DNA of 64,000 nucleotides from a virus. This document shows positions 1 to 64,000 of the stretch, one piece after another; the first letter of the stretch is position 1; the number at the start of each line of letters is the position of its first letter. The stretch lies in the IMG/VR virus record IMGVR_UViG_3300032334_001950, positions 8,254 to 72,253 of that record. One strand, written 5' to 3'. The notes below the pieces were generated by a model. It saw only the letters and a list, made by a program, of their open reading frames with translations. It did no database searches and was not told where the DNA came from. A program made the position numbers and the translations under genes.

Positions 1-405
1 ATTGCATCTATTAGGTTAAAAACTTCTCCCAACAATCTTGATGCAATCATTATTCTTACAGCTTTGTCGATACTTGGCACAGGAAATGGAACCAATTACA
101 ATTGGAGGATTGTTGCCAGTGGTACAACAACTGGCGGCACCTGGATTAGCGCAGGAAGCAACTCTTCGGTTGAATACAACATTACAGGGACCAGTTTTTC
201 TGGGGGCAGGGTACTGGGATCCGGCTACACTAATTCTTCTAATCAGGGTACAACATCTGTAGATATTTTAAGAGAAGCTCTATTTAAATTTCAATTAGAA
301 CGGGATACATTTACATCAACGGCATTTGAACTTACCTTAGCTGTTACAAGTGATGGTGGTGGAAGTATTTTTGCTTCTTTAGATTGGGAGGAAATTTCAA
401 GGTGA
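1..405 (+). CDS. C-terminal part of a virion structural protein (5' end outside window)
   Basis: Frame is open from base 1 (IASIRLKTSP...) to TGA 405; the SIRL...WEE pattern resembles the C-terminus of 59071-62028 (LLSIRLA...ISWTEAQA). Confidence 0.65.
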   Translation: MASIRLKTSPNNLDAIIILTALSILGTGNGTNYNWRIVASGTTTGGTWISAGSNSSVEYNITGTSFSGGRVLGSGYTNSSNQGTTSVDILREALFKFQLERDTFTSTAFELTLAVTSDGGGSIFASLDWEEISR

Positions 406-420
406 GTCGTTGCTGAGGTT

Positions 421-756
421 TTATTCCTCGTCAATTGTTTTTTCAATTTGTGTAAGACGCTCCAATATTTTACCTATATGAACGTTATCAAGCCGCTCCA
501 AATCCAAGTTTTCGATTGCCCGCTTGCGGTCTAGCTCCGACTGGCGGGCAGCGGAAATTAAAAGAACTGGACCGGTATAAGCGGCTTGAAGGCTGAGCAT
601 AAAATTTAAGAGCATATAGGGGTATCTATCGGGTTTTAGGGGACTGAACGTATTCAAACAAAGCCAAAATACAATGGCAGCTGTCTGAATGCCAACAAAT
701 CGCCAAGAACCGATACCATTTGCAACAGCATCCGCCAACCTTTCTCCTATAGTCAT
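421..756 (-). CDS. DUF1003-like small membrane protein
   Basis: GERLADAVA..GSWRF..two hydrophobic segments..YPY.LLN..LSLQAAYTGPVLL pattern. Confidence 0.75.
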   Translation of the reverse strand: MTIGERLADAVANGIGSWRFVGIQTAAIVFWLCLNTFSPLKPDRYPYMLLNFMLSLQAAYTGPVLLISAARQSELDRKRAIENLDLERLDNVHIGKILERLTQIEKTIDEE

Positions 757-822
757 AACAAAAATCCGCCTTTCCTATATTCTAGGAGAGACGGATTTGC
801 GTTCTTGTTTTATATTTAATAA

Positions 823-1020
823 TTACGCCGCTTCTTCCTCTTCTTCAGGCAGCATTGAAAACACGTTTTCCTGTTGCAAAAAGCGCTCCAGGTCCATCTT
901 GCATTTCCAGTAGCCATCTGCAAACTCATCACCGATCATCGGTTGCCCCAGGAGCAGGGTATAATTCCGGGTCAGGTGACGCAACATCTTCTTGGTGTTG
1001 GCCGAGGTAACTTTTGCCAT
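823..1020 (-). CDS. hypothetical protein (65 aa)
   Basis: ATG at 1020 within the 823-1104 ORF; acidic C-terminus; overlaps the 3' end of the AbrB-like gene. Confidence 0.45.
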   Translation of the reverse strand: MAKVTSANTKKMLRHLTRNYTLLLGQPMIGDEFADGYWKCKMDLERFLQQENVFSMLPEEEEEAA

Positions 1021-1198
1021 AGGTTTTGGGAAGATCTTCTTGAGAAAAGGGAATAGTAGAAATACTGAAGCTGCCATCGTCGAGTTCACGGAAGAATAAC
1101 TCATCGCCTTCTTTCCAGCCCAGACGATCTACCAGTTCATCGGGGAAGACAATAGTGCCATCCTCGTCAACCGGCAAACTATAAACAGGGTTACTCAT
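929..1198 (-). CDS. AbrB/MazE/SpoVT-like DNA-binding protein
   Basis: VDEDGTIVFPDELVDRLGWKEGDELFF motif; ATG at 1198 overlaps the upstream stop. Confidence 0.7.
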   Translation of the reverse strand: MSNPVYSLPVDEDGTIVFPDELVDRLGWKEGDELFFRELDDGSFSISTIPFSQEDLPKTYGKSYLGQHQEDVASPDPELYPAPGATDDR

Positions 1199-1505
1199 CT
1201 TTAAGTGTGGCACCAGCAAAATACTCTTGGACAACCTCTGCAAGCATAAGTTTCAGCTCATTTTTGTTAACAAACCCGCATGGATCAAACCCGTCAGATT
1301 TTGTAATGCCGTTATCAGCTTCGTAGTGCTGGTTGGCAATATAAAGCAAATCTCCAGTGACATCGTAAACTTGCTTGCCATTGATGTCTTGAAAAGCAAA
1401 ACAGTGGTTTTCTGCGATTCGCATCAGCGAAGCGTAGGCCAGGGCAACTGTCGTAAAGGATACTTTGTACCCTTCTGGATCCTTGAGGAAATACTGATCG
1501 GCCAT
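1191..1505 (-). CDS. hypothetical protein
   Basis: 104-aa ORF coupled to the next gene; TAAACT -10-like hexamer upstream. Confidence 0.6.
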   Translation of the reverse strand: MADQYFLKDPEGYKVSFTTVALAYASLMRIAENHCFAFQDINGKQVYDVTGDLLYIANQHYEADNGITKSDGFDPCGFVNKNELKLMLAEVVQEYFAGATLKDE

Positions 1506-1593
1506 GGGAGGGCAGGCAGGACGTTGGTAGTTTACCGTGGCGTGAAGCAGAGAGCAACGCCTAATTTGAAAAAAATTAGGAGTTGGTTAGGAG

Positions 1594-1621
1594 TTGACTT
1601 CCGAGGTAAATACGCTATGAT
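1594..1621 (+). promoter_or_regulatory. sigma70-type promoter driving the structured RNA
   Basis: TTGACT (1594-1599) N16 TATGAT (1616-1621); no credible plus-strand ORF downstream. Confidence 0.65.
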
Positions 1622-1627
1622 ATTACC

Positions 1628-1858
1628 GATGCACGTAGCGCGTTGGGCCCATAGCCCAAAAGGCGGCGTGTCAACACCGAGGTAGCTCCTCATATGTAAG
1701 GTCGCTCCTTACAGTGTACCTCCGGCTAAACGGAGGGGTGCGTTCATTAACCTTATAAATGAACCCAGCGGGAAAGGGACCCGCGCCTCAACGCTAAGCC
1801 AAATGGTTAGGCAATCCGACAAGGGGTCCTGTACCTGGTTCGATTCCAGGAGCGTTGA
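1628..1858 (+). ncRNA. putative structured non-coding RNA of unknown class
   Basis: Stems 1631-36/1666-71, 1643-47/1655-59, 1679-84/1717-22, 1695-1701/1707-13, 1742-48/1758-64, 1768-72/1780-84, then a tRNA-like domain and a T-rich run. Confidence 0.55.
1789..1858 (+). tRNA. tRNA-like element with degenerate anticodon arm (no assignable anticodon, no encoded CCA)
   Basis: Acceptor CAACGCT/AGCGTTG, D-arm GCC-AAATGGTTA-GGC, T-arm CCTGG-TTCGATT-CCAGG; anticodon arm is only about 4 bp with a 6-nt loop. Confidence 0.55.
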
Positions 1859-1865
1859 TTTTTGT

Positions 1866-2393
1866 TTAAGTTGATTCTTCTAATCCTTTACGTATAATGG
1901 CCCATTCTTTTGGTGTTGGCCACCAGCCACCTTCATGTTTGTTTAACAATTCCAATGCTTGTTCTTTGTTGGTAAGCACAGGAGGTTTCCAATCATGAGT
2001 ATGCAACCAAGGCATGTTTTCTTGAACAGAACTCCAGCGAATTGGTACTATATAACCGTACAAAACACTTTGGATATGTACATGCCCATGTCTGTTACCA
2101 TCTTTTTCAGTAGGCTTTCTATCTGTAATCCATGGGCATGACTCCCACCATGCAACACTTGGATATTCATCATCCTTAGTTGGTTCAATTGTTTCTAACG
2201 GTAATATTTCTACAACATCACGAAAATTTTCTTCTTTATTAATAAAATAATACCCATCATCTGTATAATTACGCGAGCCAGCTTCGTGAGGATAACAACA
2301 AGTTCCCATAAATTTTGTTTGATATTCAACAATTTCTCCAGTGCGAAGACGTACCTTCTGCCCTGGCACACAAGTGTTCAAGTTAACAGTCAT
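1866..2393 (-). CDS. hypothetical phage protein (modular)
   Basis: 175 aa, AT-rich; C-terminal KEQALELL...IIRKGLEE module shared with 14799-15131. Confidence 0.7.
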   Translation of the reverse strand: MTVNLNTCVPGQKVRLRTGEIVEYQTKFMGTCCYPHEAGSRNYTDDGYYFINKEENFRDVVEILPLETIEPTKDDEYPSVAWWESCPWITDRKPTEKDGNRHGHVHIQSVLYGYIVPIRWSSVQENMPWLHTHDWKPPVLTNKEQALELLNKHEGGWWPTPKEWAIIRKGLEEST

Positions 2394-2444
2394 GATTGTT
2401 AATGCGATGGTAAATGAATCAGAATAAAAACTAAATCAATCATT

Positions 2445-3035
2445 TCATATTGTTTTTCTGCGTTCGTAAACCAGCGAATACGATTGCACCAATTGCGCTT
2501 GCCCTGGTGCCCCCGGAGCATCAGCAATCAAGTCGGAACGCAACCGATCTTTATCAGGTAGTTTCTCTTGCTTGACCTCCAGCACATGGCCATCGCGGAT
2601 CCTGGTAACAGTTGTCACTTTTTCCAGGCCATATTCCTGTTGGTCCTCTTCAGCCCATAGCTGCCAGTTGTCCACCAACTTAGGCTTGGCGCGACGAATC
2701 ACAGCCTGATACTTGTTGCCCTTGATCTTGTTGTCAATCAACCCCTGCTGATAGACGTGCTTAATGATCTGCACAATCTTTTCTTTGTTGGATACCCACG
2801 CATCCTTGGCCTCTTTGATTTCATTTAACTCCTCTTCTAACATTTGAATGTTGCGATCACAGCTCTTAATCAGGTCTACGATCGCATCAAACTTAGATGC
2901 CTGGCGAGAAGTTAAAGCTGCGATGTACTGCTCCAATCGATCCTTTTCATCGTCGGTAACATCCGGTAATTCGGTTGTAAATTTGACGTTGACGAGAGAT
3001 TCAGAAAGTTGTTGGTAGGTTGTGGGGTCAGCCAT
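2445..3035 (-). CDS. Siphovirus Gp157-like coiled-coil protein
   Basis: Helical heptad-rich N-half and C-terminal PDKDRLRSDL...APGQAQLVQ motif. Confidence 0.6.
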   Translation of the reverse strand: MADPTTYQQLSESLVNVKFTTELPDVTDDEKDRLEQYIAALTSRQASKFDAIVDLIKSCDRNIQMLEEELNEIKEAKDAWVSNKEKIVQIIKHVYQQGLIDNKIKGNKYQAVIRRAKPKLVDNWQLWAEEDQQEYGLEKVTTVTRIRDGHVLEVKQEKLPDKDRLRSDLIADAPGAPGQAQLVQSYSLVYERRKTI

Positions 3036-3557
3036 GTTTTTGTGTAGTGTGGAAATTTTGTAGGGCGAGAGTGTCTGCCTACGATAAATTTACGATGCAG
3101 CCGAGGGGACTCTTCGTTTAATGCAACGTTCCTTGTTGCACCCCCATAACTTAAAAAAGATTAAGTTAACTGAGCAAACCAGTCATAGCAACGGATCTGC
3201 CGTTTACTTTAAAAAAGTACGTTTAAAAGCGTCCCACATATGATTAAGACGCTTTTCTCCTACATCAAAAGGACGATCAACTTTTTGAGCTTCTACTATC
3301 GAATAAATTTCATCTTGAATAATAGAGCGGAGAAAATCAATTTGCCTGTCAGTCATCAGATTGCTCAATAGTTGGAAGAGATGGACCAAGGCTTTCTAGC
3401 CAGCACAGCATGCACCAGTTACCTTCATAATTTTTAATGTTGCTGCTAATGTAGTGTTCATGTGTGCCGTGCTTAGAACACACAATTTGTTTTTTAGAAA
3501 CCTTGAAGTTTAAAAATTCAGTCATTTGATTGTGATGGTTTGTTTAAGATAAAAAAA

Positions 3558-3698
3558 TCAGCCTTTCCCTTGCCCCCTGCTGGGCTTTTTTCGTTGCACC
3601 TTCCAAGATCCACGCTTGCGCTTGCCTTGACCGACCGAGGTGCGCTTGGGCTTGGATTCGATGTGAGCATTTCCGCCGCTGAATGATTTTGCAGCCAT
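3558..3698 (-). CDS. small basic protein (46 aa)
   Basis: MAAKSFSGGNAHIESKPKRTSVGQGKRKRGSWKVQRKKPSRGQGKG; ATG at 3698. Confidence 0.6.
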   Translation of the reverse strand: MAAKSFSGGNAHIESKPKRTSVGQGKRKRGSWKVQRKKPSRGQGKG

Positions 3699-3815
3699 GG
3701 GACCCGTGGTGTGGACCAGGACAGCATAGCAACAAACCAGCAGCCCTCTTAAAAAATTGATACAATACTTAAGATTTTTTGGAAGTAGGATTGCAGGGTA
3801 GTCCGCATCAAGGCA

Positions 3816-4061
3816 ATGGGATTTGAAGTGATCGAGGTTCCATTCCAGCCCGACGACTTTACTCAAACAGTCGAAGACGAATTTACTCTCGTTAAAATTA
3901 AAAACGAAATAGAAAGTACAACCGATATTGCTACACTTAAAAAAGGTGCAATCCTCCTGGCGGAATTAGCAATCATGCGCCAAGGCTTGATCCGTGGTCT
4001 CGTGCGTAGGCTCGCGGACTACGATTGCCAAGCCATCCACACCAAATACAAGGACTCCTGA
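3816..4061 (+). CDS. hypothetical protein
   Basis: 81-aa ORF with helical character. Confidence 0.6.
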   Translation: MGFEVIEVPFQPDDFTQTVEDEFTLVKIKNEIESTTDIATLKKGAILLAELAIMRQGLIRGLVRRLADYDCQAIHTKYKDS

Positions 4062-4105
4062 ACCTAATCAAAGTAGAATATCAAAAGCAAACAACAGAAA
4101 ATACG

Positions 4106-5491
4106 GTGCCTGATTACTCAGAAATGCTCGATGATTGGCAGCGTCGCCTAGAAGCTGCGCCAACATTTGGTCCCACTTTTGAGGGGTTTGATTATAAAAC
4201 GCCAGAATACAATAGGCTTACCGAAACTCAATTGGCATTAGAAGATCTTTCCGCCAATGAGAATGCAAGCCCTGCTGTAGTCAAAAGAGCGGCCAACCAA
4301 TTTAAAGATGCTTTCATTGCAAATAGACAAAATTTACAGGCGCAACTTGGGCCAAGCGTTACTCCGGTCAATGAATTACTAGATAGATTCTATGCGGCAT
4401 CCCCTGGGGCGGCTAATTTTAGGGCGAGAGGAGTACCTGACGATTACAGGCACGAAATCTATAGCCATTTATACCCTTGGGAGGCTAATTTATCCCCAGA
4501 TTATCGCAATTTTCAAGGCAATGAATTAAATTTACAAGCATCACCAATTACCCCCCTAAATGAAGGGGTTGCGGTCTGGACAGATAGGGGGATGGCTAAG
4601 CGAAACTCCCTTAGAGGTTTACCTGCGAATGATCCAGCAAATATTGGAAATTATTTCAAAGATTTTGTTGGCATAGTAGCAGAAGATGATGATGCGTATG
4701 CAATTCCAGGAGGGGAAGAGATTTGGCGTAAGCAATACGGTGAGGGCAAAGATCAAAGTCAAAAATTAGCGGATATTGGCGCACTTTACAGGGAAAAATA
4801 CATAGAGCCAGCAACGCAACGTTTTCAGAACCTAGCACGGGCGCAGGCCCCCATGGCAGAGGCTGCGTTGAGAGGGTACAACGGTGCATCTAGAGCCCTA
4901 TCCGAGCACCTAATGTCTTATGTTGATCTTGCCAATAACGAACTTATACAGTCCGGTCAACGCGCACCATTTGACAATGCATTTGTTGAACGCAACCTTC
5001 TGTATGGCACTGACCCAGTAACAGCCGGACTTCAAGGTGCAAAAGAAATGTTACGTGCAGCGCCGGCAGGTCTTGCTGGTGGGGCAGCATTAAGTGCATT
5101 GTCCCCTGATGTAGCACGATCAGTAGCACAAGGTAAGTATGGCCAAGCTGCCACACAAACCGTAAAAGATTTAGCTGGGGGAGCAGCTGCTGATTTGGCA
5201 ATACGTTCTGCAGGACAGGGGCTTCAACGTGTCGCCCCTCAGATAGCAGCGCGGGTTAACCCTCTAGTAGCAGCCGCCGCTGATGTTGCGGTACCAGCGG
5301 CAGTTGGTGCAGGTCTCTTTATGCAAGGACAGAAAGGCTCCCCTCTAAATACCCTGGTCAATGCCGCATCCAATACACCCTTCGGATTGAAGGTAAATCT
5401 CAAAACGGATATAGGACGCATGGCCGGCAATGAGCTGCAATACGCTTTAGGTCGATTGTTGGGCGGGAAGATCCCCTATATGGGTCGTTAA
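4106..5491 (+). CDS. hypothetical protein, Ala-rich C-terminal region with RMAG motif; possible virion-internal protein
   Basis: GTG at 4106 is 26 nt after TAGAAT (4074-4079); plus-strand gene inside the minus-strand block. Confidence 0.7.
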   Translation: MPDYSEMLDDWQRRLEAAPTFGPTFEGFDYKTPEYNRLTETQLALEDLSANENASPAVVKRAANQFKDAFIANRQNLQAQLGPSVTPVNELLDRFYAASPGAANFRARGVPDDYRHEIYSHLYPWEANLSPDYRNFQGNELNLQASPITPLNEGVAVWTDRGMAKRNSLRGLPANDPANIGNYFKDFVGIVAEDDDAYAIPGGEEIWRKQYGEGKDQSQKLADIGALYREKYIEPATQRFQNLARAQAPMAEAALRGYNGASRALSEHLMSYVDLANNELIQSGQRAPFDNAFVERNLLYGTDPVTAGLQGAKEMLRAAPAGLAGGAALSALSPDVARSVAQGKYGQAATQTVKDLAGGAAADLAIRSAGQGLQRVAPQIAARVNPLVAAAADVAVPAAVGAGLFMQGQKGSPLNTLVNAASNTPFGLKVNLKTDIGRMAGNELQYALGRLLGGKIPYMGR

Positions 5492-5500
5492 CTTACCCAC

Positions 5501-5526
5501 AAAAAAGGGGGAGTGTTACCTCCCCC
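5501..5526 (-). terminator. intrinsic terminator
   Basis: GGGGGAG/CTCCCCC stem followed by T6 on the minus strand, between convergent genes. Confidence 0.75.
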
Positions 5527-5532
5527 ACAAGA

Positions 5533-6459
5533 TCAGAAGCTTATTTCTCCCGTGTCAGCATCCCTGGCTCCAAGCAATGCACGGGTGCTACCACCACTCG
5601 ATTCGATCGGAGGCAAGCTCAGGTCCACACCGGGCTTCAGGGCATGAACCCCTAGCTCCCTAGCACACTGCGCAAAGAAACTGGCGGCGTAAATAGTGGG
5701 AGGGCAGGTCGTCCACACGTCCTCAATGAAGTCGATATCTTCTGCCTTTTTAGGGAAGAAATCACCAACGGTTTTGGCAGTAGGTACAACCCAGGACTCA
5801 GGGTAGCTGATCCAGCTCTTGGCTTTATCACCACCGTACAGCTGGGAGCCGAACGTAGGAGTAAAGATTGCAGCTGCCGTCTGCTTAGGATCAAATCCGG
5901 TAGCAGCCTTCAGCCCCATGGCATCCGCAAAGGCAGACTCCAACTGCTCAATGAAGTTCTGGTAAGCATCACAGAACAAGTTGGATGCACCGCCGTGGAT
6001 TGAGAGGATCAACGGTTTTTTGTGGACTGCAACCCCATTGGCATCTACTAGGAAGATCAGGACCAGGCGACGACGACGGTAGGGGCTGGGCTGACCGGGG
6101 TTCTCTTCCTCCCACTTGTCGTAGAGGGCAGAATCACGGGGGTACATTCCCTCGATGGCGCTCTCCTTGGAGTTTTCGATGAAGGTGACATCCTTACGGA
6201 AACCACAATGGATCACAATCATGCGGGGAGTCTTAAAGAAAAGCCCTTCATTCTTGTCACCATTGTTGTACACATGGGTGTACTCCTTGGCATCTGGGAA
6301 CTGCTTTACGTTCCCGGTCCAGCCAATACGGGACAGCGCAGTATCTTTCAGAAATAAGCCTGACTGGCTTTTGTCATTGAGGATCTGTGCATTGACAAGA
6401 TCACGCATTACACCCTGATACTTTTCGGTGTTCAGATAACGGTCAAGTACGCCTGGCAT
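5533..6459 (-). CDS. conserved hypothetical protein in replication/recombination module (DUF5895-like)
   Basis: 308-aa ORF next to SSB; family recalled from resemblance only. Confidence 0.55.
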   Translation of the reverse strand: MPGVLDRYLNTEKYQGVMRDLVNAQILNDKSQSGLFLKDTALSRIGWTGNVKQFPDAKEYTHVYNNGDKNEGLFFKTPRMIVIHCGFRKDVTFIENSKESAIEGMYPRDSALYDKWEEENPGQPSPYRRRRLVLIFLVDANGVAVHKKPLILSIHGGASNLFCDAYQNFIEQLESAFADAMGLKAATGFDPKQTAAAIFTPTFGSQLYGGDKAKSWISYPESWVVPTAKTVGDFFPKKAEDIDFIEDVWTTCPPTIYAASFFAQCARELGVHALKPGVDLSLPPIESSGGSTRALLGARDADTGEISF

Positions 6460-6532
6460 TGTTCGAGTACGTTTGGGACAAAGCCAACCCCAATCGGGGC
6501 CAGCTGGTGCCAGCCTAGATCACGGCGGGCAC

Positions 6533-6573
6533 AAAAAAATGGGCAACCTGTAAATTTTTCTTACAAGTTGCCC
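6533..6573 (-). terminator. intrinsic terminator after SSB
   Basis: GGGCAAC..TGTAA/TTACA..GTTGCCC hairpin followed by a T run on the minus strand. Confidence 0.6.
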
Positions 6574-6650
6574 AAATTGTATTAGTTAAACTTATGAGAC
6601 CATCCTTTAATAACGCATTGCCCAATTAAAGGATGAGCCCTTTACCTTTC

Positions 6651-7337
6651 TTACATAGGAATCCTTTCTTCATCAACAACCTTAACCGCTGCTCGTTTCA
6701 CCACATGGGAAGTTGCCGCAGCAGGCTCTTCCGTAGCTTCTTGGCGGTTCTTATTCTTACCGAAGACGCTATAAAGCCCAGACCGTACATGAAACTGGTA
6801 CGATCCACGCTCCTGTCCATCTTTTGCTGTCCAAGTGTTATAACGCAACGTAGCCTCCAATGCCATCTGGCGCCCAACATGGATCAATTGTTCCAGCCGC
6901 CGCGCATCATCGTGCCATGCCACCATCTTAAAACTGAGACTATCGTCCCAATTATGGTTCAACAATGTTTGCCCCGGTGCAGAACACATCAAACTGAACG
7001 CCAATAAATCCTCCCGTGTCTTTTCATTGATGAAGCCAACACCACCAGCAAGATGCACCACGTTAAGGACAGGCCCACCCAAAACTTGGATAGGTTGGTT
7101 CGGTACCAAGTACATCTTGTAATCTTGCCGATTGGGGTACAACCGACCACTGATCAATAGCTTCACCCCAGGCTGGAATACATCAAATGTTTCACCTGCA
7201 GCCCGATTCGGAACAACGTAAAGCGGGACCTCTGCGCTGCTTCCTTTGTGACCCGGCAAGTTAACCTGCATAAAACGCAACCCGCTTTCCGTAAAATGCT
7301 CGCCCTTGTAGGTGCCGGTTGCCAGTAGCGTGTTCAT
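6651..7337 (-). CDS. ssb: single-stranded DNA-binding protein (two OB-fold-like halves)
   Basis: LHVGRQ-like ..EATLRYNTWTAKDGQERG motif; acidic tail DEERIPM. Confidence 0.7.
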   Translation of the reverse strand: MNTLLATGTYKGEHFTESGLRFMQVNLPGHKGSSAEVPLYVVPNRAAGETFDVFQPGVKLLISGRLYPNRQDYKMYLVPNQPIQVLGGPVLNVVHLAGGVGFINEKTREDLLAFSLMCSAPGQTLLNHNWDDSLSFKMVAWHDDARRLEQLIHVGRQMALEATLRYNTWTAKDGQERGSYQFHVRSGLYSVFGKNKNRQEATEEPAAATSHVVKRAAVKVVDEERIPM

Positions 7338-7358
7338 GTTTTCTTTAGATTTGGTTGG

Positions 7359-7808
7359 TTAATGGTCGATTGTCTGGAGCTGGACGCCAGCCTCCTCAAA
7401 GAGCCTAGCAGCCAACAAGAAGTTCTCCAGCCACCGCTCCGGGATTCCTCCCCTGGCGCTGACATAAACTTCGGCGGTCCCTGCATTGATCAAAGCAGCA
7501 GCACACCTACTGCAAGGATGAAAAGTTGTATAAGCAGTAGAACCCTCCGTGGAAATACCGTGGAGTGCTGCAGTGATGATTGCGTTGGTCTCTGCATGGA
7601 TGGTTGCTTCATACTTGAATTCACGATCATTGAGACGATTCAAATCATCACTAATGTTTTGCGGGAATCCGTTATATCCAGTGCTGATTATCTTCTTGTC
7701 CTTAACAAGAACACAGCCAACCTTGGTACTAGGATCCCTACTCCACGTAGCAATTTCATTCGCTATTCGCATAAAGCGAACGTGCCACTTCTCTTCTTTG
7801 TTATTCAT
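7359..7808 (-). CDS. dCMP deaminase
   Basis: SRDPSTKVGC, TGYNGFP, HAETNA and PCSRC zinc-deaminase motifs. Confidence 0.92.
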   Translation of the reverse strand: MNNKEEKWHVRFMRIANEIATWSRDPSTKVGCVLVKDKKIISTGYNGFPQNISDDLNRLNDREFKYEATIHAETNAIITAALHGISTEGSTAYTTFHPCSRCAAALINAGTAEVYVSARGGIPERWLENFLLAARLFEEAGVQLQTIDH

Positions 7809-7975
7809 TTAGCAAAAGAAGCCTCCAATCTTTCAAGGATCACCTCCTCAATGATTACCTGGCGACCAATCAAAACATTGATGAATTTGGTCAATTGATC
7901 ACTCATTTGCTGCAACTCTTCGTTGCCCAAATCATGGAGTGAAGCACGGATGCAGTTTTCGTTTGTGGCGTCCAT
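7805..7975 (-). CDS. hypothetical protein (56 aa, below track cutoff)
   Basis: MDATNENCIRASLHDLGNEELQQ...; stop overlaps the deaminase ATG. Confidence 0.55.
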   Translation of the reverse strand: MDATNENCIRASLHDLGNEELQQMSDQLTKFINVLIGRQVIIEEVILERLEASFAK

Positions 7976-8074
7976 GGTGTGGATGCAGGACGGACCCAGC
8001 GTACCGCATGATCAGCCAGGCGTCCATTACGATTCATCAACAGTAGAATTGAAATCATAGGCAGTGACTGCAAA

Positions 8075-9304
8075 GTGGCGTTATTTCCCGGTACAAACTT
8101 TAATTATTTTGGTAGCCAACAAAACACAGATGATGCCGACGAGTGGAATAACGTCCCACAAGATAGTACAATATCTTTCGATCCAAGCTCACTGGACAAA
8201 TCTGCAGGGAATTTCGGTGGTCAATATAGAGATGTAGCACTTGATCCCGGTCAATTTGCTAGGGCTTTTGCGCAGAAAATTTCCCAGGGTTACGGGGCAG
8301 TTGATAGGGCGTTAGGGGGAGTTTTGCCTGGTGGTGCAGATAGCCCATATATTGGGGCATCTACTACAGCGGCTGGACGCAAGGGTGCAGTTGACGCAGC
8401 AAGTACCTGGGCTGTAGATGCTGCGTTACCGTTGGCGAATAAAGCCGCACTTGCCCTAGTCGACAGGGCCCAGAAGAACCCGGCAGCACAAATATCATTG
8501 CAAACGTTGAATGATATTCGACAAAGAGTAAGCAACACACTTGGTAAAGATGTCGTAGCATACGTCGGGCCAAAACAGTATCCCCATTTTGATCCATCAG
8601 ATGAATTTTCAAAGGGGCCTGCTATCGCCTTACGGCCCTCCACACCCACTACAGATTTGGGCATTATGCTATATGGGTCTAAACCGCAAAATCTTAGAGA
8701 ATTTGAAAATACGCTTGTCCACTCACCCATAGCTTTACATGAGTTGGGGCATGCACTTAATACAGGAGACCCATTTGCAAATAGATTAGCAGAATCTCGA
8801 AACATGGATATCAATCGATTTACAGGGTATAGTCGCACGCCAAATTACATAGCAGGTATTGGGGCGGCCACTTCAGATAAAAACGGAAACAAAAGTCTTT
8901 TGGCATCGGGCATACAGGGAGCCTTAGAATATTTAGCCGCGCCAGGCACTCGGCATACGCTTGCAGAAGAAGCTTTGGCAAGCAGAAATGCAATAAATCT
9001 TGCTGATGAATTTAATTTACCTCGTGGCATTCCGGGACTTGGGGCTGCTTTTGGTACGTATGCTACATCTAGGGCCATGCCAGGATTCACTACGGGAGTC
9101 GCGTCTGAATTAGTCACACGCGGGGCTAGAGCATTTGGCAATGCAATTGGTGATTACATTATTGACCCGATAGGTGACCGCATTAGGGGAAATGACTACA
9201 ATCCCCTTGAACAACAATTGCGCAAGTACGGATACAATGAAAAAGATTACAGGTTAGCCCAGCCAGGCGGATTTGGTGCACCTGTCCAAGTGCAGCACAA
9301 GTAG
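8075..9304 (+). CDS. putative zinc metallopeptidase-domain protein
   Basis: LHELGHA (HExxH) plus downstream EEALASRNA; GTG start 25 nt after TAGAAT. Confidence 0.6.
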   Translation: MALFPGTNFNYFGSQQNTDDADEWNNVPQDSTISFDPSSLDKSAGNFGGQYRDVALDPGQFARAFAQKISQGYGAVDRALGGVLPGGADSPYIGASTTAAGRKGAVDAASTWAVDAALPLANKAALALVDRAQKNPAAQISLQTLNDIRQRVSNTLGKDVVAYVGPKQYPHFDPSDEFSKGPAIALRPSTPTTDLGIMLYGSKPQNLREFENTLVHSPIALHELGHALNTGDPFANRLAESRNMDINRFTGYSRTPNYIAGIGAATSDKNGNKSLLASGIQGALEYLAAPGTRHTLAEEALASRNAINLADEFNLPRGIPGLGAAFGTYATSRAMPGFTTGVASELVTRGARAFGNAIGDYIIDPIGDRIRGNDYNPLEQQLRKYGYNEKDYRLAQPGGFGAPVQVQHK

Positions 9305-9331
9305 AATTGAACCATCAACAATAGAAGTACA

Positions 9332-9835
9332 GTGGCATTTTCTGGGGCAAGCCAATTCTTAAAAGATTTTCTTTCAGGAGCCGTATCAGGGGAGATACAA
9401 CCTCCTGCCCCCGGTGGCGCCTCTTTTGCTGATTATATGGATCCAGCAGCAGACAAAAGCCCTTATTCATATCCAGCGGCACCGTCTCCCGCCGCTAAAT
9501 CACCTAGCTTTAGTGATTACATGAATGCCCCTAGGACAGGTTTTCCAACCATGACGCCTGTGCCGCCCCCTCAGCCAAGTCCTTTCAATTTCCAAGATTA
9601 TATGAATAGAGGTTCCGCAAACCCCTTCCAATCCATGGGGATGCCCAGCAACTTTGATGGAACACAAATTGCAGCACAACCGGCGTTTGGCGGAGGCGGG
9701 ATACCTGAGCACGTAAGGCAGTGGCGCAGACAAATTGATAATGTTTATACGGATCCCTCAGATCGCGCAGCAGCTACAGCAAAATGGCTGGAGTGGCAAA
9801 AAGAAAATAACGCCGGACCTGTACGCGGCGTTTGA
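9332..9835 (+). CDS. Pro-rich protein with three FxDYM repeats
   Basis: SFADYMD, SFSDYMN, NFQDYMN; GTG start 24 nt after TAGAAT. Confidence 0.65.
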   Translation: MAFSGASQFLKDFLSGAVSGEIQPPAPGGASFADYMDPAADKSPYSYPAAPSPAAKSPSFSDYMNAPRTGFPTMTPVPPPQPSPFNFQDYMNRGSANPFQSMGMPSNFDGTQIAAQPAFGGGGIPEHVRQWRRQIDNVYTDPSDRAAATAKWLEWQKENNAGPVRGV

Positions 9836-11683
9836 TTAGTGGGTCTCCTCCCAGTTCTTACCAATACGGTACTCACCAGTAAACGGGCACTTCAATCCAA
9901 AGTATTCACCGGACTGGCGAATACCATCCACAATGCTCTTTGCAATAAATTCTGAATGCTGGGGACGTGCAAGCACCTGGAGTTCATCGTGGAACCAACC
10001 AACCGGTTGAAAATCCTCACCCGGATCCAACCCCGCTTTCGTTACTGTATCCCAGAAGATACAGGTAGCCTTCTTCATCAGGATCGCCCCCGTAGATTGT
10101 AGCAATTGGTTCAGCGCTGAATGCCTGGAGCGGATCAATAACTTGCGCCCATCAATGCCAACGAGGTGACCATTCTGCGTAATGCGCCGATCGATCAGAT
10201 CTTTTAACTGCTTGATAGCAGGCAAGTTCACATAAAATGTATCAATTGTTACTTTTCCCTGCCTGTACTGCTCATCTTCAGTTGCTTCAGGGCAAATAAT
10301 ACTTCCGGCTTTCTTCACTCCAGCGCCATACAGCACGCCAAACGTCAACCTCTTGGACAGATCCCGTGCTGCTTTAGGGATTTTCCCACTGGCTGGATCA
10401 TACAATCCAAACAACGCAGCATTATGTGCATGGATATCAACGCTCGGATCACTGACCAACCCAGCGTAAACACCCTCATCAAAGTAAGCAAGCCAAGCAG
10501 CTAGCGCCCGTAATTCCAAACCGGAAGCATCGGCACCCACTAGGTCCCATCCTTCTGGGGCATAGAACAAAGCGCGACACTCAGCACCGAAGGGCGCACC
10601 AACACTGGGCACCTGAGAGACGTTTGGATTACTGTGCGAAACCCTACCGCTAACACATGAATTTGTATTGACGTTACCATGAATGCGGCCATCATTGTAG
10701 ACGCGGCAATGATTAAGCCAAGCCTCTTTGCCATCTACAATCTGACCCAGTCGTTTATTGAGCAGTTGATACTCGGCCAGCATTTTTGCTTCAGGATATT
10801 TCTCCCCTAATTTTTCCAGAACATCGTCATCAACTTTGACGTTACCTTTTTCCGTAGATCCAAAAATAATTTCGGGGTAGCGCTGCTGCAACCGTTCTGC
10901 TGTCTGCTGCCTTGATCCTGGGTTAAATACGGTGATCTTGGTTTTAAGGGGCTTTCCTGTTTTAGCGGAGATGCGTTCCTCCTTAATTGGAGGGAAAACA
11001 TCCTGGAGCTGATCGTCAATTTCAGTCCGCCTAGCTTTGAGTACATTGACGAGAGCGTATGCGGCCTTTTCATTGAACGGGAAGCCAAATTTCTCCTGTT
11101 CGGCCATGATACAACAGAACTCGTGCTCCAGATCGAAGGCCCTGGCGCTGATCTCCTGGGTCAACATGTAATTGTACAGCTCCAAGCTGACCAGGGTATC
11201 CCCCTCACAGTAGGTCTGCATGGCTGCTGACCAGTTATCCCATACCTTTTCACCGGGTTCTAGGGGTGCTTCAGCTTTGAATTTGATCTTTGATGTACCA
11301 AGCCGTTCTCCCCAGGCGGCTAAGCTATGGCGCCCTTTGTACTTAGACTCAATATGGGAATACTTAGACTCATCCTCAGATTCAATCTCGGGGAACAGCA
11401 ACCGGCTAACTACCAAGGTGTCGTAGATGTCGCAATCCGGTCTCAGTATGAGATTGGGATACAGTTTACGTAGTACGGGTAGGTCAAACTTCAGCAAGTT
11501 ATGGCCGACCAGTTGCCTTGCCTCTGCAATGTAGTCAAGGCCTGCTTCGATGCTGGGATGCCCCGGTTGGTTCGCACACGAGATCACCTCGCCCGTTTCC
11601 ACGTGGCGCAGAACCAAGCAATGGACGCGATCCAGCTTGTGGAGCAATCCATTGGTCTCCAGATCTAGCACGTAAGCGGTCAT
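9836..11683 (-). CDS. polA: family A (T7-like) DNA polymerase with 3'-5' exonuclease domain
   Basis: Exo motifs DLETNG, GHNLLKFD, YCEGD; polymerase motifs DASGLELR, KRLTFGVLYG, HDE. Confidence 0.96.
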   Translation of the reverse strand: MTAYVLDLETNGLLHKLDRVHCLVLRHVETGEVISCANQPGHPSIEAGLDYIAEARQLVGHNLLKFDLPVLRKLYPNLILRPDCDIYDTLVVSRLLFPEIESEDESKYSHIESKYKGRHSLAAWGERLGTSKIKFKAEAPLEPGEKVWDNWSAAMQTYCEGDTLVSLELYNYMLTQEISARAFDLEHEFCCIMAEQEKFGFPFNEKAAYALVNVLKARRTEIDDQLQDVFPPIKEERISAKTGKPLKTKITVFNPGSRQQTAERLQQRYPEIIFGSTEKGNVKVDDDVLEKLGEKYPEAKMLAEYQLLNKRLGQIVDGKEAWLNHCRVYNDGRIHGNVNTNSCVSGRVSHSNPNVSQVPSVGAPFGAECRALFYAPEGWDLVGADASGLELRALAAWLAYFDEGVYAGLVSDPSVDIHAHNAALFGLYDPASGKIPKAARDLSKRLTFGVLYGAGVKKAGSIICPEATEDEQYRQGKVTIDTFYVNLPAIKQLKDLIDRRITQNGHLVGIDGRKLLIRSRHSALNQLLQSTGAILMKKATCIFWDTVTKAGLDPGEDFQPVGWFHDELQVLARPQHSEFIAKSIVDGIRQSGEYFGLKCPFTGEYRIGKNWEETH

Positions 11684-11919
11684 CAGAAGAATTTCTTGTA
11701 AAGGCGGGCAACATTAACAATTTCCAAGTTCAACTCCTCACCCGCATGTGCCTCCACCCTTGTGTACACATTCTTCGCTTCGGTGACGTCATGCAGACAC
11801 AACGCCCGATTCAATGTCCGAGTATCATCAACACTTTCCAATTGAAAGCCGTTCCGCTCGGGATTTAGACATAGCACATGGGCTAGGTCGGCATCACACA
11901 GCACAAATCCTCTTTGCAT
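11683..11919 (-). CDS. hypothetical protein
   Basis: 78 aa, stop overlaps the polymerase start. Confidence 0.6.
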   Translation of the reverse strand: MQRGFVLCDADLAHVLCLNPERNGFQLESVDDTRTLNRALCLHDVTEAKNVYTRVEAHAGEELNLEIVNVARLYKKFF

Positions 11920-11922
11920 TTT

Positions 11923-12207
11923 TCAATTCCTGATGCTTCTGTGATCGGGGATTGCCTTGAGCATAAAAATATCCAAGGCAATGTGCACTAGCGTAGGAAC
12001 CATAGCAAAAGCCTTGGGGGGAAGCCCGCCGAACAAAGCTGACAGTTTATCCGCCAAATCTGTTCGATGCAACTCTTGAAATTCCACACTCAACATATTG
12101 GCAACATTCAACAAAAAATCTTCCAACGTGTCATCCTGGTGTTTTAATTGTTCTACGATCTCCCACAACTCAGGGTCGCCTTGGATCATGTCAATAAGGT
12201 CATTCAT
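11923..12207 (-). CDS. hypothetical protein
   Basis: 94-aa helical ORF in operon arrangement. Confidence 0.6.
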   Translation of the reverse strand: MNDLIDMIQGDPELWEIVEQLKHQDDTLEDFLLNVANMLSVEFQELHRTDLADKLSALFGGLPPKAFAMVPTLVHIALDIFMLKAIPDHRSIRN

Positions 12208-12209
12208 AC

Positions 12210-12863
12210 ATGTGTGCCAATTACGGTGCTACTGTAGACGAAGAAACCCTGGTCGGCAACCAAGTGAGACGTAAACCTAAACGGAAATTCAAAACCAAAA
12301 CTTTTTGGGTTGGCGGCCAACGGTGCAGGATTTTTCTTGAGCCGCTGCATGAGTACACGCCAGGGTATTGGGTGTGGGGTGTAGGGTTTGTTGTTGGTGG
12401 ATCACCCCGCCAACAGAGGGATTGGTTTTGGCGACGCAAGAACAAACGTAGGAGGAAACTGGATAAGAAACTATTGGGCAATCAAGGGATCAAAGCAATC
12501 ATTGCCGGATTTAATGAAGTCTTAAGGATTCGATGGAATATTGAAGGCGGCGATGTTTTGTTTCTCGATTGCACATCAGCAAAACCCGAACAACAATTTA
12601 AAGCTTGGTCCAGGTGGCATCGGCATCATCCCGAATGGGTCATCAGCTACGAAGAAAAAAAATTCTTTTGGTATCGACCCCCTTATTCAGATGACACCAT
12701 CCGGGAACTGTTTGACGTAACACCAATCATTCCGGCGGATCCGCTGGCGAACACTGCTGGTCAGAACTACTACGATTGCTTTCGTGTTCGTCCAAAAGGG
12801 CACAGTAATCAGCTATCCAATGCGCAAATAGAAAATCTACTGAGCTTGGCTCTAACCAGCTAG
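12210..12863 (+). CDS. hypothetical Trp/Arg-rich protein (start uncertain)
   Basis: Long plus-strand ORF filling a gap in the minus-strand block. Confidence 0.55.
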   Translation: MCANYGATVDEETLVGNQVRRKPKRKFKTKTFWVGGQRCRIFLEPLHEYTPGYWVWGVGFVVGGSPRQQRDWFWRRKNKRRRKLDKKLLGNQGIKAIIAGFNEVLRIRWNIEGGDVLFLDCTSAKPEQQFKAWSRWHRHHPEWVISYEEKKFFWYRPPYSDDTIRELFDVTPIIPADPLANTAGQNYYDCFRVRPKGHSNQLSNAQIENLLSLALTS

Positions 12864-13169
12864 CAAGTATAAAGAGGGCATCCTTCAAGGCCTCTTTGCT
12901 TTCTTCGTGGTCGTCATCAACGCAACGAGTTAAGACAGCAAGAAGCCATTTGTTTGGTTCCTTTCTAGGGTCAATATATTCATTTGTCATAGCGCAGCAC
13001 TCCGGCGCATTTGCTCAACATAATTACCGATGTCGGGATCACCCTTCTTGGCTTGTTTGTAGTTGCTCAAGGCATTACAAAGACCAATCAAGGGTTCCCG
13101 TTCACCGGGCATTCCTAGGTATTCTTCAATGGCTTCTGCCATTTTTTCTGCGTGGCGTTGGTAATTCAT
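12727..13169 (-). CDS. two coupled hypothetical ORFs (12987-13169, 12727-12990)
   Basis: ATGA-type coupling; the second overlaps the convergent gene by about 137 nt. Confidence 0.5.
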
Positions 13170-13319
13170 GTAGTATCAAGAGTGAAGGGAGTAAGATTTG
13201 AATGGCCGGAAGAAGAGCAGCGTCACGGCCATACTAAGGGGTGCCCCAGTTTCTGCTGCTTCCTGGGGCAGGTAAGCGAAGGGCAGTGCTACTGATCACA
13301 GTGCTGCCCCACCCCAACA

Positions 13320-13451
13320 TCAAGGAATAAGTAAGGCGGGGACAAGAAGCCACCACCAAGACCAATCAATAACGTGAGTGAGCTTTAAGGTAATAAACAA
13401 AAGAAATGCTGCACCCCCAAGGGTAAGAGCAGGCGGATTTGAAGAAGCCAT
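13320..13451 (-). CDS. small membrane protein (43 aa, below track cutoff)
   Basis: FLLFITLKLTHVIDWSWWWLLVP, a common phage transmembrane motif. Confidence 0.7.
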   Translation of the reverse strand: MASSNPPALTLGGAAFLLFITLKLTHVIDWSWWWLLVPALLIP

Positions 13452-13461
13452 GGAGGTTGCA

Positions 13462-13719
13462 TTACTCAGGAAGTTCCTGATCTAACAGCTTGTTGACTGC
13501 TTTCACAATAAAAGGGAACTCTTCGGGGTCAATCCTGATACTGGAGGCACCTGGCTTAACGGGATCATCAGGATATTGTGTAAGCACCAAAAAAGCACCA
13601 CCAGCTTCATCTTCAAGGCTGACATGTGTAGCTTGAACACTGAAGAATGGGTTGTTATCTTTTGGATGTACAGAAATACAAGTTGTTGTAAGTGTGTACG
13701 AATTGTTAGTGTTGGCCAT
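13462..13719 (-). CDS. hypothetical phage protein
   Basis: 85-aa ORF. Confidence 0.6.
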   Translation of the reverse strand: MANTNNSYTLTTTCISVHPKDNNPFFSVQATHVSLEDEAGGAFLVLTQYPDDPVKPGASSIRIDPEEFPFIVKAVNKLLDQELPE

Positions 13720-13781
13720 GGGGAGGAGCAGGGGGCAAGGTCAGCTTATCAGGCAAATAAACAAGGTTCAAGCTATCGTCA

Positions 13782-14195
13782 TCATTCTTCAAGTTCCACG
13801 TCAGATAAGCGCTCTGCATAAACGCTACAGCCGATGGCATCTTCCGTCTCTGCTTCGGGGAACCCAAAGGAACACCCGTTGCTGCCCATCAGACCGCAAG
13901 TATCGCAGGGGATTGCTGGCAGTTCAGCTGCTAAAGAAACAGGTTTGCCCAAGTCACGGGTCACTTGGTTGTATAACATTTTCTTAAAGTTTGACACGAT
14001 GGCAGCATTCTCCTTAGCCAAAGCAAAGAAGTCTTGGCTTACTTCTTGGGTGGTTTCCATGTAGCCACAGAAGTCACATTTTTTTCTGCGTCGAATGCTG
14101 ATCCTCTCCTTGGAGTGTTCGATGATGCGGAGGCCCCGCTTCTTGCAAGATGGGCAGGTGGGTAGGTTGCTTGCGTTGGCGGCTTCAATGCTCAT
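13782..14195 (-). CDS. zinc-ribbon protein (NrdR N-terminal-like)
   Basis: CPSC...IRRRKKCDFCG..ETTQE plus a second Cys cluster; ATG at 14195. Confidence 0.65.
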   Translation of the reverse strand: MSIEAANASNLPTCPSCKKRGLRIIEHSKERISIRRRKKCDFCGYMETTQEVSQDFFALAKENAAIVSNFKKMLYNQVTRDLGKPVSLAAELPAIPCDTCGLMGSNGCSFGFPEAETEDAIGCSVYAERLSDVELEE

Positions 14196-15131
14196 TGTTT
14201 TTCTGCGAGGTTGACGTTGGCGGTAAGCAAAGCATAAACACATCCCATGATCTCATGCAAATCTTGTTGAGAAAGGTTCTCAATAACGATGTTGTGAGAT
14301 TGGATTCGGAGCATGACGGAAGCAAGCCCCCGTTCATCGTAGTACCCAGAGCAGTGGATGGGAGTTTGGTCAGTCATCGATGGAAGACAGGAACACTTTG
14401 ATTGTTCGCCCATTATCCTGCAAACTTACCTTGACATCAGAGCATTCCAAATAAACAATCTCCCTGCCCCAGTTAGTGATGACTTCTACGCGGGTTACTT
14501 TGGGGTAGGAGTAAAGAAAGTCAACGTGCGGCAGTTGTAGGTTGTTCAAGTCATGTGGGTCTTTAGTCATTGGCCCTCCAGTTCGGTGGCGATAGCGAGG
14601 ATTCTTTCACGACTTTCTTGTGCTGTTAAAACCGGCACAAGAGTTGAACCCCAAGGAGTTTTTGTCATTGGGATTGCCTGATCCGCAACAGCACGAAGGA
14701 CAGCGGCAATACACACATAATCTTCTTTTATGGGACTATCTAGCCAACCATAACCAACAATGTAGGCATCTAGCACCACCTGAGCCGCAGGGGAAAGGTC
14801 AGTCATTGAGTTGCTCCAGTGCTTTGCGGATGGTGTCATAGTCACTAGGGCTGGGAATAACCCCATGTTCTAGACCCGTCAGACTGTGTAATGCCTGCTT
14901 TTTCAAGCTCGGCGGCTTAGGGCGGCATGCTTCGCGGAGTTCTGTATGTTCGTGCTCGTGACCTTCTAGTTTCAACCACTCACAGCACCTTTCCAACTCA
15001 ACGTCAGCACCCCATTGTGCGGCGCGGGTGGCTAATTGTTGCTTCCATGATGTGGATAGATTGTCTATCGCGTCATACCACTGCTCCACCAACTCAGGTG
15101 GCGGGATGATCGGGTGTTGTTGGTCAGTCAT
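14192..15131 (-). CDS. cluster of four small coupled hypothetical ORFs (14192-14413, 14370-14570, 14567-~14809, 14799-15131)
   Basis: Overlapping start/stop codons on one strand. Confidence 0.6.
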
Positions 15132-15751
15132 TTGAATGCAGCCTCACCAATGACAGGGAATTGATGGATAAAAATTTGCTTGCAGCCTTCTGCAATTAAC
15201 CGATGCTCTAGTTGTGTACCTGGATCAGTGCGTACATTAATATAATGTATCCAAGACCGCAAGCAGCCGTTCATATACAAAGTAGTTTGTGTGCTAAGTG
15301 GAAGAATGCGGCGTGCACATTCTTTGGCCACATGATTTTTAATCATTTGAGCATAAAGATCTTCAATATCTGCATATAGATTACGAATCTGTTCATCATA
15401 GTAAGAATGTGCATAAGGATCAAGATCATCTGTACTGTTTTGTCTGTTCTTTAGATCTTGCCTACGTAATTCTGGAACAACAGCAGGCCGTGCTTCTGCA
15501 TACCTGGTACTGAACTCTTGAAAACTAAATGAACGATGGCGTAAAATCTGTGCAGAAATGTCGCGCTCTGTGTGTATTTGCACACAAAGATTAGCCATTT
15601 CAAATGGTGACCAGTGCTGGTGACTAATAAGATACCGCAATAGTTTTGGTGCAGTTGCTAAGTTGTTTTCATTGTCAGGATTGGATACCCTGGCCATCTT
15701 TACAATCAAAGCTTCTGCATTAGGAGTGCAGTGAACAAATTCAACAGTCAT
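15128..15751 (-). CDS. thyX: flavin-dependent thymidylate synthase
   Basis: HWSPFE, QILRHRSFSFQEFSTRY signature, AKECARRILP, TQLEH. Confidence 0.95.
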   Translation of the reverse strand: MTVEFVHCTPNAEALIVKMARVSNPDNENNLATAPKLLRYLISHQHWSPFEMANLCVQIHTERDISAQILRHRSFSFQEFSTRYAEARPAVVPELRRQDLKNRQNSTDDLDPYAHSYYDEQIRNLYADIEDLYAQMIKNHVAKECARRILPLSTQTTLYMNGCLRSWIHYINVRTDPGTQLEHRLIAEGCKQIFIHQFPVIGEAAFK

Positions 15752-15754
15752 GAT

Positions 15755-16855
15755 TCAATTGTTGTGTGTTTGTGTGATTGTAGCTTGATTGCCCCACCTC
15801 TCAAGCGCAGCACAAACTAAGTCGACATTGCCAAGCCCAGCTTCTTCAATCTCCTCGCCAAGCGCAATAATCTCCATCACCGTCGGCCGCTTCGGCGGTG
15901 AGGTGGCTAGGGCGGCACGGGCGCGATCCTGCAGTTCAGCGGCAGTCCCATCAGATGTTTGATACTGCAGTTCGTCAAGTAGCTCCGCGCACAATGCGCG
16001 AAAGTCGGGGGCTGGGGTCATGGTGTTGCCTCGGGAAGGGGTTTGATAATGCAATCAGGAAGCCAAAACCAATGTGTCATGCCGTGAAAATCAACTTCAA
16101 CATTTCGACCTTTAACACTTAAGATGATTCCGTAGTCAGTAATGCCAGAGTAGCATTTTCGGACAGACACTTTCTGTCCGATCAATTTTTTTACCTCTGA
16201 TACTTTCATTGCCTATGGCCCTCCAATTCTTCGGCAATACGGATCAGTTCTTCCGAGGCATTACAACTGCCAAGGTGAGCAGAGGCAGCACGAAGGACGG
16301 CGGCAGCGGCCCACTGAACGTGGCGGAGTGGAACGTGGTCTATTTCTTCCCATGCGGCATCCAACACCGCGTGAGCCGTAGGGGAAAGGGTCATCGCCCT
16401 GCCTCCTGCTCAAGCCAACGGACTGCGTTGTAATCGCACTCGTTCTCACGTAACCACTGTGCCACCTCAAGGATGGCGGCGCGGGCTTCGGTCGATGCCC
16501 ACCGCGATCCTGTTTCGCTGGTAATCGCGTCTGACACCCGCTCCACCAATCCCCCCGCCACTGGCGCAGGTTCCGCCACCTCCCGGCTGCGGGCCTGGCC
16601 GTGTTCAATGCCGAGGTTGTAAAGGGCGCGAAGGCTCCCATTCCAGGTGTCCTCGGAGTTCCAAAGCTTATCCAGCTCCTCATCCGTCGCCACCGGAGGC
16701 GGGGTTGAACTATCTGGAATTACCGGATAGTTGCCGGCCTGGGCCTCCAGTGCTATTACGCGGGCGCGGAGTTCGAGAATGCAGGCGTCTAATTGAAAAC
16801 GGCTATCTTTCTCTATTGCTGCCCACTGCTCAGGTGTTGCCTTGTAGTTGTCCAT
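15755..16855 (-). CDS. cluster of four small coupled hypothetical ORFs (15755-~16021, 16018-16209, 16206-16394, 16391-16855)
   Basis: Translational coupling; 16206-16394 is a paralog of the ORF ending at 14567. Confidence 0.6.
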
Positions 16856-17184
16856 CAGTACCTCACCTGCACCCGGCCAATGCCGTCAAGGGGAATGCCA
16901 AGCCGATAAGCGGCCCCGGCTGATAGGTCGATCGAATCGCAATCGCAGCGATCCTTGATCGGGACTACCAGGGACCGGCCCTTATGGGTTACGGTCACCA
17001 GTGTTCCGCAGGGAAGCCAAGGATGGGCCGCACTGATCCCCCAGTAGCGGAATGGACGGCCCGAGCAATAGTCAGGTTGCCCGGCAAAGTCCTGGTGATA
17101 AACCGTCGCTGTGATTGTACGAGCTTGCGCAACTGTTGAACCAAACACAGCGACAATCGCTGCCAAGAAATTAAGTTTTTTCAT
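16855..17184 (-). CDS. RlpA-like double-psi beta-barrel protein with signal peptide
   Basis: Signal peptide; ATVY..SAAHPWLPCGT.V.V..V.I.DR..IDLSAGAA..LG pattern. Confidence 0.8.
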   Translation of the reverse strand: MKKLNFLAAIVAVFGSTVAQARTITATVYHQDFAGQPDYCSGRPFRYWGISAAHPWLPCGTLVTVTHKGRSLVVPIKDRCDCDSIDLSAGAAYRLGIPLDGIGRVQVRY

Positions 17185-17640
17185 GCAGGAGTTTTTGCAA
17201 GTGGGGATAAACGCATGGAGGCGTGCTCCGAAGGTGTTTTGAAGTTGTCCCAGAGCACTTGAACGTAATTGGTTGTTTGCTTACGGGCATTGACCTTGGT
17301 GGTAAAACCAACTACGACACCACGCCTCAATTGACGATTCTGTTCAACAATTGCTTTGGATTCCTCCTTGACGCTTGGGATGGCACCATTCTTACCGCGC
17401 TCAATAACGCGATCACCAACATGAAAAACGTATTGCGGTTTAGCCATCAATGCCATCCTCCGTAGCAGCATCATCACTGATGCTCCAGCGAACCATTTTT
17501 TGCATTAATTCTTCTGTGGTGATATCAAGCAAGTAATTGTACTCAGGGTTTACTTCTGCATCCCAATCAAAACGGATGGTGTTAGTTTCCTCATCGTATG
17601 TACAAGTGAGGGAATCGGTGCCGGTGTCGATGGTTTCCAT
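17181..17640 (-). CDS. two hypothetical ORFs (17181-~17453, 17440-17640)
   Basis: Coupled minus-strand ORFs. Confidence 0.55.
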
Positions 17641-17674
17641 TGTTGTTTTGTTTACAAAAGGACAAAGAGTTTAA

Positions 17675-18115
17675 TCAGTTCTTAACGTGCTTCCAGCTGA
17701 TGCCGTTGACAACGTTCATGATGGTACCAAAGTGAGTGCAGTAGATTTCAGCAATGGCGCAGATAAAAGCATGGTTGCTGGGATAGCTTGAAGCCAATTC
17801 CTTGTTGGCGTACATCTGACGGATTTCCCTGACCTTATCTTCGTTTAGTTTTGCGTTGGGATTGTTGGTGCCAACAAGGTGATGGGTGATTGGTGCTTGC
17901 TTGCCGGCTAGGGGATGGTTGCTTCTCTTGGTAGGGGTTTTGATTGTGGTCTTGGCAACGCGAGGGATTAAGCCATCTACTGGTGCCGTGATTTGGATGA
18001 CCTCACCCTTGCGATGGGCTGTTAGAATCAGCTGTTCGTTTTGGATGTCGATGGAGGGGCGATCCTCTGCTGTGATGGTCAAAGACTGGATGGACTTGAA
18101 AGAGAAGTGGGACAC
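17675..18115 (-). CDS. putative DNA-binding protein (C-terminal domain like that of phage HNH endonucleases, no nuclease domain)
   Basis: GTNNPNAKLNEDKVREIR...IAEIY...TIMNVVNGISWKHV. Confidence 0.6.
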   Translation of the reverse strand: MSHFSFKSIQSLTITAEDRPSIDIQNEQLILTAHRKGEVIQITAPVDGLIPRVAKTTIKTPTKRSNHPLAGKQAPITHHLVGTNNPNAKLNEDKVREIRQMYANKELASSYPSNHAFICAIAEIYCTHFGTIMNVVNGISWKHVKN

Positions 18116-18354
18116 GGTTGGTTGGGTGTCTTGGACTCTGTCACTGTAGCTTCTGACTGATACCAGACAACCCTCTTACAGTTAAGCTTTACAACAGATT
18201 GAGTAAAGATTTGTTACTATCCTCTATTGTTTATATTTTCTAATATATTGGCTGTTGTGGTTGTTGCCCACCTGGCGCAGTAACCAAGTGCTACATTTAA
18301 AATCAACGAAAAATAACGGTTTTAATATTGCCTTAATGATTGCAACGTAATTTC

Positions 18355-18606
18355 TTATGCGAGTTCATTCCACGCCAAAAACTTCTTCACCTGGCGGTCA
18401 TCAGAATTAGCCAACTGCTTAATTGCTTCCAATTTCTTCTCCGCCGCCAACGCACGAGTTGACCAATACACCAAATGTTTATTTGTCTGCGTCAATTCAG
18501 TTTCCAGTGCAGTCTGAAACAATTTGGAAGGAGAAATATCCAATCCCGATTCTTTCCAACGCTCCACTAAGCTGTCCGGTACTGAGCAAGAAATAACAAG
18601 GGCCAT
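18355..18606 (-). CDS. small ribbon-helix-helix-like regulator
   Basis: VISCSVPDSLVERWK..GLDISPSKLFQTALETEL. Confidence 0.5.
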   Translation of the reverse strand: MALVISCSVPDSLVERWKESGLDISPSKLFQTALETELTQTNKHLVYWSTRALAAEKKLEAIKQLANSDDRQVKKFLAWNELA

Positions 18607-18690
18607 GGTGTCACACTATCTACCAAGAGGATAGCACAGCAACCTGCATACGTGTACCCACGGTAAAATTAGGGGATAAAAAGAAATAAC

Positions 18691-19545
18691 ATGGGCCAAT
18701 CTAGTCAGCTACAAGGTTCCGATAAATCCAATAAAAATCAATCGGATCAATCTTATTGGAGCGGCCCTAGTGCAACCGCAGCAAATTCAACGCCGCCCGC
18801 TGCACCAGACGTACCGTCATTTAATTCTCCGCTCGGAAGCAATTTTGACATCAGCAAACAGCTAAGTTCTTACAGGCCTTATCACGTAGAGATGGGCGCA
18901 TCCGGCACCCCCGTTACTGTTTATGATCAAGGCCCAGCAGTGCCTAAATACTCACAACCCCAACCGCCCACAACCATTCTTCGCTCTGGTCAAAACGGTC
19001 CATCAGGTCAACCACAGTCTCCTACAACTATTTTGCAACCCAGTGCTACTGCTTCACCGTCTAATCCAAAATTACGTGCAGACGATACTGCAGGCTATGG
19101 ACCAATAGGTAAATCAAAGGCAGCTTCATCCACAACAGGAACACCGCCTCCGCCGCCGCCTTCTGTGGTTGCTGCGGCCCCCACAAGTACCCGTATGGCA
19201 GGCCAATCACCAGCAGCTGCGGCTGCTTTAACTGCTACTACAACTTCAACCCCAGCTCCGACACCTGCTCCGGCGCCTAAACCTGCTCCCGTTTCAACTC
19301 CACCGCCACCACCTGCACCTGCCCCAGCACCTAAACCTACGCCTGCCCCTGCTCCAGCACCTAAGCCTGCGCCTGCACCACAAAATATTTCAAATCAGGG
19401 CCTTTTCGGCTTTGGCTCTGGGCGTCTTCAACAGCAGGTTGCGCCCCCACCAACTGCATATAACCCATTCGGTGGGCGGCAGATTACTCCACCCCCTCCA
19501 CCCCCGTCTCCGTTTAATCCCTTCGGTTTACGGACAACAAGATAA
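18691..19545 (+). CDS. Pro/Ser/Thr-rich disordered protein with RMAG motif
   Basis: 284 aa, PAPAPKP repeats at about 19250-19380; TAAAAT 21 nt upstream. Confidence 0.65.
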   Translation: MGQSSQLQGSDKSNKNQSDQSYWSGPSATAANSTPPAAPDVPSFNSPLGSNFDISKQLSSYRPYHVEMGASGTPVTVYDQGPAVPKYSQPQPPTTILRSGQNGPSGQPQSPTTILQPSATASPSNPKLRADDTAGYGPIGKSKAASSTTGTPPPPPPSVVAAAPTSTRMAGQSPAAAAALTATTTSTPAPTPAPAPKPAPVSTPPPPPAPAPAPKPTPAPAPAPKPAPAPQNISNQGLFGFGSGRLQQQVAPPPTAYNPFGGRQITPPPPPPSPFNPFGLRTTR

Positions 19546-19546
19546 C

Positions 19547-19582
19547 AAAAAACCGCCTCATTTTTCACAATGGGGCGGTTTT
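19547..19582. terminator. bidirectional intrinsic terminator
   Basis: AAAACCGCCTCATT/AATGGGGCGGTTTT hairpin flanked by A and T runs between convergent genes. Confidence 0.75.
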
Positions 19583-19699
19583 CAACATTTGTTGAAATTG
19601 TAGTTTGCTGAAAATTGTAGTCTACAGCCTGGCGCCAATCAAATAAGCAAGCGTAAAACCTACAATGGCGGCAATCAACCAAGTCGTTATCATAATTTT

Positions 19700-21685
19700 T
19701 TAATGCTCAACGTAACCCATCACTTCATGGGGTGACGGAATGGATGTTGCTACTACCATGGGGACAGGTTCAGCTACTGCCATTTCCGTAACAAGACGCA
19801 TGGCATTAGAAAATTCTTCCGCCTGGTCCATATTACGAAAAGCCGGTGCAAATGTACCAACTTCATCGTGGTGCATCATGACGACATAACCGGTGATAGG
19901 CAGTTTCATTGATGTAAAAAATCAAAAGGACAGAAGACAGGGACCACTCTTATAAAAGAGGTCAGGATGCTCACGAACAGTTTGGTCGGCGTCATCACTA
20001 TCGGTTACTTTAATGACTTCAGCGCGACCATTGGCGGCCCTAGATAAGACAGCCCAAGCAAGTTTCTTGGCGGGGATTTCGGCGGTTTCCATTGGTGTTA
20101 TACGTGCTCCGGTACTTCATTATGCGAGGCATAAATCCATACAAGAGCACGGGTTGGTATCACCAAAAAACCTTGGCATGACTGGGTTGCGGGGCCAACA
20201 CATCCTACAGCGTGACCCCGACCCAAAAGTTATGGCACCCTTAAATCAAGGGTACCGAACCGATCAAAAGTACCTAACGTAAGGGCCAGGAAATATCGTC
20301 GCCTGTGCGATAGGTACCTGCGTGGGCTGCTGGCACACGATGTTTGGATGTTGGGGGCGCACAATAAAATCGCCTACATTGAGAACGGGTTGAATAGGCG
20401 CACCATTCAGCAGTTGAAGTTGTGCTTGGGCCATGGCGTACCCGGCATAATCAAAGTTCATGCTGTTTCTGAGAAGGAACAACAGGACAGGGATTAAACG
20501 CGGACCGCTTGCCGCTCCTCCCAGGCCTGTTCATCAGACTCTAGGGCATCCTGGTACTCGAAGCTCTGGGTGACATCAAATGCAACAATCTGTTCGGGCT
20601 TTACCTGGCGGGCTAGGCCAGTGGCAAACTCCAAGAAAGAGTCTAGGTTAGCCTCTTGCGTGCTGGTGATGACATCAATGAAGAGATCATCACGCATCAG
20701 ATCTTCCATCGTATGGATGATGTCATTGAGCTTTTCGTTAAAGCTCTTGCGCAACTCTGCTTCCATCAAAAGTTCCCGCTCTTCTTCTTTACTACGTAGA
20801 CGCATGGCAGTAACCAAATTCATGTTCACACAATAGCAGATCACGCCCCACCAGCTTTCTTGTGTTGGTTATCCACGTATTGTAAGAGGCGGTGCATCTC
20901 TTTGACCTGCATTTGTTGCATATCAAGATTTGCATCGACGTGGGCCAAGGCAGCGGGGGGCGCAAGTTCATTGGCCGCAACGTATTTTTCACCGTGGGCA
21001 CCAACAAAGCCGGCAACAAATGGTTTACCTGCAGCATCAGCTTGTGATCGTTGGGCGGCGATCATATACATTGCCATCAATGAATGAGGGTCGGGACATA
21101 AATCAATGGTGAAATGATCGCGCTCTTCAAAGCTTTGGTCCGTAGGTTGTGTGGCCATTGCTTTCTTCTTGCGTGGTGTGCGTTTGAGCAATGTACTGAT
21201 TATACGAAGGGAGGCGGTGAAGAGGTTGATCATGTTAGGTGTGGTTATTGCGAATGGTTCTCAATTAGGAGTTACCAAAGTTTGGAGATGTTCATGGTGA
21301 GTTTGCCGGATTTATCCCAGCTACCAAGTTCAATTGGATCACCTTCCTCAGCAATCGTAAGGAACTTCCAGTTATCGGCAGAAGATAGCAGTTGGAAATG
21401 TTCAATCAATTGAATCAATTCGATGGAGCTTTCTCCGCTGATATCAAGCCAAGCAGGGAAGGCAGTTATTGGAATTGTGCCTGCACAATAGACAGGGGAT
21501 GTTCCAGTTTGTACTTTGCGTTTGGATTTCTTCCCGCTGGTGGCAGGAACGTAAGTAGCATCCCGAAAGATTGCGACAACATCAACATCACCAGCAGAAT
21601 TAATGGAGGCTTCTTCAATTGAAACGTGATCGGACATTGTATTGTACGATACAGGACAATGACGGTCAAGCAAGGTGCTTGCCAC
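19700..21685 (-). CDS. cluster of small hypothetical ORFs (19700-19909, 20264-20482, 20494-20844, 20841-21233, 21272-~21637)
   Basis: Co-oriented ORFs; no family recognised. Confidence 0.55.
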
Positions 21686-21739
21686 CAGCGTTACTGTAAG
21701 ACTCCCTCCAACGTCCAGCCGAGGTTTTGTTGCAACTCT

Positions 21740-22390
21740 TTACGCTTGCACTGGCGTAGACCACAACTGACCCTCAGCTGCCCGCCTGCGCTTCAAGCCT
21801 GCAGTGACGGATGTTCCGGGATTGACGTAGAGCTTGAGGCTATCGGGTACAGCAGACCACTGGGCATTTCGTACGGTGCGGGTGATCGTACCGAAACCAT
21901 CAGAACCGAACCAGCCTGGACCCACGTTATAGCTGAAACTGATCAGGGCCGATTGCTGGTTGATATTCATTTGGTTCCAGGTCGGGATTGACTTGGACAA
22001 GGTTGCAGCAACACGCTCCACTTCATGGGCCAGCATATTTTCTGCTTGGGCTTGCGTGATCGTTTGGCCCGGCTTTACCCTGGAGCCATCGTTATAGAAG
22101 GTGTTTCCATATCCAATGGTATAAGGTTCGCCACCTGTTCCAGGATCAGGGTAGGCATGAAGGACGCAACCTTCAAACTCTTTGATTAGCGCGAGGGCAC
22201 CTGTATGTTTGACAGCAGAAGTAGAGGGCGTGGGTGCAATGATAGGTTCTTTCTTCTGCCATTGTTTGTACCAGGGCTGTTCGGAGTCTAGTAGATTGGC
22301 GGGCAACGATTGCTCCAACAATCGAATGGCTACATCCTGGTGGGGCTCGCCTTTGTAATATTTGAAGAAATCAATCAAAGAAAGTTTCAC
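21740..22390 (-). CDS. phage lysozyme / endolysin (GH24)
   Basis: LIKEFEG..L.AYPDP..YTIGYGNT catalytic motif, ALISFSYNVG, GLKRRRAAEG. Confidence 0.92.
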   Translation of the reverse strand: MKLSLIDFFKYYKGEPHQDVAIRLLEQSLPANLLDSEQPWYKQWQKKEPIIAPTPSTSAVKHTGALALIKEFEGCVLHAYPDPGTGGEPYTIGYGNTFYNDGSRVKPGQTITQAQAENMLAHEVERVAATLSKSIPTWNQMNINQQSALISFSYNVGPGWFGSDGFGTITRTVRNAQWSAVPDSLKLYVNPGTSVTAGLKRRRAAEGQLWSTPVQA

Positions 22391-22646
22391 GGTCGTACCG
22401 CTTGTTATCTACTCAGTTTATACTTTGAGAATTTTGGTTGAGTGTAGCGTACCGAACTACTGCATTTCGGTTTGTGCGATATGGTATAAATAGATACAAT
22501 TTGCTTCCATGGATCGCGCTCTTATCATTCACCTGGTGGATAAACAAAAGAAAAAGCACCGTAGCGATAAGCAGGAAGCTTATGCCACGATGCAGAATAG
22601 GGTGGACGGAAAGGTAGAGAACCGGGCAGTGTTGTCCGTTGTTTGA

Positions 22647-24588
22647 TTAGCTTGCTGTTAGTTTTGACACAGCCTCATTAAACCTTTTTGTCATGCCATC
22701 TAACAGGAGTTGCATGTCTGCATCTATTGCAATCCTCTTTTGCTGCAGTTCTTCTGCCTGGAGGATGTCATCTTTCCACGCTGCAAGTTCATTTTGAACC
22801 AACCGAGCAGTGAACTCAGGGATGGCCGTGAGATTTTCCCCGGCAAGATCACACAAGAAAGCATAGTCCTGGTCTTCAATTTCGATGGTGATTGATTTTG
22901 TCATGGTGTTGTGTGCGGTGGGAATTAATCTTTGATTGAAAGTGCCGGACCAGATACTTGCATCCGCGATAAACAAAAGAAAGTAGGACCTGCGATGGAC
23001 TGACCTGCCTTGATGGTCCACAGATTAGATCTGCATCTTGCCACTGTGATGTTATTGGTTTGCGCCTGGATGAAACTGATGGTGGCGATTCCGATGATGG
23101 CATTGATAGCAACTGTGGAGTAAACTTTGCCAACTCTAATGGCACGACGCTTAGTTAACATTGGCATCCTCTTTGGAGAGGATGTAATCGAGGCAGTAGC
23201 TGAAGGCTCGATAGGCCCGCATCAATTCAACTTGGAGATCTTTCATGCGTTGCGGTTGACTGGAGCACGGACAGGATGCAAGGGTTTGCCACTGATCGGG
23301 GGTGTCGGATGCGATGCGACGTTCTAGATCGATCTCTGCATTGGGTGTACCGGTCCAGACGACACGGTAGGGGCTCCCTGGGGAGGGCGACCAGCTGAGG
23401 ACTTGGGTTTCTTCGGTGGTGGCAGAGGGTGTCATGATAATAACTGCGAAGGTTAAGAATTGGTTAAGGCCGATTAGGTGGGAGATTCCACCATCCCGAA
23501 CAGGTAATCCTGCAGCGGGCCGTAGTCTCCCCGTGATTTGGTCTGTTCAAAGGTGACAGCAAAGCCATTCACCCTGGCGAAATCATAGAGGCAATCTTGG
23601 ATTGCTTCGAGGTCTGCTTCACCTGCTGTAACCTTGCCACGGATTTGGCGGGGCTTGCTGCTGCGTCTGGCGTCCATCATTGATAGGAAGAAAGGATCGC
23701 CCCAGGTGGGACACCCTGAAGCCGACCCTCGCGGATCGGCAGCAGTCAGGGACTGGATAGTGGCGGCGGGGAAGGGGGGTATTCGCCACGGTAGGCACGG
23801 TCTGCCTCATTCTTAAGCCAGAGGGATTGGGGGGTCTCCCCGAACCGGCCGACCAAGTGCTGGGAGATCAACTGGAGCATGGCCCCATAATCTGTCCAGT
23901 CCATGTTCGGTGGTATCCCTCTGGCGATCAATGCTGCTTCAATATCACGCCATAGTGGTGTTCTTGGCTGTGTATATAGAGGCTGCGGTGGTGGTGCTGG
24001 CGTCTGGTGATTAGTAGATGGGCCGATTTCGGCGGATAGAAACGACATCGAAACGCCTAAAGAGTTTACGTTGTGTTTGTGTAAACAATGTGGCAGGATC
24101 TTCGGGGTGATTGTACACCTGCTCCTGCAACTCTGCGTAGGATTGAAGTATATCCTGGAGAGTGTACAGTTCGGATGCAGTGAAGAATACAGAGCCGTCG
24201 CTGTATTCAACGGTGCCGAGTTTGGTTTCTGTGGTGTCCATGATGTTAGGCGTGGTGATGGTGTTGTGGTTGTGGCGGTAGCCGATCGAATGCTACAGGA
24301 TCACCGGGCGGTGGCCTGCTGCATGTCTTCAGGGTAGGACAGACCGTAGTCCATCCATTCCCATTCAAGGATCAGGTCACCAGTCTCAGGGTCTGGTGCG
24401 TACCATTCACCTTGTTCGCCCAGCTCCCAGCCTGCAGCGGTGCGGGCTTCGTATTCGCGGTCAGAGGCTGCCATCATGTCCAGCAGAACTTGGGGCATGC
24501 CGATCAGGGTCTGCAGTTGCATGGCCCGCTCGTCTGCTGCCAGTTCGGCTGCGTACAGTTCGGGATTGTGGCGGTGTTGAATGCTCAT
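22647..24588 (-). CDS. cluster of small early-type hypothetical ORFs (22647-~22904, 22925-23167, 23151-23435, 23474-23680, 23746-~24048, 24011-24241, 24301-~24588)
   Basis: Co-oriented, closely packed ORFs. Confidence 0.55.
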
Positions 24589-24646
24589 GGTTCTGGGTTT
24601 GTGGTTGTGGTTTGGAATCAGCCCCACCGAAGCGGAACTAAAGGAA

Positions 24647-25108
24647 CTAAGCAACGCGCACGGCTCCGGGTTTCCGTAGGCGAACCCGCTTGATAGCAGG
24701 CTTGCCGGGGATCCGTTCCGCAACGGCCATAGTTATAGCAGCTTCCATGGCGCGGTTCGGTTGCATGTGCAACTCACGGGCGATGGAAACGATGGTACGG
24801 GCGGCACCGACAGCAGCCGAGGGGTTCGATTGCGCCTGTGCTACGGCCAGGTCCTGGAGAAAGGTCATCGTCTGGAGTAGGACAGCGCTAAGGTCTGCCC
24901 CGTCATCGGTCAGGACTTGCTGCCGCAGGAGGGCAGCCCCGGCCTTGGCGTAGTTGCGACCTTGGCGCCGGCTAACGTTGTAACGCTTGCTCACTTCGGT
25001 GGCAACCCAGGAAGCGGACCGACCCTCTGCCAATAGTTCGGCGGCGGTTTCGGTCCTGTCTTCTAGTTCGGCTGCTGTGGCGCGTTCGCGGATGGGAGTG
25101 GGATCCAT
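24647..25108 (-). CDS. helix-turn-helix protein
   Basis: ELLAEGRSASWVATEVSKRYNVSRRQGRNYAK. Confidence 0.65.
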   Translation of the reverse strand: MDPTPIRERATAAELEDRTETAAELLAEGRSASWVATEVSKRYNVSRRQGRNYAKAGAALLRQQVLTDDGADLSAVLLQTMTFLQDLAVAQAQSNPSAAVGAARTIVSIARELHMQPNRAMEAAITMAVAERIPGKPAIKRVRLRKPGAVRVA

Positions 25109-25128
25109 CGGGGCAGGTTAAGGTTTGG

Positions 25129-25362
25129 TTAAGGAAGGAGTTCGTACGATTTGCCACTTATGGTCCCCCGGACATCGCCCACGACATCGCCCCAGACACT
25201 GCCCCAGACACTGCCCACGACATCGCCCCAGACACTGCCCCGGACACCGCCCAGGATATTGCCCTCGACATCGCCCCAGACATCGCCCACGACCCATTCG
25301 CCGTCGATTTGCTCAAAATCAACCAGCAGGCGGATTTGATCGATTGTTGGATAGTCTTCCAT
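25129..25362 (-). CDS. small protein made of G-[DS]-V-x tetrapeptide repeats
   Basis: GDVW GDVE GNIL GGVR GSVW GDVV GSVW GSVW GDVV GDVR GTIS. Confidence 0.7.
   Translation of the reverse strand: MEDYPTIDQIRLLVDFEQIDGEWVVGDVWGDVEGNILGGVRGSVWGDVVGSVWGSVWGDVVGDVRGTISGKSYELLP
25165..25293. repeat. degenerate 12-bp tandem repeat (about 11 units), coding
   Basis: Units such as GACATCGCCCCA and GACACTGCCCCA. Confidence 0.85.
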
Positions 25363-25398
25363 GATGATTCTGCAATGGTTGGTTAATAGGTTGAAAGG

Positions 25399-26173
25399 TC
25401 AGCGCAGGCTGGGGTTCCGGTCCGCAGCAGACAGGGAAGGGTGTTCGCCGTCATCGTCTGCAGGCTCATCCTCCTGGTAGTAACAGGTGATGATGTAGGA
25501 GCTGCCGGCCTCCTGGTAGAGGGATTGCAGGCGAGCGTAGTCGTCAGCGGTGCCGACATCTTCGGAGCCATCCTCAGCAGTGAACCTGTAAACGATGTCA
25601 CAGTCCCAATCAATGGGGCCGCCATCTTCGATCTGGTATGGTGCGGACATGGTGTGATCCTTGCTAGGTGGATGGGGGAGAGAATCCCCTAGGGGAGCCT
25701 AGCACTAAGGCAGGCCCCGATAGGAGAATCAGCGGGAAGACTCTAGGGCGGAAACGTGGGCGCTACCTTGACGACCACTGGGACCAGCAAAATCCCATAG
25801 GACCTCAGCAAAATCAGCATCCCGTCCCCAAAGGCGGGTGATAGTGCCACGGACTTGGGGGGTCCAGCCTGTATGGGCCCCTATGGTGCGGCAGAATTCG
25901 GAGCTATAACGTACCCGGTCGTTGGGCTGGAGGTTCTTGGCCATGGTGTGAGCCTTGCTAGGTGGATTGATTGTGGATTGATCAGGGGAGAATCATAGCC
26001 TGTGGCAGGCCGTGGATTAGGCGCAATAGGGTCCGGCGTTCGCGCTCCAAACGGTCGGCCGCAGCCGAACCGGGGGCCAAGCGGGGAAGGTGTTTCTCGA
26101 TAATGCGGACCCTGGCTTGCCATTGTGGCAGGTTCGGATCGTTAATCGTTGGCAGGTTGGATAGGTTGAGCAT
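25399..26173 (-). CDS. three small early ORFs (25399-25650, 25729-25944, 25982-26173)
   Basis: Each is preceded by the CCACCTAGYAAG motif. Confidence 0.65.
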
Positions 26174-26247
26174 GGTCTTACTAGGTGGTTGGAAGGGGGG
26201 AGAATCCCCTAAGGGGACCGACCTTACGGCAGGCCCCGATAGGAGAA

Positions 26248-26997
26248 TCAGTTTAGGAGGGCGACCCGCTTACCCTTGGCGCCGTGGGCATCGATCACAA
26301 CGTTAGCGCTGGCGCCATCGCAAAGGTGACAGGCTGCGCATGTTGTCTTAGCGCCCCGCTCTTTACTGGCTGCACAATGGACAAGCCCTGCAGGATCTGG
26401 GGTCCCGGCCGGTTTGACTAGGAAGGTTCTCCAGCCATGGGCAGTAGCTTCCAGGTAGTCTGCCATCCCGTCACAACTAGCCTGCACAATGCCGCACAAG
26501 GATTGGGCAAACGGTTGGCGCCACTGATGGGTGTATCCAGTGTGAGTCTCAGCGGCGCCAATGGCCTGCAACCATATGGCAGTGGGCACCATGGCAGGAT
26601 CACCATAAGAGCCGAGACGCAGCGCAGACCCGGCTAGTAAATGCCAATCGTTGCCAATGGGAGCGTATCCCGATCCGTTCCGGTAACAGTTCCAGACAGC
26701 GTAGGGGGCTTGATAAGCGCGAACGTAGCAGGATCCTTGGGCGCGGATCAATTCGCCGTCGACTTTTGACCACTGGCGATGGGGACAATTGCCGCAGACA
26801 GAGAAATCTAGGCCGGCTGCAATGGCATGATGCGGGGCAACATCTTGACGCAGAATCCAGGTCTGCAGCATGCCGCCTGTCTTCTCGTTAGCTGAACGAT
26901 CAGCCAGGCCGGTCAGGATGCAAACGATGGGAGCGCCGTCAATGGGGGAGACGCCCTCCCATAGGATGCGGCCGTTTGGATTGTGTTTGGTGTTCAT
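26248..26997 (-). CDS. Cys-rich conserved phage protein, possible metal or Fe-S binding
   Basis: SANEKTG, CGNCPH, CYV, LRLGSYGD, TGYTHQW, CAACHLC. Confidence 0.65.
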   Translation of the reverse strand: MNTKHNPNGRILWEGVSPIDGAPIVCILTGLADRSANEKTGGMLQTWILRQDVAPHHAIAAGLDFSVCGNCPHRQWSKVDGELIRAQGSCYVRAYQAPYAVWNCYRNGSGYAPIGNDWHLLAGSALRLGSYGDPAMVPTAIWLQAIGAAETHTGYTHQWRQPFAQSLCGIVQASCDGMADYLEATAHGWRTFLVKPAGTPDPAGLVHCAASKERGAKTTCAACHLCDGASANVVIDAHGAKGKRVALLN

Positions 26998-27045
26998 GGG
27001 GATGATCCTTGCTAGGTGGATTGATTCGGGATTGAGCCCTGTCTA

Positions 27046-27073
27046 AGCCTACCATGGAGGCAGACTCTGGCAA
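27046..27073 (-). promoter_or_regulatory. sigma70-like early promoter
   Basis: TTGCCA N16 TAGGCT with extended -10 TG. Confidence 0.5.
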
Positions 27074-27075
27074 GG

Positions 27076-27252
27076 CTAACGATGGATTGATTGACAGTAG
27101 GCTTGGCCGTTGGCGGTGCCATCAGCAGCGGCAGACAGTAGGCAGGCCTGCCTGTCTAGGTAGTGGTTGCAGGCATCGGCAATCTTGACGGCTGCCACAC
27201 CGATACCAATAGACAGGATGGCAGCCACGACAATGGGTCCTAGGGTTCTCAC
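27076..27252 (-). CDS. small membrane-anchored protein (58 aa, below track cutoff)
   Basis: GTG start; hydrophobic PIVVAAILSIGIGVAAV. Confidence 0.5.
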   Translation of the reverse strand: MRTLGPIVVAAILSIGIGVAAVKIADACNHYLDRQACLLSAAADGTANGQAYCQSIHR

Positions 27253-27264
27253 AGTGATTCCGGG

Positions 27265-27606
27265 TCAGGTGGTTTGCAGCTGGCGCCGGACTGTAGATCG
27301 CGAGACCTGCAAGATTCTGGCGATCTCACGTTGTGACAGGCCCCCAGCTTGTAGGAGGGCAGAGGCCTTGATGCTGACAGGGCCTGGGATGGCCACGGGA
27401 TCAGCAGAGACAAGGGCTGGAGAAGGATTGGCGGGTCGGTGAGGCCTGCTGGCCCAAGCGGACAGGGCCGCATTTAGGCGATGAACAAAGGATCCCAGGC
27501 AGTAGCCTGCCACGTAGACAGCCACTAGGACAGCGGTGACTTGGCGAGCGGCAGATTCTAAGTAGGGTCCCCAGTTAGTGGTGAGGGTTTGGCGGATTGT
27601 GGGCAC
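27265..27606 (-). CDS. protein with transmembrane segment and C-terminal HTH
   Basis: VTAVLVAVYVAGYCLG; GLSQREIARILQVSRSTVRRQL. Confidence 0.7.
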   Translation of the reverse strand: MPTIRQTLTTNWGPYLESAARQVTAVLVAVYVAGYCLGSFVHRLNAALSAWASRPHRPANPSPALVSADPVAIPGPVSIKASALLQAGGLSQREIARILQVSRSTVRRQLQTT

Positions 27607-27690
27607 GGTTGAACCTTGCTAGGTGGTTTGGATGTTGGAAGGATTGAACCTCCCAGAGAACCCTAGCACTGCTAGGGCTCCGTGGGGGGA

Positions 27691-27972
27691 TCAGTAGGAA
27701 GCGCTGGCGATGTCGGCCGTGGTCGTGATAAACACATCCAAGGCATCTTCTAACGCGCCACGCTGCACATCCCAAGGCAGCACATCCCAGGCCTCAGCTA
27801 GGGCCTCGTCTTCTGTCTGGATGGCAAGCTCCCAGTCGACGCCATCAGCATTCAGCCAGTAAGGCTGGCCGTCCCAGTCAGGATCTGACCAGCAATCGGC
27901 CCGCTCCCTAAACATCAGCGGGGCGATGTGAGCGACCAAGGCGTCAAAGATCTCGTTAGTAAGGGTGGGCAT
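27691..27972 (-). CDS. acidic hypothetical protein, first gene of the leftward array
   Basis: ATG at 27972 (MPTLTNEIF...) just downstream of promoter 28001-28028. Confidence 0.6.
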   Translation of the reverse strand: MPTLTNEIFDALVAHIAPLMFRERADCWSDPDWDGQPYWLNADGVDWELAIQTEDEALAEAWDVLPWDVQRGALEDALDVFITTTADIASASY

Positions 27973-28000
27973 GGTTCTTGATGGAGAACTGAACTCCCTA

Positions 28001-28031
28001 ATCATAGCGCCCGGCTTGCCAATGGCAAGCC
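28001..28031 (-). promoter_or_regulatory. leftward early promoter overlapped by a perfect palindrome
   Basis: TTGCCA (28028-23) N16 TATGAT (28006-01); GGCTTGCCA-A-TGGCAAGCC at 28013-28031. Confidence 0.65.
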
Positions 28032-28637
28032 TCAGATCCTGAATAACGAGAATCGCCCGCCAAGCCTGCAGGCCTGCCCCCCTTGGCGCCAAACCAAACC
28101 ACCGGATAACTTTTCCCCAGCCTCGCCAGCATCCAGCCCGAGCCCTCAGCCGCGCCTTACCTTCTGGCCCCTCTCCCGTGAGAACCGTTGCGCTGCAGTC
28201 GATTTAAGGGAATATTACATATTGTAACGGCCCCGTAACACAAAATTCGTATCATAACTTAACAATTCCGTCAAGTGTTAGGGCCTGCGGGGTGTTAAAG
28301 TTGTAACATTAAGATTCATGCGTTAAAAATGTTACAAATTAGCCTAAAAACCATAAAAACAGCCAAAACCAAAATCAGCAAACCCCTTAATTGTCGCGGC
28401 GTGTAAATAAAAATGACGAAAATATAGCGTTTCAGACCCAAATTAGCCGATTGTTACAACTTGTTTCACCCTCACCTTTCTTTTTTTCCTCGTACGTTAA
28501 GTTTTGTCAAGAGGGGGCGTGAAGGCTCCCGTAAATTTTACCCCAAAAGTGGGTTTTAAAGGCGCCGTTAGGGGAAGGCATTTGTTAAATCATGTGTAGA
28601 GCGAGTAAAATCAAGAAATATTAAGTGGTTTAGATAA

Positions 28638-30158
28638 ATGCCCGCCTCGCCGCGTGATTTTGCGCTCTGGTCGTCGATGACGGGCAATCCATACCCTCAA
28701 TCCGACGCAGAACGGGCCGCTTTGGCGCCTCACGTATATCAATATGTGAACAATATTGGCCGTAGAGGGGGCGTTAGGGGACTTATCGATACAGCAGGCA
28801 AAACAGCACTGGCGGCGGGCGCAATTGCAGGGGCTGTTGCACTTAGTCGTACACCAGAAGGGCAACAAATCATTGAAAATGTTGCACAAACTGTTGAACC
28901 CCACCTTCAAAGCGCAAAAACAAATATTTCAAATGTTTTAGGACGAGGAGAACAGGGGAGTTTGTACGAAAGGGTCCGCCCTGGGGCGCAAGCCTTACTT
29001 GGAGGACTAAAAGAAGGCGCAATGCGGCAACTTCAGCCAATGATCCCTTCCACTGCTGCAGTAATCGAGGATCCCGAGCAAACTGTTGAAGTTCGGCGCC
29101 CCATCACCTATGGAAGGGGTTCAACTCCGGTAGACACCAGCAGGGTTACCTGGGGACGCGGGGGCATGAGCGCACAACCAGCTCAAGCAGCCATCCCAGA
29201 CCCGTGGCAGGAACGTCCCCGTGGTGTAGTTGTTGCAGATTTATCGCAACTGCAAGAGCAGGGCATGGGGGGAATGCCATATGAAATCCAAGAAAGCATG
29301 CAGCCCACAGCCGGGGTGGAGGCACAGCTCGCTGATATCAATTACGCCAACAAAGCTGCCGCCTATAGGAAATCACAACAATATGCGGAGATGTCGCAGC
29401 GTCATCCGATTTTGCAAAATATTTCCCTAAATGAGGAGCTTATAGGGGGAGAAGGGGTACAACCACATGAGACAACAGCAGAACGTTATAACCAAGATGT
29501 TATACCCGCCCAGATGCGTTTAGAGCAGGAAGCCAAAGGCGCACCCCCTGGCGCACCTGCCAAGCGTTTACTGCAAAATGAACCGGTAACACAAGCTGAA
29601 ATCCTATCAACCCAGCAGACCATGGAACCAAGTGCTCCTATGGTTACAGGACCCAGTCCGCAAGAAATTGCCGATATGGATACGTTGCTGCTCCGCTCGC
29701 ACGGTCATTACAACCGTATCCAACGAGAAGCACTACGCGATCAACTTTTAACCGAGAAATACGGCGGACAGCCCACCGCCAACGTATTACCTCAAACCAC
29801 AGGCGCAGGCGTGGTAGCAAGTGCTCCCGTAGCAGTTGCCGCAGCCAATCCAGTGGCAAAAGCCAATCGTTGGCGCCAGGTGCGTTCAGAGATGAATGAT
29901 GTGGAAAGGATTGGCAGGCTTGGTGGGTATGGCTATGATCTATATCAAGGAGCCGGCCCAACCGCCATGCAAGAAGCCCCAGGATCACGCCAAGCCTTAT
30001 TGGCGGAACAACTGCAACGTGATGCCATGCGCCAGGCAGCAATGCCGGGTCATTATGACTACATCGCACAACAGCGGCAAGCTGTGCCTAGCACACCCTA
30101 TAACCCACAAGATTTCCGCTCATTCATGAAACCTGCTAGCACTTGGATTGGCGGTTAA
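28638..30158 (+). CDS. Gln/Ala/Pro-rich hypothetical protein, possible virion-internal protein
   Basis: 506 aa; TAAAAT 26 nt upstream. Confidence 0.7.
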   Translation: MPASPRDFALWSSMTGNPYPQSDAERAALAPHVYQYVNNIGRRGGVRGLIDTAGKTALAAGAIAGAVALSRTPEGQQIIENVAQTVEPHLQSAKTNISNVLGRGEQGSLYERVRPGAQALLGGLKEGAMRQLQPMIPSTAAVIEDPEQTVEVRRPITYGRGSTPVDTSRVTWGRGGMSAQPAQAAIPDPWQERPRGVVVADLSQLQEQGMGGMPYEIQESMQPTAGVEAQLADINYANKAAAYRKSQQYAEMSQRHPILQNISLNEELIGGEGVQPHETTAERYNQDVIPAQMRLEQEAKGAPPGAPAKRLLQNEPVTQAEILSTQQTMEPSAPMVTGPSPQEIADMDTLLLRSHGHYNRIQREALRDQLLTEKYGGQPTANVLPQTTGAGVVASAPVAVAAANPVAKANRWRQVRSEMNDVERIGRLGGYGYDLYQGAGPTAMQEAPGSRQALLAEQLQRDAMRQAAMPGHYDYIAQQRQAVPSTPYNPQDFRSFMKPASTWIGG

Positions 30159-30205
30159 CACAGAAGGATAATTGCTGGTGCTAAATTAAACTCAAAGAGG
30201 GACCC

Positions 30206-30649
30206 GTGATGACATTTCTAGAACCTATTGCCGCCGCTGTTGTTGCAGCTATTGTCACCGCTGGTGCCAACAAAGTCAGCACACTAAAAGCACTGGGGGC
30301 GGCACTAAAGTATGGGCCCCTTCTGAAGAAAGCTTTTGATATCGTAGATCCGTTGCTAATTCAGTTTATGCATGGGTGGAGCGGTTCCCAAATTGAAAAG
30401 GCAATTGAGCTAGCTGTAGAGGCGGTAGGGGACGGCAAGTTGGTCGGAGAGGAAATCAAAACGATTGCAACCAAAATTGCAGAACTTTGGATTCCCAGCA
30501 AAGCTGTTGCAAAGATGGAAAAGTTTACTGCAGCAGCAGAAACCCCTGTTGGTCTTGCAGCTTCTAAGTTTATTGCTGACAGCATCAACGGAATCAAAAC
30601 AAAAGATGAAGCGCTTGCCGCTATCAAAAAATTGACCAAAGGGAAGTAA
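30206..30649 (+). CDS. helical protein with hydrophobic N-terminus (holin-like candidate)
   Basis: EPIAAAVVAAIVTAG N-terminal segment followed by amphipathic helices. Confidence 0.5.
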   Translation: MMTFLEPIAAAVVAAIVTAGANKVSTLKALGAALKYGPLLKKAFDIVDPLLIQFMHGWSGSQIEKAIELAVEAVGDGKLVGEEIKTIATKIAELWIPSKAVAKMEKFTAAAETPVGLAASKFIADSINGIKTKDEALAAIKKLTKGK

Positions 30650-30716
30650 CATGCCAAAAGACGAAAAGTTCATTCAAAACGTTAAGCAAACTTCGCAAGC
30701 ATAAGGGCGAATAAAC

Positions 30717-33583
30717 ATGGCCAATGGTGATCAACCGTTTTTATTAAATTACACTTCGCCCACTGCAAAAGCAGTCAGAAGCGGGCGATCTCCAGATGCC
30801 AATACACTTGGAGTAAATGCACCAACCGTTAATCCAACTTCAATTTACGCGGATTTTTTAAAAGGCAGCACCAATGCAGCCAACAAGAATTTTTACGCTC
30901 AAGGTTTTGATCCAACAACTGTACAAGCAAAAATTGACCAAGCTGGGGCTACCCCGAATTTTGGCGGAGACCCTGATCAAGCTGACCCTAAAAATGCAAA
31001 CAATATCACAGCGCAAAATTTTCTAAATAACTATCAAAAAGGGGTTCAAGTGGGCTTAGTTCCTGATCCAGTAAATCCAAACAACTTGACACCTTTTATG
31101 TCAAGGCCTGCACCATATCAAACTGATGATAGACTTGTAGGACAGGCCGAACCCTTCCCAGGCTCATCAGGGACGAAAATAGGATGAACCCAGAAGAATT
31201 AAGAATGGCCGGCGATAAGCTTGGCGCATTTCTAACTCAATTTGGAATTGATACAGCTAAAACTGCAGGTCGCGTAGGTGCAGAAGCACTGGGTACCGCT
31301 ATTGGAAAAAATATTGGCAACCTCATGCCAACTCTTCAAGCGAGGCCAGCACCTAGTAGTTTAGATAAAGCTCAAGCATACAGAATGCAAACCATGATGC
31401 TTGCTCATCAACAGCAACTACAACAAATGGCAATAGAAGAACAAATGCAAAAACAAAAATACTTTCAACAAATTGGAACAATTCAAGCGCGGCATCAATA
31501 CGATCAACCCAGCATGCCAGCTCCGCAAGCTTATTCTGGGATGGGTATTGGCAACATGAGCAACCCATCAATGGATATGAATCAGGTTTACTTGAATGCT
31601 CTTAATGCCCCACGCGCCCAGAATAGGATCTTTTAGAATAAAATGACAAAAACTGTTTTTGGTAAAAAATAATGGCTGCTTGGGATAGCGTGGGTTTTGA
31701 TCCAGGAACCTTTACAGATCCGGGTTGGGGATCTATTGATCAAGGAATTTTTGGCGGCAGTGGCTCAGCACCTGATTGGACAGGTGGGCAGAATTACTGG
31801 GATAAGGGGCCAATTGATACGTCCCCGATGGGAGGGACCGCAGGATTGTATGGCGGCGGTGGTTACGACTGGGGCGGTGTTTTTGGCAGTCTTTTTAAAA
31901 AAGCTGCACAAAATGCATTATCTTTTGGTGATGCATCTGGCCAACAATCTAGGCGAGCAGGATCACAGGGAGGTGGGCAATGGGGTGGAACCAGCTCGAC
32001 GAGTCTTGGCGGCGGTAATACCCTTATTACCACCGGAGGAGGATCGCCCTTTGTGGTCGAAGGGATGCCCGCAAAGCAAACACGCATAGGTCTTGGTCCC
32101 CTTTCAGTTGCGTTCTGAGTTTTTGGATCATTGACCGTAATAGAAAACTCGTGTTTTTTCTAAGAGTTGCTTACACTAAAATACATAACATAAGGAGTTG
32201 ACGTATGTGGCCCGCACTGTTTGAATTGCCCACCCTTGGTGAAGCAGCCCTACCTATACTTACCGGAATTGGCGCATTTCTCGGTAATCTTGGTGAGACC
32301 AGGGATCCCCTTAAGGCCTTATCAACAGGCGCTTTGACTGCTGGAGGCTCCTTAGTTGGTGGGCGTGCATTGGGTAAATTGGGTCAAGCAGGTGCCACAA
32401 GAATGGCACAAGCAGCCGGGGATGTTCCTGGACTTGTGACGCAAGGTACAGGGAATGCAATGCGCATTACAGATGCTTTCCGTAATGCTCTACCTACCGC
32501 TGCGACGGGCCTAGGGCAATGGGGTGGCGGCAAAGTAGCAGAAAGCGTTGGCGGTGCGGTAACAGGTGCTTTGCCTTCAGTCGGTCAACTTTGGGGTGCA
32601 GGTGGGGCAGCGGTAAATGCACTTAAGCCTGGACAAACGCCTTACACAGGTCTTTACCCTCAATATGCAAATCAACTGCCCGGCATGGTAAACCAGTATA
32701 CCGATGCAGGTATTCCCAGTATGTACGACCCATTCAAAACACCGCAAGGAATGCTTGCTTATCAAGGATTGATGAATGCTCAACAACTGGAGAACGCGAG
32801 GCAATTTGGAGCGATGGGTTCCGCTCAAGCTCTTCAAAATAAATATGCAGACATGCCGCTTGAGCTTGCTGGTGCCAAAGCAAGGGCTAATCTGCTACTG
32901 CAAACCACAATGATGCCCAATGCACAGCAAAATGCAGCTAATATGGCAAATACGGCCTTGAGTAATGTGCTGCAATCAGCTGTACAACGTGGTGGATATG
33001 TGTAATCATGGCTCTTGTTGACTGGTCAAATCTGTACACGCCAGCATCATTGCCGTCCGGTACATCATTTGCAAAAACTTTTGCAAAAAAACTAAATGTA
33101 CCAATCTTGGCGACATATCAACCTGGGGCCACGTCACTTGATCCTGCTGCCAATACTATCGCCTCAGGTTTTCCCACGCAATGGACGATTCCTCCGACGG
33201 GTGTAGATACTGGAACTGGTGCCAGAAATGCGGCTGCACCCGATTCTGCCTACCTGCAAGGATTGCTGCAGCAGTTTGCTCCGCTATCCCCCAGTGAATT
33301 ATTAGATTACCAAGGGCAAGCATATAGGCAAGCACATGAATTGGCTTTGGGTTACGGCCCCCAATACAGCGCACAAGCTTATCAAAATAAGCTGAATGAC
33401 GCTGCACTTGCCCTGAGCTACCAGCAATCCTCACCGATGGATCGGCAGGCAATTGCACAGTCAATTCAAAATCAAAAATACATGGGCGACTTGGGGGAAG
33501 CTGCGATGGGAAAAACTATAGCGGAGATGCAACTGGCTTCTAGGCCCCCTGCCTATCGTGGTACAACCTTCCAAATTGGTTGA
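30717..33583 (+). CDS. five low-complexity G/A/Q/M-rich proteins (30717-31187, 31184-31636, 31672-32118, 32205-33005, 33008-33583); candidate internal/ejection proteins
   Basis: Co-oriented, Cys-free, glycine-zipper-like hydrophobic stretches; located upstream of the terminase. Confidence 0.6.
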
Positions 33584-33629
33584 TCCCGATTTAATTTTGC
33601 TATACTACACATACTGAGGTTCTATTCAA

Positions 33630-35363
33630 ATGGGCGGTTCTCCTCCGGCTCCAACAATTATCCAGGCGCCACCGCCGCCGCCCGTTTCAACACAAAATAC
33701 ATCTACTCAGTCGTTACAAACACAGACGGCTCTAGATGAAATAAGCGGACTGCAACAACGATTAAATATGACGCTTGGTTCACAATTGGACCAAGCCAAT
33801 AATGCGTTTTTTACTGATCAAAATATCAGGCAAACGCAAGCAACTGGTGCCGAAGCACGCACAACTTTACAAACTCAAGGCGAACAGCAGCGCCTTGGTA
33901 TGCAAACGCAATACCAGGGAGAAGCTAATTTAGCTAATCTCCAAGGTCAGTATGCGCTTGCAGGTACCCAAACCCAGGTTGGTGGCCAAAGAGATGTAGC
34001 CAGTATTCAAGGTGCTTATGGCCTATCTCAAGCACAAACACAGGCCGAAGCACAAAAATCTGTTGCAGGTACGCAAGCTGGCGCACAAACAAAGACCGCT
34101 GAAATTGGGGCAGGTGCTCAACTAGGCACCGCGCAGATCTCGGGCCAATACGGCCTACAACAAGCACAAACTGCAGCAGAAGCTCAAAGGGCCGTTGCAG
34201 GAACACAAGCTGGCGCACAACTAGGTGTTGCAGGCATTACAGGGCAATATGGCCTTCAGCAAGCCCAGACCGGAGCAGAAGCACAAAAAGCGGTTGCTCA
34301 AACTGCGGCCGGTGCTCAACTAGGTACCGCGCAGATTTCGGGCCAGTATGGATTACAGCAAGCACAAACTGCAGCTGGAGCGCAACTAGGCGTCGCAGGA
34401 ATTCAAGGGCAATACGGCCTCCAACAAGCGCAGACTGGTGCCGAAGCGCAAAAGTCCGTTGCGCAAACCCAAGCCGGAGCCCAGGTAGAAAGCACCCGCA
34501 TGGCGGGACAATACGGTCTACAACAAGCCCAAACAGGAGCAGAAGCGCAGAAATCCGTTGCGCAAACGCAAGCCGGCGCTCAACTAGGTACCGCGCAAAT
34601 CTCAGGTCAGTACGGGCTACAACAAGCGCAGACTGGTGCGGAAGCACAGAAATCCGTTGCACAAACGCAAGCAGGTGCTCAACTAGGCACCGCGCAGATT
34701 TCTGGTCAGTACGGTCTACAGCAAGCCCAGACCGGAGCGGAGGCACAGAAATCTGTTGCGCAAACCCAAGCCGGAGCCCAGGTAGAAAGCACCCGTATGG
34801 CAGGACAATACGGCCTGGCAGAAGCCCAAACTGGCGCAGAAGCACAAAAGTCTGTCGCTCAAACCGGTGCGGAAGCACAGAAATCCGTTGCACAAACGCA
34901 AGCAGGTGCTCAAGTTGGAACCGCACAGGTCACGGGCCAATATGGTTTAGCACAAGCGCAAACCGGAGCAGAAGCCCAAAAAGCTGTTGCACAGACAGAG
35001 GCGAGCGCCCAGAAAGATGTGGCTAGCATCCAAGGTGGTTACGGTCTTCAACAAACACAAGCGCAAACGGAAGCGCAAAAAGCGGTCGCAACAACACAAG
35101 CAGGGGCTCAACTTGGTACCGCACAAATCTCGGGCCAGTATGGATTACAAAGCACACAGGCTCAAGCCGAAGCACAGAAAGCCGTTGCTGAAACAACAGG
35201 TAAGTATGGCGTAGAACAGACGCGGATGGCAGGCCAATACGGTGTTGCCCAGACCGCTGAAACTGGGGTCCAACAGCGCCTCACACAACAACAGCAACAA
35301 GCGTATGATAATTACAAAGCGCAACGTGATTACCAATGGTCGCAACGAGCCTACAAAGCGTAA
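33630..35363 (+). CDS. Gln/Ala-rich protein with 11/33-residue repeats (pilot- or tape-measure-like)
   Basis: Repeats of QAQTGAEAQKS-VAQTQAGAQLG-TAQISGQYGLQ. Confidence 0.75.
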   Translation: MGGSPPAPTIIQAPPPPPVSTQNTSTQSLQTQTALDEISGLQQRLNMTLGSQLDQANNAFFTDQNIRQTQATGAEARTTLQTQGEQQRLGMQTQYQGEANLANLQGQYALAGTQTQVGGQRDVASIQGAYGLSQAQTQAEAQKSVAGTQAGAQTKTAEIGAGAQLGTAQISGQYGLQQAQTAAEAQRAVAGTQAGAQLGVAGITGQYGLQQAQTGAEAQKAVAQTAAGAQLGTAQISGQYGLQQAQTAAGAQLGVAGIQGQYGLQQAQTGAEAQKSVAQTQAGAQVESTRMAGQYGLQQAQTGAEAQKSVAQTQAGAQLGTAQISGQYGLQQAQTGAEAQKSVAQTQAGAQLGTAQISGQYGLQQAQTGAEAQKSVAQTQAGAQVESTRMAGQYGLAEAQTGAEAQKSVAQTGAEAQKSVAQTQAGAQVGTAQVTGQYGLAQAQTGAEAQKAVAQTEASAQKDVASIQGGYGLQQTQAQTEAQKAVATTQAGAQLGTAQISGQYGLQSTQAQAEAQKAVAETTGKYGVEQTRMAGQYGVAQTAETGVQQRLTQQQQQAYDNYKAQRDYQWSQRAYKA

Positions 35364-35845
35364 CCAACTGGCTGGATAAACTAAGCGAGAAAGACAAAGA
35401 ATCTTTTTTTGCGTTCTGTAAACAAGTAAGTTCTCCGATACAAATGTACCTGTACTCCCGTTTCCTTGGGTTTACGGGTACCATTGTGGAGTGCCATGAT
35501 TGGGCCAAAGAAAATTACAAGAAGCGTAACTTTGCCGCCATTATGGAAGAAGAAATTGATGCCATGCAACAGGATATTGCAAAGTTGCGTGATGCCATTG
35601 ATATGGGCATGGTCAAGCAAGATATGGGAACCTCCCGTATTGCCATGCTTCAAAAAGAATTACGCGGCACCATTAAGCAATTAAACGATGAAAAGCACCT
35701 AACCGATAAGCAGGGATTGATCCTCGCTGGCGCAGACCGAGCATTGAGGGAAATGCTTTTAATCTTTCGTGATGATCCTATTGAAGGGCCCCTTCAAGAA
35801 GCATCCATGGCGGTGTGGACCAAAATCCTTCAAGAGGAATCCTAA
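35336..35845 (+). CDS. probable terminase small subunit
   Basis: Helical 169-aa protein directly upstream of TerL (synteny only). Confidence 0.5.
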   Translation: MVATSLQSVTNWLDKLSEKDKESFFAFCKQVSSPIQMYLYSRFLGFTGTIVECHDWAKENYKKRNFAAIMEEEIDAMQQDIAKLRDAIDMGMVKQDMGTSRIAMLQKELRGTIKQLNDEKHLTDKQGLILAGADRALREMLLIFRDDPIEGPLQEASMAVWTKILQEES

Positions 35846-35899
35846 AGGCAACTTAAAGGGTTTTGCTGTATGCTGAAGGCAACATACGATTAATCCTGA

Positions 35900-37423
35900 G
35901 TGGCGGGCACAAGTCTCTACAGCGTTTACCGCAGGACTGCGCGTGCTGCAGCAAAACAACAAATTGTAAAGAAAACATCAGATGTAGATGTTGAAAGAGC
36001 AAGGACAGATTTTGCTTATTTTTGTGATGTTGTCGGGGACAAACCACCAGCGGCGCACCACAAGGAGTGGCATAAATACTTGTGTACAGGACAGGATACC
36101 GAATGCTTGATTGGTATAGGTGGCCCAAACGTAGACATACTTAGCCCCCGTGGGTCAGCAAAAAGTACCGTTACCGGCTTGTTCTGCGCTTGGACAATTG
36201 GTGTGCATGCACTACATCAAAAGCCGTTAAAAATCCTGTATATTTCGTACACAGTTGATGTTGCTCGCCCCAAAAGCGCTGCCATCAAGCGGATCATTGA
36301 AGAAAGCAAAACTTATAGAGAAATTTTTCCTATGGTAAAGATTGCCAAAGGAATCAACAGCAACGAATACTGGAGCATTGATTGGAAGTTTGCTGGCGTT
36401 AAATCCACAGGCGAAGAAGAATTTACACTATGCTGCGCAGGCCTAAAAGGTGCTGTTACCTCTAAACGTAGCCATTTATGCGTGATTGACGACATTTGTA
36501 AGTCCGCCGACGAAATAAAAAACCGCGAAATCCGATTGGCAATGGAGGATAACTGGAACTCTGTTATTACTCCCACTATGTTTGAAGGAGGCCGGGCAAT
36601 TTGTCTTGGCACTAGATTTCGCCATGATGATATGCACGGCACCACCTTCATCCCAGAAAAAGATTGGATTCAACTGGTGCAGTCAGCGATCATTGTGGAT
36701 GAGTCAGGAGAGGAATCATCCTACTGGCCAGAAATGTGGTCGCTGGAATACCTGCAAGACCGTCGTCGCCAGGCCCCAATCAGCTTTAGTTTTCAATACC
36801 AAAATCAAATTGTACAAACTAGCGAACTGTCCTTATCTCCTGATTTAATTGTCAAGGGGAAAATACCAACAGAATTTGATCGACTTGGTATCGGCGTAGA
36901 CCTATCTGCAGGTGTCCGGGAACGCAATGACTACAGCGTATTTGTCCTCGGTGGTCGTGTTGGCGACAAAGTGTATGTCATTGATTGCAAACGCATCCGG
37001 CTGATGGGCAACTTGGAGAAGCTGGAGGCAATGATGGAAATGATGTTTGAATGGGGCATCGTTTACAAAGAAGGCACCAAGTATATTCCAACAGGAACCA
37101 GCGTTGACGTGTGGTCCGAGGCCGTAGCTTATCAGGCATCCCTAGAAGCCGATTTCAAGCGTATTTGCCTTGTTGAACACGGCCTTTACAATGTTTTATG
37201 GCACCCGGTCAAAGGTTTTCGTGGAGACAAAGTAGCAAGATTCCGTGGCATCATGGGCCTATTTGAACAGCATAAGATCAAATTCAATAAATACCGTAAA
37301 TTCCAAGCGCTAACGGACGAAATCATCAACTTTGGGGTCAGCTCCCATGACGATACGGTGGATGCGTTAGTTTGGCTATGTAATGGCTTGATGGCCAGGG
37401 GTAAACTAGAACTGGAATATTAG
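35900..37423 (+). CDS. terL: terminase large subunit
   Basis: Walker A SPRGSAKS, Walker B CVIDD, GTRF motif, nuclease GVDLS...HDDTVDA. Confidence 0.93.
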   Translation: MAGTSLYSVYRRTARAAAKQQIVKKTSDVDVERARTDFAYFCDVVGDKPPAAHHKEWHKYLCTGQDTECLIGIGGPNVDILSPRGSAKSTVTGLFCAWTIGVHALHQKPLKILYISYTVDVARPKSAAIKRIIEESKTYREIFPMVKIAKGINSNEYWSIDWKFAGVKSTGEEEFTLCCAGLKGAVTSKRSHLCVIDDICKSADEIKNREIRLAMEDNWNSVITPTMFEGGRAICLGTRFRHDDMHGTTFIPEKDWIQLVQSAIIVDESGEESSYWPEMWSLEYLQDRRRQAPISFSFQYQNQIVQTSELSLSPDLIVKGKIPTEFDRLGIGVDLSAGVRERNDYSVFVLGGRVGDKVYVIDCKRIRLMGNLEKLEAMMEMMFEWGIVYKEGTKYIPTGTSVDVWSEAVAYQASLEADFKRICLVEHGLYNVLWHPVKGFRGDKVARFRGIMGLFEQHKIKFNKYRKFQALTDEIINFGVSSHDDTVDALVWLCNGLMARGKLELEY

Positions 37424-37487
37424 AACTGCCGCACGCCCAAAGTAGGCTGCAATAAAGTATTCTGGAACTAAACTGAGTAATCACTCA

Positions 37488-37667
37488 ATGAATTACAGCT
37501 ACTTTCCCATTGAACTGGAACAAGACGGCTACGGATCCGCTGTCTTCTCCCTTCCCGATGAACTGTGCCACGACATGGGCCTTATTCCTGGCGAGCGCTT
37601 TGACATTGAGGTAGAGGACAACGTAATCATGTTCAAACGGCTTGCTGCTGGATACGAAATTGAGTAG
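37488..37667 (+). CDS. AbrB-like small protein (59 aa, below track cutoff)
   Basis: GSAVFSLPDELCHDMGLIPGERFDIEVEDNVIMFKR. Confidence 0.7.
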   Translation: MNYSYFPIELEQDGYGSAVFSLPDELCHDMGLIPGERFDIEVEDNVIMFKRLAAGYEIE

Positions 37668-37694
37668 GATGAATACACTGCGATTTAACGTGTA

Positions 37695-39983
37695 ATGAGC
37701 GAATCAAACACAGTCCTAGATGGAATGCTACGTGCAGCCGTAAACCGTGAGTCAAACGGTGCGGCAGACACGATGCTGATAAATTCGCATCTAGGTCAGA
37801 TGAAGATGTTCGGCATCCGACAAGGTGTTGAATTTTACCCCCAGCAAGATAACTTTGGTTCGCAACGGTTTGATTTTATCCAGCAAGTCATTAAATTTAA
37901 TAAGTTAGATGCGCGGTTGGATTCCATTTGGGATCGCTTTTTGGCTTACGGCAAAGGACTTTTTTATATTCGCCCAACCAAGAAGACCTATCGTTTGTAT
38001 TGGTTTGATAAAGACGCCTACCGCACCTATTACACCCCGGAAGGGGAACTTGAAGAAGTTATTATCATTTACCCGTATAAAGTCAAATCTTCGCGTGGTT
38101 TTGGTGGCGTCGGCCTTTCCACGGACAAGCGTTACATGCGTCTACGGATTACGGCAACAGAAATTGAGGAATCTCATAGCGAACAAGAATTAAAGTTTGA
38201 TACGCCTGAGAGCTTTGCGGCGTTAAACAAAACAACCGTAATCAATACACTTGAATTTATCCCATGCGTAGAGGTATTCAATAATCCCGACGCATTTGGT
38301 ACCGAGGGTAGCGGCGAATTTGAATGGCTTGCCAATCAAGTCGTTGCTCATGATGAAATGGTTAAAAATATCCGCGCAAACCTTTCTTTCTTCGGTAATC
38401 CTACACTTCTGTCTTCACGCCCCAAGCAAGACATTATTGAAAAAGCTGAAGGAGACACAGCGCAACGCCCCAGCATTTCTAGCCAATCAGGTTTCCAATC
38501 TGAATTCAGTCTTTCAAGTTCTACTTACAAACAAGATCCGACATCACGAAATGCCCCAGGATATATTGGGCGGCCAGGTTCCGGCATGCGTGTCCCCAGG
38601 GTTATTGCCAACCTGGAGCCAACAGATCGTGTGGGTTTCATCACGCCAAATGCGGTTAGTTCGGAACAATCGCGTTATGTTGACCAACTGCGCTCTGAAA
38701 TCCGCCTAGCGTTAGGTGGAATTGATGATCTAAGCATCCAGAACGTTACTGCAACCGAAATCAAATCGGCCTATGGTCGCGTCAGTGCAACAGCAAAGAA
38801 AAAATGTTTACAACTATACACTTATGGAATTTGTCGTTGTTTTGAGCTGATAATCTTTCAAGAAGAACAAATTTTTCGGAAGACCTTGGCGCAATCATTG
38901 GGGTTGGTTTATCCGATTCCACCGGAAGATCCCAACGATCCTAAGCTGGCACTTAAATTCAAACGAGCTAAGACAAAATACGAAACAACTCTACGGGCGG
39001 GCATTGATAATGTAATTAATACTAAACAAATTCCGGACGGCGTTTTAGGTTTGATTCCCGATGGCGATCGAACCATTTGTTGGCGCTGGATGGGGCCGGT
39101 TTATGAAGACACTCCGCAAGATAAATTAAATCAGTCAATTTTCACGAGAAACCTACAAGAATTAGGTGTTGATAGCATTGAAGCACTGAAGTACCTTTTC
39201 CCGTCCAAAACTGATGACGAGATTGCAGGAATGCTTTCTGGTTTTCCGTTTAGAATGGTCGGGGAAGTACAAAGGGCTTATTCATCGTTTATTGACCTGG
39301 TCAATTTACAGATGAGGACGCCGCATCCGCAGCAACCCAACCTTCCCATGGCTGCGGACCCAAGACTAAATCTCACCCCCTTCCTTTACCGAACTTTAGA
39401 GAGTTTACAAAAAGAGGTAACCTATGCAGGCCGATACCGCAGCGCCGATCCAATCGGCACCCCAGTCTTACCAGACCCAGCCGACCAGTTACGCGGCGCC
39501 GGTAGCCCAGCAAACGGCAGCTCAGGCTCCGATGGTGGCAACAACGCCTCAGTGGGTGGCACCTTACCAGCCGGTGTCGGCCCCAGCCCCGCAAATGCCG
39601 GCCCAGATGGGAGTAACGCCCCAATACCAGCCTACTCAATCGTACCCCCAGGCGTACCAGCAAGCTCCGGTGGCCCAGCCGGTGTCGGCCCCGGTAGCAG
39701 AGAATCCCTACAAGGAAGCGTTCAACCGGGTGGTCGGACTCCTGAGTTCGCCGGTCCAATTCCCCTTCCAGGGTCAACAGTCCGCGCCGAGTCAACCAAC
39801 CGTCCCGGCCAATTACAGTTCACAGCCGGCAACCCAGTACAGCAACAATCCGTACCAGGCTCCGCTGACCTCTATGCCTGGAGCCAGCAGCAACCAGGTA
39901 TCCTTCAGCAACTCTTCCCCAACCTCGTTGGAAATCAGCCGGGAACAGTTGTTGGCAAACGGGGTAAGCCCCAAAAGCCTTGA
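37695..39983 (+). CDS. probable portal protein with disordered C-terminal extension
   Basis: Lies between TerL and capsid; size and IPCVEVFNN...GSGEF / TATEI motifs fit a portal; last ~185 aa are low complexity and overlap the next gene. Confidence 0.75.
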   Translation: MSESNTVLDGMLRAAVNRESNGAADTMLINSHLGQMKMFGIRQGVEFYPQQDNFGSQRFDFIQQVIKFNKLDARLDSIWDRFLAYGKGLFYIRPTKKTYRLYWFDKDAYRTYYTPEGELEEVIIIYPYKVKSSRGFGGVGLSTDKRYMRLRITATEIEESHSEQELKFDTPESFAALNKTTVINTLEFIPCVEVFNNPDAFGTEGSGEFEWLANQVVAHDEMVKNIRANLSFFGNPTLLSSRPKQDIIEKAEGDTAQRPSISSQSGFQSEFSLSSSTYKQDPTSRNAPGYIGRPGSGMRVPRVIANLEPTDRVGFITPNAVSSEQSRYVDQLRSEIRLALGGIDDLSIQNVTATEIKSAYGRVSATAKKKCLQLYTYGICRCFELIIFQEEQIFRKTLAQSLGLVYPIPPEDPNDPKLALKFKRAKTKYETTLRAGIDNVINTKQIPDGVLGLIPDGDRTICWRWMGPVYEDTPQDKLNQSIFTRNLQELGVDSIEALKYLFPSKTDDEIAGMLSGFPFRMVGEVQRAYSSFIDLVNLQMRTPHPQQPNLPMAADPRLNLTPFLYRTLESLQKEVTYAGRYRSADPIGTPVLPDPADQLRGAGSPANGSSGSDGGNNASVGGTLPAGVGPSPANAGPDGSNAPIPAYSIVPPGVPASSGGPAGVGPGSRESLQGSVQPGGRTPEFAGPIPLPGSTVRAESTNRPGQLQFTAGNPVQQQSVPGSADLYAWSQQQPGILQQLFPNLVGNQPGTVVGKRGKPQKP

Positions 39984-40467
39984 GGTAATTGACCATTTTG
40001 GTCCCGATGCTGCTCGCGTACTGAATGAGTATTCTTGCAGCCTTGAAGATCACCTGGTCATCACCAATAACCAGCTGGTGCAGGCTGTAGGTTTGCTGCA
40101 AGAATTGTCCAATGAGCATAAGGCATACGAGATCATCCTGACCGATCCTGATGTCCTTGCTGATTACACTACTCAATTCTTCGGCGAAAACGGCCCCTAC
40201 CCGATCCCCGATGAGGAGACCGGTTATCGGCCTGCCCCTGTTGTAAATACTGGCTATCGTCCTATTCCCACCGCAGCTGCCCCCCAGCAGTTTGAGCGTC
40301 CTCAGATGCCCGTTCCCCCTCAGCCCCAGGCTCAGGGCAATCCTGCGGCCTTCTGGGATAGTTTTGGCACCCTTGCTGATCGGGACCCCGCCAATGCTTG
40401 GCGATATTTGAATGCAGCGCAATCCAACCCCGATGTGTTCCGCCAAAAACTGCTCGTGATGGAGTGA
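39424..40467 (+). CDS. probable capsid scaffolding protein
   Basis: GAGGT SD at 39414-18; P/Q/A-rich N-half, helical core; followed by a terminator; lies between portal and capsid genes. Confidence 0.6.
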   Translation: MQADTAAPIQSAPQSYQTQPTSYAAPVAQQTAAQAPMVATTPQWVAPYQPVSAPAPQMPAQMGVTPQYQPTQSYPQAYQQAPVAQPVSAPVAENPYKEAFNRVVGLLSSPVQFPFQGQQSAPSQPTVPANYSSQPATQYSNNPYQAPLTSMPGASSNQVSFSNSSPTSLEISREQLLANGVSPKSLEVIDHFGPDAARVLNEYSCSLEDHLVITNNQLVQAVGLLQELSNEHKAYEIILTDPDVLADYTTQFFGENGPYPIPDEETGYRPAPVVNTGYRPIPTAAAPQQFERPQMPVPPQPQAQGNPAAFWDSFGTLADRDPANAWRYLNAAQSNPDVFRQKLLVME

Positions 40468-40514
40468 TACTCGGATAACCGATAAACTGGATTTATTGGT
40501 AAAACGGATAAAAT

Positions 40515-40557
40515 AAGTGCAGCAATTCCCTTCTTGGTGGAATAGCTGCACTTTTTT
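40515..40557 (+). terminator. intrinsic terminator
   Basis: AAGTGCAGC.ATTCC/GGAAT.GCTGCACTT hairpin plus T run. Confidence 0.7.
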
Positions 40558-40628
40558 CATGCGACAGGTTTAATGAGTTTAAAATAAAAGGTAGCAATAC
40601 AATCCTAATTGAATCGGGGTTAATACAG

Positions 40629-41551
40629 ATGCGCCCACAACGTGGTGGCCAACAGCCGCAGGGTTATCAAAACGTTACTCAGGCCCCTGCTGGTTACATG
40701 CAGTCAATGGGGCAACAGCCTGGTGGGGGCGCAGCTCATATGGCTGCACAATATGGCGCCCCAGGGGGCGGCATTCTGGGCCAGGTTTCACAATTCCTAG
40801 CTCAACCCATCGCTGCAGCACAGCTTGGCGCTTACGGTCAAACAAATTCTCCCTCAGCAGGGAATGCTGTTAGTTACGCAAATACTGCGCACGATCCTGC
40901 ACTGCAGCGGATGTCTGGCCCTAGCAATCAAGGCATCTCTTTGACAAACGCGGGGGCGGCACCTCCGGGCGGCCCAGCTGGAGCCGTACCTATTATGGGG
41001 CAAGGCGGCGTCATGCCCGATAACCTACAAGCGGGTTACTTGCACCTCAACATGCCAGGTTCCCCGCTGGGCTCTATGGGCCTACTCTCAAATAATGCAA
41101 CCCGTCGAGCCGAGATTGTTCAGGATGCTATCTTAAGCAACCAACAACAATATATGATGGGGGCAATGGCGCCTCATGGTCCCCTACCTATAACTCAAAT
41201 GCAACAGCAAATGATGATGCAACAACAAATGGCCGCACGAGGGCAGCGTCGATGAATACCGACAAAGCAAAAGCTGCCAGGGATAAAGCAAAAATTGCAT
41301 CTGGCAAAAAAGCCCCGCAGAAGAAGGCAACCACCCCAACTGCAGCGGCAGCAGAAAAGCATCCGGAAGTGGCTGCAGCACTTGCACGCAATGCACTTTT
41401 ATCTGGTGGTATTGCGCCAGAAAGTGCTGGCATTGGCCTTGGTCATTCTGCCGACCTTCAACCCGCAGATGGTGTAGTCAACCCATTCCATAGGATGGGG
41501 CCGATCAATCCGAACACCTATAATCCCGGCAACGTGATCGGCGGTTTCTGA
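40629..41551 (+). CDS. two coupled low-complexity proteins (40629-41255, 41252-41551)
   Basis: ATGA overlap; one is G/Q/M-rich, the other K/A-rich. Confidence 0.6.
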
Positions 41552-41584
41552 TTTTCTTATTAACAGGCGTAAGTAAGCCCCTGC

Positions 41585-41715
41585 TATAATTTTTGCAATG
41601 GGACGAAAGTTCCAGGCCAGTAATGGCGCGAACCTAGACAACTAGATTTAAGTCCATTACGTCCTGGATCTTTTGGGTCCAGGTGTCAGCTAAACCCTTA
41701 CGCTGAATTACCAAC
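41585..41715 (+). promoter_or_regulatory. capsid-gene promoter and structured 5' leader
   Basis: TATAAT 41585-90, then four hairpins before ATG 41716. Confidence 0.55.
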
Positions 41716-43983
41716 ATGTTTATTGATAATGACTTTCCTAAGCTGTTAGGTGCGGAGCTTTATCGCCCCCACCCGGCTTACATCGTCGAAATGGCCGCAG
41801 AACCGGTTGAATAACAGCCGCCTTTTTGAGTAATCAAAAAGTGATAACCCGGTGAATTGCTGGAAACCCTTCTAAAAGAATTGAACCCTACAACGTAATC
41901 AGTAATGATAAGCGTGATAGGTTGAAAAGTTTCAATTGTCGGGCAATCAGCAGCCAAGCTTCCTAGGAATAGGTGGAAGGTTCAACGACTAGGGTACACG
42001 ATCCAGAACGGATTATGAAACCCATTAGCGCCGGGGCTCCCAAAATTGAATGTAATTTTTAAATTTACGTTCAATGGCAAAATCAGAATTCTGGTAAATA
42101 GCTTGTATTGCCTTGGCATCTTTTTTGTATCCGGGCAAATGAAACAAGTTGCTACCATTTTTGGTAAATTCTGATTTGATCGGCAACTCTACGCTTGATA
42201 TTAATTTGATCCATGTTTGGAGTTGTACAGCAAATTTGATTGACGCGGTGGTGATTTTAAAGCGGCGATCTGTTACAGAACCGTCGCCATCCCAAGCCCC
42301 ACGCAAAAAATGAGGCACTAAGTTTTCTTGCAGTGTTGTCGTGATCTCTAAAGTTTTAGATTTATTGGGTAAAATACCCAATTTCATCAAATCTTTAACC
42401 AAGGCAACTCTACTTAAAACCAATGACTTTTGTGGTAATGATTTTTTACCACGTATTGTTGAAATCTTGGTTTGCAATTTTGGGGCATTTGAGCCCAGCT
42501 CGTTGCGAAATCTTTCAAGAATTAAACAATCCTCTTCTTTTAATGCGATGCGAGCAGCCGTCAATCTAGGATTAATATTTCCATCGGTTGCCAATAGACC
42601 AAGAAAATAAGCCTTTCCTTCTGTATCAATTTTTTCAAAATAACGCTCGTTGTAATTGAAAAAAGAGTAAGTTTCGCCGGCTTTATTTTTTCTAAGCCCC
42701 GTCTGCTCAAAAAAAGATAGAAGGTTGAATTTTTTTCTGGCATTGTAAAAAGCAACCATTGATATATTTAGTTCTTTTGCTGCATCAGCATCAGACATCG
42801 TAGCAGAAAGTTCTGCTACCACTTCAAATGAAAGATTTAAGCGATTGTGCCGAGCCATGGGGAGCGTGATATAGTCTGTGCCCCACCGATGACAAAGGTG
42901 GGGAACAATGGATTGGGAAGCTCAATCCTAGCACGTGTTGTTCATGACTTCACCAAACAGCCTGGCCAAACCGTTCAGCTGGACCGGTACCGTTTCTGGG
43001 GTAACCCCGGTACCAAGGCCAACCGTGAGCGTACCCAGGACCAGACCATTGGTACCGCTAACAGCCGTTCCATTGTGAAGGACAAAGTTCTGGTGTCTCT
43101 CCGCGAGTACACTGGTCCTGCCGACCCGAACAATGCCAACGCTCCCAGCACCTTTAAGATTGCTCGGGAAACGCTGATGACCGCTCAGCGCTTGCTGCTG
43201 GACACCGGGAACCTTAACATGTTCCACCAGTCCATTGGTTCGCTGACCCTGCTGGATGACTACCGCCGCTGGCGTGATCGCGTGCTGCTGGACGAACTGT
43301 ATAAGTCCTTCTCACGCGGCCAAGCCTCCGATACCCAAGGTGGTTACTACTACCCCAACAACCACACCAACTCCAGTGGTACCGTTAGCACCTACACTGC
43401 TACCGAATATGCTTCTGAGCGTTACAAGTTTAACGTGAAGAGCGACCTTCTGGAAGTTGTCAAAGGTCTGCGTAAGCGTAACGTTCCCGTCTTCCAAGAT
43501 GGTTACTACCGCTGTATTGCTGATCCCTCCTTCATGAAGGATCTGCGTGCGGACCAAGGCTTCCGTGAAGTTGCGCGTTACCCTGGCATGGGCCAAGGCA
43601 ACCCCATGATGGGCGCCATGGGTCCCAACCAAGCCATCTACGGTGGTGGTCAATACGGCCAAGCTGCTTTTGTGGCTGGTGAACCGATCATGCCTACCGG
43701 CTTTGTGTTTGAAGGTGTTCGTTTCTTCGAATCGACCAACTTCACCAACCTGACCGTCACCTGCGACATCAACGATGGCGCTGGTTCCACGACCCACACC
43801 ACGCCTCCCGGCCTGTTCTTCGGTCCCCAGGCTGTTGGTATCGGTATCGGCGGCCCCAATGCTCAAGTCCTCATTAACAACAACGACGACTTCAGCCGCT
43901 TTATCATCCTGATTTGGCAGCTGTACGCCGGTTTTGCTAACCTGAACAAGGACTTCTGCACCGTCGCATTCACCATCGTTTGA
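41716..43983 (+). CDS. major capsid protein, split: join(41716..41807,42936..43983), 379 aa
   Basis: Exon 1 MFIDNDFPKLLGAELYRPHPAYIVEMAAEP joins in frame to give EPVVVHDFTKQPGQ; strongly biased codon usage; G..FEGVRFFES and FFGPQAVG motifs; position after portal/scaffold. Confidence 0.88.
41808..42935 (+). mobile_element. self-splicing group I intron (1128 nt)
   Basis: P1 with U.G at the 5' splice site; P AATTGCTGGAAA 41855, Q AATCAGCAGC 41945, R GTTCAACGACTA 41980, S TGATATAGTC 42867; P3, P7, P8, P9; terminal G 42935; 8-bp P10. Confidence 0.93.
42025..42858 (-). CDS. intron-encoded double-motif LAGLIDADG homing endonuclease (antisense orientation)
   Basis: AYFLGLLATDG and HFLRGAWDGDG motifs; AT-rich; lies in the P8 loop. 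Confidence 0.9.
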   Translation of the reverse strand: MARHNRLNLSFEVVAELSATMSDADAAKELNISMVAFYNARKKFNLLSFFEQTGLRKNKAGETYSFFNYNERYFEKIDTEGKAYFLGLLATDGNINPRLTAARIALKEEDCLILERFRNELGSNAPKLQTKISTIRGKKSLPQKSLVLSRVALVKDLMKLGILPNKSKTLEITTTLQENLVPHFLRGAWDGDGSVTDRRFKITTASIKFAVQLQTWIKLISSVELPIKSEFTKNGSNLFHLPGYKKDAKAIQAIYQNSDFAIERKFKNYIQFWEPRR

Positions 43984-44000
43984 TAGGAGGTAACTAACTC

Positions 44001-44855
44001 ATGGCTCTCTACAAAACTAATGCTGGCGCCGTACTTTACCCCGGCGATCAGATTAACCGCCTGTCTGGCTACAACAACGAAGGTGTCTTTGGTTGGCCTG
44101 GTATTGAGGCGTATGAAATCGTTGGTTACGTGCCCATCTCAAGCAGCACGGCAGCCAAGACTTTCACGACCATTACCGTCCCTTCACCCGATCGTCGTAC
44201 TGATGACCGCGTGCGTGACAACCTGAGTGCGATCACTGTGCCTGCTTCCAGCAGCCAGCCTTCGTACATCTATGGTGCTTCTATTGCTATTGCTCAGGAC
44301 ATTCCTTCTGGCTCTGGTAATGGCGCCCTGCCTGGCTTCCCTGGCGTGCCTGTGACTGCTGATCTCGTTGGCACCACTAGCGACCTGCTGCTGTTTGGCC
44401 CTGATAACTCCGGCGTCCCCGCTGGTGTTTCTACCGCCAACAAAGCACTTGGTATCGGTAACGCTGTTGCCTACCTGACTGTTGCTTCTAGCGCCCTGAC
44501 CCAGGGTACTAATGCGCTGTCCAACGGTAACGCCACCGCCGGCTCGCTGCCTTTCGCCAGCTCCGTGACCTCTGGTGGTATTCTTGCTGCGGATTTCTAC
44601 AGCTCGATGTTCTACAAGGTCACCGCTGATACCACCTTCGGTGTGTACAGCGTGCTGACGGCTGCCGCCACGACCGCCAACGGTTCCGGCGTTAACATCA
44701 GCGCTGCCAACGTAACCGCCAACAAAACCGGTTACATTGTGTGCCGCATCAACTATCTGCGTCCTGCCGATGCTGCTAGCTGGACTGACATCCAGGGCTT
44801 CATCGACTTCAAGTCGCAGATTGGTGGTGATGACGGTGCCGGCGTGAACGGCTGA
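44001..44855 (+). CDS. abundant virion structural protein (minor capsid or decoration candidate)
   Basis: Strong SD AGGAGGT, capsid-like codon bias, immediately after the MCP. Confidence 0.65.
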   Translation: MALYKTNAGAVLYPGDQINRLSGYNNEGVFGWPGIEAYEIVGYVPISSSTAAKTFTTITVPSPDRRTDDRVRDNLSAITVPASSSQPSYIYGASIAIAQDIPSGSGNGALPGFPGVPVTADLVGTTSDLLLFGPDNSGVPAGVSTANKALGIGNAVAYLTVASSALTQGTNALSNGNATAGSLPFASSVTSGGILAADFYSSMFYKVTADTTFGVYSVLTAAATTANGSGVNISAANVTANKTGYIVCRINYLRPADAASWTDIQGFIDFKSQIGGDDGAGVNG

Positions 44856-44902
44856 TAAAGGTTAAGTCAGTTAATGTACTGGTAGTTGCATTCAAACCTT
44901 AA

Positions 44903-45343
44903 ATGCTTTACCAGTACAAGCTGACGGGCGGTCTCGTTGAAGTCCTTTCGGATTATGGTGACGGGATCGTAATGTGCGTCGATGCGCAGGACGAGGTTCA
45001 TTATCTTGAAAAAGAGAACCTCGTCCCGCATCTTTCCGCAACCAACGAAAAAGAACGTAACACGGAACGGTTGCGTGAAGTATTGAAAGAAGATGGCGTT
45101 AATCCCCCTGAGCCATCAAATAAGGAAACTTTTCCTTTGGATGTTCGGTTGAACATTAATACTGCCAGCGCCAGGCAAATTGCAGATACATTGCCAGGTG
45201 TTGGTCTTAAAACAGCACGCGATATTAAAGACTTACAAACATCGATGCCTGGCGAAAAATTTGTACGCCTAGATCAACTCAAAAGCATCAAGCGAGTAGA
45301 CTGGGATGAGATTATCAAAGAGAACTTAGTTCGCGTTGAATAA
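44903..45343 (+). CDS. helix-hairpin-helix (ComEA-like) DNA-binding protein
   Basis: LNINTASARQIADTLPGVGLKTARDI. Confidence 0.75.
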   Translation: MLYQYKLTGGLVEVLSDYGDGIVMCVDAQDEVHYLEKENLVPHLSATNEKERNTERLREVLKEDGVNPPEPSNKETFPLDVRLNINTASARQIADTLPGVGLKTARDIKDLQTSMPGEKFVRLDQLKSIKRVDWDEIIKENLVRVE

Positions 45344-45822
45344 TGCAACTTGACACCTTCTACCAGTCAAAAGTACGCTGGCACCTGGGGTATAACATTA
45401 CCTCGGTGCCGGCTGGCGACCAAGCTCGGCTGGCAGAAGCATTAAACAACATTCAAGATTCTTTTTGGTATAGCAAGATTGTAGAGCAAATTGGTCGGTG
45501 TGATGAAGCGGAAAAGCGCACCGACATGACAGGTAGCGTCAATAATACCGAAGTCCCTAAGGGGCGGTTGGAGAATATTGCCGGTGACGTGACACGAACA
45601 ATCAGCACCACGGACTTTAAGGATACCTTGAAGACGTGGATTCAAATTTACATGTTCGAAACCGATAGGTTGGCGTTGCATCTTTACGTGCCAAACTATC
45701 GCAATCCTGAACAGGCACGTTATCGTTTTGAACGAGAAGGTGCAGAGTTTATCCAGGCATTGCCAGGCCCTGCGGACGTTTCAATTGGTACACGTATCCG
45801 CTTCATGGAGGAGCTTCGTTAA
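45343..45822 (+). CDS. probable head-tail adaptor/connector
   Basis: Position, size and KVRWHLGY N-terminal helix. Confidence 0.5.
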   Translation: MQLDTFYQSKVRWHLGYNITSVPAGDQARLAEALNNIQDSFWYSKIVEQIGRCDEAEKRTDMTGSVNNTEVPKGRLENIAGDVTRTISTTDFKDTLKTWIQIYMFETDRLALHLYVPNYRNPEQARYRFEREGAEFIQALPGPADVSIGTRIRFMEELR

Positions 45823-45824
45823 TC

Positions 45825-46568
45825 ATGGCGTCAAACATTGGTACATTACAACAGGCTGATCGTCAAGCAATCTTTAATTCTGCGCAAAGATTGGGCGTCG
45901 ATCCTTATCAATTGGGTGCAGTCATAAATCAAGAATCTGGTTTCCGTCCTAATCAATATGGGGGGGCCAACGGGAAGTATTATGGGCTTATTCAATTTGG
46001 CCCAGATGAGCAGAAACAATACCTTGACCAAAAACAAATGAATCACTATTCAATTGCTGCGCAAATGCCAGCAGTTGAAAATTATTTAACGGGCAGAGGT
46101 TATAAACCTGGTATGGGGGTGGCAAAGCTTTATGCAACAATATTGGGAGGCAATCCAGGCGTTTCTTTAACAGCAAAAGATGCTTTTGGTACCTCGGTGG
46201 CAAGTTCTTTGCCAGGATTTCAGCCCGGTGGTGCATCTTATAAACAAGCGCAAGCTGCATTAGGAGGTGCTCTGCCAAGTAATGCCGAAAATTTCCCAAC
46301 ACAGCCAGGTACCTCAGCATTAACTGCGCCCCCCTCTTTTTCTCCTTCCCCTGTCCCCACCGATTTTTTAAATACATTTGTCAATAATTTGCTTGTCAAA
46401 CCGGAAAAGGGTGATGATGGATTTGGTGGACTCACGCAGCCTATCGTTTCAGGTGCTACAGCTCCCATGTTAGTTCTTGATCCCGCTACACAACGCATGG
46501 TTGCTACAACACCGTTAACTATGACGCCGGAGTATCAAGCATTTGCAAGCCGTTTCATTGCAGGCTAA
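45825..46568 (+). CDS. virion-associated lysozyme-like / lytic transglycosylase domain protein
   Basis: LGAVINQESGFRP..YYGLIQFG catalytic Glu motif; low-complexity tail. Confidence 0.7.
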   Translation: MASNIGTLQQADRQAIFNSAQRLGVDPYQLGAVINQESGFRPNQYGGANGKYYGLIQFGPDEQKQYLDQKQMNHYSIAAQMPAVENYLTGRGYKPGMGVAKLYATILGGNPGVSLTAKDAFGTSVASSLPGFQPGGASYKQAQAALGGALPSNAENFPTQPGTSALTAPPSFSPSPVPTDFLNTFVNNLLVKPEKGDDGFGGLTQPIVSGATAPMLVLDPATQRMVATTPLTMTPEYQAFASRFIAG

Positions 46569-46610
46569 TAGAGGATGCACTTATAGTAGTAAAAGCAAAT
46601 AATTAAGATT

Positions 46611-47327
46611 ATGGGGCAATCTAATAGGGCTGGGGCCGTATCCAGTAGTTCATCACTGCCTTCACAGCAGATTTCCAAAAGAGTTTCTACCGCAGCGCCC
46701 TTAAGCATCGTTTCAGCTTTGCCATTACCGGAAACACAAAAACAAGCTGCCCAATTATTAGAATCCACTGCAGATCTGGGTAGCGCGGATACAATTAGGA
46801 TGGCTGGAGAATTGTACGGGAAAAACCTCCCCGGTGGGTCCAATAAATATACGGCGTATGGCGCATCAACCTATTAAACAACTTAACCACAAATGGCGCA
46901 TACTCGCTCTGGTCAAATTCAATCATCTTTTTCAGGTGGAGGCGGTCGCGGACCGGAAAAACGCACGCGAATGGCCGGCGATAAGCTTCATTTGATCATG
47001 GGCGGAGAAGGTGCCAATGTATTCCGAGGCTTACATTTATCCGGGGACTATACCCCACTGATGCCGCCAGCACCCCCTGGTACAATTGATATCGGTTCTG
47101 CCGAGCAAACACTGCTTTGATTGTTAGGACTAAAATACGGATAGCGTAACCTTTTACTGTTTGTAATGGCTTCAAAAATGCCCCCGGAACTCCTTGCCCA
47201 TTTTAAGAAAAAAGCAGGGGAAAAAACGGAAGGCCGTGATGAGCCAAAAGAAAGCGATAAAGAAAAGCGCAGAGAGGCTGTGAAGAAAGCCCGACTTAAA
47301 CTTGAAGAGCGAAACAAAAAGAAATAA
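46611..47327 (+). CDS. three small proteins (46611-46877 and 46893-47120 with RMAG; 47166-47327 highly charged)
   Basis: Co-oriented short ORFs. Confidence 0.6.
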
Positions 47328-47372
47328 TTGATTGCGCTACAATACAGCTAAGAACCCCTGGTCAAGAAGAAC

Positions 47373-48143
47373 GTGTCATCTACAAGCACAAATAAACAGC
47401 CTATGATGATTGACCGTCCGTTGCTGGACAGCACGTTGGTGACGGTTGCATCGGGCCAATCTTTTGCCACAAGCCTTATTCCTACAGCAATTGGTAATGC
47501 AACGCAGCTTATTGACGTAAATACTGCGGGTACGGATAATTCCATTAGCGGTGCATATATTGATGAAATTTGGCTCCAATACAGCCAATTTTCCAATAAT
47601 TATTTTGCCCCGGTTACCGGCTCTGGGGGCACCTATAATCAAGTTGGCACTGCTTTAACTGTTACCTACGCTAACCACAACCTCCAGGTTGGTCAAAAAG
47701 TGTACTTGGATTACACGACTGGCAGTGGCGTGGATGAAATCCTTACAGTTACAGCAATCACCGCAAATACGTTCACTGGCGTTAGTGCATCAACACTAAC
47801 TACCAGCGGCAACGTAACATTCTATCCCCCAACGGACTTTTGTTTTTACCTTGTTAACGTAAGCAGTATTACAAGCATTAATCAATTTTTACCTCTTTTC
47901 ACAGTAAGTATTCCCAGCATTGCGGCAAACGCCAACTATAGTTTGACTTTGAATAGTATTTTGCCTTTGGTTAACCAACCTGTTGTGCATAGTGGATCAA
48001 ATTTTACTAGCGCTAATAGCACCGTATCACCAAAAATGCGTGGGCTGATGATTGGTAACGGGTCTGCTTTGTATGCCGCAGTGGGTGGCACCACAGCACT
48101 TACAAACGGTTTCTATATCAACTTGCAAGGCGGCTACTATTGA
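47373..48143 (+). CDS. virion structural protein with beta-rich insert
   Basis: Thr/Ser-rich; TVT..NHNLQVGQKVYL module shared with 48153 and 59071. Confidence 0.65.
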   Translation: MSSTSTNKQPMMIDRPLLDSTLVTVASGQSFATSLIPTAIGNATQLIDVNTAGTDNSISGAYIDEIWLQYSQFSNNYFAPVTGSGGTYNQVGTALTVTYANHNLQVGQKVYLDYTTGSGVDEILTVTAITANTFTGVSASTLTTSGNVTFYPPTDFCFYLVNVSSITSINQFLPLFTVSIPSIAANANYSLTLNSILPLVNQPVVHSGSNFTSANSTVSPKMRGLMIGNGSALYAAVGGTTALTNGFYINLQGGYY

Positions 48144-48152
48144 TCAATTGCC

Positions 48153-50594
48153 ATGGCTCAATTTGACGGGTTTACCGGCAAATTTAACGACAGCATAACA
48201 AAAGGATTCAATAGTCCTGGAGATAAGATATCTGCACTCAGTAATTACGGAGTTGCTGATAATCCTTTTAAGTTTACGCCGCACAAAGATGATTTCAAGA
48301 GTCGTATTCGTTTTTACGATCGGGACTCTTTATGGGCTCGTTGGCGGCGTGGGTACGAAATTTATACTGTTATGCAGAGTGTATTTGCATCTGCTTCAAT
48401 TAAGCGTGGTGACATAGGCGATTATCGTTCATATTGTGCCTTTCAACAATATCCAGGAATTTTCATACCTGCAAGGCTGTTTACGTACCCAAGTTCTTCA
48501 ACGGAAACAGGAGAGCATATTGTGGCAATGCGTGACGCCAATGCTTTGAATTTCTACGATTTCGGCTTGCCCATTCTTGGTGTGCGCTACTTGGGGGATG
48601 CTTCAGTTGCCCCCTATTCTCAATCGGGTTTTGCAATAACAGTCTCCATGCCCAGGCACGGTTATCAACTTGGCGATAATATTTACCTATCATTCCTTAG
48701 CGGAACAGCTACTACAGCTACGCTTGCTATTACAGCAAAAACAAATGACACCTTTACATGTACGGCAGCCATTAGCGCAACGACCGTAGGAAATGTTTTA
48801 GCTGCTTTATCCACAGGATTTTCTGACCCCCGCTGGACGGAAACCAGAGCCAGAGTTCGTTATTTACCTGCGCCAAGTAATTCGTTAATTGGCGAAAGGA
48901 TTACTGACCGCATCAGTGAGGCGGATCCTGGCATCACTGCAACCTACTCGCGGACGGTAAGCACTGTAACGGTTACATGTAGCACGGCGCACGGGCTTTC
49001 CACGGGCAACGAAGTCAACTTAAATGCAACAACTGGAAACGTTATTCCAGGGGTGTATTTAATTACCGTAACATCCAGCATTGCTTTTACGGTCACAACA
49101 ATTGAGAATGGTTCAACCAGCGGTAATGCAATTGTGTATCGCTTAATTGAAAAATTTAATTACGACGATTATGTGGGTTATACGGTAAAAGCCCTTGACG
49201 TAACAAATAATGAAATTGTTTGCCAACGTAGCCATAGCTATGGCGCAAAAACTGTTGACACGGTGACAGACATTGTAACGCCAGCTCATCGTGGATTTTT
49301 GATTGGCAATTTTGTTACCACAGAATTACGCTATCAATGCACTTGCCAAGATTACACAAGACGGGAATCGTATGATCTTTACAGCAGTAATAGTAAGAAT
49401 AAATTCCCACAAAGCGCAATCACATCAACCAAGCCGGGCACAATTTTAAATAAAGATAACAGCATTACAGATTTGCGGGAAAATATTGGGGTGTTTAGTG
49501 ATTTGGGTTATGTGGCAAGCAATGATTTCTATCAATTACCTGATTACGGGGATAAGCAGGATACGTGTTACACCGGATTGCAATACTATCAACTGCGCTG
49601 GTGCAAGCATATTTACGCTTCCTTTTTTTCTTTGGTGCATGAAGAAGGCAGTGCGCCGTTAAACATTTCAGGATCTTTTGTTCAATCGGGGACCACCAGT
49701 GTGCTCATCACAGCTTTGAACCACGGGTTAACAGCAAATACAAAAGTGCAACTTTTGATTACAAGTGGAGCGGTACTAAGCGGCCAATACACTGTTAGCA
49801 GCGTACAAGATGACAATACTTTTACAATTGCGTATCCTTACACACAAACCACTTCCGGTTACTGTTCTATTCAAAATTTAAAAGAACATGATTATATTTC
49901 AGCCTGGATAAAAGAACCAAGTGATCATCCAGTAGGGGATGGAGCGGATTTGTTCTACACAAACCTAAGAAAAGAACATTCGCGTGTTAAGCAAGGCGCC
50001 GAACGTCTTGCTATGTTAAAAATGGGTAAAGATTGGCGTGGTGCAACACAAACCAAAGATTTTAAAAATCAACCACAATCTACCGGCAATTATCAACCTT
50101 ACATACTCACGTCCTTATTAACCGATAACATTCAGCGCGACGCCAGCGGAAATATTGTAGCTACAGCCGGGACAATTCAAAATAGCACCCAACGCTTGAT
50201 TTCCGTTGTCAGCAAGGTTGTGAACTTGAACCCAACACTTATTGTCAGCACAAAGTTTGGATTTTTAAATGAACCGTTAATTAATTACACGAATAATTAT
50301 CAATTTGGTTTAATTGATTCAGGTCAATACTTGAATGGGATTCCCACGGATCTACTTAATACGCTAGTGGCGGCAGGTTCTTTTATCATCGGAGCCTGGT
50401 ATGTCATTGATGTCGTCGGCACCACGGACTTCACGGCTATCGGCGCAGCATCCAATGACCAATACATTGAATTCCAGGCAACTGGAGTGGGATCCGGTAC
50501 CGGAACAGCGGTTGCAATGAGTACAATAGATTGCAGCACCTACGATCCACTTACGGCTCAGACTACCGTAATCGATTGCGGCACCTACGATTAA
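48153..50594 (+). CDS. large virion-type protein with three HGL..G beta-modules and a SWIM-like zinc finger
   Basis: YQCTCQDY...WCKHIYA; HGYQLGD, HGLSTGN, HGLTANT repeats. Confidence 0.65.
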   Translation: MAQFDGFTGKFNDSITKGFNSPGDKISALSNYGVADNPFKFTPHKDDFKSRIRFYDRDSLWARWRRGYEIYTVMQSVFASASIKRGDIGDYRSYCAFQQYPGIFIPARLFTYPSSSTETGEHIVAMRDANALNFYDFGLPILGVRYLGDASVAPYSQSGFAITVSMPRHGYQLGDNIYLSFLSGTATTATLAITAKTNDTFTCTAAISATTVGNVLAALSTGFSDPRWTETRARVRYLPAPSNSLIGERITDRISEADPGITATYSRTVSTVTVTCSTAHGLSTGNEVNLNATTGNVIPGVYLITVTSSIAFTVTTIENGSTSGNAIVYRLIEKFNYDDYVGYTVKALDVTNNEIVCQRSHSYGAKTVDTVTDIVTPAHRGFLIGNFVTTELRYQCTCQDYTRRESYDLYSSNSKNKFPQSAITSTKPGTILNKDNSITDLRENIGVFSDLGYVASNDFYQLPDYGDKQDTCYTGLQYYQLRWCKHIYASFFSLVHEEGSAPLNISGSFVQSGTTSVLITALNHGLTANTKVQLLITSGAVLSGQYTVSSVQDDNTFTIAYPYTQTTSGYCSIQNLKEHDYISAWIKEPSDHPVGDGADLFYTNLRKEHSRVKQGAERLAMLKMGKDWRGATQTKDFKNQPQSTGNYQPYILTSLLTDNIQRDASGNIVATAGTIQNSTQRLISVVSKVVNLNPTLIVSTKFGFLNEPLINYTNNYQFGLIDSGQYLNGIPTDLLNTLVAAGSFIIGAWYVIDVVGTTDFTAIGAASNDQYIEFQATGVGSGTGTAVAMSTIDCSTYDPLTAQTTVIDCGTYD

Positions 50595-50606
50595 CCCCAT
50601 TTTGCC

Positions 50607-51032
50607 ATGACGGAACAGGTTTTAAGTCGGCGCTCTTCACTTTTATACGATCGCCCTTTGCCGACACGGTTGGGACCCGCTGAGATCGCGGTAAACAACA
50701 ACCCTGGCGACCCTGGCCTTTACTTTGCGGACAACACCGCATCGCCCAGTACAGGGCTCATCAAGGTCGGCCCAATTTTCATCGGTAGTACGGCCCCAAA
50801 TCTCCTCCCGACAGGCTACACAGGACTTTCCAAGGGGGAATCCTGGCTAGATACAGTAAGCACTCAAATCTTTAAAATTTATGATGGAGCTGCTTGGCAA
50901 ACCAATAAGGCTGTAGCGTCTATTTTTGCAGGCAAACCCTCTAACCCCGTCAACGGGCAACTGCATTATGATAAAACTTTAAGCACAATGTATGTTTATG
51001 ATTCAGCCAGTTCGTCTTGGCTGGCGACTTAA
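50607..51032 (+). CDS. tail/fibre-associated structural protein
   Basis: RP.PT.L...EIAVN and GESWLDT/GQLHYD repeats. Confidence 0.6.
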   Translation: MTEQVLSRRSSLLYDRPLPTRLGPAEIAVNNNPGDPGLYFADNTASPSTGLIKVGPIFIGSTAPNLLPTGYTGLSKGESWLDTVSTQIFKIYDGAAWQTNKAVASIFAGKPSNPVNGQLHYDKTLSTMYVYDSASSSWLAT

Positions 51033-51286
51033 CCCGTCAATCCCCCGGTTCGTATCAAATAATCCAGAATACGGTCCAGTTTTTTATGAACGGATTCCAT
51101 TTCACGCCTGAAATCTTCTTTTAGCACATAATCACGGATAACGCGATCCTCTAGGGTATCCAAATCATCTTCAATGCGCTCCAGGCGCCGGTCAATTTTA
51201 TTTTGGAAGCCAGAAAAAGCCTTGCTGATACCGGTAAATGCTCCGATGGCCCCGGAAGCAGCTGCAAAAATAATGTCCAGGCCCAC
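51029..51286 (-). CDS. small TM plus coiled-coil protein (holin/XhlA-like candidate)
   Basis: Hydrophobic N-terminus, YV.KEDF..KLDRILDYL; opposite strand in the late block. Confidence 0.55.
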   Translation of the reverse strand: MGLDIIFAAASGAIGAFTGISKAFSGFQNKIDRRLERIEDDLDTLEDRVIRDYVLKEDFRREMESVHKKLDRILDYLIRTGGLTG

Positions 51287-51352
51287 GTTAAATTGAATAT
51301 GCTTTGCTCATTCTAATAGGTGCAACAATTGTAGTTGCGTTAGGATAGTACC

Positions 51353-51757
51353 ATGTCAACACAAGTACAATTTCGTAGAGGAACAACTGCCGACATCAGC
51401 GGTTTCACGGGAGCCGTTGGTGAGGTAGTTGTCGATATTACAAAGAATACAGTTGTCGTTAACAATGGCGTCAAGGCGGGCGGTTACCCGCTTTTGCGTG
51501 AAGACTGTACAAACATTGGACTATCGCCAGGCTCACTGGCCAGTTGCGCCATTAAATTTGCAAATAGCTCAAACACCGGCATCTATAGCCCTGTTTTAGG
51601 TTCGGTTGCCCTGGTTACGAACGGTGTGGCGGGGCTTACAATAGATTCATCGGGTGCCATCACCATCCCTGGAAACGTTTCCATCACAGGTAATGTTTCA
51701 ATTGGGGGGACCTTTACTTCCGCTGACAACCTCGCTCTTATCGTTGCTCTAAGTTGA
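51353..51757 (+). CDS. tail fibre protein with Mtd-N-like N-terminal domain
   Basis: QVQFRRGTT..FTGAVGEVVVD..GVKAGGYPL. Confidence 0.7.
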   Translation: MSTQVQFRRGTTADISGFTGAVGEVVVDITKNTVVVNNGVKAGGYPLLREDCTNIGLSPGSLASCAIKFANSSNTGIYSPVLGSVALVTNGVAGLTIDSSGAITIPGNVSITGNVSIGGTFTSADNLALIVALS

Positions 51758-51758
51758 C

Positions 51759-53241
51759 ATGGCAAATACATTCACGAGAAGTACAAAGTCAAGCTTAGTG
51801 CAGTCCACTACTGGGACAAACGAATCCAATACTGCAACGACCTTCGATATTGTTACAGCCGGGGGTTCTGCAACTCTAATTCTTTTGAGTGTATTAATCT
51901 CCAACAAAACGGGGAGTAGCGCCAACGGTAATGTTTATTTGTTGCCAAGTGGGGGTACAGGTGTTTACTTATTGAAAAATGCTCCCGTTCCTGCGGGCTC
52001 ATCTCTTGAGATGATTTCAGGAAGTAAAATCATCATGACAGCTAACGATATACTTCGTGCCAGCTCCGATACGGCTTCGGCCTTAGATGTAACTATTAGT
52101 TATCTGCAGCAGACATAATGGCACTTACACAAGTTGATGCCAACCAGCTGAACTCTAACGTATTCAATGTTGTTGGGCCTTTTCGTAACCGCTTGATCAA
52201 TGGTTCAATGCAGGTTGCACAAAGAGGCACATCAGCTACGGTAACTGCTGGTACGGCGGTTCCAACTGCTAGTACCGGCTATCCCACCGTTGATCGTTGG
52301 TATGTCTATTCTACTGGTGCAAACGTTACGGCAGCACAAGTTTCTGGTTCTGGGTCGGTTAGAAACCGCTTGCAGATCACAGGTGCGGCTTCTGTTACAG
52401 CTGTTGGCATTGGCCAACGTATCGAAGCGCTCAATTCTTATGATCTTGCTGGCAGTAATGTTACTCTTAGCGTTGACCTGGCAAATTCTCTACTAACAAC
52501 AGTAACCTGGACTGCATATTATGCTACGTCGACCGATACTTTTGGTACCGTTGGTACGGCAACTAGAACGCAAATTGCCACAGGTACATTTACGGTTTCA
52601 AGTACGGTAACTCGGTATTCGGCAAACATTGCAATCCCTGCCGCAGCCACAACCGGTATTGAAATTGTATTTACTGTTGGTGCTCAAATCAGCGGGACAT
52701 GGACGGTCGGCAACGTACAACTTGAAACGGGATTGGTAAACAGCACTTTTGAACAACGTAGCTATCAACAAGAACTTGGATTGTGCCAGCGCTATTACCA
52801 AAAAACAAACGCCGCTTGGATTGTAGATACATCATTGTTAAACCAAGCCAAGTATCATATTGTCACAATGAGGACAACACCAACTGTATTAGGGGGCGGA
52901 GCAGGATATAGTTATAGCGGAAATGGGGAAGTCCTAGTTGAATCGCAAACAGCCAGGGCAACAGCAAGCATTACTTATTCAGCGGAGGTGTCATGATGTA
53001 TGCGCTAACGACTTCAGGGGGCATTTTGCGGTTGGCGGATAATGCATTTATTCCTGCTGATATTACTAATTCGGATTACACTATGTATTTGCAGTGGTTA
53101 AATGAGTCCACTGTAGTTGATCTTGCTGCCCCAATTGCGGAAGTAGTCTCCGTAGACGCGGAACTTTTAAATGCGGCATTCCCGGCAAACGTGGATTTGA
53201 TGGAGCCTGAAACGGCTACAATTGATATCACAGCAGAGTAA
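51759..53241 (+). CDS. three tail/fibre module genes (51759-52118, 52118-52996, 52993-53241)
   Basis: FRNRLINGSMQVAQRGT...VQLETG...ELGLCQRYY fibre domain followed by a small IP.D..NSDY..YLQWL chaperone-like ORF. Confidence 0.7.
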
Positions 53242-53246
53242 TAGCA

Positions 53247-56159
53247 ATGGCTTATTTAGGGAACAATTTGAAAGCGGCTTATTCCGCTTACCTTTTAATT
53301 GATAGCATTAGTGCGAGCTTCAACGGTACGGCGACATCATTTGCTCTTACCGTTAATGGCGTTACTCCTGTCCCCTTTCCCCTTAACGAGCAAAACGTCC
53401 TGATCTCTGTTGGTGGCGTCCCACAAAAACCAGATCCAACTGGTGCAGAAGGATTTAAATTTTCTGGTACCAATATTGTTTTTAGTTCTGCACCAAAAAC
53501 CGGTGAAGCTTTTTGGGGTGTTGTACTTGCTGGGGCTGATTATGTCAATGTTGGTGTTAGCTACCCAAACGGAAGTGCCGCAACCCCTAGCATTACATTT
53601 AATACGGCAAAAACAACGGGACTCTACTTGGCGGGTATTTCTACGTTAGGTTTTGCTACTTCCGGTATTCTTCGGTCCACAATTGATTCAAACGGTAATT
53701 TTTCTGTATTATCCGCCGGCTTGGCCACTGCTCCAGCAGTTTCCATTGGAACAGGGACGACTTATGCCCCAGGCCTCTATTCCCCCGGAACAAATCAACT
53801 GGCTATTAGCACTAGCGGTACCGGGCGACTGTATGTAGATGCAAGCGGCAAAGTTGGGATTGGTACTTCAAGTCCTCAGGCAAAGTTACATATTTCTGAT
53901 TTAACTGCTAGCGCTATTGAACTGTTGCGACTTCAGGTCAACTTAACCAGCCCTTCTGGCAATAAATCAATCACTTGGGCTGACGCTACTGACGTAGTTG
54001 GCCGAATCAGCATAGATTACACATCCCCTACCGCAAAGATGCGGTTCGGTTCTTTATACAACAGTGGCTATCAGACTTCGGATTTGATGACGTTGGACGC
54101 GAGCGGCAACCTTGGGTTGGGGGCAACCAGCCCAAGCTCTTACGTCCAGAACGGCGGATTAGCGGTTTATCGCAATGCCAATAACTCTCAGCCTCATGTA
54201 TCCTTTGGCAATACCAGCAACTTAGTTAATTCTGCCGAGGTCGTCTCCATAAACTCGGATACAGCATCTTGCCTTATTACAACGACTTCTTCGACTTGGA
54301 ATAATTACGGGATACTCAGAACTGCTTCAACAACAATAGCCTCAACCAACTTCCTAGCGTTTGGCTCAGCCTCAGGGTTTATCTTTGGCACAGGGACTAA
54401 CCCTTACTCTGAAGTTACTCGCATCGACAGCAGCGGCAACGTTGGGATTGGGGTGGTGCCGAGCGCTTGGGTGGCTAACTCAAGAGCCATTCAGATTTTG
54501 GCCGCAACGTCTTTATCTCAAACGGCAAACGGATACACTAATCTTTCGAGTAACGCATACGAATCATCAATAGATACTTACAAATACATTGGGGGTGGGT
54601 TTGCATCGCTTTATCAACAACTAGTTGGCCAACACCGCTGGTACACTGCCCCCTCCGGCACCGCATCCAACACCATCACCTTCACGCAGGCGATGACGTT
54701 GGATGCGTCGGGGCGATTAAGCCTGGGCGCTACTAGCACAACCGCTAATTTACAAGTTGGAGGTAGCACCGCAGCATCTAAGGTGTTGATTTATGGCGGC
54801 GCTGCAGGATCTACTTATCCAGAACTTGTCTTGTACGGGGCTTCCTCCGATAACAATTGGACAATAAGAGGTGATCACGGTACAGCCCTGTCCATTGCGA
54901 AGGGAACGTTTGGAAGTTACGGATCAGCTTTATTGACAATTCTTTCCGGAGGCAACGTAGGGATTGGCACTTTAAGCCCTGATGCCAACTTAGACGTGGT
55001 TCGGGGAAGTAATGGAACTGTTGCCACCTTTGGAATTGAGGGTCTTACTATAAATCCAAGGCTACGTATTGACGTTAGTGAAAGCAATAATACAATTACT
55101 TTCAATCCCAACTATTCCGGCGCAACGTCTCCTTCGCTTGTTTTTAATACACAAGAAATCGAACGCATGCGCATCGACAGCAGCGGCAGGCTCTTAGTTG
55201 GTACTACTCTTACTGCGGACTTTGGATCGGTAATTCAAACATCACAAACTAGTGGAACCGGAGCATTTGAAGCGTTTCAATATTCAAATTCAACAGCTTA
55301 TCCTTTCATAACATGTGCAAAATCTCGTGGAGTATCAGTCGGTACAAATACTATTGTTCAAAGCGGAGATCCACTTGGGGAGGTTATTTTCCGTGGAGCA
55401 GACGGCACTAACTATGTCACAGCCGCTTTAATTACGGCTTATGTAGACGGCACTCCTGGCCTTAATGACATGCCAGGCCGCCTAGTGTTCTCCACTACGG
55501 CAGATGGTGCAGCTAGTCCAACGGAGCGGATGAGGATTGGTAGTAACGGATTCCTAAAAGTAAGCCCTAATGGAACTTACTTTGATGTAACTGGAAATCA
55601 TCATGAATTATATACATACGGATCCTCTCCTTACCTTCTTTGGGCTACCCATGCTGGAACGGGAGGCACTGCAAATGGTATAACTATTAACTATTCGGCA
55701 GCCACTCCTCCCAATAATACGAGCAACGAGTTTCTTCGTTGTTTTGATACAAATGGTTCGGTTCTTCGCGCAAGCATCCGTTCTAACGGTGGCCTAGCCA
55801 ACTATCAAGCCAATAATGTTAACCTTTCAGACATCAACACAAAAAAAGACATTAGCCCTGCTGCCGACACTTGGAGCTGCGTAAAAGAATGGGAGATCGT
55901 TAACTACCGCTACAAAGATCAACCAGATGATTCTGATCTAAATCTTGGCGTAATTGCTCAGCAAGTAGCAGAAAGCTGCCCCGAAGTTATAACTATTTTC
56001 CAAGAATCTAAAGAAGCTACGAATAAAACGCTTGCCCAGGAAAAACGCCTTGGTATTAAAGAGCAGCAAATGTATTGGATGGCAATCAAAGCCTTGCAGG
56101 AAGCAATGGAGCGCATCGAAACTCTGGAAGCCAAAATCACTGCGCTGGAAGGCACGTAG
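53247..56159 (+). CDS. long tail fibre with C-terminal intramolecular chaperone (peptidase S74-like)
   Basis: Repeated RIDSSGNVGIG units; LSDINTKKDI...GVIAQQV...KALQEAMERIETLEAKI. Confidence 0.88.
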   Translation: MAYLGNNLKAAYSAYLLIDSISASFNGTATSFALTVNGVTPVPFPLNEQNVLISVGGVPQKPDPTGAEGFKFSGTNIVFSSAPKTGEAFWGVVLAGADYVNVGVSYPNGSAATPSITFNTAKTTGLYLAGISTLGFATSGILRSTIDSNGNFSVLSAGLATAPAVSIGTGTTYAPGLYSPGTNQLAISTSGTGRLYVDASGKVGIGTSSPQAKLHISDLTASAIELLRLQVNLTSPSGNKSITWADATDVVGRISIDYTSPTAKMRFGSLYNSGYQTSDLMTLDASGNLGLGATSPSSYVQNGGLAVYRNANNSQPHVSFGNTSNLVNSAEVVSINSDTASCLITTTSSTWNNYGILRTASTTIASTNFLAFGSASGFIFGTGTNPYSEVTRIDSSGNVGIGVVPSAWVANSRAIQILAATSLSQTANGYTNLSSNAYESSIDTYKYIGGGFASLYQQLVGQHRWYTAPSGTASNTITFTQAMTLDASGRLSLGATSTTANLQVGGSTAASKVLIYGGAAGSTYPELVLYGASSDNNWTIRGDHGTALSIAKGTFGSYGSALLTILSGGNVGIGTLSPDANLDVVRGSNGTVATFGIEGLTINPRLRIDVSESNNTITFNPNYSGATSPSLVFNTQEIERMRIDSSGRLLVGTTLTADFGSVIQTSQTSGTGAFEAFQYSNSTAYPFITCAKSRGVSVGTNTIVQSGDPLGEVIFRGADGTNYVTAALITAYVDGTPGLNDMPGRLVFSTTADGAASPTERMRIGSNGFLKVSPNGTYFDVTGNHHELYTYGSSPYLLWATHAGTGGTANGITINYSAATPPNNTSNEFLRCFDTNGSVLRASIRSNGGLANYQANNVNLSDINTKKDISPAADTWSCVKEWEIVNYRYKDQPDDSDLNLGVIAQQVAESCPEVITIFQESKEATNKTLAQEKRLGIKEQQMYWMAIKALQEAMERIETLEAKITALEGT

Positions 56160-56274
56160 TCCTACTCACTTCCATGCTTAGCCAAACCAAGTAGTCAACG
56201 CCACTACCCGCCCCAACCGCACTTGAAAATCCGAAGGATAGTGCCTATAATATGCGTGCATTCCCCCTTGCACC

Positions 56275-56472
56275 ATGACCAACCTTAGCGCCAAAGTCAA
56301 TACCTTGATGGCCAGCCTCCAAGAAAAAATCAACACCTATAACGAAACTACTGTAACCCTGGAGAAAACAAAAGAAGAAATCATTGCCTTGCAAGGCGCT
56401 ATTAACGCCATCAAGGAACTACAAGCAGAAGAAAAAGGATCAACAGCCGTCACTCCTGATGTTGTGTCCTGA
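56275..56472 (+). CDS. small coiled-coil protein
   Basis: Heptad pattern; TATAAT 23 nt upstream. Confidence 0.6.
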   Translation: MTNLSAKVNTLMASLQEKINTYNETTVTLEKTKEEIIALQGAINAIKELQAEEKGSTAVTPDVVS

Positions 56473-57280
56473 TTCACAAGCTGATAATCCTGTAACGATC
56501 AAATCAAAGGTCTGGACGGTTTTCAAAAAAGAACCGAAACCTCCAGACCTTTTACCTCCAAGTATGAAAGCGGTTGTTGTCATCAACCGTGAATGGAAGA
56601 ATTGTCAAATCCTTGACAAGAAAAATGGGCACACTTTGGTTCGCCTTCCCTCCACGTTAGGAGAATGGTGGATCCAAGATGAATACTGGTGGGGCGTTGA
56701 TGGGCGACCTATACCATCAAGACAGCTTTCAATTACAACAAAAGTAGGAAGAATACACCTACATGTACCTTATTACAAACAAAAAACAATTGAAGAAGGT
56801 GGTTATAGAAGTTCTTTGTACCTGAGTTGCGCATGTGCGGCCATGTATCTACGGCCCGAAGCATTTGCAAATCCAGATGAATACTACGAAAGAGTGCAAG
56901 GATTCGGTGGTCACGAATCTCCCTACGCCAACGTTGATCTGTTGCGTAGCGTAGGAGTGCGAGCTATCTACTACAAGAATGGCATCCAAGCAGATTTAAA
57001 ACGCGCCATTGATAACTGCTCCCCTGTAATCTGCTGCGCACTAAATGAAGGTGATATGTACAACTCCAAGGGTGAAGGACACTGGGTTACGGTAGTGGGG
57101 TATGACGAAAACAAGAGAAGATACATCGTCAATGATCCCTTAGGTAAATTCTTACATCGTGATGGTACCTACGAACACGACAATGGAGAGGCCGTAGAGT
57201 ACACCACGCTTTTCTTTCGTTACCGTTGGACCGCAGATGGATGGGCGACGGGGTGGTATATCGTTTTTGAAGGTTGGTAA
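56384..57280 (+). CDS. C39-like peptidase domain protein (true start probably near 56460)
   Basis: VPYYKQ, GHWVTVVGYD, IVNDPLG; expected catalytic Cys appears to be Ser. Confidence 0.7.
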   Translation: MPCKALLTPSRNYKQKKKDQQPSLLMLCPDSQADNPVTIKSKVWTVFKKEPKPPDLLPPSMKAVVVINREWKNCQILDKKNGHTLVRLPSTLGEWWIQDEYWWGVDGRPIPSRQLSITTKVGRIHLHVPYYKQKTIEEGGYRSSLYLSCACAAMYLRPEAFANPDEYYERVQGFGGHESPYANVDLLRSVGVRAIYYKNGIQADLKRAIDNCSPVICCALNEGDMYNSKGEGHWVTVVGYDENKRRYIVNDPLGKFLHRDGTYEHDNGEAVEYTTLFFRYRWTADGWATGWYIVFEGW

Positions 57281-57516
57281 GCGTGTTAATATCAAGCCAG
57301 TTGCAAAAAACCGTGGAATCCTTCATTGATGACCTGGCTGCAGGCTTAAAAGCACAGCAGGAAGCATTGGAACAAGAAATTCGACTGGCAGAAACGCAGC
57401 TATTGAGCAAAAAAGAAGGATTTTTGAAGGTACAAGGCGCCTTGGAGCTTGTTGGCATCATCAAACAACGCCAAAATCAACAAGAAAACGAAAATATTCT
57501 AACCAGCATTGAATAA
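57274..57516 (+). CDS. small coiled-coil protein
   Basis: Heptads; LKVQGALE resembles ALQGAIN in 56275-56472. Confidence 0.55.
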   Translation: MVSVLISSQLQKTVESFIDDLAAGLKAQQEALEQEIRLAETQLLSKKEGFLKVQGALELVGIIKQRQNQQENENILTSIE

Positions 57517-57628
57517 TATTTGATATTACACCCAAGAAAGGGGTGATGCTGCCCCAAAAATGAGTGCAAACCCAAGGTGTGAGGCAGGTTTATGCACCGT
57601 AACTTGTGTTTAGAGTTTGAGGCTCTTT

Positions 57629-58045
57629 ATGTTCGATACTGCACATGATTACCTCGCTAATCTTGTTGTTTTAAGCCCAAAACTTGCCCGTAAACGGTTC
57701 AGGCAGCACATTTTTGAATCTTGGAACTGGCGATGCGCCTACTGTGACTGCAGCCTCAACGAAAATACAGCCACTATCGACCATATCCGCCCACGCCATA
57801 AGGGAGGCAAAAGCACCAAAGCAAACATGGCGGCTGCTTGCGTAAAATGCAATTTTCAAAAAGCTTCTCGCCCTGTTTTTGAGTATTACAATGATACCCA
57901 CCCGCATTATTCCGAGCAAAGGGCAAGTAAAATAAAGACGTGGATGGAACAGCAGTCCACTCAATTACACTTAACTTCATTATCAACGGAACACGCCGTT
58001 CCATATCTGGATCATGATAGCTACCTCTGTTGGACAGCCAGTTAA
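57629..58045 (+). CDS. HNH endonuclease
   Basis: CAYC...TIDHIRPRHKGG...NMAAACVKCN..K. Confidence 0.88.
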   Translation: MFDTAHDYLANLVVLSPKLARKRFRQHIFESWNWRCAYCDCSLNENTATIDHIRPRHKGGKSTKANMAAACVKCNFQKASRPVFEYYNDTHPHYSEQRASKIKTWMEQQSTQLHLTSLSTEHAVPYLDHDSYLCWTAS

Positions 58046-58549
58046 CCCACAAGGCAGCACTGCGCCGGTACCTGGACAAACACAAGCACCGGCGCAACCA
58101 CAATCAAATCCAGCTCAATTTGCTCAGAAATATGCAGCAATTTTGCAAAATGTTATTGATCAGCACAAGAAATATCGTATTGCTACCGAATGGGATCACT
58201 TGAATGACGGCGCCGAGAGCATGGCCTTGAATGCCCCCGCACAAGCCGCCAACTATTCTTCCTGATCATGGCGGACCACGCAAAGGCAAAACGGCTTGCC
58301 AAGGCACACATGAAGTGCAATTGTCCTCAAAAAGCACCCCCCGGTGATACCCACAAAAAAGTGGTCAAGAGCTGCCATGATGGGGTTGAGAAAATAATTC
58401 GCTATGGCCGCAGGGGGTACGAAGATTACACGCAACATCATGACAAAGATCGACGCAAGAACTTCCGATCTAGGATGGGGTGTGACAAAGTAACGGATAA
58501 GAACACCGCAAAATACTGGGCTTGCCATGATCTCTGGCCAAATGGGTAA
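58014..58549 (+). CDS. two small proteins (58014-58265; basic 58268-58549)
   Basis: The second has the IRYG..GYEDYTQHHDKDRRKNFRSR..YWA..LW pattern seen in a widespread viral family. Confidence 0.6.
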
Positions 58550-59006
58550 AATCCTAAACAAAAAAGACACCTGTTACCGCGACCTGGTGCAATCACTACG
58601 GGATAGCGTCTACGTGTACCATCAAACCACCATCGTCCACTGGAACTTGATGGGTGGCAAGTTCTATTCAATTCATAAATTGACACAGATGATCTATGAA
58701 GAGATGCAAGAAGGCATTGATACCATTGCAGAGCACCTTCGTTCGCTTGATATCAGTGCTCCTAGGTCTGTTGAGGATTTGACTTATTCCCAGTTCCCTA
58801 AATTGACGGAAGATTGCTTTGCGCAAGATAAGTTAATTGAACAACTGGCGTTAAATCACGACAAGTTAGGAGCAAATTTTGAAGCCTTGGCTGCAGCCGC
58901 CGAAAAGATTGGGGATCAGCTCACCCTTGACTTGGCGGTAGAGCGTGGCCGGGCACACAAAAAATTTCAATGGTTACTGAAGAGTACGTTAAAATACAAA
59001 GAGTGA
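58542..59006 (+). CDS. dps: Dps / ferritin-like protein
   Basis: HWNLMGGKFYSIHKL...IDTIAEH ferroxidase-site signature; HKKFQWLL. Confidence 0.88.
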   Translation: MGKILNKKDTCYRDLVQSLRDSVYVYHQTTIVHWNLMGGKFYSIHKLTQMIYEEMQEGIDTIAEHLRSLDISAPRSVEDLTYSQFPKLTEDCFAQDKLIEQLALNHDKLGANFEALAAAAEKIGDQLTLDLAVERGRAHKKFQWLLKSTLKYKE

Positions 59007-59070
59007 ATGCTTCCAGCTCTTAGTCAGAGCTGTTAGAATTACAAAAAGTTCTCAGCGTTAGGTAAAGTCA

Positions 59071-62028
59071 GTGCCGGCAACTTCGTTCCAACACATGTTC
59101 CCGGATGGGAGCAATCGCTTTTATAACCCTCTTCCGATTGCCCCTAGCGAAACGCTTAATGATCCTGTTGGAAAGTTGCGTGTTTCAAATCCGCAAGCAC
59201 TGATCGATACGGACTTTGAGTATAGCACCCAGTCAACCAAGTGGGAAACACTAAATCTGCTTAACAACAGGCCAAGTGCTTTCTACGACGTTACTGCACC
59301 GCTTACTATTACCGATGTAACCACTGCCGGAACACGTGTTGTTACCGTTGTTACCACTTCCCCACCGGCGGTAGGCACTCCTGTTTTTATTCAGAACACC
59401 ACTAACCCCTTGGCAAATGGTTGGTTCCTTGTAAACACCGTAAGTGCCGGGACAAACTTTACTTATGTAGCAACTAATATAATTCCTGCTTCCCCTGGTT
59501 CCATTTATGACAGCACTAAAACTTATGTTTTTAGCGGCAGTTTTTATACGGGGTCAGGTATTCCGGTAGCTACTGGATCCGGTGCAGCATTTACAAACTC
59601 AGGTACTACAGTTACGGGCACTACTACTAATGCCCATGGTTTGACCGTAGGCGATGCGATTTACGTCGTTGGGACAACTGCTACGACCAACCCGCCCAAC
59701 GGTTCTTGGATTGTGCAGACAACTCCCACCAGCAATACTTTTACATTTGTAGTAATTAATACTCCCACTGGCGCCAACATTACTGCTGCGGGTGGTGCAA
59801 CGGCTACCCTCTATCCTCGTCCTTACGGTAGCGCTGTTCACCGTTCCTTTGATGGAGGTGTTGCTTTTTCGGCGGGTTACCCCTATACAGGTAATCAGTT
59901 GATTCGCCAAACTCGTCGTTACTTCCGTTACCAATCAGGTAAAGGAATGCAATTCAGCACGGGTACATGTTTAAAGCCGGCATTTAACGTTGATAGCATT
60001 ACCTCTTCAGGTACAACGGTTACTGTTAATCTTAAAAATCCTCACTATTTAAACGGTAATTTTGCGGCAAACACCGGTATTGCAGTAAGCGCTTCTGCTG
60101 GTGTAGCCTTTACCAATGATGCTGCATTTAACAACGGTTTAACCATAACCTGTAATACGACCAACAACCATGGATTTGTTGTTGGAGATACTATTTTTGT
60201 TACCGGCACCACTTCAACAACCAATCCCCCCAATGGTACTTGGGTAATCAAAACCATCGTAAGTGCGACTTCATTCCAATTCAACGTTACCAGTGCGCCT
60301 ACCGGGGCTATTACAGCAGCAGCAGGCGCTACTTCAACGCTGTATCCACAACCAGGTGGGCCTTATGTCGTTGTTTCCGGTTGTAACGAGTCTGCTTATA
60401 ACGGCACATTTTTGGTGCAAACTGTAACAACTGATTTAAGCTTTACCTATACCGCCGCATCTACTCCAAGTGCAGCGACTGCCACAGGTTTCCCAATCAA
60501 TGTAAATCCTGCTAGCTGGTACGGCGCCAAAAACCGTATTGGCTTATTTGATGAGCAAAACGGATTTTTCTTTGAATTTGACGGTCAAACCTTATATGCC
60601 GTTAAACGCAGTTCTACTGCGCAAATTTCAGGCACAATTGCTGTCAATTCTGGCAGTTCCTCTGTAACGGGAACAAGCACACTATTTTCGCAACAATTAA
60701 TCCCTGGAGATTACATTGTAATTCGCGGCATGACATATGTTGTGCAATCAATTACAAGTGATACCGCTTTAGTTATCTACCCAGAATACCGTTCAACCAC
60801 TAACGTTTCAAACTGTGTAACTAGCAAAAGAATTGAGGAGCGTTACCCGCAGTCTCAGTGGAATATTGATCGTTGTGATGGCGGTGGTTCCACAGGGTTC
60901 AACCTAGATCTGACCAAGATGCAGATGCTTTATATCGATTACGCTTGGTACGGTGCGGGTGCTATTCGATTTGGTTTTAAAGATCAAAAGGGTGAGATTA
61001 TTTATTGTCACCGGATTCCCAATAGCAACCGCAATACGGAAGCTTACATGCGGTCGGGTAATATTTGTTCCCGATATGAAGCCAACACATTTGTACCTAT
61101 TACCACACTGGCGGCTACCCTTTCTAGTGCGGAAGTTAACACGCTAACCGTAGCAAGCACAGCGGGATTCCCTCAATCCGGTACCCTTGCTGTTACAGCC
61201 TCAGGTAATACTGGTGCTGCAATTGAGTATATTCGTTACAACAGCAAAACTTCAACAACTTTTACAGGATTGAAACGGGCAATTGTTGACATCAGTGGCC
61301 CAGGTAATTTAACAGGTGGGGGCGGTAACTCCTCTGCGCAAACATTTACATATAGCGCAACGGCTCCTATTCAAGTCTCTGCGTTTGCGGTGCAAACGGC
61401 TGCAACTCTGTCCCACTGGGGTTCCGCCGTGATTATGGATGGGCGGTATGACGATGATAAATCGTATATCTTCCAAGCGGGTTTAGGCACGCCTGTTACT
61501 AATATTGCAGCATCAGCAAGTGCTGCACTGTTGAGTATTCGTTTGGCGCCTAGTGTAGATTCTGGTATTACCGGATCTCTTGGTGCCCGCGATCTTATTA
61601 ATCGTATGCAGTTGACTTTGCGGCAAATGGATATTGTTGCGACGGGAGCCGCTGCTATTTTCCGAGTAGAATTAATCCTAAACGGTAAATTGGGGGGCAC
61701 AGGTGCTGGAGCATTTGCTGCTGCAGGTGGCTCAAGTTTGGCACAGGTTGCAACGCACTCTACCTCGGGAGCTACTACCATATCTGGGGGTGAAAGCATC
61801 TTGTCTTTCTTTGTGTACACACCTAATGTTGTTCAGCAAGATTTAATCTTGGTGCGTGACTTAGGGAATAGCATTCTTGGTGGGGGGACAAACACCACTG
61901 TTCCTACCAGTGCAGTCAACTTGTACCCGGACGGTCCAGATGTAGTGACAATTAAAGTAACTAATGTCAGTTCTGTAGCAACAAACTCGCTCCTTGCCCG
62001 TATTTCCTGGACTGAAGCACAAGCATAA
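59071..62028 (+). CDS. large virion structural protein with repeated beta-modules
   Basis: KLRVSNPQALIDTDFEY, RQTRRYFRYQSGK, several HGL.VGD modules. Confidence 0.7.
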   Translation: MPATSFQHMFPDGSNRFYNPLPIAPSETLNDPVGKLRVSNPQALIDTDFEYSTQSTKWETLNLLNNRPSAFYDVTAPLTITDVTTAGTRVVTVVTTSPPAVGTPVFIQNTTNPLANGWFLVNTVSAGTNFTYVATNIIPASPGSIYDSTKTYVFSGSFYTGSGIPVATGSGAAFTNSGTTVTGTTTNAHGLTVGDAIYVVGTTATTNPPNGSWIVQTTPTSNTFTFVVINTPTGANITAAGGATATLYPRPYGSAVHRSFDGGVAFSAGYPYTGNQLIRQTRRYFRYQSGKGMQFSTGTCLKPAFNVDSITSSGTTVTVNLKNPHYLNGNFAANTGIAVSASAGVAFTNDAAFNNGLTITCNTTNNHGFVVGDTIFVTGTTSTTNPPNGTWVIKTIVSATSFQFNVTSAPTGAITAAAGATSTLYPQPGGPYVVVSGCNESAYNGTFLVQTVTTDLSFTYTAASTPSAATATGFPINVNPASWYGAKNRIGLFDEQNGFFFEFDGQTLYAVKRSSTAQISGTIAVNSGSSSVTGTSTLFSQQLIPGDYIVIRGMTYVVQSITSDTALVIYPEYRSTTNVSNCVTSKRIEERYPQSQWNIDRCDGGGSTGFNLDLTKMQMLYIDYAWYGAGAIRFGFKDQKGEIIYCHRIPNSNRNTEAYMRSGNICSRYEANTFVPITTLAATLSSAEVNTLTVASTAGFPQSGTLAVTASGNTGAAIEYIRYNSKTSTTFTGLKRAIVDISGPGNLTGGGGNSSAQTFTYSATAPIQVSAFAVQTAATLSHWGSAVIMDGRYDDDKSYIFQAGLGTPVTNIAASASAALLSIRLAPSVDSGITGSLGARDLINRMQLTLRQMDIVATGAAAIFRVELILNGKLGGTGAGAFAAAGGSSLAQVATHSTSGATTISGGESILSFFVYTPNVVQQDLILVRDLGNSILGGGTNTTVPTSAVNLYPDGPDVVTIKVTNVSSVATNSLLARISWTEAQA

Positions 62029-62030
62029 TC

Positions 62031-62372
62031 ATGTCTGTCCATCCCGCTACTTACGATGATACGATTAGGACGCAAGCCGTCTATGACATGACGTTGCAAT
62101 TTCAAGATAGCAACGGAAATAACATTAATTTAACGGGATGGACGGTTTCAGCTCAAATTTGGAATTTAACCAAAACCTCTCAGTATGCTACATTTTCTGT
62201 TGACAACTCAAATGCAGCAACTGGTATTATTGTTTTAAGCTTAACAACCGCACAAACAAGTTCATTGCCCATTGGCACTGCTTATTACGATGTTTTGTTG
62301 ACTAATTTATCGGGTCGCAAAGAGTATTACTTGAAGGGTACATTTTACATTCAACAAGGTTACTCAACATGA
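62031..62372 (+). CDS. small tail/baseplate Ig-like protein
   Basis: INLTGWTVSAQI...GIIVLSLT..QT..L...YYDVLL. Confidence 0.6.
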   Translation: MSVHPATYDDTIRTQAVYDMTLQFQDSNGNNINLTGWTVSAQIWNLTKTSQYATFSVDNSNAATGIIVLSLTTAQTSSLPIGTAYYDVLLTNLSGRKEYYLKGTFYIQQGYST

Positions 62373-64000
62373 CAGCAGCAATTTACCAAATTGTTGTAAC
62401 AACGACCAATAGTTCTGTCCTTGTTACTGTTAGTAATACGCAAACAGTTAATGTAATTAGCCAAGGTCCACAGGGGCCGACAGGGTTGCAGGGGCTGGCG
62501 GGAGTTGGTGTACCCTCCGGAGGGACAACCGGGCAAGCCCTTGTAAAAAACAGTAACGCTAATTATGATACGATTTGGAGTAATGCTGGATTAGGTACGG
62601 TAACCAATGTTGCCACAGGTACTGGATTAACGGGAGGACCGATTACCTCTACAGGGACTGTTTCTCTTGCTAACACAACGGTCACAGCAGGTAGTTATAC
62701 TTATGGTTCTTTTACGGTTGATTCTCAGGGAAGGCTTACGTCGGCTTCAAGTGGCACGTCCCCTGTAACCTCTGTTAGTGCAACGGCTCCCATATCATCT
62801 ACAGGTGGTACAACACCTACAATCAGCTTGGCGGATACAACGGTCACAGCAGGTAGTTATACTTATGGTTCTTTTACCGTTGATTCTAAGGGGAGAATTA
62901 CGTCGGCTTCAAGTGGTACGGCCCCGGTCACTTCAGTTTCTGGCGTCGCACCAATATCTTCCACGGGGGGCACAACTCCCGCAATCAGCCTTAATAACAC
63001 CACTGTTATAGCTGGAAGTTACACTTACGGCTCATTTACTGTTGACTCTCAAGGAAGGCTTACGGCGGCTTCAAGTAATACGCCTGTAACCAGTTTTAGC
63101 GGGGGAAGCACAGGGTTAACGCCAGCTACGGCAACAACAGGCTCAGTTACTTTATCGGGAACTTTATTGCTAGGCGCAGGCGGCACTGGTGCAACATCGC
63201 AGCAAGCAGCTATTAACGCTTTGGCAGGTGCAGTTACATCTGGCTATTACCTACGTGGTAACGGAGCAAATATTATTTTATCTGCTATTCAAGCAGCGGA
63301 TGTCCCTACTCTTAATCAGAACACAACTGGAAGCGCAGGAAGCGTTGGAAATAGCGTAACTTTCAATAACAGCGGCACAGGTGACGTATCGGGGACAACT
63401 TTTAATGGTTCCATTGCGCAAACAATTTCTTATAACACGTTAGGAGCTTCCCCGCTTGTAGGATCTTCTAGTTTAACCACTACGGGTACAATTACCAGCG
63501 GGATTTGGTCTGCTTCATTTGGTGCTGTATCTGGTGCCAACTTGACAAATATTACTGCTGGAAATTTGTCAGGAACAATACCATCTGTTGTTCTCGGCAA
63601 CTCTTCTTTATATGTTGGGACCACTGCTGTTGCTTTAAATAGAGCCTCCTCAAATTTAGCTTTGACTGGGATTAGCAGCGTTGCTTTGCCTGGTGCCACA
63701 TCAGGAACTGTTACCGTCCAACCTGCGGCAACTGCAGGAACTACAACCATCACACTACCTGCTACAACGGGTACTGTCGTGACGACGGGAGACAGTGGGA
63801 CAGTATCTGCCACAATGCTAGCAAATACTGCAGTTACAGCAGGTAGCTATACAAACACTAATCTTACTGTCGATGCACAAGGCCGAATAACAGCGGCCAG
63901 CAACGGTACCGGTGGAAGTGGCGCCGCCAATTATCAAGAGTTCACCAGCAGCGGCACTTGGACTAAACCCTCAGGTATCACCATGGTTTACGTCGAGTGC
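62369..64000 (+). CDS. tail fibre protein, truncated by window end (absent from ORF track)
   Basis: ATG 62369; short collagen-like GPQGPTGLQG; repeats of TVTAGSYTYGSFTVDSQGRLTSASS; no stop seen before 64000. Confidence 0.8.
   Translation, partial: MTAAIYQIVVTTTNSSVLVTVSNTQTVNVISQGPQGPTGLQGLAGVGVPSGGTTGQALVKNSNANYDTIWSNAGLGTVTNVATGTGLTGGPITSTGTVSLANTTVTAGSYTYGSFTVDSQGRLTSASSGTSPVTSVSATAPISSTGGTTPTISLADTTVTAGSYTYGSFTVDSKGRITSASSGTAPVTSVSGVAPISSTGGTTPAISLNNTTVIAGSYTYGSFTVDSQGRLTAASSNTPVTSFSGGSTGLTPATATTGSVTLSGTLLLGAGGTGATSQQAAINALAGAVTSGYYLRGNGANIILSAIQAADVPTLNQNTTGSAGSVGNSVTFNNSGTGDVSGTTFNGSIAQTISYNTLGASPLVGSSSLTTTGTITSGIWSASFGAVSGANLTNITAGNLSGTIPSVVLGNSSLYVGTTAVALNRASSNLALTGISSVALPGATSGTVTVQPAATAGTTTITLPATTGTVVTTGDSGTVSATMLANTAVTAGSYTNTNLTVDAQGRITAASNGTGGSGAANYQEFTSSGTWTKPSGITMVYVEC

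Follow-up and report, generated by a model that had tools for sequence, protein, structure and literature searches.

A stretch of phage DNA in which a promoter-like sequence points into an interval without an evident gene raises the question of what, if anything, is expressed from it, and it was this question that we asked of positions 1594-1862 of the window, the whole 64,000-nt stretch of DNA analysed. The source phage is a distant relative of Synechococcus phage S-EIV1. Comparison of the window DNA with cultured phages by blastn gave 0 matches, and the kinship is visible only through a 762-aa virion protein that matches S-EIV1 alone among 50,697 phage records, with 52.6% identity; for a 577-aa ORF of the window no match was found. 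The interval lies in a neighbourhood of replication genes (SSB at 6651-7337, DNA polymerase at 9836-11683) and forms a plus-strand unit surrounded by minus-strand genes. Sequence comparisons support the conclusion that the locus encodes a promoter-associated, conserved and structured non-coding RNA of roughly 230 nt whose 3' end imitates a tRNA. The RNA consists of modules that each fold on their own, namely a 5' hairpin, two optional hairpins, a core of three further hairpins (M3-M5) and a tRNA-shaped 3' element (Table 1).

Table 1. Positions, in window coordinates, of the promoter and of the RNA modules.
Feature	Position	Strand	Remarks
Sigma-70-type promoter	1594-1621	+	TTGACT 1594-1599, 16-nt spacer, TATGAT 1616-1621; 10/12 consensus positions
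Predicted transcription start	near 1628-1629	+	inferred
5'-terminal hairpin P1	1631-1671	+	from the MFE fold
Apical module of P1	1638-1665	+	GCGCGTT-stem-NNAUA-stem-RAAGGCG; recurrent cyanophage RNA module; once in window
Hairpin M1	1679-1691	+	optional; absent from L002, L133
Hairpin M2	1697-1711	+	optional; similar to M1; absent from L002, L133
Hairpin M3	1719-1736	+	CCUCCG / GCUAAA / CGGAGG, then GGU; 91.7% of cells paired; one two-sided change
Hairpin M4	1742-1764	+	7-bp stem, 9-nt loop; 100% paired; 3/7 pairs changed on both sides
Hairpin M5	1768-1784	+	CGGG / AAAGGGA / CCCG; 100% paired; 2/4 pairs changed on both sides
tRNA-like element	1789-1858	+	no CCA encoded; 38 distinct homologs; once in window
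Acceptor stem	1789-1795 with 1851-1857	+	7 bp; discriminator A1858
D arm	1798-1812	+	with GG
Mini-hairpin replacing the anticodon arm	1815-1825	+	UCC / GACAA / GGG
Linker	1826-1833	+	
T arm	1834-1850	+	CCTGG / TTCGATT / CCAGG

The promoter had been proposed in an initial annotation made from the sequence alone, and its two hexamers are present as described. Taken by itself the match is at chance level, three promoter-like sites being observed in 1000-2600 against 3.0 expected from shuffled sequences; a sigma-70-like promoter nevertheless recurs at the equivalent position before every homologous RNA that we read (L002, L003, L004 and the longer relatives). Host RNA polymerase is predicted to transcribe the RNA from a sigma-70-type promoter of its own. 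The same annotation had found no credible ORF in the interval, and this was borne out: only the ORFs at 1227-1685 (plus strand) and 1532-1693 (minus strand) overlap it, and no ORF is conserved over 1594-1862, where the alignment of homologs shows a gap of 41 columns and segments that have been replaced. The interval is also as structured as had been described, with a minimum free energy of -91.7 kcal/mol (z = -3.3) that was reached by 1 of 200 shuffled sequences. The RNA is much more conserved than the proteins encoded nearby; a 25-nt stretch of T arm and acceptor is identical in L003, while the DNA polymerase is 40% identical. Of the 20 sequencing runs listed, none is of RNA; contigs of four DNA runs yielded variants only, and a metagenome contig variant skips 1628-1712. 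An Rfam search of 1450-2000 at E<=10 returned no real match, and ARAGORN reported 0 tRNAs and 0 tmRNAs on the window.

The 3' module had been described as having good acceptor, D and T arms and no canonical anticodon arm. All 38 distinct phage copies that we aligned agree with that description. Canonical in them are the acceptor stem of 7 bp, the D arm, which has G18 and G19, and the 5-bp T stem with its T loop, which reads TTCGATT in 31 copies; the canonical 5-bp/7-nt anticodon arm is absent in 38/38, and the pair that would extend the mini-stem outward (30:42) is paired in only 11%. Covariation supports the fold strongly. Seventeen of the 20 pairs changed on both sides, 90.6% of cells were paired, and 0 of 500 shuffles did as well; the acceptor, D, T and mini-stems each covary in their own right, the mini-stem being 100% paired, with 8 two-sided changes at pair 31:41. 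The mini-stem loop is GACAA in 36 copies and GAUAA in 2, a tally that includes 7 copies recovered through the unrelated 5'-module pattern and that should be read with the fact that some of the invariance seen in the alignments of the tRNA-like element and of the 5' hairpin was imposed by the search patterns. GACAA is also present in the S-EIV1 and S-CREM1 copies, which were found by blastn, and in S-CREM1 the stem covaries to GCA/UGC. Because the homologs all share the truncated arm and carry many compensatory changes, they are not ordinary tRNAs of which the window preserves a randomly decayed copy. The discriminator is followed by TTT or TTA, with no encoded CCA. The window copy is the most deviant of the set, with A at position 8 and a 3-bp D stem, and is called by neither ARAGORN nor Rfam; among its relatives, 13 of 20 loci are called 'tRNA-??? 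(ca)' by ARAGORN, and L010 and L123 score 32 bits with the tRNA model of Rfam.

The tRNA-like element is present in the cultured Synechococcus phages S-PM2, S-RIM8, S-CREM1 and S-EIV1 and in others, often inside tRNA arrays. It is unannotated in all ten GenBank records found with the S-PM2 copy and in S-EIV1, and there is a consequence for annotation, as the label that ARAGORN gives it varies with the phage between 'tRNA-???', tRNA-His and tRNA-Leu. The literature searched yielded no description of the element; the account of the abiF motif that supplements PMC5737381 and the list of S-CREM1 tRNAs in Table S4 of PMC9964418 may bear on a prior description. Within that scope, an anticodon-less tRNA look-alike with a GACAA-capped stump constitutes an undescribed class of phage RNA conserved in model cyanophages. 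A scan of genome contigs for a host copy gave 37 loci, none with a cyanobacterial title: L069 and L096 are identical to phage types, L067, L082 and L088 are look-alikes, and all others fall in coding sequence or in the variable arm of tRNA-Sec.

Upstream of this element, the M3-M5 core has six pairs changed on both sides, and 0 of 500 shuffles were as good; these statistics rest on few sequences, because the set holds only 6 window-type RNAs, related rows included. Extra scans for further window-type RNAs produced 0 new viral loci and 1 metagenome locus. The single two-sided change in M3 is from C-G to U-A in L121. M5, which ends 4 nt before the tRNA-like element, may possibly form a compact pseudoknot with CCC at 1764-1766. 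A different partner had been suggested for this region, namely pairing of GGGACCC (1776-82) with GGGTCCT (1824-30) in the 3' module. The complementarity exists in the sequence, where it competes with the covarying local hairpin; comparative support for it is absent, as 174 of 500 shuffles were as good and the same pairing slid by -1 was still 81% paired.

The modules are distributed independently among relatives. The tRNA-like element is found without the 5' hairpin, standing alone in tRNA arrays, and the 5' hairpin is found without the tRNA-like element, upstream of ORFs or between tRNAs. The apical part of the 5' hairpin is deleted in L009, L024 and L052, the whole 5' module is absent from S-EIV1, and it is duplicated in L119. 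The tRNA-like element, for its part, can be exchanged behind a retained leader: L121 has a terminator in its position and L119 a real tRNA (tRNA-Pro).

Where the RNAs of this family are longer, a known motif takes up the position just ahead of the tRNA-like end. The abiF RNA (RF03085) scored at least the gathering score in 8 loci (L010, L123, L127, L116, L021, L032, L042 and L006), with 46-55 bits against a threshold of 37. In 5/5 loci with coordinates for both (L010, L021, L116, L123 and S-CREM1), 4 nt separate it from the tRNA or tRNA-like element that follows. AbiF-type HEPN RNases are proposed ancestors of Cas13. The antitoxin that counters the AbiF HEPN RNase is the abiF RNA (PMC12373285; PMC12737573; PMC13064643), and one cyanophage instance, that of S-CREM1, is already in print (PMC9964418, Table 4). 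Known as AbiFr or RCd22 and assigned to type III toxin-antitoxin systems, the bacterial motif lies upstream of an abiF gene, whereas the phage RNA is carried without a toxin gene: Abi_2 (PF07751) was found in 0/1 of the phage's own record and in 0/5 of its relatives' records, 4 of which are rated 100% complete, and a side search for an Abi_2 gene gave only a fragment. One study (PMC13366656) lists AbiE, and not AbiD/F, for some Synechococcus genomes. An orphan abiF RNA beside a tRNA-like element, with the toxin absent, suggests counter-defence at the RNA level against AbiF-type HEPN RNases, and the arrangement also suggests tRNA-punctuated production of several small RNAs from one transcript. 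Since a known antitoxin RNA is built into RNAs of this design in related phages, the RNA may contribute to the disarming of host defences by the phage. The longer family members share the canonical motif, whereas the window RNA has none at E<=10, either on 1450-2000 or on the whole 72-kb record, and the anti-defence reading therefore reaches the window RNA only by family resemblance. We also considered M3 as a truncated abiF motif. It has no score with the Rfam model, and since L021 combines the M3-M5 core with a true abiF motif, as well as with the tRNA-like element, M3 does not descend from an abiF motif by decay.

The structures are directly observed, as are the extent to which they are conserved and the modular way in which they are distributed, and from these we lean towards reading the locus as a promoter-driven modular RNA with an RNase P-released tRNA-like end, whose modules would bind proteins in phage-host conflict. 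The 3' element appears to retain the determinants of tRNA processing, namely the stack of the 7-bp acceptor and 5-bp T stems, the D/T elbow and the discriminator, while being incapable of decoding. RNase P would cut at 1788/1789, and the 3' end would be trimmed like that of CCA-less tRNAs, so that the expected products are a leader some 160 nt long and a tRNA-like RNA of some 70 nt; in the same way, cyanophage tRNA arrays could release small RNAs lying between their tRNAs. The freed modules most likely bind proteins in phage-host conflict, and we infer that they are probably protein-binding decoys. In related RNAs the corresponding position, 4 nt ahead of the tRNA-like element, is taken by the abiF antitoxin RNA, in phages that apparently encode no AbiF toxin. 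A more tentative extension, possible in our estimation, is that cyanophages carry RNA anti-defence cassettes, in which strings of structured decoys would be cut apart by host tRNA-processing enzymes at tRNAs or tRNA-like elements, with abiF as one module and the others as decoys or pseudo-substrates for RNA-binding defence proteins of the host. The decoys of the window would then be the GCGCGUU...AAGGCG hairpin, the M3-M5 core and the GACAA-capped tRNA-like RNA, with candidate targets such as HEPN anticodon nucleases, and phages of unrelated lineages would exchange modules, which is what an arms race predicts. The role of a decoy against anticodon nucleases, which the initial annotation had imagined for the RNA, is possible for the 3' module.

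A different division of labour is conceivable. The leader could be the functional RNA, for instance a regulatory or sponge RNA for host or phage expression, and the tRNA-like element a 3'-end-forming, stabilising handle with no part in defence. The leader is indeed kept where a true tRNA or a terminator replaces the tRNA-like element, and the 5' hairpin begins within about 3 nt of the predicted transcription start, as stabilising 5' stem-loops do. A handle, however, needs no invariant GACAA stump across T4-like and S-EIV1-like phages, nor would it be expected alone in tRNA arrays, and we regard this explanation as rather unlikely.

The 5' hairpin itself bears on a second explanation, favoured by the initial annotation, in which the two modules, within a single RNA or a processed pair, are complementary pieces of one tRNA mimic and the hairpin, as an initiator-like CAU arm, lends the 3' body the anticodon arm that it lacks. 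In the window the hairpin has the sequence UUGGG-CCCAUAG-CCCAA; it contains three G-C pairs, its CAU lies in what had been described as a 7-nt loop resembling that of initiator tRNA-fMet, and a hairpin with CCATA in its loop is seen at 1643-1659. The resemblance does not extend to the homologs. The 5'-module pattern occurs in 36 viral loci. Over its 32 distinct copies, pairing in the inner stem amounts to 99.5%, and two-sided changes are seen at 4 of its 6 pairs. In 31 copies a C-G pair closes a pentaloop, in place of a 7-nt anticodon-like loop; the triplet is CAU in 15 and GAU in 14; only 2 copies have a U where position 33 would be; and 14 have A-U instead of G-C at alignment columns 18:30, the outermost of the three pairs that had been claimed. 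Since, in addition, the 5' and 3' modules occur independently and the long-range pairing is at shuffle level, comparative data largely refute a composite decoy, which we consider improbable.

Equally improbable, in our judgement, is an aminoacylated working adaptor, with the tRNA-like element serving tmRNA-like translation rescue or non-ribosomal aminoacyl transfer. The acceptor/T-arm stack is intact, a discriminator base is present and the total length equals that of a tRNA. No identity element is conserved, however: the discriminator is A in 22 copies, U in 14 and C in 2, pair 3:70 is AU in 14, GC in 11, UA in 9, CG in 3 and GU in 1, and the acceptor sequence is free to vary. The anticodon is absent, and the leader has no conserved reading frame. 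A tmRNA came into consideration since the host is cyanobacterial and the leader looks like a pseudoknot, and the tRNA-like domain of tmRNA shares with our element an acceptor stem, a T arm and a missing anticodon. Absent here are the tag reading frame, an encoded CCA and the insertion of helix 2 and pseudoknots at the anticodon position; the acceptor strands enclose only about 56 nt, and the G3:U70 pair of tmRNA is G-U in a single copy. Topology, the missing tag frame and the ARAGORN and Rfam results exclude a tmRNA, whether one-piece or permuted. A coding tag in the longer leaders (GCAAGC...) was rejected on reading the sequences, as the variable 'codon' sits in a covarying stem. So was pairing of the linker UAUCAAU in the tRNA-like element of the longer RNAs with leader GUUGGAUA, which L024, L025 and L019 do not fit.

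We give still less credence to a role in DNA replication, in which the promoter and its structured transcript would supply an origin primer or an R-loop instead of a free RNA. It would suit a plus-strand unit amid minus-strand genes in a replication-gene region; GC skew shows no turn nearby and is uninformative, and RNA-level covariation together with the spread of modules into the tRNA arrays of unrelated phages favours an RNA function. Least credible is a functionless, decayed tRNA gene with chance hairpins, as might be supposed from a window copy missed by ARAGORN and the Rfam tRNA model, since it is contradicted by compensatory changes in every stem, by the same non-tRNA stump in all lineages and by sequence conservation far above that of neighbouring proteins.

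The preferred reading, a modular RNA with a tRNA-like end that RNase P would release, has partial parallels among known systems. At MALAT1, as in tRNA punctuation, RNase P cuts at a tRNA-shaped 3' element of a longer non-coding RNA, which defines the end of the upstream RNA and frees a small tRNA-like RNA, mascRNA; that system is eukaryotic and unrelated in sequence, and processing of the phage RNA is a prediction. For the abiF-bearing relatives, we propose that the mechanism may resemble that of the pseudo-ToxI RNA of phage PhiTE, which consists of tandem 36-nt repeats. Pseudo-ToxI, a version of a host antitoxin RNA borne by the phage, mimics a type III antitoxin and neutralises an abortive-infection RNase (PMC3475682); it concerns another toxin family and has no tRNA-like element. 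YrlA RNAs, some copies of which are phage-encoded, mimic tRNA through D and T arms, and that of M. smegmatis is cleaved by RNase P and receives CCA (PMC4201824). In YrlA, a T arm, a closed acceptor-like stem and a D arm come in this order, the ends of the RNA lie in a Ro60-binding stem, and a Ro60 gene is less than 4 kb away on the same strand (PMC4201824), whereas the phage element has the order of a normal tRNA (acceptor, D, stump, T, acceptor) and ends at the acceptor stem. No TROVE (Ro60) domain was found by Pfam in the 10 larger ORFs scanned between 421 and 9835, and the GNCGAA motif that YrlA has near its 5' end was not seen in 1625-1700. With the module order wrong and no Ro60 gene among those ORFs, identity with YrlA was rejected. 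Phages and prophages also encode the ornate non-coding RNAs GOLLD and ROOL, which are frequent neighbours of tRNAs and may be co-transcribed with them (PMC5737381); they are much larger, with fixed architectures, and no Rfam match to them was found here. The GACAA loop has a counterpart in P22 boxB, an identical pentaloop that adopts a GNRA-tetraloop-like fold with its C flipped out towards the protein (PMC12550061). In P22 it caps a 5-bp nut-site hairpin bound by the N peptide, whereas in the phage tRNA-like element, for which no N-like partner is known, it caps a 3-bp stem set within a tRNA body.

The window RNA is a conserved, covarying and modular plus-strand locus lying between two minus-strand ORFs (see table), and the position of its promoter is likewise conserved. 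The initial annotation had described a TTGACT-16 nt-TATGAT promoter pointing into an interval with no credible ORF, and both parts of that description stood. The promoter motif lies at 1594-1621 on the plus strand, with a 10/12 match that is not above chance by itself (shuffles predict 3.0 promoter-like sites, and three were counted). A sigma-70-like promoter occupies the equivalent place in all homologous RNAs that we read, with an extended -10 in some and with the -35 inside the loop of an upstream terminator in others. The two ORFs overlapping the interval are not conserved: in homologs this stretch is interrupted by a gap of 41 columns, and segments of it are replaced. The segment 1625-1862 folds at -91.7 kcal/mol (z = -3.3; 1/200 shuffles equally stable). 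ARAGORN detected no tRNA or tmRNA across the 64-kb window, Rfam at the gathering level gave no match at the RNA, and a permissive Rfam scan of 1450-2000 returned noise only. In membership tests the RNA belonged to none of tRNA, tmRNA, YrlA or abiF, and its likeness to GOLLD and ROOL (PMC5737381) is limited to being a tRNA-associated phage RNA. A second promoter-like site, TTGATT-16-TATAAT (10/12), directly follows the RNA at 1871-1898 on the plus strand, within the downstream minus-strand ORF, and may be a chance match.

The 3' module had been said to have no canonical anticodon arm, and this was borne out: all 38 distinct rows of our alignment show a 3-bp stump capped by a GACAA or GAUAA loop. 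When the T-arm/acceptor 25-mer was searched for exactly, three viral loci came up; the 25 nt of L003 are identical to those of the window. A looser pattern (CCGACAAGG, 7-14 nt, GGTTCGATTCC) matched 60 viral loci. Most of the 60 share one design: a 7-bp acceptor followed by U8, a GG-bearing D arm, N-CC-GACAA-GG-N', a linker of 6-9 nt and, after a canonical T arm, the acceptor strand. From 48 candidate sequences we removed five, either ordinary tRNAs or sequences that failed to fold (L015, L020, L048, L076, L079), and, by hand, five near-duplicates (L014, L040, L041, L063, L122); L002 is identical to the window copy. Over the remaining 38 rows the cloverleaf with the stump was 90.6% paired with two-sided changes in 17/20 pairs; none of 500 shuffles reached any of five measures, and slid controls were 33-49% paired. 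Covariation extends to all seven acceptor pairs. Pairing in the stump is complete (100%), with eight two-sided changes in its outer pair; the next positions outward, at 11% pairing, do not form one. GACAA occupies the loop in 36/38 rows and GAUAA in two, a count to be read with the search pattern in mind, which required GACAA for most rows, seven having come through the unrelated 5'-module scan. The blastn-found copies of S-EIV1 and S-CREM1 also have GACAA, the latter on a GCA/UGC stem. GACAA is the P22 boxB pentaloop, which has a GNRA-tetraloop-like fold and the C flipped out (PMC12550061). Aminoacylation identity is not conserved (3:70 G-U in 1/38; discriminator A in 22, U in 14, C in 2). 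The tRNA body retains both acceptor/T stack and elbow, but cannot decode.

The 3' module belongs to a family of tRNA look-alikes without an anticodon that is widespread in phages. Many of the loci lie within the tRNA arrays of large phages, and the element occurs in cultured S-PM2, S-SZBM1, S-RIM8, S-CREM1, DSL-LC03 and S-RIM32 (10 records) and in S-EIV1; none of these records annotates it. A scan of genome_contigs yielded no locus titled as cyanobacterial; among its loci just two are identical to phage types, and three are look-alikes from other bacteria. ARAGORN labelled 13 of 20 loci 'tRNA-??? (ca)', that is, with a 6-nt loop. It reads the S-CREM1 element (L134 469-540, OP535465 9968-10039, between tRNA-Met and tRNA-Leu, unannotated in GenBank) as tRNA-His (atg) and the L006 homolog as tRNA-Leu (aag), calls that carry a risk of misannotation. 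A second odd tRNA-shaped element (CACCUGG...GGUUCGAAUCCUA..CCAGGUG) lies just after the GACAA-type element in L009, L024 and L122, and replaces it in L113, where ARAGORN makes no call.

The 5' module had been taken for a mimic of the initiator anticodon arm, a reading that its homologs contradict. Among 32 distinct copies the would-be anticodon is CAU in only 15 (GAU 14, AAU 2, UAU 1), two copies have a U at the would-be position 33, and in 14 an A-U pair stands where the outermost of the three G-C pairs (alignment columns 18:30) is expected. With C-G as its closing pair in 31/32 copies, the loop is a pentaloop, NNAUA. The inner stem is 99.5% paired with two-sided changes in 4/6 pairs. The pattern GCGCGTY-N3-C-NN-ATAG-N4-R-AAGGCG, whose fixed letters are uninformative on conservation, matched 36 viral loci and occurs once in the window. 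Its varied settings (see table) point to a separate, mobile cyanophage hairpin. The RNA with the tandem copy, L119, has an ordinary tRNA-Pro and tRNA-Thr at its end in place of the tRNA-like element; the apical part of the module is deleted in the otherwise homologous L009, L024 and L052, and the S-EIV1 RNA is without it.

Features of the window RNA and settings of the 5' module in homologous loci
Feature	Locus	Position	Strand	Basis
Flanking ORF, upstream	window	1191-1505	-	
Hairpin M3	window	1719-1736	+	six-row alignment
Hairpin M4	window	1742-1764	+	six-row alignment
Hairpin M5	window	1768-1784 (1769-1783 in the alignment)	+	six-row alignment
Flanking ORF, downstream	window	1866-2393	-	
5' module at 5' end of RNAs like the window RNA				
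5' module in minimal RNAs (promoter, hairpin, tRNA-like element)	L106, L108, L114, L120, L124, L131			
5' module between tRNAs in arrays	L112, L128			
5' module directly before tRNA-Met	L118			
5' module alone, upstream of ORFs	L110, L126, L129, L132			
5' module as tandem duplicate at RNA start	L119	11418-11500		

For the region between the two modules, the alignment comprised only six RNAs of the window type (window, L002, L003, L004, L133, L121). Hairpins M3-M5 together were 97.1% paired, with two-sided changes in six pairs; on four of five measures 0/500 shuffles did as well, the fifth ('further pair types') was not above shuffles, and slid controls were 27-51% paired. The GGGACCC/GGGTCCT helix proposed to join this region to the 3' module fared worse: it is 85.7% paired, but 174/500 shuffles equal it and a slide of -1 gives 81%. 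Three of its bases fall in M5, which ends 4 nt before the tRNA-like element in the window. M1 and M2 are missing in L002 and L133; in the window (1679-1711) they are alike (GAGG-UAGCU-CCUC and AAGG-UCGCU-CCUU) and look like a local tandem duplication. L121 (2345-2592, minus strand) keeps the window-type leader, that is, the 5' module and M3-M5 core; of its tRNA-like element only a remnant of the T arm is left, which together with the T run behind it resembles an intrinsic terminator. The M3-M5 core of L021 sits inside a longer RNA.

Such longer RNAs (among them L008-L010, L019, L021, L024, L025, L032, L040, L042, L052, L113, L116, L117, L122, L123, L125, L127 and S-EIV1) share the promoter and 5' hairpin at the start and the tRNA-like element at the end, with a varying hairpin set between. 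In eight loci a canonical abiF motif (46-55 bits; gathering score 37) immediately precedes the tRNA-like element; others, in our reading, have the abiF frame with a hairpin inserted in the loop, and score below threshold. The window RNA has no abiF motif. The motif lies 4 nt from the next tRNA or tRNA-like element in all five loci where both coordinates are known, including T4-like S-CREM1, where it falls between tRNA-Asn and tRNA-Gly. PMC9964418 already reports this instance as an Rfam match; its passages returned by a term search name neither the tRNA-like element nor S-EIV1-type RNAs. The AbiF HEPN RNase has abiF RNA as its antitoxin, in a type III toxin-antitoxin and abortive infection system (PMC12373285, PMC12737573 and PMC13064643). 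Neither the window's record nor those of five relatives (four rated complete) encodes an Abi_2 protein, and the antitoxin RNA is therefore an orphan in these phages. In L009, L024, L040 and S-EIV1 two features stand ahead of the RNA unit: a short ORF rich in lysine (...KKKEAAAKKK), and a terminator with the -35 of the RNA promoter in its loop. Arrays of T4-like cyanophages also hold a conserved, unannotated segment between tRNAs (...AACAAGGAACGUUG...AAACGAAG...CAUCGUAGA...; L134 541-632, L128 about 7405-7535, L012 upstream of 504), which had no Rfam match in the one such locus scanned and is absent from L010, L117 and others.

The source record is a 72-kb IMG/VR virus rated 84% complete, and the window DNA matched no cultured phage. 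A 762-aa virion protein had a single match among 50,697 records, Synechococcus phage S-EIV1 (52.6% identity over 99% of the protein), and its DNA polymerase shares only 40-44% identity with the enzymes of S-EIV1 and four metagenomic phages carrying related RNAs; we therefore took the phage for a remote member of the S-EIV1 lineage. We infer a cyanobacterial host. The RNA modules are freely exchanged among phages with a protein identity of only about 40%.

By analogy with tRNA-punctuated or mascRNA-type processing, the unit would most likely be transcribed early by host RNA polymerase, cut by RNase P at 1788/1789 and trimmed at the 3' end of the tRNA-like element as in CCA-less tRNAs. Cutting and trimming would release the modules, as they would small RNAs between the tRNAs of cyanophage arrays, and the released RNAs would then be bound to proteins. 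Where the relatives carry abiF, a host AbiF toxin would be the obvious partner, engaged through antitoxin mimicry, for which pseudo-ToxI of phage PhiTE is a precedent (PMC3475682). The window RNA possibly works likewise, as a type III antitoxin mimic, and its GACAA-capped tRNA body is a plausible candidate for an uncleavable pseudo-substrate of tRNA-directed nucleases.

Elsewhere in the window, the sole Rfam match at the gathering level was a group I intron at 41799-42101 on the plus strand (53.6 bits, threshold 50), just upstream of a major-head-protein-like ORF at 42847-43983.

Follow-up and report, generated by a model that had tools for sequence, protein, structure and literature searches.

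Group I introns that carry homing nucleases are the textbook composite selfish element, and the ways in which intron and nuclease avoid harming one another and their host gene have been studied mainly in bacteriophage T4. The phage introns of subgroup IA with nuclease genes in sense orientation include the td intron of T4, which encodes I-TevI, and those of the Twort/K-like phages of Staphylococcus, which encode LAGLIDADG enzymes; in both, unlike in the element described here, the nuclease gene shares the strand of the intron.

According to excerpts of PMC2988022, the T4 intron nucleases have promoters of their own, and their translation is delayed in a manner that spares splicing. The same excerpts describe T4 segD, which resembles the gene studied here in being an oppositely transcribed homing nuclease gene beside the major capsid gene, with a promoter that went unrecognised, but which is a free-standing GIY-YIG gene lying in the intergenic space between genes 23 and 24 rather than in an intron. 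Another likeness is found at psbA of cyanophage S-PM2, where a group I intron in a highly expressed cyanophage gene has both a nuclease and an antisense transcript nearby; there, however, the nuclease F-CphI comes from a free-standing gene that lies beyond the intron, on its downstream side, and cfrI, the antisense RNA, does not code for protein (excerpts of PMC5931967), whereas at the present locus it is the antisense strand of the intron itself that encodes the nuclease.

Antisense nuclease genes are described for the nuclear rDNA introns Dir.S956-2 and Dsq.L2066, in which the His-Cys box genes for I-DirII and I-DsqI each have their own promoter (excerpts of PMC9548176 and PMC3073962). As in these introns, the nuclease gene examined here lies in a peripheral loop on the strand opposite the ribozyme, and in the same excerpts the authors ask whether the host transcript might suffer antisense interference. 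The two nuclear elements are, however, eukaryotic rRNA introns of subgroup IE/IC with their insertions in P9/P9.2 or P2, and as these excerpts relate they depend on transcription by RNA polymerase II, polyadenylation and spliceosomal introns; the element described here, by contrast, sits in a late protein gene of a phage, encodes a LAGLIDADG enzyme, has its insertion in P8 and places the end of its reading frame over the catalytic core. It therefore works like the I-DirII/I-DsqI type without being a member of it, having no His-Cys box, rRNA host or RNA polymerase II maturation.

In the full-text literature searched, as distinct from subscription journals and supplements, where an earlier report may exist, nuclear rDNA introns were the only setting for which the excerpts found described nuclease genes in antisense (PMC3984707, PMC2988022, PMC3073962, PMC9548176, PMC8393795, PMC5746245, PMC2442088, PMC4853749, PMC6669764, PMC5626475, PMC10286775 and PMC8557907). 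The words antisense, opposite and orientation are all absent from a review of bacterial group I introns (PMC3984707), and an antisense nuclease gene within a phage intron was not found described in the literature searched.

An intron interrupts the major head protein gene

The DNA analysed (the window) is a stretch of 64,000 nucleotides from a contig of an S-EIVl-like cyanophage, in which the major head protein gene is interrupted after codon 30. Exon 1 (41716–41807, plus strand) comprises 30 codons and 2 nt, ending in U41807, and its translation, MFIDNDFPKLLGAELYRPHPAYIVEMAAEP, can be aligned to the beginning of the S-EIVl reading frame, which has no intron, as well as to 77 intronless loci. 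Exon 2 (42936–43983, plus strand) matches PHROG 1357, ‘major head protein’ (E = 1e-18), and is 72% identical to S-EIVl at the nucleotide level. Between them lies a 1128-nt subgroup-IA-like group I intron (41808–42935, plus strand), the boundaries of which were set by protein alignment and are identical in 17 other loci. All of the elements described in the initial annotation were present, although its coordinates needed small corrections, with the capsid ATG now placed at 41716; the splice junction that it had given, GAACCGGT/TGTTGTTCAT, was correct, since U41807 ends exon 1, G42935 ends the intron and 42936 opens exon 2.

Removal of the intron restores an uninterrupted, conserved frame, EPV|VVHDF becoming the EPVVVHDF of S-EIVl, and the predicted spliced product, ...AAEPV|VVHDFTKQPGQ, aligns without gaps to the intronless S-EIVl reading frame, ...AVEPVVVHDFTRQPGQ. 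We compared this region across the best-scoring 80 of more than 597 capsid relatives; three were without the exon-1 region, leaving 77 informative loci, and in every one of these (77/77) the two exons are contiguous. All 18 intron-bearing alleles read CCGGT|TGT at the junction, positions at which the 77 intronless alleles vary synonymously. Such a uniform flank fits a role for P1 pairing, co-conversion of the flanking exon, or both, and might be owed to common descent of a co-converted tract instead of to selection that is still acting.

Anatomy and covariation of the ribozyme

The intron is recognised by Rfam model RF00028, which matches 41799–42101 on the plus strand with 53.6 bits (gathering score 50; E = 8e-11 for the whole window), although an 834-nt insertion in P8 throws the model's 3' part out of alignment. 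A blastn search with 41843–41991 returned matches in phages of Staphylococcus, Bacillus, Listeria and others, a likeness of the core that it shares with the phage introns of subgroup IA. We describe the intron as subgroup-IA-like on the basis of the extra helices between P7 and P3', and P7.1/P7.2-like helices are found at this place (41992–42023; helix 11 of the prediction below, with 11 pairs, five of them compensatory).

A consensus structure was predicted with RNAalifold from 13 distinct members of the family. This revealed 69 pairs, 99.3% paired, of which 25 show compensatory changes, a number reached in none of 500 shuffled alignments, while slid controls gave 2–7 pairs. At the 5' end, P1 (41804–41809 with 41815–41820; helix 1) has six pairs that are invariant in 13/13 sequences and contains the splice-site wobble U41807·G41817, a U·G pair (columns 6/17) kept in all 13; a P10 may also form, as read from the letters, between 41810–41816 and UGUUGUU of exon 2. 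P2 (41822–41841; helix 2) is a hairpin with a GUAA loop and eight pairs, four with compensatory changes. The 5' strand of P3 (41848–41854), which Rfam also puts at these positions, pairs with its 3' strand (P3', 42029–42035) in the seven pairs of helix 3, invariant in 13/13. The P4–P5 domain with its extended P5 arms (41858–41952) takes in helices 4 to 8, of which helices 6 and 8 hold 12 pairs with compensatory changes, and P6 (41953–41981; helices 9 and 10) holds four more.

Other parts were read directly from the sequence, including P7, in which GACUA (41987–41991) is partnered by UAGUC (42872–42876), and P8, the 5' strand of which, GCUCCC (42036–42041), faces GGGAGC (42860–42865) across the insertion. 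The J8/7 segment and P7 3' strand that follow (42866–42876, GUGAUAUAGUC) are kept in 13/13 sequences save for one or two positions. Since the strands of P3, P4, P5 and P7 are invariant, they carry no covariation information, and for P7 covariation speaks neither for nor against the pairing. P8, which spans the reading frame, has one compensatory change, in locus L098, where U at the second position of the 5' strand is matched by A in the 3' strand, with a synonymous change of GAG to GAA in the nuclease. The P9 hairpin (42881–42903) has seven pairs, all with compensatory changes. A terminal, P9.1-like hairpin (42910–42928, GGAUUG/CAAUCC) was read from the sequence and is absent from the RNAalifold prediction; stems at the same place in other family members were seen by eye. 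The intron ends in omega-G (42935), as it does in 18/18 sequences. Taken from the alignment, the ribozyme appears intact, with a complete core.

A LAGLIDADG gene on the opposite strand ends inside the ribozyme core

A minus-strand gene (42025–42858) fills the P8 loop; it encodes a protein of 277 amino acids with an ATG start, two LAGLIDADG motifs and an N-terminal extension of three helices. The protein matches Pfam LAGLIDADG_3 (PF14528; 29.4 bits, cut-off 22.5) and PHROG 4645, ‘endonuclease’ (E = 1.9e-40), and tblastn finds it 32–36% identical to annotated phage LAGLIDADG or intron-encoded endonucleases. These matches, together with that of RF00028 on the plus strand, bear out the proposal that a LAGLIDADG gene lies antisense to its host intron within P8.

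Its motifs, ..YFLGLLATDGN.. and ..FLRGAWDGDGS.., contain D92 and D192, presumably the catalytic aspartates of the family, both invariant in 23/23 homologues. An AlphaFold 2 model (pLDDT 89, pTM 0.82) contains two copies of an alpha-beta-beta-alpha-beta-beta-alpha fold. Although a sequence search of the PDB gave no matches, a Foldseek search with this model returned I-Tsp061I, the bI3 maturase (rank 4), I-SceI, I-DmoI and intein nucleases such as PI-PfuI, all with probability 1.00. The N-terminal helices of the model (residues 11–43) have a weak match to HTH_29 (E = 0.19). From sequence and model together, the product is predicted to be a LAGLIDADG enzyme of the monomeric type, with both motifs in one chain and a helical extension at its N-terminus.

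Comparison with the homologue in locus L003 revealed 55 nucleotide differences, falling at codon positions 3, 1 and 2 in the ratio 40/11/4, and dN/dS values lie between 0.08 and 0.28 in the nine pairs for which dS is unsaturated. These substitution patterns indicate purifying selection on the nuclease, which persists among homologues that diverge down to 51% identity.

The two genetic elements are interlocked at both ends of the gene. The stop codon is the complement of 42025–42027, and the codons before it for R, R, P, E and W are the complement of 42028–42042, such that the minus strand of P3' (42029–42035) supplies the C-terminal P-R-R and that of the P8 5' strand lies within the codons for W-E-P. 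The overlap of the terminal WEPRR-stop with the catalytic core, proposed when the locus was first annotated, is thus confirmed. The ATG is the complement of 42856–42858, 1 nt from the P8 3' strand, which it had correctly been said to adjoin. On its way out of the loop the reading frame crosses the complement of the P8 5' strand and of P3', so that the ribozyme core dictates its five final codons (W-E/D-P/S-R-R); among 23 homologues, R276 and R277 hardly vary. Across the family, the reading frame starts 1–4 nt inside the P8 3' strand and stops in the joining segment before P3'.

Expression of the nuclease

As the initial annotation had pointed out, it follows from the strand that the nuclease cannot be read from the capsid pre-mRNA and that a minus-strand transcript is required. 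A scan of 41000–44200 for sigma-70-like consensus sites on both strands gave none (shuffled sequences give 3.6), and no Shine-Dalgarno sequence precedes the nuclease ATG in any of the 13 members. The sequence 9–17 nt upstream of this ATG, GACUAUAUC, is the complement of the J8/7–P7 3' strand.

We also inspected by hand the sequences upstream of the gene on its own strand in the 13 members, where chance alone would give TAnnnT some three times per 200 nt. One candidate has the form TT(G/C/T)TCA-N16-TATATC, the complement of L9 and J8/7–P7; in the window, where it is the best of those picked by hand, it reads TTGTCA-N16-TATATC, with no T where a -10 box should end, and relatives do not conserve the -35 element. 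Another, TATCTT, is present in most members and reads TATCAC in the window, and TAGGAT, at the complement of the intron 3' end, was unconvincing. By sequence inspection, all of these putative promoters are weak and none is convincing.

Distribution and movement of the element

The opposite-strand arrangement recurs in about two dozen related phage contigs. A survey of orientation among related introns, as the initial annotation had suggested, gave a uniform answer for the close family: in 18/18 IMG/VR loci with close homologues, the 5' core of the intron lies opposite the nuclease strand and adjoins its stop, and the arrangement is the same in 11/11 metagenome loci, six of which repeat IMG/VR loci. 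The reading frame is intact in every close-family locus examined, and the capsid insertion site is shared by 17 of the 18 IMG/VR loci, the exon-1 match of the other (L099) being only partial.

Two or three additional sites of the same capsid gene have other introns, and these too contain related antisense LAGLIDADG genes in P8. Another intron of this gene (in L099 and L180) holds a LAGLIDADG gene of a different family in sense orientation; antisense orientation is therefore not obligatory for introns of this capsid gene. Among 60 more distant LAGLIDADG loci sampled, all nine group I matches at the Rfam threshold (in seven loci) lie on the nuclease's own strand. One further locus, L111, has a core-like match on the opposite strand, upstream of the nuclease gene rather than around it; this match is absent from the Rfam scan at E = 0.001, and the locus is therefore left out of the antisense tally.

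Relative to the window, L098 is 88% identical in the capsid gene and 55% in both the nuclease and the 3' core, while the L085 group is 72% identical in the capsid gene and 64% in the nuclease. At the level of sequence identity, then, the divergences of capsid and nuclease are discordant. Of the 80 capsid matches with the best scores, those that are informative all lack the intron (77/77), and discordant histories together with intron-free relatives would fit an element that is still moving. The nuclease has its best match among phages in GenBank at 35.7% identity, and S-EIVl, the only capsid match at the DNA level, is intronless; therefore no phage in the GenBank collection searched shows the element. 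The cellular genome contigs searched showed no trace of the element: they contained no close-family homologue of the nuclease, the two matches found there being distant (37% identity).

Discussion

The anatomy of this locus, its conservation, the covariation of its ribozyme, the purifying selection on its nuclease and the discordant divergence of capsid and nuclease are very probably those of a mobile, subgroup-IA-like group I intron that occupies the major head gene of an S-EIVl-like cyanophage and carries an antisense homing nuclease gene in P8. The ribozyme is predicted to excise itself from the capsid pre-mRNA, joining exons 1 and 2 in frame. We infer both cleavage and homing: in co-infecting relatives, the nuclease would most likely cut intronless capsid alleles near ...CC(N)GT|(N)GT..., and repair would then copy the intron with its nuclease gene into the cut allele. 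The separate minus-strand transcript that the nuclease requires would need to start in the complement of the intron 3' core or of exon 2. Its timing would likewise be its own, in that the opposite strand would uncouple expression of the nuclease from the late and very strong transcription of the capsid gene, and would keep ribosomes away from the strand that folds as the ribozyme.

When the locus was first annotated, it was proposed that the nuclease mRNA pairs with the capsid pre-mRNA, blocks folding of the ribozyme and represses the capsid during homing; in a reverse form of this coupling, the late pre-mRNA or excised intron silences the nuclease mRNA. For 834 nt or more, P3' and the P8 5' strand among them, one RNA would be the exact complement of the other, and an upstream transcript start would extend the match to the P8 3' strand, J8/7, the P7 3' strand and P9. 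An antisense RNA, cfrI, is known beside the group I intron of S-PM2 psbA (excerpts of PMC5931967), and antisense interference is discussed as a problem for the nuclear antisense nuclease genes (excerpts of PMC9548176). We nevertheless consider regulatory coupling in either direction unlikely, given that the sigma-70-like scan of 41000–44200 found no promoter, that the sense LAGLIDADG gene in the L099/L180 capsid intron shows that an antisense partner is not needed, and that a weakly expressed nuclease mRNA would hardly titrate a late capsid message.

That the protein is instead kept mainly as a maturase, or through its N-terminal helices as a DNA-binding regulator, and is no longer an active homing nuclease, is quite improbable. 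The rank of the bI3 LAGLIDADG maturase among the best structural matches, the weak HTH_29 match and purifying selection over so deep a divergence would suit such a role, but both presumed catalytic aspartates are invariant, the ribozyme itself possesses a complete core, and the disagreement between capsid and nuclease histories, with most relatives intron-free, fits an element that still moves. Since the window is a metagenome-derived viral contig, one might also suppose that the minus-strand reading frame is a chance frame, a dead gene or an inverted segment of one assembly. This is hardly credible: the frame is intact, in the same place and orientation, in all of the IMG/VR and metagenome loci of the close family, its third-position bias and low dN/dS are those of a selected gene, and its end is interlocked with P3' and P8 in a way that simple inversion of a sense gene would not give. 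The decaying remnant and the assembly inversion, which the initial annotation had named as outcomes that would refute it, are contradicted by these data, the arrangement being the same in many independent contigs.

To the mobile intron with an antisense nuclease gene might be added the claim that placement in P8 on the opposite strand is an adapted design rather than an accident, a claim that we regard, taken jointly, as doubtful. Its parts are that a lineage of HTH-LAGLIDADG genes may have spread over three or more sites within a single cyanophage capsid gene, each time entering P8 in antisense orientation; that the complement of the ribozyme core (J8/7–P7 and L9) may supply the start of both transcription and translation, giving a leaderless or near-leaderless mRNA; that P3' and P8 of the ribozyme may supply the last codons and stop of the nuclease; and that the abundant late pre-mRNA or excised intron may serve as natural antisense RNA and switch the nuclease off when capsid synthesis begins, which would limit cutting to the replication phase.

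In a bacterial virus, a nuclease gene antisense to its intron would represent a second, independent solution to the conflict between translation of a nuclease and folding of a ribozyme, one in which a single segment of DNA is read on both strands, as a catalytic RNA core on one and as the C-terminus of a protein on the other. The findings also mark the major capsid gene of a widespread group of freshwater and marine cyanophages as an intron hot spot, with up to at least four introns per gene, and they bear on the annotation of viral metagenomes, in which a capsid gene in pieces, or a short contig that ends in such an element, would otherwise be misread. Finally, judged by their sequences, the predicted enzymes may provide new long-target nucleases, whose natural variants would be directed to different sites within a single gene.

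A group I intron interrupts the major head protein gene

The IMG/VR record is 72,253 bases long, 64 kb of which is covered by the window, and the only deposited phage with a DNA-level match to the window is Synechococcus phage S-EIVl, at 72% identity across the capsid gene. A long plus-strand block of structural genes, beginning at ~28.6 kb, encodes a terminase large subunit (35900-37423), a portal-sized virion protein (37695-39983), the intron-interrupted major head protein (PHROG 1357, E 1e-18) and tail fibre proteins, while a DNA polymerase gene lies on the minus strand (9836-11683). Between the portal-sized and capsid genes are two ORFs (39424-40467 and 40629-41255) with very Q/P/A/G-rich products, for which a PHROG search gave no match; judged by position, these may be scaffold or decoration proteins.

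Rfam identifies a single group I intron in the entire window (41799-42101, plus strand; 53.6 bits, gathering score 50); an 834-nt insertion in P8 interrupts the model and cuts the match short. Exon 1 starts with the ATG at 41716 and comprises 30 codons plus GU, its last base being U41807; the intron ends with G42935 and exon 2 begins at U42936. The joined message encodes ...AAEPV/VVHDFTKQPGQ... (the slash marks the junction), and S-EIVl, whose 383-aa ORF is uninterrupted, has ...AVEPVVVHDFTRQPGQ... at the corresponding position. The intron is missing from most relatives: at least 597 stretches of IMG/VR matched in a search with exon 2 and, among the best 80 loci analysed, exons 1 and 2 are contiguous in 77 of the 77 that are informative, the exon-1 region being absent from the other three. 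A terminator-like signal at 41804-41830 (plus strand), in which the P1 hairpin CGGTTGAATAACAGCCG is followed by the U-rich P2 5' strand CCTTTTTGAG, is read as a by-product of P1/P2 and not as a terminator. As a separate observation, the deposited S-EIVl annotation has a minus-strand hypothetical CDS and a short plus-strand CDS over the capsid region (L001:2925-4151; KJ410740 60784-62010). The 383-aa plus-strand ORF matching the spliced head protein lies at L001:3000-4151, and the S-EIVl capsid gene seems to have been mis-called.

The P8 loop holds a minus-strand LAGLIDADG gene

The initial annotation placed a LAGLIDADG endonuclease ORF on the minus strand of the P8 loop, with its end overlapping the ribozyme core. 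Both the sequence and the ORF listing confirm a 277-aa ORF at 42025-42858 (minus strand). Its ATG is the complement of 42856-42858, separated by one base from the P8 3' strand GGGAGC (42860-42865), and 42025-42042, whose complement supplies the five final codons (W-E-P-R-R) and the stop, contains P8 5' (GCUCCC, 42036-42041) as well as P3 3' (P3'; 42029-42035).

The assignment to the LAGLIDADG family also stands. The protein matches Pfam LAGLIDADG_3 and PHROG 4645 'endonuclease'. Its tblastn matches in phages of Streptomyces, Staphylococcus and Bacillus are annotated as LAGLIDADG or intron-encoded endonucleases and share 32-36% identity with it. Searching the PDB by sequence alone returned no matches. 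An AlphaFold model based on an alignment of 23 homologues (pLDDT 89) has as its top PDB matches I-Tsp061I, bI3 maturase, I-SceI, I-DmoI and intein nucleases, all of them LAGLIDADG proteins and each with a probability of 1.00. The motif aspartates D92 and D192 are unchanged in 23/23 homologues. Residues 11-43 are predicted to form three additional helices N-terminal to the nuclease core, for which Pfam offers a weak HTH_29 match only (E 0.19). The ORF is thus a genuine LAGLIDADG enzyme gene, with an activity that is predicted from sequence and model.

The opposite-strand arrangement recurs across a family of introns

The protein database holds ~42 close homologues of the nuclease (51-85% identical, ~276 aa), every one metagenomic, and no close homologue was found in a collection of species-representative genomes. 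A search of IMG/VR with an alignment of close homologues retrieved 79 loci, including 18 close relatives (L084-L101; 53-95% identity). In all 18, nhmmer places the intron 5' core on the opposite strand to the nuclease and ending at its stop codon, and 17 have the intron at the same capsid site, flanked by exons 1 and 2, the exon-1 match of the remaining locus (L099) being partial. Intron length ranges from 1107 to 1128 nt, and the 5' exon end CCGGT, intron end G and exon 2 start TGT are without exception. A metagenome scan yielded 11 close-family loci, six of them IMG/VR sequences and five new, with an opposite-strand core in 11/11. The survey of related introns that had been proposed therefore finds the antisense orientation throughout the close family, and this recurrence rules out both an assembly inversion, which the initial annotation had raised, and a chance reading frame as explanations of the ORF. 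Two homologues, P0004 and P0040, are annotated with N-terminal extensions of ~25-40 residues that would enter the complement of the intron 3' core; as many members have an open frame that extends beyond the ATG on its 5' side, these are probably gene-caller over-extensions.

For 13 distinct sequences of the close family, RNAalifold recovers P1, P2, P3, P4, a long-armed P5, P6 and two extra helices between P7 and P3', with 99.3% of cells paired and compensatory changes in 25 of 69 pairs. None of 500 column shuffles matched these values, and 2-7 compensatory pairs remained when partners were slid by 1-3 columns. All 7 pairs of P9 are compensatory; P3, P4, P5 and P7 are invariant in the 13 sequences and hence uninformative on pairing either way. 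The ORF-enclosing helix P8 varies in just two loci. One is L097, which has a G.U pair; the other is L098, where C-to-U in the 5' strand is compensated by G-to-A in the 3' strand and leaves the encoded nuclease residue unchanged (GAG to GAA). The nuclease genes of the window and of the close relative L003 have 55 differences, distributed 40/11/4 over codon positions 3/1/2, with 13 mostly conservative replacements, and dN/dS is 0.08-0.28 (Nei-Gojobori) in the 9 of 13 computed pairs with unsaturated dS, the other 4 being saturated. At the level of sequence comparison, these patterns show ribozyme and nuclease gene to be both intact and under selection, and the low dN/dS and third-position bias contradict the idea that the ORF is a decaying remnant.

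One stretch of DNA is read on both strands

Across the 23 homologues the C-terminus W-E/D-P/S-R-R hardly changes, in contrast to the residues immediately before it, and the bases encoding this tail are the invariant P3' and P8 5' strands. The stop, be it TAA, TAG or TGA, has a constant position in all members and falls in an RNA joining segment. Because the conservation patterns of RNA and protein coincide, we infer that the ribozyme core fixes the nuclease tail. As for the start codon, a P8 3' strand is recognisable upstream in 12 of the 13 members (all but L097), and in these it is 1-4 nt away from the ATG. Judged by these coordinates, which are conserved in members, the nuclease gene is an exact fit to the P8 loop.

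Further introns in the same capsid gene

The capsid genes of several relatives hold extra group I introns (L099:600-3500, at least four; L180:800-3700, three; L182:1400-3200; L098:560-1680), at sites which, numbered by residue of the exon 2 product, lie near 57-62, 107/108, 113/114 and 253/254. These contain antisense LAGLIDADG_3 genes, sense LAGLIDADG_2 genes or no ORF. At 253/254 (L098, L182 and L180) the intron carries an opposite-strand LAGLIDADG_3 gene of 261-284 aa whose start, like that of the window's gene, lies at the P8 3' strand and whose end overlaps the P8 5' strand; an intron of the same design, with a 287-aa antisense gene, occupies 113/114 in L180, and another antisense-gene intron seems to be present near 176/177 on the cut contig L174. 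The antisense proteins at these other sites are 27-29% identical to the window's and share its length and N-terminal extension. The site near 57-62 has a sense-strand LAGLIDADG_2 gene in L099 and L180, and in L003 an ORF-less intron of ~263 nt (L003:2339-2574, minus strand of the locus; Rfam 72.9 bits), equivalent to ~43100 in the window, from which it is absent. Among 60 more distant LAGLIDADG loci on viral contigs, nine Rfam-threshold group I matches (seven loci) are all on the nuclease's own strand. Given these same-strand loci and the sense LAGLIDADG_2 genes in the capsid gene, antisense placement is a mark of the HTH-LAGLIDADG_3 lineage in capsid-gene introns, and not a general requirement for capsid introns. 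In one distant LAGLIDADG locus, a group II intron domain (RF02004) is matched with 89 bits at L114:4286-4451, on the nuclease's strand and ~1.2 kb downstream of its gene.

Signs of movement

Compared with the window's, the L098 capsid shows 88% identity, yet its nuclease and 3' core reach just 55%; in the L085 group the capsid is farther (72%) and the nuclease closer (64%) than in L098. Between the window and L003, exon 1 has 0/91 differences, as against 13.8% in the upstream spacer and 18.2% in exon 2. When the window's junction (41798-41807 joined to 42936-42945, plus strand) was aligned with L004-L083, synonymous positions were uniform in intron-bearing alleles (CCG GU/U GU), whereas the 77 intronless alleles vary, with all synonymous variants used; the sequence that the nuclease prefers to cut may thus not be matched exactly by many natural intronless alleles. 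These divergence and junction patterns are compatible with co-conversion during homing and/or a need to keep P1, and the distribution of the intron fits a mobile element. The enzyme would cut intronless capsid alleles of co-infecting relatives, the repair of which would copy the intron in.

Expression of the antisense gene

Since the nuclease gene lies on the opposite strand, it requires a separate minus-strand transcript. A scan of 41000-44200 for sigma-70-like consensus sites found none on either strand, and no Shine-Dalgarno sequence was found before the nuclease ATG in 13/13 members. The sole non-coding DNA upstream of the ATG is a 77-nt complement of P8 3', J8/7, P7 3', P9 and the last hairpin, beyond which the minus strand is antisense capsid coding sequence. 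Within it, the J8/7-P7 complement GACTATATC lies 9-17 nt upstream of the ATG in all members at the window's capsid site, and similar words precede the antisense genes at other capsid sites. Together with the L9 complement it forms, in the window, TTGTCA-N16-TATATC, a -10 without the last T and a -35 that is not conserved; this is only a lead toward a leaderless or short-leader nuclease mRNA. The antisense orientation would uncouple the nuclease from the strong late capsid promoter and keep ribosomes off the ribozyme strand, and late capsid pre-mRNA could silence the nuclease message. Splicing of the T4 td intron depends on delayed translation of I-TevI (PMC2988022). The initial annotation further proposed that the antisense mRNA could block ribozyme folding, which would couple homing to repression of capsid synthesis.

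Relation to known systems

According to PMC3073962 and PMC9548176, some group I introns in myxomycete and fungal nuclear rDNA carry a nuclease gene in antisense orientation, the examples being I-DirII and I-DsqI. In this they resemble the window's intron; they differ in their enzymes, which are of the His-Cys box type and made from Pol II transcripts, whereas the window's is a LAGLIDADG enzyme in a phage capsid gene. T4 segD is an antisense nuclease gene adjoining gene 23, but free-standing (PMC2988022), and the psbA intron of S-PM2 is accompanied by an antisense RNA that is non-coding (PMC5931967), whereas here the intron's antisense strand encodes the nuclease. Full-text searches of open-access papers yielded no account of a bacterial or phage group I intron with an antisense nuclease gene, and the words antisense, opposite and orientation are all absent from a review of bacterial group I introns (PMC3984707).

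The original observation is thus confirmed and widened, and its structural reading is supported. It amounts to a phage LAGLIDADG form of the known antisense nuclease-in-intron arrangement, together with the two-strand overlap on the catalytic core and the radiation of this arrangement across one capsid gene.

Follow-up and report, generated by a model that had tools for sequence, protein, structure and literature searches.

The stretch of viral DNA that we analysed, hereafter the window, covers 64,000 nucleotides (positions 8,254 to 72,253 of record IMGVR_UViG_3300032334_001950), and all coordinates given below are positions within it. It is part of the genome of an uncultured S-EIV1-like cyanophage. 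The major capsid gene, which comes after the genes of the large terminase and of a 762-residue virion structural protein, is interrupted there, between the second and third bases of codon 31, by a group I intron of 1128 nt; excising nucleotides 41808 to 42935 joins the exons into 379 codons and a stop, specifying a protein of 379 residues (Table 1). A gene coding for a predicted homing endonuclease, lying on the minus strand and filling most of the intron, was absent from the earlier reading of this DNA that we shall call the original prediction.

Table 1. Features of the interrupted capsid gene (positions in the window)
Feature	Position	Strand	Remarks
Capsid exon 1	41716..41807	+	92 nt: from the ATG, 30 codons and the first 2 nt of codon 31
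P1 hairpin	41804..41820	+	CGGUUG (41804-41809; exon CGGU and intron UG) with guide CAGCCG (41815-41820)
Group I intron	41808..42935	+	1128 nt; RF00028 match, intron-less homologues, covariation, G+C drop
P10, guide part	41809..41816	+	GAAUAACA pairs 8/8 with exon-2 UGUUGUUC (42936-42943)
In-frame TAA	41812..41814	+	within the P1 loop, 5 nt inside the intron; stops ribosomes reading on from exon 1
P2	41822..41841	+	8 bp, GUAA loop; 3/8 pairs change on both sides across copies
P3, 5′ strand	41848..41854	+	CCCGGUG; partner 42029-42035; 7 pairs invariant in 15 copies
P4-P5-P5a/b-P6-P6a domain	41858..41981	+	P4 invariant; compensatory changes in P5a/b and P6a
P7, 5′ strand	41986..41991	+	CGACUA; partner 42872-42878; 6 pairs, invariant in 15 copies
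P7.1/P7.2-like hairpin between P7 and P3′	41992..42023	+	11 pairs, 4 changed on both sides
Predicted LAGLIDADG homing endonuclease gene	42025..42858	-	277 aa; antisense to intron and capsid gene
P3, 3′ strand	42029..42035	+	CGCCGGG; within the final codons of the endonuclease gene (minus strand)
P8, 5′ strand	42036..42041	+	GCUCCC; partner 42860-42865; 6/6 pairs, one changed on both sides
Chance open frame, likely automatic mis-start	42847..42935	+	GTG 42847 through P9 into exon 2
P8, 3′ strand	42860..42865	+	GGGAGC; immediately precedes the endonuclease ATG (42856-42858) when read on the minus strand
P7, 3′ strand	42872..42878	+	UAGUC(U)G
P9 hairpin	42881..42903	+	CCCCACC/GGUGGGG; all 7 pairs change on both sides; 100% of cells paired
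P9.1-like hairpin	42910..42928	+	GGAUUGG/CUCAAUCC; paired in the window
Omega-G, terminal G of the intron	42935	+	Intron end ...CA[C/U]G in the window and all 16 related loci
Capsid exon 2	42936..43983	+	1048 nt: last nt of codon 31, 348 codons, stop

The original prediction had named the host gene as that of the major capsid protein. This assignment, together with a predicted fold of the HK97 type, is supported by the match of the spliced product to phrog_1357, 'major head protein' (1e-18), by the modelled fold of the intron-less homologue P0004, and by distant homologues of the protein, which match Pfam phage capsid families; for the capsid protein itself no Pfam family was found. A first structure prediction of the capsid protein, built on 20 close homologues, had a mean pLDDT of 51.4 and was too poor for use. 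The AlphaFold2 model of P0004, based on a deeper alignment, reached 76.3 and, among solved structures, was placed by Foldseek nearest to the capsid proteins of cyanophage Pan3, P-SCSP1u, GP4 and N4 (best E 5.5e-13; TM 0.54-0.61 against phage capsid proteins). Searching the PDB sequences with the capsid profile and with the endonuclease gave nothing useful.

The boundaries of the insertion are fixed because intron-less homologues read straight across the site. P0004, with 379 residues and 98% identity to the spliced product, reads ...MAAEPVVVHDFTKQ... unbroken; its residues 1 to 30 are identical to the translation of exon 1, MFIDNDFPKLLGAELYRPHPAYIVEMAAEP, and the ...AAEPVVVHDF... created by splicing is contiguous in the intron-less homologues, P0004 included, so that the alignment bears out the spliced protein, with its continuous EPVVVHDF, that had been proposed from the start. 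An identical mRNA would result from junctions after 41807, 41808 or 41809. Since only at 41807/42936 is the 5′ splice site preceded by U and the intron ended by G, the junction is placed there, and the ligated exons are expected to read ...GAACCGGT↓TGTTGTTCAT.... The G+C content is 0.34-0.42 within the insertion, as against 0.50-0.60 in exon 2.

Left unspliced, the frame of exon 1 runs into the TAA that the original prediction had pointed out, a stop which may serve to keep ribosomes out of the ribozyme core. The mis-start foreseen at 42847 likewise has its open frame: from this GTG to 43983 there is room for 378 residues, and this would be the naive gene call, replacing 30 residues that are nearly invariant in homologues (most residues of exon 1 are invariant or nearly so when 20 homologues are aligned). 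Automatic annotation would start the capsid gene at 42847 or split it, and would do likewise in at least 16 related viral contigs.

An Infernal-type search for the predicted group I intron returned Rfam family RF00028 at 41799-42101 (model positions 1-253), with 53.6 bits for a gathering score of 50 and an E value of 8e-11, and the match recurs when the whole record is scanned. The P1 pairing of CGGTTG with CAGCCG, the U.G pair at 41807, the end of the intron at G42935 and the eight pairs of P10 all hold as first described, and helices P2, P3, P7, P8 and P9 could each be located in the window. In P1 the U41807.G41817 wobble marks the 5′ splice site and all six pairs are invariant in 15 copies; this wobble and the terminal G are also invariant across the window and 16 related loci. 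P10 amounts to -8.0 kcal/mol, a value matched by none of 200 shuffles of the exon segment. It is weaker in divergent copies, with three to six pairs, and in that of locus L216 it falls to -1.1 kcal/mol, where 74 of 200 shuffles are equally good. P7, in which U42877 is bulged, forms a pseudoknot with P3; it is in P7 that the guanosine-binding site of group I introns lies. The loop closed by P8 extends over 818 nt and contains the endonuclease gene. At the P9.1 helix 50.5% of the cells of the alignment are paired, the register shifting between copies; by eye, each copy has a hairpin of its own at this place.

Taken over 15 distinct copies, the fold comprises 96 pairs, with 95.9% of the cells paired. 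Thirty-three pairs have changed on both sides, when shuffles give 19.3 (none of 500 reaching 33) and a control with the partners slid gives at most 10. P1, P3, P4 and P7 never vary and are hence uninformative on covariation, the support coming from P2, P5a/b, P6a, P7.1, P8 and P9. At the level of sequence comparison a group I intron with a conserved and covarying fold is confirmed, and the capsid transcript may be expected to splice itself. An extra hairpin between P7 and P3′ is a feature of subgroup IA. In the window the hairpin found between these strands shows such changes as G41992-C42023 to A-U in locus L083; it is compound, and occupies the place of the P7.1 and P7.2 helices that serve as the criterion for subgroup IA2 in PMC3428280 and whose counterpart it may be. 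The intron is probably of the phage IA type.

The protein encoded on the minus strand matches PF14528 at 1e-6 (29.4 bits for a cut-off of 22.5, the second motif only being covered) and phrog_4645, 'endonuclease', at 1.9e-40 over residues 46-272. It displays two LAGLIDADG motifs, ...LGLLATDGN... and ...RGAWDGDGS..., whose D92 and D192 are invariant in all three aligned proteins (62-95% identity). The acidic residues of such motifs are catalytic, and two motifs, each ended by an acidic residue, make the single-chain form of these enzymes. The frame is intact in 14 of the 15 copies and broken in that of locus L219. All computable dN/dS values lie between 0.08 and 0.46; between the window and L083 the value is 0.08, with 41 synonymous and 13 non-synonymous codon differences, and differences are distributed as 11/4/40 over the codon positions. 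Codon comparison shows the putative endonuclease gene to be under purifying selection. Its C-terminus, WEPRR, is invariant in the three aligned proteins and ends 14 of the 15 frames; the 3′ end of the gene overlaps strands of P8 and P3, and an invariant WEPRR at this overlap would fit a double constraint. Scanning both strands of 41400-44100 for sigma-70-like promoters found none, where 2.9 were expected by chance, which is no evidence against expression of the endonuclease; upstream of the minus-strand ATG there is no Shine-Dalgarno-like motif.

How widely the intron is distributed can be followed in the relatives of the capsid gene, of which more than 597 stretches were matched, the counts of loci covering the best 80. 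In 79 of these 80 there is no intron at the site, the remaining one being cut at that very place, and in 77 of the 80 the exon-1 peptide directly adjoins exon 2, so that its presence in homologous capsids is as the original prediction had it. Each of the 16 viral contigs found to encode a related endonuclease has the gene antisense within an intron that interrupts the capsid gene at this codon, a count that covers the near relatives of this endonuclease rather than capsid introns at large; with the window's record on their side and the intron-less loci on the other, they make up a presence/absence polymorphism at a single site. These 16 loci read ...GGU↓UGA...CA[C/U]G↓UGU... at the splice sites and keep exon 1 intact and in phase, at 87-100% amino-acid identity. 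RF00028 matches at the site in each of the 12 that were scanned (E <= 1.4e-6), above the gathering score in four. Within the same study, DNA contigs of runs X2 and X3 have the two exons directly joined, with no intron between them; one such allele has a contig depth of 307, as against 34 for the intron form, and contigs in X3 and X4 seem to be missing the endonuclease part. Of the runs listed as containing 41500-43400, none is recorded as an RNA run.

Across the junction, each of the 15 distinct alleles with the intron has the 8-mer CCGGTTGT, which occurs in none of 78 intron-less alleles, the peptide EPVVV being the same. Its absence from the latter is by itself no evidence of a sweep, because CCG-GTT is rare there anyway (CCG in 2 of 78 alleles, GTT at codon 31 in 20 of 78); natural synonymous variants of the junction include the GAGCCTGTTGTTGTC and GAACCAGTAGTCGTA types. 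Metagenome contigs searched with the endonuclease protein and with a 24-nt word of the intron yielded no match, nor did a back-translated pattern for the P0240 exon-1 read-through peptide. A wider core motif, with matches in at least 118 viral contigs, lacked the specificity for tracing this intron and served only to seek related endonuclease frames. At the level of titles and abstracts, no published description of introns in S-EIV1-like phages was found.

Signs of mobility emerge when the window is compared with L083. Exon 1 is identical over 92 of 92 nucleotides, and complete identity is found in that locus only, the median being 83% over the best 80 of the more than 597 stretches matched. 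The 5′ part of the ribozyme (208 of 217) and the endonuclease frame (779 of 834) are nearly as close, whereas exon 2 retains only 130 of 159 and 704 of 872 positions; in summary, the intron is 88-96% identical and exon 2 81-82%. The first differences in exon 2 come 10 nt in, with no long 3′ co-conversion tract. Of the loci with an intron, L216 and L219 come nearest to the window in their capsids (86-87%) and yet have the endonucleases farthest from its own (55-56%). Both the pattern of identities with L083 and this incongruence could also result from general phage recombination. The existence of intron-less relatives, that of intron-less alleles in the same study and the conservation of the endonuclease gene make the element fit what one would expect of a mobile, selfish and dispensable insertion.

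None of this overturns established knowledge, as spliced capsid-gene introns with endonuclease genes on the opposite strand are already known in mycobacteriophages (PMC3706429). For LittleE, of Cluster J, the report describes splicing of the capsid-gene intron in vivo, demonstrated through RT-PCR and N-terminal sequencing, and a bottom-strand LAGLIDADG-like frame within the intron; it also cites Tuc2009 as another phage with a spliced capsid-gene intron (Pope et al., 2013; PMC3706429), and the rarity of capsid introns that the original prediction implied was thus overstated. As in the window, the host gene of LittleE is that of the major capsid subunit of a tailed phage, a U precedes the 5′ site and a G ends the intron, and there are intron-less relatives; a related intron devoid of frame, in another structural gene, may be counted as a further likeness. 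LittleE differs by its actinobacterial host, its nature of temperate siphovirus and an intron of about 820 bp, which its authors deem 'most likely group I', while here the Rfam cut-off was passed and covariation observed. The likeness is one of gene, strand and arrangement. The phage group IA2 introns (Twort, SPO1-like Bacillus phages, td of T4, DNA polymerase of cyanophage Pf-WMP3; PMC3428280) share with ours an extra hairpin between P7 and P3′ and a conserved essential host gene, but they reside mostly in genes of DNA metabolism and carry HNH or GIY-YIG endonucleases on the same strand.

The P3-P7 core of the window is 71-76% identical to introns of Twort and of Bacillus, Staphylococcus, Aeromonas and Vibrio phages, with values of up to about 90% in shorter pieces; the same figures hold for its P4-P6a domain, where the matching introns also include those of Streptococcus, Lactococcus and other phages. 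The named tblastn matches that rank best for the 277-residue protein include the LAGLIDADG ('DOD') endonucleases of Staphylococcus Kayvirus, for instance in the recombinase-gene intron of phage 812, with 32-34% identity over residues 68-267 and E values down to 8e-18; their records annotate them as intron-encoded endonucleases. These differ in belonging to a recombinase gene, not a capsid gene, and the intron endonuclease genes of Kayvirus probably lie in sense to their host gene. In cyanophage S-PM2, the highly expressed psbA gene reportedly contains a group I intron, together with an antisense RNA linked to a homing endonuclease, which is reminiscent of the present case; there, the endonuclease is said to be free-standing beside the gene rather than within the intron, in a photosynthetic and not a structural context. 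Nuclear rDNA group I introns, such as L2066 (PMC9548176), also have the endonuclease gene opposite to the ribozyme strand, but they are eukaryotic, their endonucleases are of the His-Cys box family, and spliceosomal introns are involved in their expression.

We can propose, as the very probable explanation of the whole, that a self-splicing intron of IA type and its antisense endonuclease make up a mobile selfish element. In the late capsid transcript, P1 would present U41807 to the attack of free guanosine bound in P7; P10, pairing 41809-41816 with 42936-42943, would then align exon 2, and cleavage after G42935 would ligate the exons into the mRNA of the 379-residue capsid protein. In a mixed infection the endonuclease, whose cleavage activity and target we infer, would cleave an intron-less allele of the capsid gene at the insertion site or close to it. 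The break would be mended with the intron-bearing genome as template, the intron and flanking exon sequence being copied in, which is the process known as homing. The host phage would tolerate the element because the intron splices itself out.

As to the transcription of the antisense gene, one view, rather unlikely in our opinion, would regard placement on the opposite strand as the way in which this endonuclease family is built to work when it resides in late structural genes: a promoter belonging to the gene itself, within or just 3′ of the intron, would allow early expression, uncoupled from the massive late transcription of the capsid gene, so that the intron-less capsid genes of co-infecting S-EIV1-like cyanophages would be cut during replication. 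Were this true, the intron would spread while the capsid supply of competitors was crippled, and the antisense transcript might also pair with the capsid pre-mRNA and modulate splicing. Akin to this, and just as doubtful, is the idea that the endonuclease is kept as a weapon, lowering the yield of co-infecting intron-less S-EIV1-like phages by cutting their capsid gene, for the benefit of the carrier and not only for its own spread. Compatible with homing, it draws on the coexistence of both kinds of capsid allele, with and without the intron, among the DNA runs of one study, on purifying selection of the gene in 14 of 15 copies, and on a phage intron endonuclease reported to aid competition between co-infecting phages (PMC11620839). 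Such selection, however, would be expected just as much if the element were purely selfish and still capable of homing, and the broken gene of L219, as well as the apparent loss of the endonuclease in X3 and X4, is the decay that a selfish cycle predicts.

The original prediction went further in another direction and supposed that splicing could act as a timing checkpoint, by which regulated processing of the capsid transcript would time or gate the production of virions. A capsid protein of the conserved form does require splicing, exon 1 being mostly invariant or nearly so among 20 homologues. Yet 79 of the best 80 capsid loci (of more than 597 stretches matched), some alleles of the same study and P0004, the closest capsid homologue, dispense with the intron, and gating by it is therefore not needed in this lineage; moreover, the intron carries a conserved homing endonuclease gene and transfer-like patterns of identity, and no regulatory feature was found, which makes the checkpoint highly improbable. 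That there is no splicing at all, the capsid gene being disrupted in a defective genome or its protein made from GTG 42847 without exon 1, has the open frame running from this GTG into exon 2 in its favour but is barely credible, because a dead insertion would lose what is conserved here: a ribozyme fold that compensatory changes have preserved across 15 copies, which come from different samples, an exon 1 intact and in phase in 16 of 16 related loci and nearly invariant in homologues, and the U and G of the splice sites.

With the selfish element as the preferred reading, the S-EIV1-like cyanophages make it possible to follow the life cycle of a homing intron in an abundant environmental virus along a natural series of four states: alleles devoid of the intron, introns whose antisense endonuclease gene is intact, one in which this gene is broken, and derivatives apparently without endonuclease. 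The arrangement also raises the question of how and when an endonuclease gene antisense to a strongly transcribed late gene is expressed. The same capsid gene has, besides, two further intron sites.

The 1128-nt insertion at 41808-42935 in the major capsid gene is a genuine group I intron, whose splice sites agree with the original prediction. The Rfam model Intron_gpI (RF00028, gathering score 50) matches 41799-42101 with 53.6 bits (E 8e-11), and this is the sole Rfam family above threshold, both in the window and across the full record. Cuts after 41807, 41808 or 41809 would all yield the same mRNA, and 41807/42936 alone combines a U before the 5′ site with a G ending the intron. The P10 helix has an energy of -8.0 kcal/mol, equalled by 0 of 200 shuffles, and the G+C content of the insertion is 0.34-0.42, against 0.50-0.60 in exon 2. 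It had also been correctly read that the unspliced frame stops just inside the intron and that joining exon 1 to exon 2 gives a protein of 379 residues.

Features of the interrupted capsid gene, its intron and the genes upstream (positions in the window)
Feature	Position	Strand	Remark
Large terminase	35900-37423	+	phrog_38, 7e-76
Virion structural protein, 762 aa	37695-39983	+	phrog_20475
Two small ORFs without family, then the interrupted capsid gene	between the 762-aa structural protein and the capsid	+	
Capsid exon 1	41716-41807, 92 nt	+	
P1	CGGUUG 41804-41809 with CAGCCG 41815-41820	+	wobble U41807.G41817
P10	GAAUAACA 41809-41816 with exon-2 nt 42936-42943	+	8/8 paired
In-frame stop TAA	41812-41814	+	ends exon-1 frame
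LAGLIDADG endonuclease ORF, 277 aa	42025-42858	-	PF14528, phrog_4645
P8 stem	GCUCCC 42036-42041 with GGGAGC 42860-42865	+	proposed fold
Intron last base	G42935	+	
Capsid exon 2	42936-43983, 1048 nt	+	

Relatives that lack the intron confirm the splice junction. Using exon 2 alone as the query retrieved 837 proteins; the top one (P0004, 379 aa, 98% identical, N-terminus MFIDNDFPKLLGAELYRPHPAYIVEMAAEPVVVHDFTKQ) reads exon 1, a single valine and exon 2, with no intervening residues. Of the best 80 capsid loci on viral contigs, 77 carry the exon-1 peptide ahead of exon 2 at a distance of exactly one codon, and two more (L004 and L021) are also continuous across the junction, with contig ends nearby; the intron is therefore absent at this site in 79 of the 80, the remaining locus, L058, beginning at the junction and hence not being scorable. 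Because the lineage so overwhelmingly does without the intron, the proposal that splicing serves as a timing checkpoint finds no support.

The split gene encodes the major capsid protein, on the evidence of profile matches and structural modelling. The protein matches phrog_1357 'major head protein' (1e-18), and among 43 distant homologues Pfam identifies Phage_capsid_2 in three, Phage_capsid_3 in two and the P22 coat in one. An AlphaFold2 model of the intron-less P0004, built from a 43-sequence alignment (mean pLDDT 76.3; an earlier model built on 20 close homologues was unusable), matches solved capsid proteins in Foldseek, among them those of cyanophages Pan3 and P-SCSP1u, Ralstonia phage GP4 and N4 (E down to 5.5e-13, TM 0.54-0.61). 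The gene sits in a plus-strand head-morphogenesis block of a linear IMG/VR virus record of 72,253 bases, estimated to be 84% complete, of which the window is bases 8254-72253. The closest named genome is that of Synechococcus phage S-EIVl (KJ410740), with 72% nucleotide identity in the capsid region, where the matches to exon 1 and exon 2 adjoin each other.

Some side observations belong to this setting. A Q-, G- and M-rich ORF of 208 aa and an ORF of 99 aa (40629-41551) match no family and, judged by position, could be scaffold or decoration proteins. The match of the terminase ORF to phrog_38 spans just profile positions 253-708 of 760, and a separate 169-aa ORF (35336-35845) lies upstream of it; the terminase may be split or simply shorter. 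In the S-EIVl GenBank record (KJ410740.1), the region coding for an uninterrupted capsid homologue of full length (60860-61990, 69% identity over 348 aa) bears the annotation of a hypothetical protein on the minus strand and a short one on the plus strand; the capsid gene seems to be unannotated there.

Relatives of the intron were found in 16 viral contigs with a profile of three endonuclease sequences. Each of the 16 has its endonuclease in antisense orientation, flanked by the two capsid exons, with the insertion at the same codon, and the intron ends read ...GGU|UGA (5′) and ...CA[C/U]G|UGU (3′); compared with the window, the capsids are 67-87% identical and the endonucleases 55-95%. RF00028 was detected at the site in all 12 loci scanned (E <= 1.4e-6), four of them above the gathering score. 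Leaving out two exact duplicates, we aligned 15 distinct sequences, the window included, on a structure of 96 pairs comprising P1, P2, P3, P4, P5 and its extension, P6/P6a, the P7 pseudoknot, a P7.1/P7.2-like hairpin, P8, P9 and P9.1. Standard pairs fill 95.9% of cells, and 33 pairs display changes on both sides, against a shuffle mean of 19.3 and with 33 attained in 0 of 500 shuffles; sliding the 3′ partners by 1-3 columns left no more than 10 pairs of this kind, and pairing fell to 33-44%. This covariation, which supports the predicted fold, comes from P2 (3/8 pairs), the P5 extension, P6a, the P7.1-like hairpin (4/11), P8 (1/6) and P9 (7/7). P1, P3, P4 and P7, being invariant, are uninformative in this respect, and P9.1 is just 50.5% paired in the alignment because its register varies among copies. 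P10 is strong (8 pairs) in the window and in L204, has 5-7 pairs in the remaining copies except one, and is weak in L216 (4 pairs, -1.1 kcal/mol). Two features point to the phage IA type: the P7-P3′ hairpin, and a P3-P7 core that shares 71-76% identity (about 90% at most in shorter stretches) with introns of Twort, Bacillus, Staphylococcus, Aeromonas and Vibrio phages.

A gene on the opposite strand, overlooked in the original prediction, takes up the greater part of the intron. Its 277-aa product holds two LAGLIDADG motifs (...YFLGLLATDGN... and ...FLRGAWDGDGS...), scores above the PF14528 cut-off and matches phrog_4645 'endonuclease' at 1.9e-40; named relatives among its best matches include Staphylococcus Kayvirus intron-encoded 'DOD' endonucleases and a Streptomyces phage LAGLIDADG endonuclease (32-36% identity). 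In the proposed fold the gene fills the P8 loop: its ATG adjoins the P8 3′ strand, its final eleven codons cross the P8 5′ strand and the P3 3′ strand, and its stop lies in the joining segment. Conservation and substitution pattern mark it as a living gene. The ORF is intact (270-277 aa, ending WEPRR) in 14 of 15 copies, and the acidic residue ending each motif is conserved. Against L083, the intron-bearing relative used for pairwise comparison, 55 of 834 nucleotides differ (11/4/40 by codon position), with 41 synonymous and 13 non-synonymous codon differences (dN/dS 0.08); the remaining pairs with unsaturated dS give 0.11-0.46, the maximum involving the broken copy. That copy, in L219 (intron 2427-3555, minus strand), is frameshifted, its longest frame being 110 aa, and the ribozyme still scores 58.8 bits: by its sequence, a decaying endonuclease within a still-intact intron. 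Neither strand of 41400-44100 gave a sigma-70-like promoter when scanned, and the endonuclease ATG has no Shine-Dalgarno-like sequence in front of it. As an opposite-strand gene is untranslatable from the capsid pre-mRNA, its expression must be uncoupled from late capsid transcription, which may be the purpose of the antisense arrangement.

Comparison of alleles depicts a mobile and selfish element carrying this antisense gene. Presence and absence alternate in close relatives, the capsids nearest to that of the window, P0004 (98%) and L003 (96%), being without the intron and that of L083/L204 (84%) with it. Between the window and L083, identities are 92/92 in exon 1, 208/217 in the 5′ ribozyme, 779/834 in the endonuclease gene, 68/77 in the 3′ ribozyme, and 130/159 (proximal) and 704/872 (distal) in exon 2. 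Among the 80 loci with both matches the median exon-1 nucleotide identity is 83%, and 100% is found in L083 and the window's own locus only, a pattern resembling co-conversion of the 5′ flank; on the 3′ side, the flank differs from L083 within 10 nt. Of the intron carriers, L216 and L219 come closest to the window in their capsids (86-87%), yet have the remotest endonucleases (55-56%). Public DNA runs of one study, where the evidence is contigs rather than reads and where one run, X1, is possibly the window's own source, add further forms. In X2 and X3, contigs join exon 1 straight to exon 2; one such joint (41804->42940, 7 substituted letters) has a contig depth of 307, against 34 for an intron-bearing contig of the same run. 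Contigs of X3 and X4 omit about 42040-42930/42935, the endonuclease part, one with 74 other letters in between, and look like an endonuclease-less form of the same intron.

The exons themselves bear a mark at the junction. The 8-mer CCGGTTGT spans it in 15 of 15 distinct intron-bearing alleles and in none of 78 intron-less ones, the peptide EPVVV being identical in all of them. Since the P1 exon arm needs CGGU and P10 needs UGUUGU, this pattern fits selection for splicing together with co-conversion. It is not evidence of a sweep, because CCG is already rare in intron-less alleles (2/78).

The anatomy and the known mechanism of the family make the following route most likely. The late capsid transcript would fold and bind guanosine in P7; cleavage would occur after U41807, P10 would position exon 2, and ligation after G42935 would produce an mRNA encoding the conserved capsid protein of 379 aa, the early TAA presumably barring ribosomes from the ribozyme core. 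The endonuclease, which would be produced from a minus-strand transcript, would cut intron-less capsid alleles when infections are mixed, with repair then copying the intron into them.

This kind of element is already known. Mycobacteriophage LittleE is reported to have an intron of about 820 bp which, like the present one, interrupts the major capsid gene with U and G at the splice sites and has a LAGLIDADG-like ORF on the bottom strand, its splicing having been demonstrated by RT-PCR and N-terminal protein sequencing; sister phages have a related intron, without an ORF, in one of their tail genes (Pope et al., 2013, PMC3706429). Nuclear rDNA group I introns are reported to carry antisense endonuclease genes (PMC9548176), as does the window intron. 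For this phage lineage and host gene, we found no description of such an element in the literature searched. Unsurprising to the specialist, the element is useful as a natural series.

Further insertions were seen in this capsid gene. L083 has a second, ORF-less group I intron (2339-2574, minus strand, RF00028 72.9 bits) farther into the gene, where it splits the Tyr codon of ...SLREY|TGPAD..., with a P3-P7 core similar to that of the first; the equivalent site in the window (43108/43109) is uninterrupted. L216, with its capsid on the minus strand, contains a third insertion of about 1.1 kb (~560-1665) at exon-2 residue 253/254, equivalent to a window position near 43695, with a group I match marginally below cut-off (48.9 bits) and a 284-aa two-motif LAGLIDADG ORF (643-1497), also antisense to the capsid. 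Four short predicted proteins (P0233, P0240, P0250 and P0273) consist of the capsid exon-1 peptide, ...EPV, and then unrelated residues or a stop (EPVD..., EPVE*); the first derives from the intron-bearing contig L203, and the other three suggest that further intron-bearing alleles exist among capsids of greater divergence. Finally, the viral contig L161 (270-3062) is possibly another antisense arrangement: directly behind a group I core motif (2060-2116, plus strand) comes a minus-strand phrog_4645 endonuclease ORF of 299 aa, another ORF of this type lies at 270-1085, no Rfam match exceeds the cut-off in this region, and the flanking ORFs have no phage-family match.
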